32,000 bases of DNA from Megasphaera elsdenii DSM 20460 (GTDB lineage Bacteria; Bacillota; Negativicutes; Veillonellales; Megasphaeraceae). The notes under the pieces are model-generated. The model did not search any database, was not told the origin of the DNA, and saw only the letters and a list, made by a program, of their open reading frames with translations. The translations under genes and the position numbers were made by a program. The stretch is from assembly GCF_003010495.1 (NCBI RefSeq), contig NZ_CP027570.1:540001-572000 (forward strand). The letters are read 5' to 3'. Within the stretch, counting starts at the first letter, position 1. Each line of letters opens with the position of its first letter. Shown here piece by piece: positions 1 through 32,000 of the stretch.

Positions 1-11
1 ACACGATTTAC

Positions 12-1520
12 TTGAACAATATATATGATATATACGTAGGACTATACTTTTTTGCTATCTTTTTCTGCCTGAACATGATTGTCCGGCAGTACATCCCCCA
101 CAAAACCGGAGCGGTCTTCATGACGATCGTCCAGTTCGCGGCCTTCTTCGTCATCCTGCTCCAGTGGGTCTACTATTTCCTTTACAACTCGTCGATCACG
201 ACATCCGGCGCCTTGCTCATCTTCCAGACGGGCCCGGCTGAGACCCTGGAATACTTCCATTCCCTGGGGCTGTTCAAGGTAGCCGCCATCGTCATCGTCC
301 TGGCCCTGATTTTGGCAGGACTGTTCCTCTTGAACTATCGCCAGCGCGTCCTGCCCAGGACCCACGTCTACCGCAAGGTCCTCCCTATCGTCTCGCTGCT
401 GCTCATCATCGCCCCGTCCGTCGGCGCCTTGAGCGAAGAAATCTTCCCGGAAGCCTTTCCGATCCGGACCTTCATCGACACACACGACTATATGAAGCGG
501 TCGGCTATGTACGCCGAAAACCATGACGACAAATACACCGCCCTCCAGGCCGTCCAGCTCCATCCGGCCGACTACCCCAACACGGTCATCGTCGTCATCG
601 GCGAATCGGAAACGCGGACCCTCATGAACGCCTATAATCCGGACCACGTGCCCAATACGCCGTGGCTGACGGCGATGAAATCCAACCCGGACTTCACACT
701 GTTCACCAACGCCTACAGCTGCGTCTGGTACACCGTCCCCGTCCTGGAACACGCCCTGACGGAATCGAATTTCTACAACGACAAGCCCTTCAACGAATCC
801 ATTTCCATCATCGACATGGCCAAGAAAGCCGGCTATAAGACGTACTGGTTCAGCAACCAGGGTTCTGTCGGCGTCGCCGATACGCCTATCACCTTGGTGG
901 CCAATACGGCAGATGTCTCCGAATGGGTCGACCGGGACCTGAAGGAATCGACGCTGGACGGCGCCCTCCTGCAGTTCCTCAAGCGCGTCGATCCCAAGGA
1001 AAAGAACTTCGTCGTCCTCCACATCATGGGCAGCCATATCGAATACCGCAACCGCTACCCCAAGGAATTTCAGAAATTCAATGACGGCAAGATCAACCAG
1101 GAAGCCGATTTCGACAATACCGTCCTCTATACGGACTGGGTCCTGTCGCAGATTTACGACTACGCCCGGGACAACCTCCATCTCGACGCCATGGTTTACT
1201 TCTCGGACCACGGCAGCGATCCCGACGTCGCCCGCCAGCCCGACAGCGCCAGCTTCAAGGTCCTGCGCATCCCCATGTTCTGCTACCTGTCCGACGCCTA
1301 CCAGAAGCGCAATCCCGATGTCGTCAAAGCCATCAAGGCCAATAAAGACAAGTACTTCACGAACGACCTGGAATACGAATTTATCTGCGGCGTCCTAAAC
1401 ATGCAGTCGCCGAACTACGACCCGGCCATGTCCATCGCCTCGTCGAAATGGAGCATGGAACGGAAAGACCTGAAGACCCGCTTCGGCAAGACCAGCCTCA
1501 TGGAGGACACAGAATATTAG
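12..1520 (+). CDS. Phosphoethanolamine transferase / sulfatase-like (alkaline phosphatase superfamily) integral membrane protein
   Basis: 502-aa ORF. The hydrophobic multi-helix N-terminus (about 150 aa) is followed by a soluble domain with VIVVIGESETR, HIMGSH and YFSDHG motifs typical of EptA/CptA-type transferases. The listed start is TTG and the frame stays open to position 1, so the N-terminus may lie outside the window. Confidence 0.75.
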   Translation: MNNIYDIYVGLYFFAIFFCLNMIVRQYIPHKTGAVFMTIVQFAAFFVILLQWVYYFLYNSSITTSGALLIFQTGPAETLEYFHSLGLFKVAAIVIVLALILAGLFLLNYRQRVLPRTHVYRKVLPIVSLLLIIAPSVGALSEEIFPEAFPIRTFIDTHDYMKRSAMYAENHDDKYTALQAVQLHPADYPNTVIVVIGESETRTLMNAYNPDHVPNTPWLTAMKSNPDFTLFTNAYSCVWYTVPVLEHALTESNFYNDKPFNESISIIDMAKKAGYKTYWFSNQGSVGVADTPITLVANTADVSEWVDRDLKESTLDGALLQFLKRVDPKEKNFVVLHIMGSHIEYRNRYPKEFQKFNDGKINQEADFDNTVLYTDWVLSQIYDYARDNLHLDAMVYFSDHGSDPDVARQPDSASFKVLRIPMFCYLSDAYQKRNPDVVKAIKANKDKYFTNDLEYEFICGVLNMQSPNYDPAMSIASSKWSMERKDLKTRFGKTSLMEDTEY

Positions 1521-1533
1521 GAGCCTGCGGCTC

Positions 1534-1596
1534 CGTGGGTCGTGAACCGTGGACCGTAAGTCGTCTTCGCCAAACGAACCACGCCAAACGAATCAC
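1534..1596. repeat. 7-nt-period repeat array (CGTGGGT CGTGAAC CGTGGAC CGTAAGT CGTCTTC / GCCAAAC GAACCAC GCCAAAC GAATCAC), two partly complementary halves
   Basis: Direct reading shows CGT recurring every 7 nt in the left half. The right half is the reverse-complement style (..CAC/..AAC every 7 nt). It lies between the stop codon and the terminator. Confidence 0.7.
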
Positions 1597-1597
1597 G

Positions 1598-1631
1598 AAA
1601 AGAGCTTATCGCTACGCGACAAGCTCTTTTT
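1598..1631 (+). terminator. Rho-independent terminator (TGTCGC-core family, one A/C mismatch)
   Basis: AAAAGAGCTTATCGC-TAC-GCGACAAGCTCTTTT followed by T. A-tract on the left, T-tract on the right. Confidence 0.75.
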
Positions 1632-1682
1632 ATTTGGAGTATAATAGAACTAACACCACATTTTCCCAAAGGAGGTATTTCT

Positions 1683-3044
1683 ATGGAACATGCTTGTGTC
1701 GCAGCCGGGTTATTTCCCCATCCGCCGATTATGCTGCCGGAAATCGGCGGCGATGAGCTGCAAAAGATAGCATCTACGGTACGGGCTGTCCAGGCAGCGG
1801 CCCGATTGATTGTCAGCCAGAAACCGGAAACACTGGTCATCATGTCGCCTCATAACTACGTCTTCCCCGACGGGGCGACGCTCTTGGAGGCGCCCCGCCT
1901 GTATGGCAACCTCGATGCCTTTGGCTATCCGGAACTGGCCATGGATGTCCGCACCGACATGGATCTGGCCGAAGAAATCTTTGAAATCGCCGCCCCGAAA
2001 ACCGATATCTACCGCCTCGACGCGGCCTGGAGCGACCGTTTCGGCCATCCCCTCTACGTCGACCAGGGTACATTCGTCCCCTTATACTACCTGCGCCAGG
2101 CCGGCTTCACGGGCCAAGTCGTACTCATGGCGCCGCGCTTCGATGACTACGACAGCATGAGCCTGTTAGGGGACCTCGTCGTCCAGGCCGCTGCCCGCCT
2201 GGGCCGGCGTATCGCCATCGTCGCGTCCGGTGACTTGTCGCACCGCCTCCTGCCCGGTTCGCCCAACGGCTATACGCCAAAAGGGGCCGTCTTCGACAAG
2301 ACCGTCATGGAAGCCCTGCAGAAACAGGACCCGGCCATCCTCAAGACCCTGAGCCGCAACCTCATCGACGAAGCCGGCATGTGCGGCCTGCCGTCGGTGT
2401 ACTTTCTCTTCGGCGCCCTGCGCCATTTCCGTCCGGTCATGCCGGTCTATTCCTATGAAGGCCCCTTCGGCGTCGGCTATGGCGTCGCCTTATACCTGCC
2501 GGAAGGCCAGGAAAAACGGGCTGAAGAACCGGCTGTCGCCGACATCCGCGTCCGCCTGGCCCGGGAAAGCATCGCCTACTACTTGAAGCATCACAGCCTG
2601 ATGACCGTCCCCAAGGACCTGCCCGAAGACTTGCAGGACAAGGCCGGCGCCTTCGTATCCCTCCACAAGGGGAGCCGCCTGCGCGGCTGCATCGGCACCT
2701 TCCTGCCCATGCAGATGAACATTGCCAGCGAAATCATCCACAATGCCGTATCCGCTGCCACCAGGGACCCGCGGTTCTATCCGGTCAGCCTGGACGAGCT
2801 GAAAGACATCGATATTTCCGTCGACGTCCTGGGCCAGCCCGAAGCCGTCGCTTCGCCAGCTGACCTGGACCCCAAGAAATACGGGGTCATCGTCATGAGC
2901 CATGCCCAGACAGGCCTGCTCCTCCCCGACCTGGAAGGCGTCGACACGGTCCAGCAGCAGATTGCCATCGCCAAGGAAAAGGCCGGCATCCCGCCGCAAA
3001 TCCGGCCGGACCTCTACCGCTTCACGGTCACGCGCTATAAGTAG
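1683..3044 (+). CDS. AmmeMemoRadiSam system fusion protein: N-terminal class III extradiol dioxygenase (LigB)/Memo-like domain + C-terminal AMMECR1 domain
   Basis: 453 aa. The N-terminal part has PHPP, MSPHNY, SGDLSHRL and GMCGLP motifs. The C-terminal part has LRGCIGTF, DPRFYP and GLLLPD (AMMECR1 signature). SD AAAGGAGG lies 7 nt before the ATG. Confidence 0.85.
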   Translation: MEHACVAAGLFPHPPIMLPEIGGDELQKIASTVRAVQAAARLIVSQKPETLVIMSPHNYVFPDGATLLEAPRLYGNLDAFGYPELAMDVRTDMDLAEEIFEIAAPKTDIYRLDAAWSDRFGHPLYVDQGTFVPLYYLRQAGFTGQVVLMAPRFDDYDSMSLLGDLVVQAAARLGRRIAIVASGDLSHRLLPGSPNGYTPKGAVFDKTVMEALQKQDPAILKTLSRNLIDEAGMCGLPSVYFLFGALRHFRPVMPVYSYEGPFGVGYGVALYLPEGQEKRAEEPAVADIRVRLARESIAYYLKHHSLMTVPKDLPEDLQDKAGAFVSLHKGSRLRGCIGTFLPMQMNIASEIIHNAVSAATRDPRFYPVSLDELKDIDISVDVLGQPEAVASPADLDPKKYGVIVMSHAQTGLLLPDLEGVDTVQQQIAIAKEKAGIPPQIRPDLYRFTVTRYK

Positions 3045-3052
3045 GTGACATC

Positions 3053-3904
3053 ATGGAAGCCGCTTATTACGATATCGCCAAAGACGGCCGGGCAGCCTGC
3101 CGCCTTTGCCCTCATCACTGCTCCATCGCGCCGGGCCATCGCGGCCGCTGCCAGACCCGCTATTATGACGGCCATACCCTCCAGGCCCTGAATTACGGCC
3201 AATGCACGGCCCTGGCTCTGGATCCGATTGAAAAGAAGCCACTGGCCTATTTCCATCCCGGCTCGCGCATCTTGTCCCTCGGTTCATGGGGCTGCAATTT
3301 CACCTGTCCCTTCTGTCAGAACTGGCAGATTTCCCAGCAAGAAGCACCGTACCGGGATCTGACGCCGGAACAGGCCCTGGCCCTGGCCAAAAGCTGCACG
3401 GACAACGGCAACATCGGCCTGGCTTATACCTACAACGAACCGTCGCTCAGTTATGAATTTATCGCCAGGACAGCCCGCCTTATCCACGAAGCGGGACTGG
3501 TCAACGTCATGGTCAGCAACGGCTATATCGAAAAGGAACCGCTCCAGGCCCTGCTGCCTTATATCGATGCCTGGAACATCGACCTCAAAGGGTTCTCCCA
3601 GGCCTTCTACCATTCCCTCTGCGGCGCATCGCTCCAGCCCGTCCTGAATACGATTGCCGCTGCTGCCACCGTGAGCCACGTCGAAGTGACGACGCTGATC
3701 ATCCCCGGCGAAAATGACGACCCGGCCCAGATGGACGCCGAAGCCCGCTGGCTGGCCGCCCTCTCGCCGGACATCCCGCTGCACCTGACCCGCTATTTCC
3801 CGCAGTACCACTGGTCCGCACCGATGACACCGTTACAGACGATGGAACAGCTGCAATCAATAGCCCGCCAGCATCTCCATTGTGTCCATTTGGGCAATGT
3901 ATAG
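3053..3904 (+). CDS. AmmeMemoRadiSam system radical SAM enzyme (PflA-like activase family)
   Basis: 283 aa with CNFTCPFC (CX3CX2C) plus an N-terminal CRLCPHHC..C cluster. It starts 8 nt after the upstream stop, and the SD AGGTGA overlaps that stop. Confidence 0.85.
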   Translation: MEAAYYDIAKDGRAACRLCPHHCSIAPGHRGRCQTRYYDGHTLQALNYGQCTALALDPIEKKPLAYFHPGSRILSLGSWGCNFTCPFCQNWQISQQEAPYRDLTPEQALALAKSCTDNGNIGLAYTYNEPSLSYEFIARTARLIHEAGLVNVMVSNGYIEKEPLQALLPYIDAWNIDLKGFSQAFYHSLCGASLQPVLNTIAAAATVSHVEVTTLIIPGENDDPAQMDAEARWLAALSPDIPLHLTRYFPQYHWSAPMTPLQTMEQLQSIARQHLHCVHLGNV

Positions 3905-3945
3905 GCTGGTCGCCATACGTTAAACGATTATTGTCAACTTTAAAC

Positions 3946-3973
3946 TTGTATACTGGCCATGGCATGATATAAT
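3946..3973 (+). promoter_or_regulatory. Candidate sigma70-type promoter for the LarA homolog (extended -10)
   Basis: -35 TTGTAT (3946-3951), 16-nt spacer, TGaTATAAT with -10 at 3968-3973. Confidence 0.45.
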
Positions 3974-4020
3974 AAGGTACAATTTGTTTTTTTATTTTTA
4001 AAAAGAAGTGGTGGTACAAA

Positions 4021-5328
4021 ATGGCATTAAAAGAATTTACGTTCAATATTGGTGAAAATACACAGTCCGTCATGCTCCCGGAAGAACACATCGTCGGCGT
4101 CATGGAAGGCAAACACGTCCCGGCTGTCGATGTCAAACAGGCGACGATCGACTGCATGCGTCATCCGATCGGCAGCGCCCCGTTGCAGGAAAAAGTCCAG
4201 AAGGGCGATAAAGTCTGCCTCGTCGTCGCTGACGTCACCCGTACGTGGAACCATTCAAATCAATTCCTCATCTACATCATCGACGAATTGAACCTGGCCG
4301 GCATCCCTGATGACGACATCTGCATTGTCTTCGCTCAGGGTTCGCACCGCGCCCAGACGCCGGAAGAAGACGTCCGCGTCTGCGGTGAAGAAGTCATCCG
4401 CCGCATCAAAACCTATCAGCATGACTGCATGGACCCTACCCTCGTCGACTGCGGCACGACCAAGCTCGGCACGCCGTTGAAACTCAACAAACACGTTGTC
4501 GACGCCGACAAAGTCATCATCGTCGATGGCATTACGACCCATCTCTTCGCCGGTTACGGCGGCGGCCGCAAACTCATCCTGCCCGGCGTTTCCGGTTTCG
4601 AAACGATCCAGCGCAACCACTGCCACGCTCTGGCTGACGAATTTGGTCACGGCATCAACCCCAAGACGCGGGCCCTCAAGATTGACGACAACCCGCTCAA
4701 CGACGACATGGTCGAAGCCTGCAGCAAGATCAATCCGTGCTTCCTCGTCCACTCCGTCATCAACGGCGACGGCGAAATCTGCCGCATGGTCGGCGGTGAC
4801 TGGTACGACGCATGGCGGGCTGGCACCGAAGCCGTCCTCGACATCCAGCGCGTCCCGATGAAAGAAAAAGCAGACGTCGTCATCGCCTGCGCCGGCGGCT
4901 ATCCCAGCGACGTCAGCCTCTACCAGGGCTGCAAATGCTATGACCCGGCTGAAATGGCTGTCAAAGACGGCGGAGTCATCATCGCCATCATGGAAGCCCG
5001 TGACATCAAAGAACCGGCTATCTACATGGACAGCTTCAAATACGATACGATGGAAGAAATGGAAACGGCCCTGCGGGCACACTTCACCATCCCCTTCTTC
5101 GTCGCCTTCAACCTCTTCTGCCTGACCCATAAAGACACGGTCATCCTGGTCACGCTGCCGCGCAACTTCGACGACATCCGCCGCACCGGCCAGATTCCGG
5201 TCGCCACCGTCCAGGAAGCTTGGGACCTGGCTCAGCAAAAACTGAAAGAACAGGGCAAAGATAAAGATTACACCATCAACATCATGCCCCATGCCACCAA
5301 AGTCATGCCGATTTTGCAGGAAAAATAA
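4021..5328 (+). CDS. larA: Nickel-pincer-cofactor-dependent 2-hydroxyacid (lactate) racemase family protein, LarA homolog
   Basis: 435 aa. Motifs AQGSH(109)R, TTH(174)LFAGYGGGRK(184) and QRNH(200) match the catalytic His pair, the cofactor-tethering Lys and the Ni-ligand His of LarA as I remember them. Confidence 0.85.
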   Translation: MALKEFTFNIGENTQSVMLPEEHIVGVMEGKHVPAVDVKQATIDCMRHPIGSAPLQEKVQKGDKVCLVVADVTRTWNHSNQFLIYIIDELNLAGIPDDDICIVFAQGSHRAQTPEEDVRVCGEEVIRRIKTYQHDCMDPTLVDCGTTKLGTPLKLNKHVVDADKVIIVDGITTHLFAGYGGGRKLILPGVSGFETIQRNHCHALADEFGHGINPKTRALKIDDNPLNDDMVEACSKINPCFLVHSVINGDGEICRMVGGDWYDAWRAGTEAVLDIQRVPMKEKADVVIACAGGYPSDVSLYQGCKCYDPAEMAVKDGGVIIAIMEARDIKEPAIYMDSFKYDTMEEMETALRAHFTIPFFVAFNLFCLTHKDTVILVTLPRNFDDIRRTGQIPVATVQEAWDLAQQKLKEQGKDKDYTINIMPHATKVMPILQEK

Positions 5329-5340
5329 CGAAGTTATTTT

Positions 5341-5469
5341 TCCCGTAGGGGACGCCCAGAGGGCGTCCCGCCTGATTCCACAATCCCGTAGGGGACGCCC
5401 AGAGGGCGTCCCGCCTGATTCCATAATCCCGTAGGGGTCGCCCAAAGGGCGACCCGCTTGATTCCATAA
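5341..5469 (+). repeat. Three tandem direct copies of a 43-bp GTAG-headed REP-like hairpin element; a degenerate partial 4th copy runs to about 5481
   Basis: Unit TCCCGTAGGGGACGCCCAGAGGGCGTCCCGCCTGATTCCA(C/T)AA at 5341, 5384 and 5427. Each has a 9-bp stem GGGACGCCC/GGGCGTCCC. Copy 3 carries the paired change GGGTCGCCC/GGGCGACCC. Confidence 0.9.
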
Positions 5470-5476
5470 TCCCGCA

Positions 5477-5525
5477 GGGGGCTGTCGCACGAAGGCTTTT
5501 ACCATCATGAAAGGCCCCTTTCTCT
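5477..5525 (+). repeat. Degenerate terminator-like hairpin element, paralogous to 7782-7829
   Basis: Shares the core TGTCGCACGAAGGCTT(T/C)T(A/G)CCATCATG (2 differences in 27 nt) and a GGCCC..TTTCT tail with the element at 7782-7829. Confidence 0.7.
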
Positions 5526-5530
5526 CGAAA

Positions 5531-5551
5531 GTTTGTAGTACGGAGTTTGTA
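5531..5551 (+). repeat. Short 7-nt-period array GTTTGTA GTACGGA GTTTGTA
   Basis: Direct reading. It occupies the same position relative to the preceding hairpin as the array at 7835. Confidence 0.5.
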
Positions 5552-5555
5552 AAAG

Positions 5556-5588
5556 AAGGCGCTGTCTTCATGCGACAGCGCCTTTTTT
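5556..5588 (+). terminator. Rho-independent terminator (TGTC core family)
   Basis: AAGGCGCTGTC-TTCATGC-GACAGCGCCTTTTTT. Confidence 0.85.
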
Positions 5589-5657
5589 ATTATTCCCAAA
5601 GGCTATACTTATCCATTCCTTGATGCATAAGTGACATAATATATTTTCGTATATCTC

Positions 5658-5686
5658 ATGACAAACGTAAAATCCTATGCTATAAT
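5658..5686 (+). promoter_or_regulatory. Candidate promoter for the cupin gene
   Basis: -35 ATGACA (5658-5663), 17-nt spacer, -10 TATAAT (5681-5686). Confidence 0.5.
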
Positions 5687-5752
5687 ATAGCCAAGAGATG
5701 CGAAAGGAATGGCAAGCAAGTTCCCCTTCCTTTGTAAGCGCATTAGAAAGGG

Positions 5753-6088
5753 GTGAGTCCAGTGGAAATAGAGAAAGTAGAACATGCCTCCGGCGGTAAG
5801 GGGTACATCTTGAAGAAAAAACTTCTGAGCGCCACCGAGCTGAAGGATAAAGTAGGTATGTTCGCCGAAATCACATTGAAACCTGGATGTTCCTTAGGCT
5901 ATCACGTTCACAGTGACAACGCAGAAGCATATTATATCCTTTCCGGAGAGGGAGAATATGACGACAACGGAGAAATCCGGACCGTTAAACCAGGAGACGT
6001 TACTTACACATCAGATGGTAAGGGTCACAGCTTGGAAAACAAAAGTCAGAACGATTTAGTTTTCATTGCGTTGATCATTAACAACTAA
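5753..6088 (+). CDS. Small cupin-domain protein
   Basis: 111 aa with GYHVHSDNAEAYYILSGEG ... KPGDV ... GHSLEN (two-motif cupin pattern). The in-frame GTG at 5762 has better spacing to the SD GAAAGGGG than the GTG at 5753. Codon usage (GGA, GTA, TTA, ACA, AGT) differs from neighbouring genes. Confidence 0.7.
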   Translation: MSPVEIEKVEHASGGKGYILKKKLLSATELKDKVGMFAEITLKPGCSLGYHVHSDNAEAYYILSGEGEYDDNGEIRTVKPGDVTYTSDGKGHSLENKSQNDLVFIALIINN

Positions 6089-6303
6089 ATAATGTCCATA
6101 GGATCAGCAAGCGTTCGTCGATGAACATTACGAATTAACTTATCTTGATTGAAGTGCTTCGAACTTTTCGAATGGGTGTGATGTTTTTCAAATAGGTTAG
6201 TCTAGTAAATCCAAGCGCAACGAACGATTATTGTTTCACATTTTTGTACGAGGTTAAAGTAACCAGAACCAAAAACGAGATGAATATGAATCCTATAACG
6301 TAG

Positions 6304-6356
6304 AGGACCGGTAGACATATGTCGCGTGTGTATCGGTCCTTTTACGTGTCTTTTTT
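6304..6356 (+). terminator. Candidate rho-independent terminator
   Basis: AGGACCGGTA...TATCGGTCCT 10-bp stem (one G-U pair) followed by TTTACGTGTCTTTTTT. Confidence 0.5.
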
Positions 6357-6378
6357 GCCTTGACTTCTCCCTTCTCCA

Positions 6379-6407
6379 TTGACAGAAACCGTCCCCTCTT
6401 CTATAAT
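6379..6407 (+). promoter_or_regulatory. Consensus-like promoter for the DAACS transporter gene
   Basis: -35 TTGACA (6379-6384), 17-nt spacer, -10 TATAAT (6402-6407). Confidence 0.65.
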
Positions 6408-6463
6408 ATACTGAAACGGTATTCTATAGAATTCGTTTAGATTTATCAAAGGGGGAGACAATC

Positions 6464-7768
6464 ATGTCCAACGAATCTCAAGACCGGGTCCAAGAACAGG
6501 CCCGGGAAGCCATCCGCGGCAGCCAGGGCCAGCATCGCGGCCGTCAGTTCGCCTTGTGGATGGGCGCCTTGATCATCGGCGCCATTTTAGGTTGGCTCGG
6601 TATTCCGGCATTGAACCAATTATTCGATTTCATTGCAACTGTTTTCACGCGCTTATTCCAGTTCATCGCCGTACCGACCATCGCATTAGCTGTCATCACG
6701 ACATTATCGGCTCTGGGAGCCAAGAAAGAAACGGGCCGTATCTTCGCCCACGCCGTCACCTACACGCTTTTGACGACGATCTGTGCCGCTGCCATCGGCC
6801 TGGTCCTCTATCTCTGGATCGCACCGGGCAACCTGCCGGTAGACCTCATCAATTCCGGCGTTTCCAACGTCCCGCAGAAATTGGAAAAAGTCACCTATTA
6901 CGACCACTTCCTGTCGGTCATCCCGAACAACATGCTCCAGCCGTTCTTGTCGGGCAATGTCCTTTCGGTCATGCTCATCGCGGCTGCCGTCGGTCTGGCT
7001 CTGGCATTCATGCCTAAGACAGAAAACCGCGCTGTCCTCTTGAAAGGCCTCCTGGGTCTGCAGGAAGTCCTGTTCACCCTCATCCGGGCCCTGCTCTGGA
7101 TCTTGCCGGTTGGCATCCTGGCTTTCTCGGCACAGCTGTCGGCACAGATTGAAGCTGGCGTCATCGTCGGTGCCCTGGGGAAATACACCCTGGTCATCCT
7201 CGGCGGCAACCTCATCCAGTTCTTCATCGTCCTGCCGATTTTCCTCGTCCTCCGTGGACTCAATCCGATTTACGTCTTCCGCAAGATGGCTCCGGCCATT
7301 GCCGTCGCCTTGTTCACCAAGAGCTCTGCCGGCACCTTGCCGGTCACCCTGGCTTCGGCAGAACAGCGCCTCAACGTCCATCCTCAGGTATCGCGTTTCG
7401 TCCTGCCGATCTGCACGACCATCAACATGAACGGCTGTGCTGCTTTCATCCTGGTCACGTCCCTGTTCCTCATGCAGAACGGCGGCTTTGACCTCTCTAT
7501 CGGCACCATGATTGCCTGGCTCTTCGTCGCCGTCCTGGCTGCCATCGGTAATGCCGGCGTCCCCATGGGCTGCTACTTCCTGACCTTGTCGCTCATGTCC
7601 GGCATCGGTGCCCCCATCGGCATCATGGGTATCATCCTGCCGATCTACACCATCATCGACATGATTGAAACCGCTGAAAACGTCTGGTCCGACTCGGCCG
7701 TCTGCGCCATGACCGACCACGACTTAGCATCTGAACTCGATGCCCAACCCGCACCGGCTCAGCATTAA
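6464..7768 (+). CDS. Dicarboxylate/amino acid:cation symporter (DAACS, GltP/SstT-like)
   Basis: 434 aa, polytopic. Family motifs SSAGTLPVT, NMNG and DMIETAENVWSD are present. SD AAAGGGGGAG precedes the ATG. Confidence 0.9.
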   Translation: MSNESQDRVQEQAREAIRGSQGQHRGRQFALWMGALIIGAILGWLGIPALNQLFDFIATVFTRLFQFIAVPTIALAVITTLSALGAKKETGRIFAHAVTYTLLTTICAAAIGLVLYLWIAPGNLPVDLINSGVSNVPQKLEKVTYYDHFLSVIPNNMLQPFLSGNVLSVMLIAAAVGLALAFMPKTENRAVLLKGLLGLQEVLFTLIRALLWILPVGILAFSAQLSAQIEAGVIVGALGKYTLVILGGNLIQFFIVLPIFLVLRGLNPIYVFRKMAPAIAVALFTKSSAGTLPVTLASAEQRLNVHPQVSRFVLPICTTINMNGCAAFILVTSLFLMQNGGFDLSIGTMIAWLFVAVLAAIGNAGVPMGCYFLTLSLMSGIGAPIGIMGIILPIYTIIDMIETAENVWSDSAVCAMTDHDLASELDAQPAPAQH

Positions 7769-7773
7769 AGGCA

Positions 7774-7829
7774 TAAAAAAAGGGGTTGTCGCACGAAGGC
7801 TTCTGCCATCATGCGAGGGCCCTTTTTCT
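7774..7829 (+). terminator. Terminator-like hairpin with T-tract (paralog of 5477-5525)
   Basis: A8-GGGGTTGTCGCA-(18-nt loop containing GGC-TTCT-GCC)-TGCGAGGGCCC-TTTTT, starting 6 nt after the transporter stop. Confidence 0.55.
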
Positions 7830-7834
7830 TAAAT

Positions 7835-7933
7835 GTTTGAGGTTTGATGTATGATGTATGATGTTTGAGGCGATGGCTTTTAAATTTTGTCCCCTCCACA
7901 TCAAACTTTCAACTTCAAACTTCAAACTCAAAA
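7835..7933. repeat. Two inverted 7-nt-period arrays around an AT-rich TTTTAAATTTT core
   Basis: Left arm: GTTTGAG GTTTGAT GTATGAT GTATGAT GTTTGAG. The right arm read on the other strand is GTTTGAA GTTTGAA GTTGAAA GTTTGAT. The arms are imperfectly complementary. Confidence 0.85.
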
Positions 7934-7964
7934 AGGGCTTGTCGTCATGCGACAAGCCCTTTTT
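7930..7964 (-). terminator. Rho-independent terminator for the trp operon (bidirectional shape, TGTCG core family)
   Basis: AAAAAGGGCTTGTCG-TCATG-CGACAAGCCCTTTTT, 1 nt from the trpA stop codon. Confidence 0.85.
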
Positions 7965-7965
7965 A

Positions 7966-8742
7966 TTATCCCCGAATCGTAGCTTCCTTCATGGCTTTGA
8001 CGTAGTCATAGATGTGGGGGGCGGCATCGTCACCGTATTGGGCGATGATCTTGACGATGGCACTGCCTACGATGACGCCGTCAGCGACGCGGCCGATTTT
8101 TTCAGCCTGTTCGGTCGTATTGATGCCGAATCCGACGGCACACGGTACGTCTGTGACTTCTTTGGCCGTATCGACGATTTCTTTGAGGTCCGTCTTGATT
8201 TCCGTCCGCGTCCCGGTGACCCCCAGGGAGGACACGATGTACAAGAAACCTTCGCCGACTTTAGCGATTTTCTGGATACGGTCTTTCGACGTCGGCGCAA
8301 TCATGGAGATGATGTCGATGCCATGGGCTTTGGCAGCTGCCGCACATTCGTCACGTTCTTCAAAGGGCATATCAGGGATGATAATGCCATCCATGCCCGT
8401 TTCCTGGCAGCGGGCAAAGAATTTTTCAGCGCCGTAATGGAAGACAGGATTGAGGTAGGTCAAGAAAACCAGGGGAATCTGCGTTTCCTTACGGACCCGT
8501 TCGACCAGGGCAAAGACGTCGTCAATGCGCGTCCCGGCTTTCAAGGCCCGCAGGTCCGCTTCCTGGATGACGATGCCTTCGGCGATGGGGTCGGAAAAAG
8601 GAATACCGATTTCGATGAGGTCGGCTCCGGCTTTTTCCATAGTCATGATATATTCATACGTCTTGTCCAGCGACGGGTCGCCAGCTGTCAAGAATCCGAT
8701 AAATGCTTTGCCGTTCTTAAAGGCGTTGCCAATCTTACTCAT
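7966..8742 (-). CDS. trpA: Tryptophan synthase alpha chain
   Basis: [25 protein letters not shown]... is typical of TrpA. I chose the internal ATG at 8742 (SD AAGGGAGGG upstream), which overlaps the trpB stop as ATGAGTAA, rather than the ORF-track start at 8790. Confidence 0.9.
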
Positions 8743-9919
8743 GTAAGTCCCTCCCTTTATATCTTGCAATGGCGGCGACGTCTTTATCACCGCGGCCGGA
8801 CAAGCAGACGATGATGCTGTCGTCTTTGCTCATCTTCGGCGCTATCTGCATGGCTTCATAGACGGCATGGGCGCTTTCGATGGCGCAGATGATGCCTTCC
8901 GTGCGGGCCAGGTATTCAAAAGCTTCGACGGCTTCGTCGTCCTTGACCGGTACATACTGGGCGCGTCCCGTCTGGTGGAGATAAGCGTGTTCCGGCCCGA
9001 TGCCCGGATAGTCGAGGCCGGCCGAAATGGAATAGACTTCGTCGATCTGGCCGTCTTCATTCTGGCAGAAAATGGATTTCATGCCATGGAAGATACCGAC
9101 TTCCCCTTTGGCGATAGTCGCTGCATGGAGCTTGGTGTCGATGCCCTTGCCGGCCGCTTCACAACCGATGAGTTTGACGTCCTTATCGCCGATGAAATGG
9201 TAGAACATGCCCATGGCATTGCTGCCGCCACCAACGCAGGCCAGGACAGCGGAAGGCAATTTCCCTTCCCGTTCGAGAATCTGCTGACGCGCTTCCTTGC
9301 TGATAACGGACTGGAAGTCGCGGACCATCATCGGGAACGGATGAGGACCCATAGTCGAACCGATGACGTAGTGTGTATCGTCGACACGGCTGACCCATTC
9401 GCGCATGGCTTCATTGACAGCATCTTTGAGGACTCGCGAACCCGATGTGACAGCGTGGACTTTAGCCCCTAAGAGTTCCATGCGGTAGACGTTCAATGCC
9501 TGGCGGATTGTATCTTCTTCGCCCATGAAGACTTCACATTCAAGGCCTAAGAAAGCCGCTGCTGTCGCCGTAGCGACGCCGTGCTGGCCGGCACCGGTTT
9601 CAGCGATGACCCGTGTCTTGCCCATCTTCTTGGCCAACAGGCACTGACCCAGGGCGTTGTTGATCTTATGGGCGCCTGTATGGTTCAAATCTTCGCGCTT
9701 CAAATAAACTTTCGCGCCGCCCAGGTCCTTGGTCATGCGTTCGGCATAGTAGAGCAGGGACGGACGGTTGGCATAATTATCGAGCAAATCCTTCAATTCT
9801 GCCTGAAAATCGGGATCATTTTTATAATGGCTGTAGGCTTTTTCCAAGCGCTGGATTTCATTCATCAATGTTTCCGGTATATATTGACCGCCGAAGGGGC
9901 CAAATCTTCCTGTACTCAT
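8735..9919 (-). CDS. trpB: Tryptophan synthase beta chain
   Basis: The [13 protein letters not shown] start and the [12 protein letters not shown]-lysine motif are present. Start ATG 9919 follows SD AGGAGG, 4 nt after the trpF stop. Confidence 0.95.
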
Positions 9920-9923
9920 GTAG

Positions 9924-10547
9924 TTACCTCCTGTAAGCACGTACACGTGCCATGAATAATTTCATCTTTTCTTTATCTTTCACGCCGTCTGTCTCAATGC
10001 CACTGCTCACATCGAGGGCATAGGGATGGAACGCCGCTGCCTGGACAGCATTGTCGGGATTGAGGCCGCCGGCCAGAAAATACGGTCTGTTTAACTGGCC
10101 CAGCAGGGCCCAGTCGAAGCAATCGCCGGTCCCGCCGGCACCGTGGTCGAGCAGGATGTAGTCGGCCCGGCTTTGCTCTGCCTTGCGGACATCATCCTGG
10201 CTGGCAATGGAAAAAGCCTTGATGACCGGGACTTGCAGCGATTGCCGGACGGCATCAATCATAGTGTCGTCCTCCTGCCCATGGAGCTGGACGATTTGGA
10301 TCGTACCCGCTGCGACCAGCTTTCCCATATGTTCCAGGCTGTCGTCGACGAAGACGCCGACGGCAGGGATGCCCGGGTCCAGGTCCTTGCGCAAGGCCGC
10401 CGCCTGGTCATCGCTGACGCGGCGCTTCTTGCCGGCAAAGACGAAGCCGGCGTAATCGGGACGGAGTTCATTAGCCCAGGCGATATCACAAGGGCGCTTG
10501 AGGCCGCAGAACTTGACCTTAACCACGAGAGCCTCCGGCCAGCTCAT
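9924..10547 (-). CDS. trpF: Phosphoribosylanthranilate isomerase
   Basis: [13 protein letters not shown]... is typical of TrpF. An alternative GTG start at 10526 (SD GGAGG 5 nt upstream) overlaps the trpC stop as GTGGTTAA. Confidence 0.9.
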
Positions 10548-11307
10548 CGAGCATGGCTTTCTTATCAGGGCTTCTCATAAAGGTCTCGCCGATGAGGACG
10601 GCATCGACGCCGTGGTCGCGCAGGACCTTTGTGTGGTCGGCCGTCTTGATGCCGCTTTCGGCAACGAAGAGAATATCCTTCGGCACCAGCGGCCGCAGGC
10701 GGCAGCTCGTATCGAGGGAGACCGTGAAGTCCTTGAGGTTGCGGTTATTGACGCCGATGACGCGGGCGCCGCTGGCGATGGCCCGGCGCACTTCGTCTTC
10801 ATCGTGGGCTTCGACCAGGGCCGATAATCCCAGGGAGTCAGCCAGCTGGAAGAAATGCCGCAACCTTTCATCATCGAGGATAGCACAGATGAGGAGCACT
10901 GCTGACGCGCCCAGGGCGCGGGCTTCGTAGATCTGGTATTCGTCGATGACGAAATCCTTGCGCAGGACCGGTGTCGTGACGGCTGCGGCAATTTCCTGCA
11001 AGTACTGCGGGCTGCCGAGGAAATAATCCCGTTCCGTCAGGACGGAAATGGCCGCAGCGCCGGCCTGTTCATATTCTTTGGCAATGGCTACATAGGGAAA
11101 GTCGGGAGCGATGAGGCCCTTCGACGGCGAAGCCTTCTTGACTTCACAGATGAAGGACAGCCCCGGTTTTCCCAAATTCTTTTCAAAAGGGAAGCCTTCC
11201 TTTTTCGGCGCCGCCAGGGCCCGCGCCTTCATGACTTCCAGGGGCACCTGCTGTTTATCCGTAACCAGCCGCTTGGCGACGGCCGCCGTAAGATCATCTA
11301 ATATCAT
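10519..11307 (-). CDS. trpC: Indole-3-glycerol phosphate synthase
   Basis: FICEVKKASPSKG and VLTERDYF motifs are present. I chose ATG 11307 (MILDDL...), downstream of the trpD stop, over the ORF-track start at 11343, which lies inside trpD. Confidence 0.9.
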   Translation of the reverse strand: MILDDLTAAVAKRLVTDKQQVPLEVMKARALAAPKKEGFPFEKNLGKPGLSFICEVKKASPSKGLIAPDFPYVAIAKEYEQAGAAAISVLTERDYFLGSPQYLQEIAAAVTTPVLRKDFVIDEYQIYEARALGASAVLLICAILDDERLRHFFQLADSLGLSALVEAHDEDEVRRAIASGARVIGVNNRNLKDFTVSLDTSCRLRPLVPKDILFVAESGIKTADHTKVLRDHGVDAVLIGETFMRSPDKKAMLDELAGGSRG

Positions 11308-11318
11308 AGGGCACCTTC

Positions 11319-12341
11319 TTACTCGTTGCTGACGGCAATGCATTTTTCCAGGGCTGCCGTCGCCTTACCTCTGTCGATGAGGCTGGCGGCGAGCTGGATG
11401 CCGTCGGCGATGGAATCGGCTTTGCCGGCGACGAAGAGGGCGGCACCGCTGTTCATGAGGACGGCATTGCGTTTCGTCCCCTGGATTTTCCCGGACAGGA
11501 CGTCGCGCGTAATCTGGGCATTGACTTCGGGCGTACCGCCGACGAGGTCTTCTTTTTTACCCGGCGTCAGGCCGAAGTCTTCCGGCTTGATGACGGCCGT
11601 CCGGTAATAACCGTCGCGGAGTTCACAAATCGTCGTCGGCCCGTTCGGCGAAATTTCGTCGAGTTTTTCCTGCCCGTAAGCGACGAGGCCCCGTTTGACG
11701 CCGAGGGAAGCCAGGACCTTGGCCAGCGGTTCGACGAGATAGCCGTCATAGACGCCGAGGAGGAACATTTCCGGCTTGGCCGGATTGGTCAAGGGCCCGA
11801 GGATGTTGAAGACCGTCCGGAATCCCAGTTCCTTGCGGATGGGGCCGACGTACTTCATGGCGGCGTGGTATTTCTGAGCGAAGAGGAAGCAGAAATTCGT
11901 TTCTTCGAGCATCTTCAGGGCCAGCTGCGGGTCCTGCTGGATATTGATGCCCAGCGCTTCCAGGCAGTCTGCCGTGCCGCACAGGGACGACGCAGCCCGG
12001 TTGCCGTGCTTGGCGACTTTGACACCGCCTGCGGCCAGGACCATGGCCGACGTCGTGGAAATATTGAAGGAATGAGCGCCGTCGCCGCCGGTGCCGACGA
12101 TTTCCAGGACATCCATACCCGGATGGGGAACGGGTGTAGCCAGGGAGCGCATGGCTTCGGCACAGCCGGAAATTTCATCGATCGTTTCAGCTTTGGTGCT
12201 CTTCGTCGAAAGGGCTGCCAGGAACGCCGCATTTTGCGTCGGCGTCGTTTCGCCCTTCATGATTTCCATCATGACCTGATGGGCTTCGTCATAGGTCAAA
12301 TCACCTTTATTTACAATCTTGATAATCGCTTCTTTAATCAT
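11319..12341 (-). CDS. trpD: Anthranilate phosphoribosyltransferase
   Basis: 340 aa with GTGGDG, NISTT and KHGNRA motifs. SD GGGGAGG precedes the start. Confidence 0.95.
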
Positions 12342-12379
12342 TGTAAGTACCTCCCCTATGTTAGACTCATCTATATCAC

Positions 12380-12946
12380 TTATAATGCAAGGAAATTTTC
12401 TACCATCATCGGCCCTTGAGGCGTCAAAATCGATTCGGGATGGAACTGCAGGCCGTAGACGGGATACTGCTTATGGCCGACGGCCATGATTTCACCATCT
12501 TCCGTATGGGCCAGGACTTCCAGTTCATCCGGCAAGGTATCCGGGTCGAGGGCCAGGGAATGATAGCGGCCGACGTCGACCTGTTCCGGCAGTCCCTTGA
12601 ACAAGGGGCTGTCCGTCTTCAGCGTGGCGACGGATTGTTTGCCGTGCATGAGCTGCTTGGCATAGGTAATGGTACCGCCGTAGACTTCGCAGATGGCCTG
12701 ATGACCTAAGCAGACGCCCAGGATGGGGACCTTGCCGGCGAAGTAGCTGATGGCCTGTTCGCAGACACCGGCATCGGCCGGACGGCCCGGTCCGGGAGAA
12801 ATGATGAGGTGATCCGGACGCATGGCTTCGATGGCTTCGACGGTCTTTTCATCGTTGCGGATGACCGTGATATCCGGGTCGAACTGACCGAGGAGCTGGT
12901 AGAGATTATAAGAAAAACTATCGTAATTATCAATGAGCACTATCAT
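12380..12946 (-). CDS. trpG: Anthranilate synthase component II (glutamine amidotransferase, TrpG/PabA type)
   Basis: 188 aa with the GVCLGHQ nucleophile elbow and the HPES motif. The start overlaps the trpE stop (ATGA). Confidence 0.9.
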
Positions 12947-14412
12947 TTGTCGATCCCTCCATTAGCCTGCTGCAATGCAATGACGACAGCTTTGGCCTTG
13001 TTCAGACATTCCTGATGTTCCTGTTCGGGGATACTGTCGGCGACGATGCCCGCGCCGGAGCAGGCGTAGACGTGATTTCCTTTCTTATAGGCCAGGCGGA
13101 TGCCGATGCAGCAGTCCATATTACCCGTAAAGTCGATGTATCCGATGGCGCCGCCATAGACGCCGCGTTTATGGCCTTCCAGTTCGTCGATGATTTCGCA
13201 GGCCCGGATCTTCGGTGCCCCTGACAGGGTGCCGGCCGGCAGGACCGATGCAATGGCGTCGATAGCCGTCTTATCCTTGCGGATCGTGCTGTGAACAGTC
13301 GAACCGATATGCATGATATGAGAGAAACGCAGGACGTCGAGATAGCGTTCGACGTGAACGCTGCCAAATTCACTGATGCGGCCCAAATCGTTGCGGCCCA
13401 AGTCGACGAGCATGTTGTGTTCGGCCAGTTCCTTCGTATTGTGCAGGAGTTCATCTTCCAAGGCCTGGTCTTCTTCCGGCGTCTTGCCCCGCGGCCGCGA
13501 TCCCGCCAGGGGGAATGTGAACAGGTCGCCGTTTTCCAGGCGGGTCAGCGTTTCCGGTGAAGAGCCGGCGAGCTCGATATCATCGCCGGAGAAGAAGAAC
13601 ATATACGGCGATGGATTGAGGGTCCGCAGGACGCGGTACGTATCGAGGAGGCTCCCCTCGGCTTCAGCGCTCAGGCGGTTGGCCAGGACGACCTGGAAAA
13701 TATCGCCTTCGCGGATGTAGGTCTTGCCCTTTTCGACCATCTGGCAATATTCTTCTTTATTGAACAAAGGCTTGAAATCACTTTTGAGCTTCAACGGGAT
13801 GTCCGGGGCCTTCTTGCCTTCCCGGATAAGGCTTTCCATGCGTTCCATTTCCAGGAGAGCCCGGTTATAATTTTCCTCGGCCGAGTCGAGGCGGACGTTG
13901 ACGATAAGGTAAATCTGCTGTTTCAGGTTATCGAAGACGATGACCTTATCGAAGAGCATGAGGTCGAAATCGTTGAAGCCATCATCATCGACGGCATTGA
14001 GTTTCAGCGACGGTTCGGCGTATTTGATGAAATCGTAGGCAAAATACCCGACCAGTCCGCCTGTAAAGGGAGGCAGGTCCGAAAGGCGCGGCGCCTTATT
14101 GTCGGCCAGTATCTGGGAAATAAGCTGTTCCGGATGGTCCGTATGGATCTGGACTTCAGCGCCGGTCTTGATGTGGACCGTACCGTCCTTGCAGTACAGA
14201 CCCATCTGCGGATCATAGCCGATAAAGGTATAGCGGCCCCAGCGCTGGGAATCTTCCATGCTTTCCAGCAAATAGCAGTGAGAGCTGATGTTCTTGACGA
14301 TGCGCAATACTTCGATAGGCGTGCGGACGTCGGCATACATGCTGCGGCAGATGGGCACGACCTTGTATTCACCTTGATATGCTTTTACCTGTTCCAGACT
14401 GAGCGTTTCCAT
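12943..14412 (-). CDS. trpE: Anthranilate synthase component I
   Basis: 489 aa. The chorismate-binding domain carries SPYMFF and GGAIGY motifs. SD AGGAGG precedes the start. Confidence 0.95.
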   Translation of the reverse strand: METLSLEQVKAYQGEYKVVPICRSMYADVRTPIEVLRIVKNISSHCYLLESMEDSQRWGRYTFIGYDPQMGLYCKDGTVHIKTGAEVQIHTDHPEQLISQILADNKAPRLSDLPPFTGGLVGYFAYDFIKYAEPSLKLNAVDDDGFNDFDLMLFDKVIVFDNLKQQIYLIVNVRLDSAEENYNRALLEMERMESLIREGKKAPDIPLKLKSDFKPLFNKEEYCQMVEKGKTYIREGDIFQVVLANRLSAEAEGSLLDTYRVLRTLNPSPYMFFFSGDDIELAGSSPETLTRLENGDLFTFPLAGSRPRGKTPEEDQALEDELLHNTKELAEHNMLVDLGRNDLGRISEFGSVHVERYLDVLRFSHIMHIGSTVHSTIRKDKTAIDAIASVLPAGTLSGAPKIRACEIIDELEGHKRGVYGGAIGYIDFTGNMDCCIGIRLAYKKGNHVYACSGAGIVADSIPEQEHQECLNKAKAVVIALQQANGGIDK

Positions 14413-14423
14413 ATGAACCTCCT

Positions 14424-14712
14424 AAAAAAAGAATCCGTCCACGACAATGTTACTTGTCAAGGACGGATTAAGTTCCGCGGTGCCACCTTGTTTTAGGGGT
14501 TGAACCCTACTCTCGACGGAATACCAACATATTCCCGGCAACTGACGTATGCCAACACGTCGCAGAATACTCGGCCTTCCGGCTTTTGACTGCGCCCTCA
14601 GCGGTCCATTTAACGAGCTGCGTCGGCCGGCTCTCAGCATCCCGGCTCTCTGTACGTGCACGTCATCGTTTTTACTTCCGCCTCAATGGTTTCATGGACG
14701 ATGTTCGGTTGA
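14424..14712 (-). promoter_or_regulatory. T-box riboswitch leader, tryptophan (UGG) specifier, with intrinsic terminator
   Basis: Read on the minus strand. Stem I motifs are AGAGAGCCGG...GCUGAGAGCCGG. The specifier-like AAAUGGA has UGG at 14608-14606. The conserved T-box sequence AACAAGGUGGCACCGCGG is at 14492-14475. The terminator AAUCCGUCC...GGACGGAUU plus U7 is at 14469-14424. Confidence 0.85.
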
Positions 14713-14719
14713 TGGTTGT

Positions 14720-14748
14720 ATGATACACCGCATTATGTAACCTGTCAA
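14720..14748 (-). promoter_or_regulatory. Promoter of the trp operon leader
   Basis: On the minus strand: -35 TTGACA (14748-14743), 17-nt spacer, -10 TATCAT (14725-14720). Confidence 0.6.
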
Positions 14749-14788
14749 GGCCATTTTTGTCCACCATTTAAAGACAATCGTTTTACTG

Positions 14789-14824
14789 AAAAAAAAAGCT
14801 TGTCGCGTACACGACAAGCTTTTT
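14789..14824 (-). terminator. Rho-independent terminator for the permease gene (TGTCG core family)
   Basis: A9-GCTTGTCG-CGTACA-CGACAAGC-TTTT. The A9 run supplies the U-tract for the minus-strand transcript. Confidence 0.85.
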
Positions 14825-14825
14825 A

Positions 14826-14917
14826 GTGGCTAGTGGCTAGTGGCTAGGGGTTAGTGGCTCACATGGCGTTACGAACCATGAGCCACCAACTGCTAATCCC
14901 TAGCGGCTAACTGCTAG
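14826..14917. repeat. Two inverted 7-nt-period arrays (GTGGCTA type), TAG-N4 periodic on both strands
   Basis: Left arm: GTGGCTA GTGGCTA GTGGCTA GGGGTTA GTGGCTC. The right arm read on the minus strand is cTAGcagtTAGccgcTAGggatTAGcagt. The arms are imperfectly complementary around CATGG..CCATG. Confidence 0.85.
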
Positions 14918-14921
14918 AAAA

Positions 14922-16217
14922 CTACATCATCGCGATGACCGGCGAGATGATGAGCAGGATACCGGCGAAGACGATGAGGACTAAGGAAATGCCTTTATAC
15001 TTGTGCAGGGCATTGACCTTATAGACCAGGTAGGCCGGGATGAGGCAGGCAATGATGCCGAAAATCGGGCCCAGCAGGGTCAGGAGCTTGAGGACCGGTG
15101 CATTGAGGACGATGGCACCCCAGGCTACGGCTACGGCAAAGATGAGGATACCGTGGCGGACAACAGTCTTGCTGATTTTTTCTTCCGGGATGAAACGGCG
15201 CAGGATATTCATGGCAATACCCTGGCAGGCTTCACGGAAGCCAAGGAAGACACTGAAGAAGGCTGTCATAACGGCGAAGATGTTGAGGATAAGGCTGAAA
15301 ATCTTGACGGCGCTGCCATCGAAACCTCTGGCGACGATAGCCAGAGCCGAAATGTTCTGGGAGTAAGCGATGACGGCCTGGTCATGGCCGAGAGCCAGGT
15401 TGAAGGACATGGCATACGAGAAAATCGTGATGAACAAGACGGAGAAAGCGATTTTCATAGCCCGCATAGCTTTATAACGGGCGACGTGGATCGATTTATT
15501 ATGAGAGCGATAGGAAATGACCATCGGGCTGATGCTGGGAATGAAGAGAATCGAGGTCAGCGTGACCGGCAACATGGCAATCGTATTCTTGACCAGGTAG
15601 CCCAGGTCCGGGAAGACACCGATATTGGCCAGGTTCCAGTGCTGGATCATGATGCCGCCCAAGCAGATGACGACTAACAATTTCGTCAGGACCATGAGCG
15701 TCGATACGCGGAACAAGAGCTGTTCGCCCCGGGAAGCGATGAGGACCATGACACAGATGATGGCCAGACCATATAAGGGGTTATCCGACAGGAGCGTATC
15801 GGTGACGCCGAAGGAAAATAAGAAGGACGCGCTGTCATTGGTCAAAGCTGTCGAATACATGAATACGCAGATGAGAATGCTCAGGAAGTAAAGGATCCCC
15901 AGGAGGAAGCCCCAGTTCTTCCCTAAATATCCGCTGATGACGCTGGGATAATCTTCACACCGCGGCGAATCGGCCAGGGTGTTGATAAACAACCGTTGTA
16001 AGAGATAAATAGCCGGATAGGCGATGATGGCCGAGAATAAATAGACCCACACGCCGACCAAACCGACCTGGACAGGTAAAAAGACGATGCCGGCGCCGAT
16101 GGCCATGCCGATACTCATAATAATCCAGCCCCAGTCCGTACTGTCGAACTTAACGGCTTCTTTCCATTGTGCATCTGTCATGCCCGCCTGCCGGGCCAAT
16201 GCTGCTGATGAGTTCAT
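14922..16217 (-). CDS. Hydroxy/aromatic amino acid permease (HAAAP family; SdaC/TdcC/Mtr-like)
   Basis: DWGWIIMSIGMAIGAGIVFLPVQ resembles the SdaC/TdcC N-terminal signature, with about 11 hydrophobic segments. I chose ATG 16217 (SD AGGAGG 8 nt upstream) over the ORF-track start at 16244. Confidence 0.8.
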   Translation of the reverse strand: MNSSAALARQAGMTDAQWKEAVKFDSTDWGWIIMSIGMAIGAGIVFLPVQVGLVGVWVYLFSAIIAYPAIYLLQRLFINTLADSPRCEDYPSVISGYLGKNWGFLLGILYFLSILICVFMYSTALTNDSASFLFSFGVTDTLLSDNPLYGLAIICVMVLIASRGEQLLFRVSTLMVLTKLLVVICLGGIMIQHWNLANIGVFPDLGYLVKNTIAMLPVTLTSILFIPSISPMVISYRSHNKSIHVARYKAMRAMKIAFSVLFITIFSYAMSFNLALGHDQAVIAYSQNISALAIVARGFDGSAVKIFSLILNIFAVMTAFFSVFLGFREACQGIAMNILRRFIPEEKISKTVVRHGILIFAVAVAWGAIVLNAPVLKLLTLLGPIFGIIACLIPAYLVYKVNALHKYKGISLVLIVFAGILLIISPVIAMM

Positions 16218-16475
16218 ATGAATTACCTCCTGTGGCAAATACAACCAAACGATGATGTCCCCTCTGATACTACATTTTTCTCCCCTGTCGCCGTTCTCTT
16301 TCTCAATTTCTTTTCATATACATTTCTGCTATGGTTTATAAGTGGGTTTTATTTAAAACCATAAAATTTAATGTATAGTCCGGCGTTTCACCTTTTACTA
16401 AAACGTTCTATTTCATACTTAAAGTATAACATGGAAGGTGTAACCTGTAAAATATTCATTGTGCAATTTACTTTC

Positions 16476-16490
16476 ATAGGAATTTCCTAT
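16476..16490. promoter_or_regulatory. Perfect 7-1-7 palindrome ATAGGAA-T-TTCCTAT containing a T-N11-A LysR-type box
   Basis: Direct reading. It lies in the divergent region between the LysR gene and the permease gene. Confidence 0.3.
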
Positions 16491-16546
16491 AACAATAAGA
16501 TATTTCCTTTAATTTTTTTCTATCTCTTTGCGCTTTTCCATCATAT

Positions 16547-16565
16547 TGAGAATAACTTATTCTCA
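16547..16565. promoter_or_regulatory. Perfect 9-1-9 palindrome TGAGAATAA-C-TTATTCTCA
   Basis: Direct reading. Candidate operator of unknown specificity. Confidence 0.25.
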
Positions 16566-16706
16566 CTTTTCCAGCATAGCCATAAATAACTGTCCTTTCC
16601 AAAAAGTCAAATTTAGATAGATTTTCTTTATATTTTTTATGTCACATCAGAGAGCTTCTTTTCACTTTTTTGCTATTATCTATTCTGTATTTTCATTTTA
16701 AATATT

Positions 16707-16766
16707 CCTTTATTGTATCAAAAAGTCATAACTTTTCCCTATTTTTTTATTTTGATACAATAAAGG
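16707..16766. repeat. Perfect 17-bp inverted repeat CCTTTATTGTATCAAAA / TTTTGATACAATAAAGG with a 26-nt spacer
   Basis: Direct reading (arms 16707-16723 and 16750-16766), about 50 nt upstream of the LysR start codon. Confidence 0.6.
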
Positions 16767-16814
16767 GAGCAGAAACGATTCTATAGGTACCGTTGATATT
16801 CGAGGTGTTTCATT

Positions 16815-17744
16815 ATGACTTTACAGCAACTTCGTTATATCCTAGAGTTATCAAGGCACAATTCCATTTCGGCTGCAGCCCATGCCCTGAACATCTCCCA
16901 GCCCAGCCTGAGCACGGCTATCAAAGATTTGGAAAAAGAGTTTTCCCTGACCCTGGTCGAACGGAACCGCCACGGCATCACCTTCACGCCAGCAGGACTG
17001 GAATTTCTCCATTACGCCGGCCATATCCTGTCCCATGCCGAAGCCATGCACGACCATTTCCAGGCAGAAAAAAAACAGGACCTGCCTCAGGTCCTGTCCA
17101 TTTCATCCCAACACTATCCTTTCGCCGATGAAGCCTTCATCCATGCTCTGCAGCACGTCCCGCCGAACGCGGCCTGCACGTTCACCCTGCGCGAAGGCCG
17201 GACGTCGCAAGTCATCCATGACGTCGTCACCCGCGAAAGCCAGCTGGGCATCCTCTTCTTATCCCACATGAACGCCCGTTTCCTGAAGGACTTGTTCCAC
17301 AAGAATAAGCTGGAATTTACGCCTCTCTGCGCCTTCACGCCCTGTCTCTATGTCCGCAGCGGCCATCCCCTGGCAGAATTTTCTCACGTCGTTCCCGGCC
17401 AATTCAGCAGCTATCCTTGCGTCCGCTTCGAACAAGGTCACGACAAATCGCAGTTTTCCGAAGAACTGCTCCTGCCCAACCGGGCCAGCCGCCAGTGCAT
17501 CTACGTCACCGATCGGTCGACGCTGTTCAGCATCATCCGGGCCACCGACGCCTACACCATCGGTACGGGTCACGCAGCCCCATCCATCATCGGCCGCCAC
17601 CTCGCAGTCATCCCCATCGAAAATCCCCTGGACACGATGACCGTAGGCTGGATCAAGATGGCAGGAGAACCCCTGTCCGAAGAAGCTTCCCACTACATCA
17701 CCATCCTGACGGACTTGTTGAGAGGACGGGAGAATAAGGAATAG
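16815..17744 (+). CDS. LysR-family transcriptional regulator
   Basis: The N-terminal wHTH MTLQQLRYILELSRHNSISAAAHALNISQPSLSTAIKDLE is followed by a substrate-binding-type domain. 309 aa. Confidence 0.9.
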   Translation: MTLQQLRYILELSRHNSISAAAHALNISQPSLSTAIKDLEKEFSLTLVERNRHGITFTPAGLEFLHYAGHILSHAEAMHDHFQAEKKQDLPQVLSISSQHYPFADEAFIHALQHVPPNAACTFTLREGRTSQVIHDVVTRESQLGILFLSHMNARFLKDLFHKNKLEFTPLCAFTPCLYVRSGHPLAEFSHVVPGQFSSYPCVRFEQGHDKSQFSEELLLPNRASRQCIYVTDRSTLFSIIRATDAYTIGTGHAAPSIIGRHLAVIPIENPLDTMTVGWIKMAGEPLSEEASHYITILTDLLRGRENKE

Positions 17745-17799
17745 TGGTTCGTGGTTCGTGGCTCGTGGTTCGTGGCTCGTGGCTCGTGGCTCGTGGCTC
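17744..17799 (+). repeat. Eight tandem heptamers GTGG(T/C)TC
   Basis: GTGGTTC x2, GTGGCTC, GTGGTTC, GTGGCTC x4. The array starts on the G of the LysR TAG stop and continues in phase into GTAATCC GTAGGGG. Confidence 0.95.
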
Positions 17800-17803
17800 G
17801 TAA

Positions 17804-17840
17804 TCCGTAGGGGCCGTCCCAAAGGGCGGCCCGCTTAATT
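17804..17840 (+). repeat. GTAG-headed REP-like hairpin (single copy)
   Basis: TCCGTAGGGGCCGTCCCAAAGGGCGGCCCGCTTAATT. The stem GGGCCG(T)CCC/GGGCGGCCC has the 4th pair changed to C-G relative to the copies at 5341. Confidence 0.85.
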
Positions 17841-17850
17841 ACTTGCAAAC

Positions 17851-17886
17851 AAAAAGGCGCTGTCGCGATGCGACAGCGCCTTTTTT
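17851..17886. terminator. Bidirectional rho-independent terminator shared by the convergent LysR and nifJ genes (TGTCGC core family)
   Basis: AAAAAGGCGCTGTCGC-GAT-GCGACAGCGCCTTTTTT. Confidence 0.9.
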
Positions 17887-17903
17887 CATTTATAACGAAC
17901 TAT

Positions 17904-20900
17904 TTATTTTTCATCATATGCTTTTGTCAGGCGGACATAGCCTTCGTAACGGTCTTTGGCATCTTCTTCGGTCTTTTCGAAGAGAGCTTCTGCCGTATCC
18001 GGGAAGGTGCGCTGCAAGGACGAGAAGCGTGTTTCGCCCATGAGGAAGTCGCGGAAGTTAGCTGTCGGCGGCTTGGAATCAAGGATGAAGGGGTTCTTAC
18101 CCTGTTTCTTCAATTCCGGATTATAGCGCCACAGATGCCAGTAACCGGCTTCGACCGCCCGTTTTTCTTCGAGCTGGCTCTGACCCTGGCCGACTTTCAG
18201 GCCGTGGTTGATGCACGGTGCATAGCCGATGATCAGGGACGGGCCGTTATAGGCTTCTGCTTCTTTGAGGGCCTTCATGAACTGGTTCTTGTCGGCACCC
18301 ATAGCGACTTGAGCGACGTAGATATAACCGTACTGGGCTTCCATCATGCCCAAGTCTTTCTTACGCGTCTTCTTGCCGGACGCAGCGAACTGAGCCACAG
18401 CGGCCGTCGGTGTAGCTTTAGATGCCTGGCCGCCCGTATTGGAGTAGACTTCCGTATCGAAGACCAGGACGTTGACGTCTTCGCCCTGAGCCAGGACGTG
18501 GTCCAGGCCGCCATAACCGATATCGTAAGCCCAGCCGTCGCCGCCGAAGATCCACTGGCTGCGTTTGACCAGGAACTGTTTCATATCATAGACCTGTTCC
18601 AGTGCCGGTTTGCCGTCTTTTTCAGCTTCCAAGAGGGCGATGACTTTATCCGAGCGTTCGCGGGTCCCTTCGCTTTCAGCCTTGTGTTCTTTCCATTCCG
18701 TAAAGGCTGCCTGCAGTTCCGGGCTGGCCACATCCATAGCGGCATCGATGTACTGTTCCAGCAATTTCCGTTCCGTCTTTTCAGCCAGCATCATGCCGAA
18801 GCCATATTCTGCGTTGTCTTCAAAGAGGGACGTCGACCAAGCCGGGCCATGGCCCTGAGCGTTCTTGGTATAGCCGCAGTCCGGTGCACTGCCGCCCCAG
18901 ACGCTGGAGCAGCCGTGAGCGTTGGCAATCATCATGCGGTCGCCGAAGAGCTGGGTGACGACTTTACAATACGGCGTTTCAGCACAGCCTGCGCAAGCGC
19001 CGGTGAATTCGAGGAGCGGCTGTTCGAACTGGCTGCCGATGACAGTATTCTTGTCCATCGGGTTGGCTTTCGCCGGCAAATCGATGACATAATCCCAAAG
19101 AGCGGCTTTGTATTCTTCGTCGTCGAAAGGTTTCATGGTCAAGGCCTGTTTCGGGCAGACATGGGTACAGCTGCCGCAGCCCAGGCAGTCCATGACGGAA
19201 ACGACGATATTGTATTTGTACCCCGGAGCCACTTTGATTTCTTTATCCTGGTAGCCTTTCGGAGCCTTAGCAGCTTCATCGGGCGTCATCAGGAAGGGAC
19301 GGATAGCGGCATGAGGGCAGACGAAGGAACACTGGTTACAGCCGATACATTTTTCAGCATCCCAGCTCGGTACGAACATAGCGACGCCGCGTTTTTCTTC
19401 GGCGCAGGTCCCCGTCGGCCAGCGGCCGTCTTCGATGCCGTCATAAGCGCTGACCGGCAGGTCATCGCCTTCAAGGGCATTGACAGGGATGGAAAATTCG
19501 CGGAAGAATTTCGTATGTTTCGACATATCAACCGGTTCATCGACAGCATCAGCCCAGGCGGCCGGTACATCGACTTTGACGATAGCCGACAGGCCCTGAT
19601 CAATGGCTTCATTGTTCATGTCGACGATGTTCTGGCCTTTCTTGCCATACGATGCGACGACGGATTCTTTCAATTTAGAGATAGCCAGGTCCAAGGGGAT
19701 GACATCTGCCAGTTTGAAGAAGGCCGACTGCATGATCATGTTGATGCGGCCGCCGAGGCCGATTTTCTGAGCAATGCCGACGGCGTCGATGATATAGAAC
19801 TGGACGTCGTTGCGGGCAATGGCACGTTTTAATTTAGCCGGCAGTTTTTCGTCCAGTTCTTCCGGTTTCCAGACCGTGTTGAGCAGGAACGTACCACCCT
19901 TTTTGATGCCCCGCAGGAGGTCGAAGCCATGGACATAGGACTGGCGGTGGCAGGCGATGAAGTCGGCATTATTGATGAGGTACGGCATCTGGATCGGCGT
20001 ATCACCAAAGCGCAGGTGCGATACGGTGACGCCGCCGGATTTCTTGGAGTCATAAGCGAAATATGCCTGGGCATACATGTCAGTGTTATCGCCGATGATC
20101 TTGATGGCACTCTTGTTGGCACCGACCGTACCATCGGAACCGAAGCCCCAGAACTTGCAGGCTTTCAGGCCTTTGCCGCCTGTCGTGATGCCTTTGACGC
20201 GCGGCAGGGATTTATAGGTAACATCATCGACGATGCTCAAGGTGAAGTCGTTCTTCGGTTCAAAGGCCTTGAGGTTTTCAAAGGCAGCGACGACGTCGCC
20301 CGGCAAGAATTCTTTCGATGCGATACCATAACGGCCGTGGTAGACCTTCGGTGCATTGTCAGCTACGGCAAAAGTAGCGGCTACGCTGTGATAGAGCGGT
20401 TCGCCGTTGGCACCGGTTTCTTTCGTGCGGTCCAGGACGGCGATTTTCTTGACCGTATTCGGCAGAGCAGCCAGGAAATGTTTTTCCGACCACGGACGGA
20501 ACATGTGGACGTTGATGCAGCCGACCTTTTCGCCTTTGGCGACGAGCATCTTGACCGTTTCTTCGATGGTCTGGGAACCAGAACCCATGGAAACGAGGAC
20601 AAATTCGGCATCCGGTGCGCCGGTATAATTGAACAGATGGTATTCACGGCCCGTGATTTCGCTGATTTTCTGCATGTAACCTTCGGCGACATCGGGGACG
20701 CGGTCATAGAATTTATTGAGGGCTTCGCGGTGCTGCATAAACGTTTCAGCTGGTTCGCAGAAAGAAATGGCTTCCGGATTATCCGGGTTCATGCCGCGTT
20801 TGCGGAAGGCCCGGACGGCGTCCATATCGAGGAGAGGACGGAGTTTTTCATACGGCAGGACTTCGATTTTCTGGATTTCGTGAGATGTGCGGAAGCCATC

Positions 20901-21416
20901 GAAGAAGTTGATGATCGGGATACGACAGGAAATAGCCGTTGCATGGACGACAGCTGCCAAGTCCATAATTTCCTGGACACTCGATTCACACATCATGCTG
21001 ATGCCCGTGCCGCGCATAGCCATGGCATCGTCATGACCGGCAAAAATCGTATAGCCGTTGGTAGCGACCGTACGGGAGGCGACATGGAAGACGCCGGGCA
21101 GGAGTTCACTAGAAATCTTGAACATGTTGCTGAGCATGATCATCATGCCCTGGGAAGATGTAAAGGTCGTCGTCAAGGCGCCAGTGTTCAAAGCACCGTG
21201 CATGGCACCGGCAGCCCCTTTTTCAGACTGCATTTCCTGAACCTGGACAGTCGTACCGAATAAGTTCTTACGGCCATGGGCGGCCCATTCATCGACGTGT
21301 TCCGCCATCGGCGACGACGGCGTTATCGGGAAGATGGAAGCCAGTTCGGTAAAGGCGTAGGCAATATAAGCCGCAGCTTCGTTGCCGTCCATTGTCTTGA
21401 AAATTTTCTTTGCCAT
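17904..21416 (-). CDS. nifJ: Pyruvate:ferredoxin (flavodoxin) oxidoreductase
   Basis: 1170 aa single-chain PFOR. It has two ferredoxin-type motifs (CIGCNQCSFVCP and CLGCGSCTHVCP) and a TPP-binding GGDGW region. Confidence 0.95.
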   Translation of the reverse strand: MAKKIFKTMDGNEAAAYIAYAFTELASIFPITPSSPMAEHVDEWAAHGRKNLFGTTVQVQEMQSEKGAAGAMHGALNTGALTTTFTSSQGMMIMLSNMFKISSELLPGVFHVASRTVATNGYTIFAGHDDAMAMRGTGISMMCESSVQEIMDLAAVVHATAISCRIPIINFFDGFRTSHEIQKIEVLPYEKLRPLLDMDAVRAFRKRGMNPDNPEAISFCEPAETFMQHREALNKFYDRVPDVAEGYMQKISEITGREYHLFNYTGAPDAEFVLVSMGSGSQTIEETVKMLVAKGEKVGCINVHMFRPWSEKHFLAALPNTVKKIAVLDRTKETGANGEPLYHSVAATFAVADNAPKVYHGRYGIASKEFLPGDVVAAFENLKAFEPKNDFTLSIVDDVTYKSLPRVKGITTGGKGLKACKFWGFGSDGTVGANKSAIKIIGDNTDMYAQAYFAYDSKKSGGVTVSHLRFGDTPIQMPYLINNADFIACHRQSYVHGFDLLRGIKKGGTFLLNTVWKPEELDEKLPAKLKRAIARNDVQFYIIDAVGIAQKIGLGGRINMIMQSAFFKLADVIPLDLAISKLKESVVASYGKKGQNIVDMNNEAIDQGLSAIVKVDVPAAWADAVDEPVDMSKHTKFFREFSIPVNALEGDDLPVSAYDGIEDGRWPTGTCAEEKRGVAMFVPSWDAEKCIGCNQCSFVCPHAAIRPFLMTPDEAAKAPKGYQDKEIKVAPGYKYNIVVSVMDCLGCGSCTHVCPKQALTMKPFDDEEYKAALWDYVIDLPAKANPMDKNTVIGSQFEQPLLEFTGACAGCAETPYCKVVTQLFGDRMMIANAHGCSSVWGGSAPDCGYTKNAQGHGPAWSTSLFEDNAEYGFGMMLAEKTERKLLEQYIDAAMDVASPELQAAFTEWKEHKAESEGTRERSDKVIALLEAEKDGKPALEQVYDMKQFLVKRSQWIFGGDGWAYDIGYGGLDHVLAQGEDVNVLVFDTEVYSNTGGQASKATPTAAVAQFAASGKKTRKKDLGMMEAQYGYIYVAQVAMGADKNQFMKALKEAEAYNGPSLIIGYAPCINHGLKVGQGQSQLEEKRAVEAGYWHLWRYNPELKKQGKNPFILDSKPPTANFRDFLMGETRFSSLQRTFPDTAEALFEKTEEDAKDRYEGYVRLTKAYDEK

Positions 21417-21558
21417 AGTACTTGTTCCCCTTTCTGTAAAACCTGATAAATGAAAGAATCCGTGTACACTTAGGAGTCATCTGATAGATTGCGCAGATAA
21501 AATCATCATTTTCCACTATGTGACTAAGGTATTTTCTAGATGACTATTTGTTATCTTC

Positions 21559-21587
21559 ATTGTACTATTTCGAAAAAATTTATGCAA
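21559..21587 (-). promoter_or_regulatory. Candidate nifJ promoter
   Basis: On the minus strand: -35 TTGCAT (21587-21582), 17-nt spacer, -10 TACAAT (21564-21559). This implies a 5' UTR of about 140 nt. Confidence 0.45.
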
Positions 21588-21659
21588 GGCCTTTCTAGTA
21601 AAACGTTCATCTTATGCCGATTTTGTCTAAAAGCGTGAATATTCATGAAAAAGAGTCAT

Positions 21660-21696
21660 AAAAAAAGGCGCTGTCTGCAAGAGACAACGCCTTTTT
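21660..21696 (-). terminator. Rho-independent terminator (TGTC core family)
   Basis: A7-GGCGCTGTCT-GCAA-GAGACAACGCC-TTTTT (one mismatch in the stem). Confidence 0.8.
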
Positions 21697-21698
21697 AA

Positions 21699-21770
21699 GT
21701 TTGAAGTTAAAAGTTTGATGTTTGATGTAATCCGTTTTTAAATTTAAAAATCGTCGCTTCAAACATCGAG
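21699..21770. repeat. 7-nt-period array plus TTTAAATTTAAA core
   Basis: GTTTGAA GTTAAAA GTTTGAT GTTTGAT GTAATCC GTTTTTA, then AAATTTAAAAA, then a partial inverted arm (CTTCAAACATC). Confidence 0.75.
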
Positions 21771-21773
21771 CCC

Positions 21774-22205
21774 TTACGCCCAGATGGATTTCATGAGCTC
21801 TTTGTACGATTCGCCGAGGTGGCGGATGATGACGTCGAACATGGCGTAAATCAAATCACCATCGACTTCATCGTCTTTAAGGAGGACGCACGTGTCGAGG
21901 ATGAGGTTGCCTTCATCGTCGATGTAGTATTTAAAGGATTTGTACTGCTTATTGTACGTGTTGAGCAGCTTGAGGACAGCCGCTTCATTGTCATCGTGCA
22001 GGACCTTCGGTGCTACCAGGACGCGGATCATGCCGTAAATGCTGGTATCGAGGATGACGATGAGGGGCAGGCGGTTGCCGTTGATGTCAGCAGCCGACCG
22101 GAAGACGACCGTCTGGAACTGGTCATCTTTGATTTCATCGACCGTAAAGGCTTTGATTTCTTTTTCGTCGAGATATTTTTTAAAGTTTTCAGCTTTCTTG
22201 TTCAT
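21774..22205 (-). CDS. Small acidic hypothetical protein, YbjN-like (putative sensory transduction regulator / chaperone-like fold)
   Basis: 143 aa. Overall pattern resemblance only. Codon usage is native-like, and SD AAAGGAG precedes the start. Confidence 0.45.
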   Translation of the reverse strand: MNKKAENFKKYLDEKEIKAFTVDEIKDDQFQTVVFRSAADINGNRLPLIVILDTSIYGMIRVLVAPKVLHDDNEAAVLKLLNTYNKQYKSFKYYIDDEGNLILDTCVLLKDDEVDGDLIYAMFDVIIRHLGESYKELMKSIWA

Positions 22206-22245
22206 TGGAAAACACTCCTTTTTTTACAAATAACGCTTCGATTTT

Positions 22246-22275
22246 ATTATACCCCATTTTTATAACGTTTGTCAT
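22246..22275 (-). promoter_or_regulatory. Candidate promoter for the YbjN-like gene
   Basis: On the minus strand: -35 ATGACA, 18-nt spacer, -10 TATAAT. Confidence 0.45.
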
Positions 22276-22278
22276 AAG

Positions 22279-22311
22279 AAAAAGGCTCGCCGCTATGCAG
22301 CAAGCCTTTTT
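22279..22311 (-). terminator. Rho-independent terminator after the glutathione peroxidase gene
   Basis: On the minus strand: AAAAAGGCTTGC-TGCATAGCG-GCGAGCCTTTTT (one G-U pair). Confidence 0.75.
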
Positions 22312-22315
22312 CTTA

Positions 22316-22867
22316 TTAGGAGAGGAGTAGTTTTTCGAGGATCGGGTCTAATTCTTCCGGTGTCGTGCTGGGTTCAAAGCGCTGGACCTGACTGCCGTCC
22401 CGGTTGATGAGGAATTTAGTGAAATTCCATTTGATGCCGTTGCCCTGGGCATTGTCCGGATAGTGTTCGGAAACGACCTTCTGGATGAGCTGGCCGCTTT
22501 CTTTATCCGTTTCGTAGCCTTTGAAGGGTGCGGCTTCTGTAAGGTATTGGTACAAAGGTGCTGCCTGGTCACCGCGGACGTCGATCTTGGCGAAGAGCGG
22601 GAAGGTGACGCCGTGGTTGAGGCGGCAGAACTGTTCGATGTGCTGGTTGTCTTCCGGATCCTGTTCCAGGAACTGGTTGCACGGGAAGCCGAGGATGACC
22701 AGGCCTTTATCCTTATATTTCTGATATAAGGCTTCCAGGCCGTCGTATTGCGGCGTGAAGCCACATTTGCTGGCTGTATTGACGATGAGCAGGACCTTAT
22801 CTTTATACTGGCTCAGGGATACATCGTGTCCCTGGATATCTTTGACCGTGAAATCGTATACGTTCAT
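22316..22867 (-). CDS. Glutathione peroxidase family protein (Cys type)
   Basis: The NTASKCGFTPQY and GFPCNQF motifs and the WNFTKFL motif are present. 183 aa. Confidence 0.9.
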   Translation of the reverse strand: MNVYDFTVKDIQGHDVSLSQYKDKVLLIVNTASKCGFTPQYDGLEALYQKYKDKGLVILGFPCNQFLEQDPEDNQHIEQFCRLNHGVTFPLFAKIDVRGDQAAPLYQYLTEAAPFKGYETDKESGQLIQKVVSEHYPDNAQGNGIKWNFTKFLINRDGSQVQRFEPSTTPEELDPILEKLLLS

Positions 22868-22885
22868 GACGGGCCTCCTTCGGAC

Positions 22886-23338
22886 TTATAATTCGTGGAT
22901 GACGCAGCCGCCAAATTCTGGCGAGCAAGTAGCGCCATCGAGGGACGGAGCTTCTTTGACGGCGAATGATTCTTTCCACAGGCCGTGGAGATTGCAATAT
23001 GCATAGACTTCACCGGCATCGCCCGTTTCAAATTCAGCCTTCGGTTCTTCACCGGGTTTCAGGTAGCGGATGTCGACGCCGTTGTCATCGACGAGGGCAA
23101 TCCATTCGATGTAATGCTTTTCTTCCATCGGGTGTGTCACCGAACCGACATGGACTTCCAAGTGGCCATCGATTTTCTGGATAGCCGGTACGTGTTTTTC
23201 TTTAGCTGCGTCGACAGTGTCGGCGACGAGATGAGTCAATTCCTGGCCGGCATAGATGAGTTTTTCCGGTACTTGCGTGCCTACAGATACTAAAACGCTG
23301 CCATCTTTATCGTTACGGTAAAATTCTACGTGTTTCAT
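22886..23338 (-). CDS. Superoxide reductase (desulfoferrodoxin/neelaredoxin family) with a Cys-less N-terminal domain and a C-terminal extension
   Basis: Center II ligand motifs EKHVP, HPMEEKHYIEWI and YCNLHGLW are present. The N-terminal 45 aa have no Cys. 27 residues follow the GLW, including CSPEFGGC. Confidence 0.85.
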   Translation of the reverse strand: MKHVEFYRNDKDGSVLVSVGTQVPEKLIYAGQELTHLVADTVDAAKEKHVPAIQKIDGHLEVHVGSVTHPMEEKHYIEWIALVDDNGVDIRYLKPGEEPKAEFETGDAGEVYAYCNLHGLWKESFAVKEAPSLDGATCSPEFGGCVIHEL

Positions 23339-23433
23339 ATGGGTTCCTCCTTTGGGGCCTGGCCCCTAACTAAGGTACAATCTATATATGAGAAGTTATT
23401 TCTTAATTAATAATTGTTTTTCTTTATGTGCTC

Positions 23434-23462
23434 ATTATAGACTAAATCGGTACACTTGTCAA
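23434..23462 (-). promoter_or_regulatory. Perfect consensus promoter upstream of the SOR gene
   Basis: On the minus strand: TTGACA (23462-23457), 17-nt spacer, TATAAT (23439-23434). Confidence 0.7.
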
Positions 23463-23485
23463 TAACGGAGAACGATTATTTTTTA

Positions 23486-24640
23486 TTATTTTTTCTTAAT
23501 ATCCAAATCGAGGCTGTGCGGGTCTTTTTTCAGGGCTTTCATCCGTTCCCTCGTCGTCCGGCTGGCACCGCCCCACTTGAGGACCAGGCCGCCGTTGACG
23601 CTCCATGTCGGCGTCATATTGGAGCCGGACCGCCGCGTCAATTCGCCCCAGACAGAATTTCCCTGTCCCAGCGACAAAGAAGAGCCGAAAGTCATATCGT
23701 ACCAGGTATACGTCTTGGACCCGACATCGCCAGAAATAGATGCTGTATTTCCCTGGTCCAGGGTCCCTGTCGTCGTGCCGTCCAGAGCCCGCTGGACGCC
23801 GAAGCGACCGTAGAGCAGGCCGGCATGGCCGTTGACCGAATAGGCTTTCCCGGCCATGATGCCCAGGCGGCCGCTTACATAGGGCTTATTCCCGGATCGG
23901 TAAGTCACGGCATCGCCGCTGATCGTATAAGGAAAGACATAGCCCAGGGACAGGCCGGCCTGGGGTTCCCAGAAGAACTGCTTGGGCAGGAGCCGTGTTT
24001 CATAATAACGGATGCCCGCGCCTAACAGCCAGGTCCGATAGTTGACCAAGTCGCTGTTCCCGTCAGTATCGCTGTAGGACACGGTATGCTGCAGCTGCGA
24101 CAGGCGGATGACGGCATCGCCATGGCGGTCGCGTTTATCGCCCCATTCCACGGCAAAGCCGCCGCCATATTCTTTCATCGAGTCCGACCCGCTGCCATAG
24201 GGCTGGCTGCCGTTTTTCCCGTCGGTATAGACATTGGACGTGCTCATCGTATAAAAAGCCCCCTGGTGGAGGATCCCGCCCCAGCGGGCCATGTTGTGCG
24301 GCGATTCGTAGCCGATGAGGGTCGCACTATAGTCCTGGCTGTAAGACAGGCTGCCATAATCCGGGAAGGTATAGCTGCGGTAATCGGTCTTGACCCACCA
24401 GCCCGTGTCATCAGATGGTTCCAGCAGGTCCTTGTAGGCCGTGAAACGGTTGTCATCAGACCGGCGCCAGAGAAGATCCGACGCCATCTGATAAAACGTC
24501 GCCGTCCCGGCCTGTGTCGCCGCCAGGGACCGGCCGGCAGACTGCCAGTCCGCGCCCTGTACGGCATCTGCTCCCGCCAGATAAGTCAGGGCCATAAAGA
24601 CGATTATACAGTTACGCAACCTGGGCAGACTGAATTTCAT
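23486..24640 (-). CDS. Outer-membrane beta-barrel protein resembling an autotransporter translocator domain, without a passenger
   Basis: It has a signal peptide (MKFSLPRLRNCIIVFMALTYLAGADAVQG). About 60 aa later comes GWWVKTDYRSYTF...YSQDYSATLIGYE and alternating-residue strands ending ...NGGLVLKW. About 28 extra charged residues follow. Confidence 0.6.
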   Translation of the reverse strand: MKFSLPRLRNCIIVFMALTYLAGADAVQGADWQSAGRSLAATQAGTATFYQMASDLLWRRSDDNRFTAYKDLLEPSDDTGWWVKTDYRSYTFPDYGSLSYSQDYSATLIGYESPHNMARWGGILHQGAFYTMSTSNVYTDGKNGSQPYGSGSDSMKEYGGGFAVEWGDKRDRHGDAVIRLSQLQHTVSYSDTDGNSDLVNYRTWLLGAGIRYYETRLLPKQFFWEPQAGLSLGYVFPYTISGDAVTYRSGNKPYVSGRLGIMAGKAYSVNGHAGLLYGRFGVQRALDGTTTGTLDQGNTASISGDVGSKTYTWYDMTFGSSLSLGQGNSVWGELTRRSGSNMTPTWSVNGGLVLKWGGASRTTRERMKALKKDPHSLDLDIKKK

Positions 24641-24677
24641 GACAAACCTCCCGAGAGGATTTATAGTTTCTTTCTCG

Positions 24678-25664
24678 TTAAATCAAATCATAGCGGCGGC
24701 AGCCCTGTTCTTCACAGCAGCGCAAGGTACCGTGATCGACGAGGTATTCGATATGGGCCAGCGTTTCGCCCAGGGCGAACCACTTCTGCGTCGGCGGGAA
24801 ATCCTTCCACTTCTTGCCGCGCATGGACCAGGTCATATGCGGGGCGATTTCGTAAGCCGTGCTGTGCGGATAGCACTTTACCAGATGGCATATTTCGGCC
24901 AGGCGGCGGTCGTGATGGGCCATGATTTCATCAATGCGGCCGACAATAGACGTATCGCCTTCGCGATGCCCCGGCAGGGCCAGCCGGATGGGCAGGTCGC
25001 GGACCTTCTGTAAACTTTCGAGATAACGCTGCAACGCGTGTTTCATGTGATACCAGACCTGGATGTTCGGCGTAATGTCGAAGAGGATGTGGTCACTCGT
25101 AAAGAAAACCTGCTCTTTCGCCAGGTACAGGCAGCACAGCCCCGGCGTATGGCCCGGCGCGTGAATGACCTGTAAATCGCAGCCGGCCAGATGAAGGTGG
25201 TCTCCGTCCTGGACGGTCGTCACCGGGAAATGAGGGTCCGGCGAAAAGGTCCGGGCCTGGTTGGAGAACTGGGTCCTGATTTCTTCCGGTGGCATGCCTT
25301 CGCGCATGAAATTGTCTTCAGCCGCCTTCCATGTCGAGCCGTCCTCAGAATCGACGAGATACTGGTAATCGACGGGATGCATGTAAACAGGGCAGCCGGC
25401 AGCGGCAAAAAGGCCGACAAGGCCGCTGTGGTCGGCGTGGAGATGGGTGATGAACAGGGCCGTATCGGATTGTAAACGGATACCCAATTCTTGTAAACCC
25501 CGGCCCAAGGCCCGTTTACATTCAGGGCGGTTGAAACCCGTGTCGATGACCAGATTGCCAGACGGCCCTTTGATGACATAAGCATTGAGATATTGCAAGG
25601 GGTTGTCGGGCAGATCGACGCGGATACGGTAAATATCGGGATGAGAATAGACTTGCTGAATCAT
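24678..25664 (-). CDS. MBL-fold metallo-hydrolase
   Basis: THLHADHSG (HxHxDH) is present, with downstream His/Asp ligand motifs (HAPGHTPG). 328 aa. SD AAAGGAGG precedes the start. Confidence 0.85.
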   Translation of the reverse strand: MIQQVYSHPDIYRIRVDLPDNPLQYLNAYVIKGPSGNLVIDTGFNRPECKRALGRGLQELGIRLQSDTALFITHLHADHSGLVGLFAAAGCPVYMHPVDYQYLVDSEDGSTWKAAEDNFMREGMPPEEIRTQFSNQARTFSPDPHFPVTTVQDGDHLHLAGCDLQVIHAPGHTPGLCCLYLAKEQVFFTSDHILFDITPNIQVWYHMKHALQRYLESLQKVRDLPIRLALPGHREGDTSIVGRIDEIMAHHDRRLAEICHLVKCYPHSTAYEIAPHMTWSMRGKKWKDFPPTQKWFALGETLAHIEYLVDHGTLRCCEEQGCRRYDLI

Positions 25665-25679
25665 AGGACCTCCTTTTAA

Positions 25680-25717
25680 GGAATCAGGCGGGCCGCCCTC
25701 TGGGACGGCCCCTACGG
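25680..25717 (-). repeat. GTAG-headed REP-like hairpin (minus orientation)
   Basis: On the minus strand: CCGTAGGGGCCGTCCCAGAGGGCGGCCCGCCTGATTCC. It uses the same stem variant as the copy at 17804 and ends 15 nt before the MBL start codon. Confidence 0.85.
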
Positions 25718-25737
25718 ATAAAGGCCTTTAAATTTAA

Positions 25738-25777
25738 AACCATTTGCTAACCGCTAACCACTAGCTGCTAACCACTT
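25738..25777 (-). repeat. 7-nt-period array, TAG-N4 type
   Basis: On the minus strand: aagtggtTAGcagcTAGtggtTAGcggtTAGcaaatgg, followed by TTTTAAATTTAAA. Confidence 0.8.
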
Positions 25778-25811
25778 AAAAGGGCTTGTCGCACATGCGA
25801 CAAGCCCTTTT
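25778..25811 (-). terminator. Rho-independent terminator after pth (TGTCGC core family)
   Basis: AAAAGGGCTTGTCGC-ACAT-GCGACAAGCCCTTTT, 1 nt from the pth stop. Confidence 0.85.
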
Positions 25812-25812
25812 C

Positions 25813-26382
25813 TTATTTCTTCTTCTTTGGGTTATAGCGATTCATGCCTTTGTCGACGCCGAGGCTCAGGCAGCCTTCGATGGCTGTGGCCGCGTCTTCG
25901 ATGCCCTGCTGGTAGGCTTCGCGGAGTTCTTCCGGGAAAGGAGTCAGGACATGGTCGACGACGTCATGGTGCGGCAAGGGCCGGCCAATGCCGACGCGGA
26001 AACGGGTAAAATCTGTACAGCCGTTGGCGAAAAGGCTCTTGATACCGTTATGTCCGCCATCGCTGCCGTTCTTGCGGATCCGCAGGCGGCCGACGGCCAG
26101 GTCCATATCGTCATACGCGACGTAGACATCAGGCTGGTCGATCTTATACCAGCGCATAAGCGGGCCGACGGCGCGGCCGCTTTCATTCATGTAAGTCTGC
26201 GGCTTGACCAGGATGATTTTTTCACCGTTCACGGTAGTCTGGGCTACGAGGGCGTCCATCTTATCCTGCCACAAGGTCACATTCCAGCGCTTGGCTAATT
26301 CATCGACGACACGGAAACCCGTGTTGTGTTTCGATTCTTCATATTGACGGCCCGGATTGCCCAGGCCAACGATCATATGCAC
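25813..26382 (-). CDS. pth: Peptidyl-tRNA hydrolase
   Basis: The IVGLGNPGRQYEESKHNTGF signature is present. GTG start at 26382 (AAGGA 8 nt upstream), with an alternative ATG at 26376. Confidence 0.9.
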   Translation of the reverse strand: MHMIVGLGNPGRQYEESKHNTGFRVVDELAKRWNVTLWQDKMDALVAQTTVNGEKIILVKPQTYMNESGRAVGPLMRWYKIDQPDVYVAYDDMDLAVGRLRIRKNGSDGGHNGIKSLFANGCTDFTRFRVGIGRPLPHHDVVDHVLTPFPEELREAYQQGIEDAATAIEGCLSLGVDKGMNRYNPKKKK

Positions 26383-26393
26383 GATGGATTTCC

Positions 26394-27359
26394 TTATTTG
26401 TCGAAGAGACGGCTTACGGAAACGTCGTGGAAGATGCGCATGATAGCTTCACCGAGGAGCGGCGCAACCGAAAGGACTTTGATCTTATCGATCTGTTTTT
26501 CCGGCGGCAAGGGGATGGTGTTGGTGATGATCAGTTCGGAAATGACCGATTTCTGGATGCGTTCGACAGCCGGATCGGTGAGGACGGCATGAGCGCAGGC
26601 AGCAAAGACACGGGAAGCGCCCATTTCTTTCAGGGCTTTGGCGCCACCGCACAAGGAACCAGCCGTATCGACGATGTCGTCGACGAGGATGCAGGTCTTG
26701 CCTTTGATGTCGCCAATGATGTTCATGACTTCAGCAACGCCCGGACGGGGACGGCGTTTTTCAATGATGGCGATCGGTGCATTGACGCGGTCAGCCAGAT
26801 CGCGGGCACGCGTTACGCCACCGAGGTCAGGAGATACGACGACGATGTCGCCCATATCCGTTTCTTCTTTCTTCTGATTGATGTATTTGGCAATGATGGA
26901 AGCCGAGCCGAGGTGATCGACAGGGATGTCGAAGAAACCCTGGATCTGGCCGGCATGCAAGTCCATGGTAACGACGCGGGTGATGCCGGAGGTCGTCATC
27001 AAATCAGCAACCAGTTTGGATGTAATCGGTTCACGGCCGCGGGTCTTGCGGTCCTGACGTGCATAACCATAATACGGAACAACGGCGGTAATGTGTTTAG
27101 CCGAAGCGCGTTTGAGGGCATCTGCCATGATGAGCAGTTCCATGAGGGTATCGTTGGCCGGCTGGCATGTCGGCTGGATGACGAATACGTCCTTACCGCG
27201 GACACTTTCGTCGATCATGACCTGGATTTCGCCGTTGTTGAATTTGCCAACAAAGGCTTTGCCCAGTTCCAAACCGAGGTAATCGGCAATTTCCTTAGCC
27301 AATTCCGGATTGGCATTCCCCGTAAAAATCTTCAGCTTTTTCCCGTCTTCGTAACTCAT
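26394..27359 (-). CDS. prs: Ribose-phosphate pyrophosphokinase
   Basis: 321 aa with YARQDRK and the [12 protein letters not shown] and [13 protein letters not shown]-binding motifs. Confidence 0.95.
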
Positions 27360-27391
27360 AGTGAGCCTCCCTGTGTAAGTAGTGATTAATA

Positions 27392-28765
27392 TTATTTTTT
27401 ATATGTATCTTCCTTGACCCAGCCTTCAATGTTGCGCTGCCGTGCCCGGGCAACGGATAAGGCTTTGGCCGGAATATCTTTGGTAATGGTCGAGCCGGCG
27501 CCGACATAGGCGTAATCGCCGACTTTGACCGGTGCGACCAGGTTGCTGTTGCAGCCTACGAAGGCATGGTCGCCAATGGTTGTGCGGTGCTTGATCTTGC
27601 CGTCGTAATTGACAGTGATCGTGCCGCAGCCGATATTGACACCGCTGCCGACATCGCTGTCGCCGATGTAGCTGAGATGCGGCAATTTCGTGCCGTCGCC
27701 GACAATGGAGTTCTTGACTTCCATGTAGTTGCCGACCTTGACCTGATTACCAATGACCGTATTGGGCCGGAAATGGACGAACGGGCCGATTTCGCAGCCG
27801 TTCTTGATTTCGCAGTCATGAGCATACATGAACTGGACATGGTCGTCGTCGCCCATCTTGACGTTAGTCATGCGGACATACGGACCGACCTGGCAGCCTT
27901 CGCCGATGATTGTATCGCCTTCGAGGATCGTCCCCGGATAGAGGACGGTGTCGCGGCCGACGGTAACCGTCGTGTCTACATAGGTATTATTGGGGTCAAT
28001 GATGGAGACGCCATCGGTCATGAGTTCATCCAGTTTACGCTGGCGCAGGACCCGTTCGGCTTCGGCCATCTGCTGACGCGAGTTTACACCGAGCGTTTCC
28101 GCATAGGACGGTGCAGCAAAGGCACTGACGACCTTGCCTGCCGATACGAGCATGCCGATGATATCGGTCAGATAATATTCACCTTGGGCATTGTCATTGG
28201 TGACGTTGTGAAGCATATCCCACAAGAGAGACATATCAAAACAGTAAATGCCGGCGTTTACTTCGTCTACAGCCAGTTCTTCCGGCGTACCGTCTTTCTG
28301 TTCGACGATTTTGACGACCTGCCCTTTTTCATCACGGATGACGCGGCCGTATCCCGTCGGATCCGGCATGTGCGCCGTCAGGACCGTCGCAGCTGCGCCG
28401 CTCTGTTCATGACAGTGGATAAGGGCTGTAAACGTTTCCTTCGTGACCAGCGGCGTATCGCCACAGGTGACAAGGAGGGTGCCAGCTTCACCCTGGAGCA
28501 GCGGTTCGGCCTGCAGGACAGCGTGGCCTGTGCCGAGCTGTTCTTTCTGCATGACCGTTTCGGCCTGGTCACCGAGGTAATCCCGGACCGTTTCACCGCC
28601 AAAACCGACGACGACGACCTGGCGCTGTGTCCCGGCTGCTTTGACAGCCCGCAGTACCTGTTCGACCATCGGGACACCGCCGACTTTGTGCAAAACCTTG
28701 GGGAACTTCGACTTCATACGCGTCCCCTTGCCGGCAGCGAGGATAAGTGCAATAGTATTTTTCAT
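27392..28765 (-). CDS. glmU: Bifunctional UDP-N-acetylglucosamine pyrophosphorylase / glucosamine-1-phosphate N-acetyltransferase
   Basis: [11 protein letters not shown] nucleotidyltransferase motif, with a C-terminal left-handed beta-helix of hexapeptide repeats. 457 aa. Confidence 0.95.
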
Positions 28766-28794
28766 CCAGTTATAGCCTCCCTGAATTCCATAAC

Positions 28795-28823
28795 TATATA
28801 ATGTCCTTTTAAGGATAACACAA
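28795..28823 (-). promoter_or_regulatory. Weak candidate promoter for glmU-prs-pth
   Basis: On the minus strand: TTGTGT, 17-nt spacer, TATATA. Confidence 0.3.
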
Positions 28824-28832
28824 AACGGGGCG

Positions 28833-28869
28833 AAAAAAAAGAGGCAGTCCCATAAAGACGCCTCTTTTA
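28833..28869 (-). terminator. Rho-independent terminator after the 3D-domain gene
   Basis: On the minus strand: AAGAGGCGTC..GACTGCCTCTT followed by T8. The stem is unrelated to the TGTCGC family. Confidence 0.8.
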
Positions 28870-28883
28870 TCCAATAGCTCGTA

Positions 28884-29474
28884 TTAACCTAATACATAGA
28901 CAACGACATCGCGACGGCCGAAGTCCAGGGCTTCGCTGGTCGAATCCATGGCCAGGTCGATGCGGTCGCCAACGATGGCTCCGCCCGTATCGGCAGCTAC
29001 GGCATAGCCATAGCCTTCAATGTAGAGCTGCGAGCCGAGAGGGATGACATCGGGGTCGACAGCGACCATGCCGCGCTGGAGGTACTGGCCCGTTGCCGTG
29101 TAGCCATCACCGCCGCCATCGGCAGCCGTATAAGCCGTAGCTTCCATGACAAGACGACGCTGATAGCCTTCTGTCGAAGACGATTCTTCAGGAATCGGAC
29201 GGCCGCTGGCTTCCGACAAAGCTTCCATGGTCTGGGAGCCGACGACACCGTCTGCCGTAAGGCCGTGGTCAGCCTGGAACTGTTCGACAGCAGCTTCTGT
29301 CGAAGGACCAAAATCGCCATCAGCACTGCCGGACAGATAGCCCGTGTCCTGAAGCATATATTGAACGCTCTGTACGACAGAGCCACTCATACCCATTTGA
29401 ACGCTGGCACAGGCCAGGGATGTAAACGCAAATATGCAGATTGTTGTCATTAATATCAGTATACGATTTCTCAA
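28884..29474 (-). CDS. Secreted peptidoglycan-binding (PG_binding_1) + 3D-domain protein (MltA-like barrel)
   Basis: The PG-binding repeat (VQYMLQDTGYLSGSADGDFGPSTEAAVEQFQADHGLTADGVVG) is followed by a 3D domain (VAVDPDVIPLG...ADTGGAI.GDRIDL). I chose TTG 29474 (SD AGAGGTGG), giving the signal peptide MRNRILILMTTICIFAFTSLACA. The ORF-track ATG at 29546 lies inside the predicted promoter. Confidence 0.8.
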   Translation of the reverse strand: MRNRILILMTTICIFAFTSLACASVQMGMSGSVVQSVQYMLQDTGYLSGSADGDFGPSTEAAVEQFQADHGLTADGVVGSQTMEALSEASGRPIPEESSSTEGYQRRLVMEATAYTAADGGGDGYTATGQYLQRGMVAVDPDVIPLGSQLYIEGYGYAVAADTGGAIVGDRIDLAMDSTSEALDFGRRDVVVYVLG

Positions 29475-29517
29475 AAAACCACCTCTTTGAACGAACACAA
29501 TATCAAGTACGTCCTGA

Positions 29518-29546
29518 ATTATAGCAAACTTCCCACCATAAGTCAA
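29518..29546 (-). promoter_or_regulatory. Promoter of the 3D-domain gene
   Basis: On the minus strand: TTGACT (29546-29541), 17-nt spacer, TATAAT (29523-29518). Confidence 0.6.
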
Positions 29547-29697
29547 AAAAATTGATAATTATAATTCATTTTCGATGATTTTATACCCTATTCTGCACGT
29601 TATCCAATCAGTATATGGCCGTTAATGCTCAACTTTGAGTTGTATTTTTTAGTACCTGGTGCTAGTTTTTTATAATTATTATGCATTTTTACCTATT

Positions 29698-31272
29698 TCA
29701 AGACTTTGTCTTCTCCACAATATTTCTTATGGATTCGGCCCCTTCGACAGAATCCGTAAGGACATAAAGGTAGTCCCCTGCGCGCAGACACGTATCGTCA
29801 TCGGGGATGATGTCACCACTGCCGCGCTTGACATCGACGATGACCGTATGAGCCGGCCAGGCGATACGGCCGATATATTTCCCATCAGCCTGACTGCCGC
29901 TGGATACGGTCAATTCCAAGAGATTCCGCCGTTCTTCCGACGATAAGACAGGCTTATTCTTGGCCAAGTTCCGTTGCAGCAGGGCTTCGTAAATCGGTTC
30001 GCCCTGACAGAGCTGGGCTACGACCAAAGCGACCAGTGACGCCGTACAGAGGACGAGCAGGTGTTCATAAGAGCTGGTCATTTCCATGATGAGAATCGTT
30101 CCCGTAACCGGTGATTGTACCGAGGCCGCAAAAAAAGCAGCCATGGAGATGACGACGATGTTAGATAAGTAATACGAAGAGATGAGGCCCAGCTGCACGA
30201 AGACGATGCCCGTAATGCCGCCCGTCAAAGCCCCCAGGACCAGCATGGGCAGGAAGAAGCCGCCAGGAACGCCGCAGCCATAGCTGACCAGGGTAAAGAG
30301 GAACTTCCCGATGAGCAGGCCGGCAAAGAGTTTCAGCGACAAGGGCAGCGTATAAAGACTGTTGACCAGGTCGTTGCCGCCGCCAAGGACTTCGGGGAAG
30401 ACATAGCCCAGTACGCCGGCCATGCATAAGGCAAAGGCAATGCGCATATATTGATTGCGAAAAACGGGTAAGTCATAAAAATAATGAATATTCAGCAAGC
30501 CTTTATTGAAAATAACGCCCGCAAAACCGATAATAATTCCCAAAATAACTACAATCCACATGTACCGGAGAGGAAAGGGCGGCAGCATGCCGAAATGGAA
30601 GACCGGCGCCCGGCCAAAGACGTAACGGCTGACCATGGTAGCCAATAGGGCCGCTGCCATGGACGGTGCCAGGACGACACCGGAAAAATTGCGGTGCAGT
30701 TCCTCCAGGGCAAACATGACGCCTGCCAGTGGCGCATTGAAAGCCGCCGCCAGGCCGGCGCTGGCACCGGCCGTGATGAGATAGCGTTCTTCCATCCGCG
30801 TCCGGCCGAAAGCCCGGCTCAAGCCCTGGGCGGTGACGGCACCGATCTGGATGGACGGTCCTTCGCGGCCCAGGGACAGGCCCAGGCCGATGCCGACGAT
30901 GCCGCCGACGAGCTTGACCCAGAGGATGCGCAGCCAGCGCATGCGGATGGCCCCTAAGATGACGCCTTTTACCTGTGGGATGCCGCTGCCGCCGGCATTG
31001 GGTTCATACACGCCCAGACGCCATAAGAGCAGGGCCGCGGCCAGTAAGACAGCGAACCAGCCCAGGTTCAGGAGTATGCCGCCGCTGGCCAGGACATTGG
31101 CATAGATCCATTGGCGCCAAACTGTCCCCATTTCCAGGCCCCAGCGAAAAAAGCTGATAACGGTTCCCGATAATATTCCGACTAAAATGCCTTCAAAAAA
31201 AAGGCGCAGCCGGAACCGCGGCCAATGGTCCAGAGCCCGCAGAGCCGCTTCTAACTGTGTATCGACATGCAT
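29698..31272 (-). CDS. ClC-family chloride/proton exchange transporter with a C-terminal TrkA-C (RCK_C) domain
   Basis: The GREGPSIQIG and GVPGGFFLP selectivity motifs are present. The C-terminal segment (GKYIGRIAWPAHTVIVDVKRGSGDIIPDDDTCLRAGDYLYVL) is RCK_C-like. I prefer ATG 31272 because the ORF-track TTG at 31305 abuts the predicted -10. Confidence 0.9.
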   Translation of the reverse strand: MHVDTQLEAALRALDHWPRFRLRLFFEGILVGILSGTVISFFRWGLEMGTVWRQWIYANVLASGGILLNLGWFAVLLAAALLLWRLGVYEPNAGGSGIPQVKGVILGAIRMRWLRILWVKLVGGIVGIGLGLSLGREGPSIQIGAVTAQGLSRAFGRTRMEERYLITAGASAGLAAAFNAPLAGVMFALEELHRNFSGVVLAPSMAAALLATMVSRYVFGRAPVFHFGMLPPFPLRYMWIVVILGIIIGFAGVIFNKGLLNIHYFYDLPVFRNQYMRIAFALCMAGVLGYVFPEVLGGGNDLVNSLYTLPLSLKLFAGLLIGKFLFTLVSYGCGVPGGFFLPMLVLGALTGGITGIVFVQLGLISSYYLSNIVVISMAAFFAASVQSPVTGTILIMEMTSSYEHLLVLCTASLVALVVAQLCQGEPIYEALLQRNLAKNKPVLSSEERRNLLELTVSSGSQADGKYIGRIAWPAHTVIVDVKRGSGDIIPDDDTCLRAGDYLYVLTDSVEGAESIRNIVEKTKS

Positions 31273-31306
31273 ATCTTTCACAATCCTTTCTATTCGTATG
31301 ACCAAA

Positions 31307-31315
31307 ATTATACCA
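31307..31315 (-). promoter_or_regulatory. Extended -10 element (TGgTATAAT) for the ClC gene
   Basis: Direct reading on the minus strand. The -35 is weak. Confidence 0.4.
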
Positions 31316-31377
31316 CAAGTACTGCGGCTTTAGCAGGCCCTCGAAGGCCTTCCCCAGGTCTTATTATAGTAATATAG

Positions 31378-31410
31378 AAAAAAATCCGCTGTCGGTGGCA
31401 GGATTTTTTG
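31378..31410. other. Terminator-shaped hairpin (A-tract, TCCGCTGTCGG..CAGGA, T-tract) between divergent genes
   Basis: AAAAAAATCCGCTGTCGGTGGCAGGATTTTTTG. It contains the CTGTCG core, but no gene ends here. Confidence 0.4.
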
Positions 31411-31476
31411 TTTTATTATAGAATAATATATACATATATAGAAAATGCATCCGGCTCAATAAAGGGGGACTGTCCT

Positions 31477-32000
31477 ATGAACGATAGATACACACCGACA
31501 TTTAATATTCACGAAGCAGTGCGCAAGACCTTGCCGTATATGATGGAAATGCGCGAGTATTTCCATGCCCATCCGGAATTGAGCGAAAAGGAATTTGATA
31601 CGTGCAAGACAATTTTCCAGGAACTGTCCCTCATGGGCATTGAAGACGTCAAGATCATCGCCGGTACGGGCGTCACCGGCCTGATCCACGGCGCCCTGCC
31701 CGGTCCGGTCATCCTCTTGCGGGCCGATATCGACGCCTTGCCGCTGACGGAAAAATTCGACTGCCCCTATTCGTCCCTCGTCGACGGCGTCATGCACGCC
31801 TGCGGCCATGACGGCCATGCAGCCAATCTCCTGGGGGTCGCCAAAATCCTTAACAAGCACAAGGACTGCCTGCGCGGCACGATCCGCCTGGCTTTTCAGC
31901 CGGCTGAAGAAGGCAACGGCGGCGCAGCCCGCATGATTGACGCCGGCATCCTCAACAATCCCCGCGTCGATTATGCCCTGGGCCTGCACGTCGCTGGCAG
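31477..32000 (+). CDS. M20-family amidohydrolase (N-acyl-amino acid amidohydrolase / hippurate hydrolase-like), 5' part; continues beyond the window
   Basis: This is my own translation, because the ORF has no stop in the window and is missing from the ORF track. It reads MNDRYTPTFNIHEAVRKTLPYMMEMREYFHAHPELSEKEF...LRADIDALPL...MHACGHDGH...FQPAEEG. SD AAAGGGGGA precedes the start. The minus ORF 31456-31989 is its shadow. Confidence 0.85.
   Translation, partial: MNDRYTPTFNIHEAVRKTLPYMMEMREYFHAHPELSEKEFDTCKTIFQELSLMGIEDVKIIAGTGVTGLIHGALPGPVILLRADIDALPLTEKFDCPYSSLVDGVMHACGHDGHAANLLGVAKILNKHKDCLRGTIRLAFQPAEEGNGGAARMIDAGILNNPRVDYALGLHVAG

Follow-up and report, generated by a model that had tools for sequence, protein, structure and literature searches.

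The window, a stretch of 32,000 nt from the genome of Megasphaera elsdenii DSM 20460, contains a larA-like gene for a nickel-dependent lactate racemase, and the gene is followed at a short distance by three head-to-tail hairpin units, here called REPs. Each unit reads directly as CC-GTAG-GGGACGCCC-AGA-GGGCGTCCC-GC and then passes into the linker CTGATTCCAYAAT, with the GTAG tags starting at positions 5345, 5388 and 5431 (Table 1). A preliminary description of this DNA had already counted three head-to-tail units of 43 bp, and Tandem Repeats Finder delimits the same array (5341-5480, period 43, 3.3 copies, 93% matches, score 238). The pattern GTAGGGG-N3-CCC-N3-GGG-N3-CCC was observed three times against 0.00 expected in shuffled sequences. 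As single-stranded DNA, each array unit is predicted to fold into a 9-bp hairpin of about -11.8 kcal/mol, and the stems of the REP hairpins in general have 9 bp and predicted energies of -10 to -12 kcal/mol as DNA. The same description had added a decayed fourth unit (CCGCAGGGGG, approximately 5471-5481), but this was rejected as a REP, because it is one more linker entering a different module of 58 nt that recurs further along the window.

Past this module lies a terminator-like hairpin, recognized by folding and inspection. It did not trigger the rule of the terminator scan, because its upstream A-run pairs with the T-run. With the larA stop codon before it and this hairpin behind it, the array is probably contained in the larA 3' UTR. 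As RNA, the array region folds much better than shuffled sequences (z = -5.8).

Two other copies are dispersed in the window as singletons. A covariance model made from Megasphaera copies and applied unfiltered to the entire window gives exactly five significant copies, i.e., the three array units and these two, which it places at 17807-17834(+) and 25688-25715(-). In both dispersed copies the left arm is longer by one T (GGGCCG-T-CCC versus GGGCGGCCC), which makes the palindrome imperfect: it has a 4-nt loop and either a bulge or a G.T pair. At the fourth stem position, units 1 and 2 have A-T, unit 3 has T-A and both dispersed copies have C-G, which bears out the earlier reading of three different pairs at one position. 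Placement in the 3' UTR had also been proposed; it fits the array and the 17805 copy, both of which precede terminators, but the 25688 copy follows the pth terminator and belongs to the 5' leader or promoter region of the next gene.

Table 1. Features of the larA locus and of the dispersed REP copies, in window coordinates.
Feature	Position	Strand	Details
larA-like gene, nickel-dependent lactate racemase	4021-5328	+	array begins 14 nt past stop codon
Whole head-to-tail array, linkers included	5341-5480	+	43-bp period
REP unit 1	5343-5371	+	CC; GTAG 5345-5348; stem 5349-5357/5361-5369; loop AGA; GC; covariance model 41.5 bits
REP unit 2	5386-5414	+	same sequence as unit 1
REP unit 3	5429-5457	+	fourth stem pair T-A, not A-T; loop AAA
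58-nt repeat module, not REP	5478-5535	+	second copy at 7782-7839
Terminator-like hairpin	5558-5588	+	GGCGCTGTC-N7-GACAGCGCC, then T6
Promoter-like site for next gene	5658-5686	+	past terminator-like hairpin
GTGGYTC heptad array	17744-17801	+	abuts head of 17805 REP
Singleton REP	17805-17834	+	CCGTAGGGGCCGTCCCAAAGGGCGGCCCGC; between lysR-type gene stop plus heptad array and terminator 17851-17886
Singleton REP	25688-25717	-	past pth terminator, about 15 nt before ribosome-binding site of metallo-beta-lactamase-fold gene

Several other identities were considered for these hairpins and rejected. A CRISPR array does not apply, as the 14-nt linkers are themselves repeated and there are no unique spacers; an intrinsic terminator does not apply either, as no unit in the window has a T-run behind it, and an attC site was likewise rejected. 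Rfam at the gathering threshold has no match anywhere in the window. A repeat-search match at 1772-1811 (63% identity, within a gene) is due to chance, and the covariance model scores nothing there.

M. elsdenii genomes, one of them named as strain DSM 20460, encode LarA, LysR-type and Pth proteins exactly as in the window, and the intergenic sequences match record HE576794.1 (assembly GCA_000283495.2) without a difference. The number of units behind larA differs among strains. In ten M. elsdenii assemblies with identical LarA, the 43-bp unit is present once in four, twice in three, three times in one and four times in two. Some array units of other strains are uncompensated hybrids with arms of two types, or have single mismatches, and such units fit slippage or unequal recombination between units. 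The 17805 and 25688 singletons are each identical in 10/10 strains, whereas the heptad arrays adjoining them differ in length, with 3 to 11 heptads in the array at 17744-17801 and 1 to 4 units in the other. No REP insertion or excision polymorphism was observed among the strains sampled. At one strain locus (L127), a lone REP hairpin is fused to TTTTTG, and the sequence up to the T-run of the normal terminator is absent; judged from its sequence, the REP there occupies the place of a terminator hairpin. The pth-spacer REP is also identical in Megasphaera sp. WILCCON 0056, where its surroundings are nearly so, the flanking coding DNA being approximately 87% identical.

Megasphaera REPs may stand alone, follow one another head-to-tail in arrays, or form inverted pairs at a distance of about 75 nt, for example at 2174(-) and 2249(+) in locus L097. 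The hairpin types have GTAGGGG...CCCGC in common, and differ in their stem interiors (CCGTCCC/GGGCGG, ACGCCC/GGGCGT, CTCGC/GCGAG, and CGCCC/GGGGCG). GTAG is invariant, being present in all five window copies and in 38/38 distinct Megasphaera 27-mers. These 38 sequences, taken from Megasphaera-like loci with the inner pairs unconstrained by the search patterns, form the covariation sample. In this sample 89.8% of the cells are paired (68.9% in shuffles), both sides are changed in 64 cells (17.6 in shuffles), and covariation scores 0.498 where shuffles score 0.114; 0/500 shuffles reach the observed score, and with the partner slid by one to three columns as a control, the score is at most 0.10. 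Compensatory changes occur at six of the nine stem pairs. The fourth pair is C-G in 21 of the 27-mers, A-U in eight, U-A in four and U-G in three. It is the structure of the REP, rather than its sequence, that is conserved. The compensatory nature of the stem changes, first noticed in the five window copies, thus extends to the larger sample, with the exception of the uncompensated hybrids among the array units of other strains.

The frame is distributed beyond the genus. One genome per species was scanned for CCGTAGGGG-N3-4-CCC-N3-GGG-N3-CCCGC, with the arm middles and the loop left free, and at least 120 matches were obtained. The matches listed include six Megasphaera assemblies, several gut Oscillospiraceae and one termite-gut Bacillota genome, as well as many Chloroflexota, Acidobacteriota and Desulfobacterota; GTAGGGG...CCCGC is also found on gut metagenome contigs among the matches listed. 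Two Megasphaera assemblies have at least 12 and at least eight loci with the strict pattern. The expectation of further genome copies is confirmed by this recurrence across Megasphaera assemblies and gut metagenome contigs. If one counts just the copies that lie over 1 kb away from the one through which their locus entered the sample, 589.5 kb contain 57 REP units in 43 clusters. Extrapolated from this density, and not counted, a genome of 2.47 Mb would have approximately 240 units at approximately 180 loci, and the M. elsdenii family is by this extrapolation roughly 100-300 copies in size. The density of the window (five units at three loci in 32 kb) is of similar order.

The location of REPs was determined in approximately 1.05 Mb of Megasphaera-like loci with 340 hairpins. 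A copy was taken as inside an ORF when the surrounding stop-to-stop ORF had 200 aa or more and each of its ends was over 150 nt away, a definition adopted because the ORF caller over-calls in GC-rich repeats (e.g., an antisense ORF at approximately 4255-5586, opposite larA). By this definition, 43/340 copies (12.6%) but 58% of random positions are deep in long ORFs, and the linker of one gene, mutL, accounts for 27 of the 43 copies; as had been anticipated, copies do not fall randomly within coding regions. Non-redundant REP spacers (n = 91, crude gene calls) are co-directional in 57 cases, convergent in 23 and divergent in 11, a distribution that favours gene 3' ends. The co-directional spacers, with the same crude gene calls, have 57 units on the gene strand and 31 on the opposite strand, so that orientation with the upstream gene, put forward at the outset for the three window loci, persists as a bias and not as a rule.

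Neither an HUH...Y pattern nor, after it, a RayT profile detected a transposase in the window or in the first 23 Megasphaera loci among the matches listed. RayT-like genes touch the REP match in seven loci of other phyla among the matches listed. When the RayT-like protein of the termite-gut Bacillota genome was used as query, the homologues were Pfam Y1_Tnp proteins, many of which are annotated as "REP element-mobilizing transposase RayT." When metagenomes were scanned with a REP pattern specific to Megasphaera, two loci among the matches listed had a RayT-like gene. The protein of locus L189, found by a profile of RayT homologues, is 97% identical to "transposase [Megasphaera elsdenii]," and a member of its 90% cluster is present on 450 contigs with the IMG label RayT.

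This M. elsdenii REP-associated tyrosine transposase (RAYT) is an HUH/Y1 protein of 149 aa. Its best NCBIfam model is REP_Tyr_transpos, with 73.8 bits versus 27.7 for transpos_IS200. Three Megasphaera clusters (73.8, 66.5, and 64.2 bits) miss the equivalog cut-off of NF047646 (80 bits), and because of these scores the NCBI name is merely "transposase." The sole PDB sequence match of the RAYT is 4ER8, the E. coli TnpA-REP, which is also the best Foldseek match of its AlphaFold model (pLDDT 88; TM 0.67, rmsd 3.4), whereas the IS608 and ISDra2 transposases superpose on the model with TM of approximately 0.55 and rmsd of 7-12. The motifs IMPNH76-V-H78 and Y135-I-E-N-N-P, with the conserved forms IMPNHxH and Y-I-x-N-N-P, are invariant over 84 homologues, and in the alignment with 4ER8 they fall on its HUH and tyrosine region.

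The RAYT gene is single-copy and has a conserved chromosomal context, the order amino-acid permease-RAYT-queC-M13 peptidase being kept in 10/11 loci from different assemblies. In 10/11 strain loci, the gene has a (-) REP on one side, at -127, and a (+) REP on the other, 51 nt past the stop codon, with the GTAG ends toward the gene; the strain locus L260 is without the -127 REP. The upstream flanking REP, GTAGGGGACGCCCAAAGGGCGTCCCGC, is one loop base off a window array unit. A RAYT-type Y1 gene flanked by inverted copies, which had been suggested as a target of search, therefore exists in M. elsdenii, with the same REP on both flanks. The genus also has more divergent RAYT clusters, of 87 and 49% identity. 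Assembly GCA_900142305.1 has both the RAYT and the same pth-spacer REP, and one contig of 2,551,837 bp has both the RAYT and the exact LysR-type protein of the window. On the evidence of these sequences, the RAYT is established for the species M. elsdenii, and not for strain DSM 20460 itself.

Some REPs are part of coding sequences. In several Megasphaera species, the MutL gene has three to five REPs that are read through in frame; they fall in the disordered linker between the DNA_mis_repair and MutL_C domains, and are spaced at 45, 90, 93, or 186 nt, all multiples of three. In other phyla, REP-coded peptides are found in frame within RAYT genes, directly after the HUH motif. Apart from REPs, the spacers of M. 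elsdenii are mosaics of several other small repeat families, and include a terminator family with the core TGTCG...CGACA (five found versus 0.22 expected).

The array behind larA is best explained, with a probability of about 0.85, as head-to-tail GTAG-tagged REPs belonging to the substrate family of a domesticated HUH/Y1 RAYT, i.e., as a REPtron in a Negativicute. The REPtron arrangement is known from E. coli and others (PMC8266576), and TnpA-REP binds the hairpin and the GTAG on single-stranded DNA (PMC8266576, PMC3479197). The putative enzyme-substrate relation between the Megasphaera RAYT and its REPs is supported by co-location and homology; by analogy, we infer catalysis, mobilisation by the RAYT, a single-strand mechanism, and an effect at the RNA level. 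The RAYT would recognise the folded hairpin and its 5' GTAG on single-stranded DNA, as E. coli TnpA-REP does, and would cut and rejoin the DNA beside the hairpin. Only variants that fold and keep the GTAGGGG...CCCGC frame would propagate, and this is proposed as the reason why the stem interior covaries between a fixed head and a fixed tail. The number of tandem units would shift by local slippage or unequal recombination, giving the one to four units seen among strains. When transcribed, the array would form 3'-UTR hairpins that may shield the mRNA from 3' exonucleases or modulate termination, and REPs of E. coli are known to act in these ways. The inverted REPIN/BIME doublet is thought to be the mobile unit; the window array has all three units on the + strand, head-to-tail, and no such doublet.

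The hairpins might instead be chiefly host-selected RNA elements, acting as 3'-UTR stabilisers, attenuators or auxiliary terminators, with a structure preserved through selection on the transcript and an incidental link to the RAYT. Two of the three window loci are on the sense strand between stop codon and terminator, the RNA fold of the array stands far outside its shuffles, and the gene strand is favoured in co-directional spacers, yet about one third of the units in these spacers are antisense to genes, and copies are also located in divergent spacers and in frame within the mutL linker. The REP hairpin at L127, apparently replacing the normal terminator when fused to a T-run, and the REP-bearing leader of the metallo-beta-lactamase-fold gene, which differs less between two species than the coding sequence around it, would be in keeping with an RNA role. 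Such a role is not obvious for the invariant single-stranded GTAG head and the GC tail, which match TnpA-REP recognition (PMC8266576), and the same sequences flank the RAYT gene. RNA elements as the primary identity are thus unlikely, and an exapted RNA role atop REP identity is quite possible.

The hairpins could also be double-stranded binding sites of a nucleoid or topology protein, kept for chromosome organisation. The case for such sites consists of the regular spacing within arrays and the analogy with E. coli BIMEs, whose sites are bound by IHF and gyrase in a proposed role (PMC8266576). A stem interior that is free to vary as long as it pairs fits a folded single strand, and not a duplex motif, which makes binding sites of this type very improbable. 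Lower still is the probability of a local minisatellite that arose through replication slippage and has neither a family nor an enzyme of its own: slippage can account for the change from one to four units in strains with identical LarA, for the hybrid units and for the neighbouring heptad arrays, which act as microsatellites, but not for dispersal, and the same core is found at two other loci of the window, at numerous unlinked loci of Megasphaera and to either side of the RAYT gene.

The Megasphaera REPs, read as substrates of the RAYT, resemble the proteobacterial GTAG REPs (E. coli REP/BIME with TnpA-REP/YafM, Pseudomonas, Stenotrophomonas; the GTAG super-family of Di Nocera et al. 2013, PMC3733652) in the 5' GTAG, the short GC-rich hairpin and the compensatory stems. 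Both are mostly extragenic and occur as singletons, tandem clusters and inverted dimers, with occasional in-frame copies inside genes; the extrapolated copy number for Megasphaera, of the order of 10^2, would agree as well. Both also have REPtrons, in which a single-copy HUH/Y1 gene with constant neighbours lies between inverted copies of its cognate REP. The differences concern the host, here a Negativicute (Bacillota), and the RAYT of Megasphaera, which is short (149 aa) and just below the NCBI family cut-off. Moreover, REP and iREP alternate in BIMEs, whereas all units of the window cluster point the same way at intervals of 43 bp. A single Megasphaera genome has perfect hairpins of 27 nt together with T-bulged ones of 28 nt, whereas these styles have been tied to two different RAYT groups (PMC8266576).

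The REPINs of Pseudomonas fluorescens (PMC3116915) are comparable to the Megasphaera inverted pairs, which are about 75 nt apart and have a conserved spacer, and there, too, the RAYT is single-copy and vertically inherited. In contrast to REPINs, the window element is not an inverted doublet, and the Megasphaera pairs have their GTAG ends inward and a terminator-like hairpin in the spacer. With IS200/IS605 elements (IS608, ISDra2), the system shares the HUH/Y1 fold, at the TM value given above, and, putatively, the use of sub-terminal hairpins on single-stranded DNA. It differs from them in that the hairpins do not carry the Megasphaera transposase between them as a mobile unit, tnpB is absent, the RAYT gene keeps a single conserved setting on the chromosome, and the score of the IS200 model of NCBIfam is low.

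GTAG repeats have been listed for Proteobacteria, Cyanobacteria, Chloroflexi and the PVC superphylum, Firmicutes not being mentioned (PMC3733652), and RAYT group 1 has been reported from Clostridia (PMC5581495). The remark in the preliminary description that comparable elements are little described in Firmicutes agrees with the former survey; it does not agree with the Clostridia RAYTs and the IMG label "RayT," and the system is therefore less unknown than was suggested. In the literature library searched, no paper connects Megasphaera with REPs or RAYTs. The Megasphaera case extends the known proteobacterial REP/RAYT system to a gut Firmicute, and is not a new kind of element. With confidence a little short of even, it may be the first described REPtron of the Negativicutes, and the cross-phylum frame, the in-frame MutL REPs and the in-frame RAYT REPs are perhaps also unreported. 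The head CCGTAGGGG and the tail CCCGC are common to REPs beside the same RAYT clade in Chloroflexota, Acidobacteriota, Desulfobacterota and other Bacillota; therefore, there may be one very old RAYT-REP lineage, or one that has moved between phyla.

To our knowledge, REP/RAYT systems have been studied nearly exclusively in Proteobacteria, and the M. elsdenii REPtron would provide a second, distant model for the generality of the RAYT-REP recognition rules. The REP arrays and adjoining heptads, which cause spurious ORFs and assembly breaks in Megasphaera genomes, are at the same time ready markers for strain typing. M. elsdenii is a culturable anaerobe of gut and rumen, of probiotic and industrial interest. 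Its REPtron offers a compact enzyme of 149 aa, perfect as well as bulged hairpins, and natural strains with one to four units, and these strains permit a direct test of whether the dosage of REPs in the 3' UTR tunes the expression of the lactate racemase gene.

The REP frame CCGTAGGGG...CCCGC, most commonly in the form CCGTAGGGGCGACCCGGTGGGTCGCCCGC, is present beyond Megasphaera among the matches listed from the scan of one genome per species (L001-L120), the taxa in these matches including Anaerolineae, Acidobacteriota, Desulfuromonadales, Poribacteria, Latescibacterota and others. In seven loci among the same listed matches (L001-L120) the frame is adjoined by the same clade of RAYT, the REP-associated tyrosine transposase. 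In other phyla, and in a Bacillota genome from a termite gut, RAYT ORFs contain in-frame REP-coded peptides, VGATRRVAPT-like, mostly positioned immediately after the HUH strand. The RAYT gene of L026 takes its stop codon from the TAG of a GTAG.

Within the genus Megasphaera, RAYTs fall into at least three lineages, the others being 87% and ~49% identical to the M. elsdenii enzyme, and different lineages may be paired with different REP stem types. One copy, in L201, is apparently interrupted close to its 3' end.

REPs also lie inside mutL. In several Megasphaera species the ORF of mutL (mismatch repair) continues in frame across 3-5 GTAG REPs, which encode the peptide ...VGAVPEGGPQ... in the linker separating the DNA_mis_repair domain from the MutL_C domain. 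The units are spaced by 45, 90, 93 or 186 nt, every value divisible by 3, and their copy number varies from one species to another.

Many spacers contain heptad tandem arrays (GTGGYTC, GGTTAGC, TAGTGGC, GTTTGAT and others), frequently with a REP head directly adjoining. Across M. elsdenii strains the heptad count ranges from 3 to 11, whereas the adjoining REP is unchanged. The heptads of two other loci, L050 and L029 (CCGCAGG, CGCAGTT), have 1-2 mismatches to the REP head CCGTAGG. A small AT palindrome, GSYTTTAAATTTAAARSC, repeated across several spacers, is one more module of the mosaic, and a 58-nt repeat module (GGGGYTGTCGCACGAAGGCTTYTRCCATCATG...) occurs in two window spacers with 83% mutual identity and in another Megasphaera species. 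The sequence taken for a decayed fourth REP in the preliminary description is this 58-nt module.

Window terminators belong to one sequence family, composed of an A-run, (G)GCKYTGTCGC, a loop, GCGACARMGC(C) and a T-run. The core TGTCG-N3-9-CGACA is observed five times against 0.22 expected, and the arrangement is bidirectional, which is reminiscent of Neisseria terminators with uptake-sequence pairs. In the larA-cupin spacer of strain L127 (CP027569.1), TTTTTG is joined directly to a single REP hairpin, and ~210 nt reaching to the T-run of the usual terminator are missing. This stretch would hold the terminator stem, the 58-nt module and further REP units, so that the REP occupies a position expected of a terminator hairpin.

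Coordinates of repeat modules, genes and leaders in the window and in other loci (L numbers)
Feature	Locus	Position	Strand
Heptad arrays	window	1540-1597, 7833-7868, 7901-7932, 14824-14859, 17744-17801, 21700-21730, 25746-25773	
Heptad arrays	L265-L284		
Terminator family	window	1600-1632, 5553-5590, 7925-7964, 14797-14832, 17851-17886, 21663-21697, 25780-25812	
58-nt module	window	5478-5535, 7782-7839	
58-nt module	L053	3505-3565	
AT palindrome GSYTTTAAATTTAAARSC	window	7876-7887, 21738-21750, 25727-25740	
AT palindrome GSYTTTAAATTTAAARSC	L121	spacer	
mutL with in-frame REPs	L085	3245-5329	+
mutL with in-frame REPs	L021	83-2092	-
mutL with in-frame REPs	L092, L142, L144, L194, L223, L239, L245		
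RAYT gene with in-frame REP peptide	L026	587-1294	
RAYT gene with in-frame REP peptide	L079	1136-2083	
RAYT gene with in-frame REP peptide	L101	919-1908	
RAYT gene with in-frame REP peptide	L060	1297-1959	
RAYT gene with in-frame REP peptide	L023	1067-405	-
RAYT copy, apparently interrupted	L201	6895-7353	
Long leader	window	14413-14790	-
Gene downstream of long leader	window	12943-14412	-
Spacer upstream of metallo-beta-lactamase-fold gene	window	25665-25775	

The long leader in the window has a strong hairpin and a T-run directly preceding the ribosome-binding site and on sequence resembles a riboswitch or an attenuator; Rfam at the gathering threshold gave no match for it. Ahead of the metallo-beta-lactamase-fold gene, the spacer contains heptads, a TTTAAATTTAAA palindrome, the REP and the ribosome-binding site. 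Two Megasphaera species (window compared with L053) have almost the same sequence here while their flanking coding DNA is ~87% identical, and the comparison suggests that this leader is under constraint or was exchanged recently.
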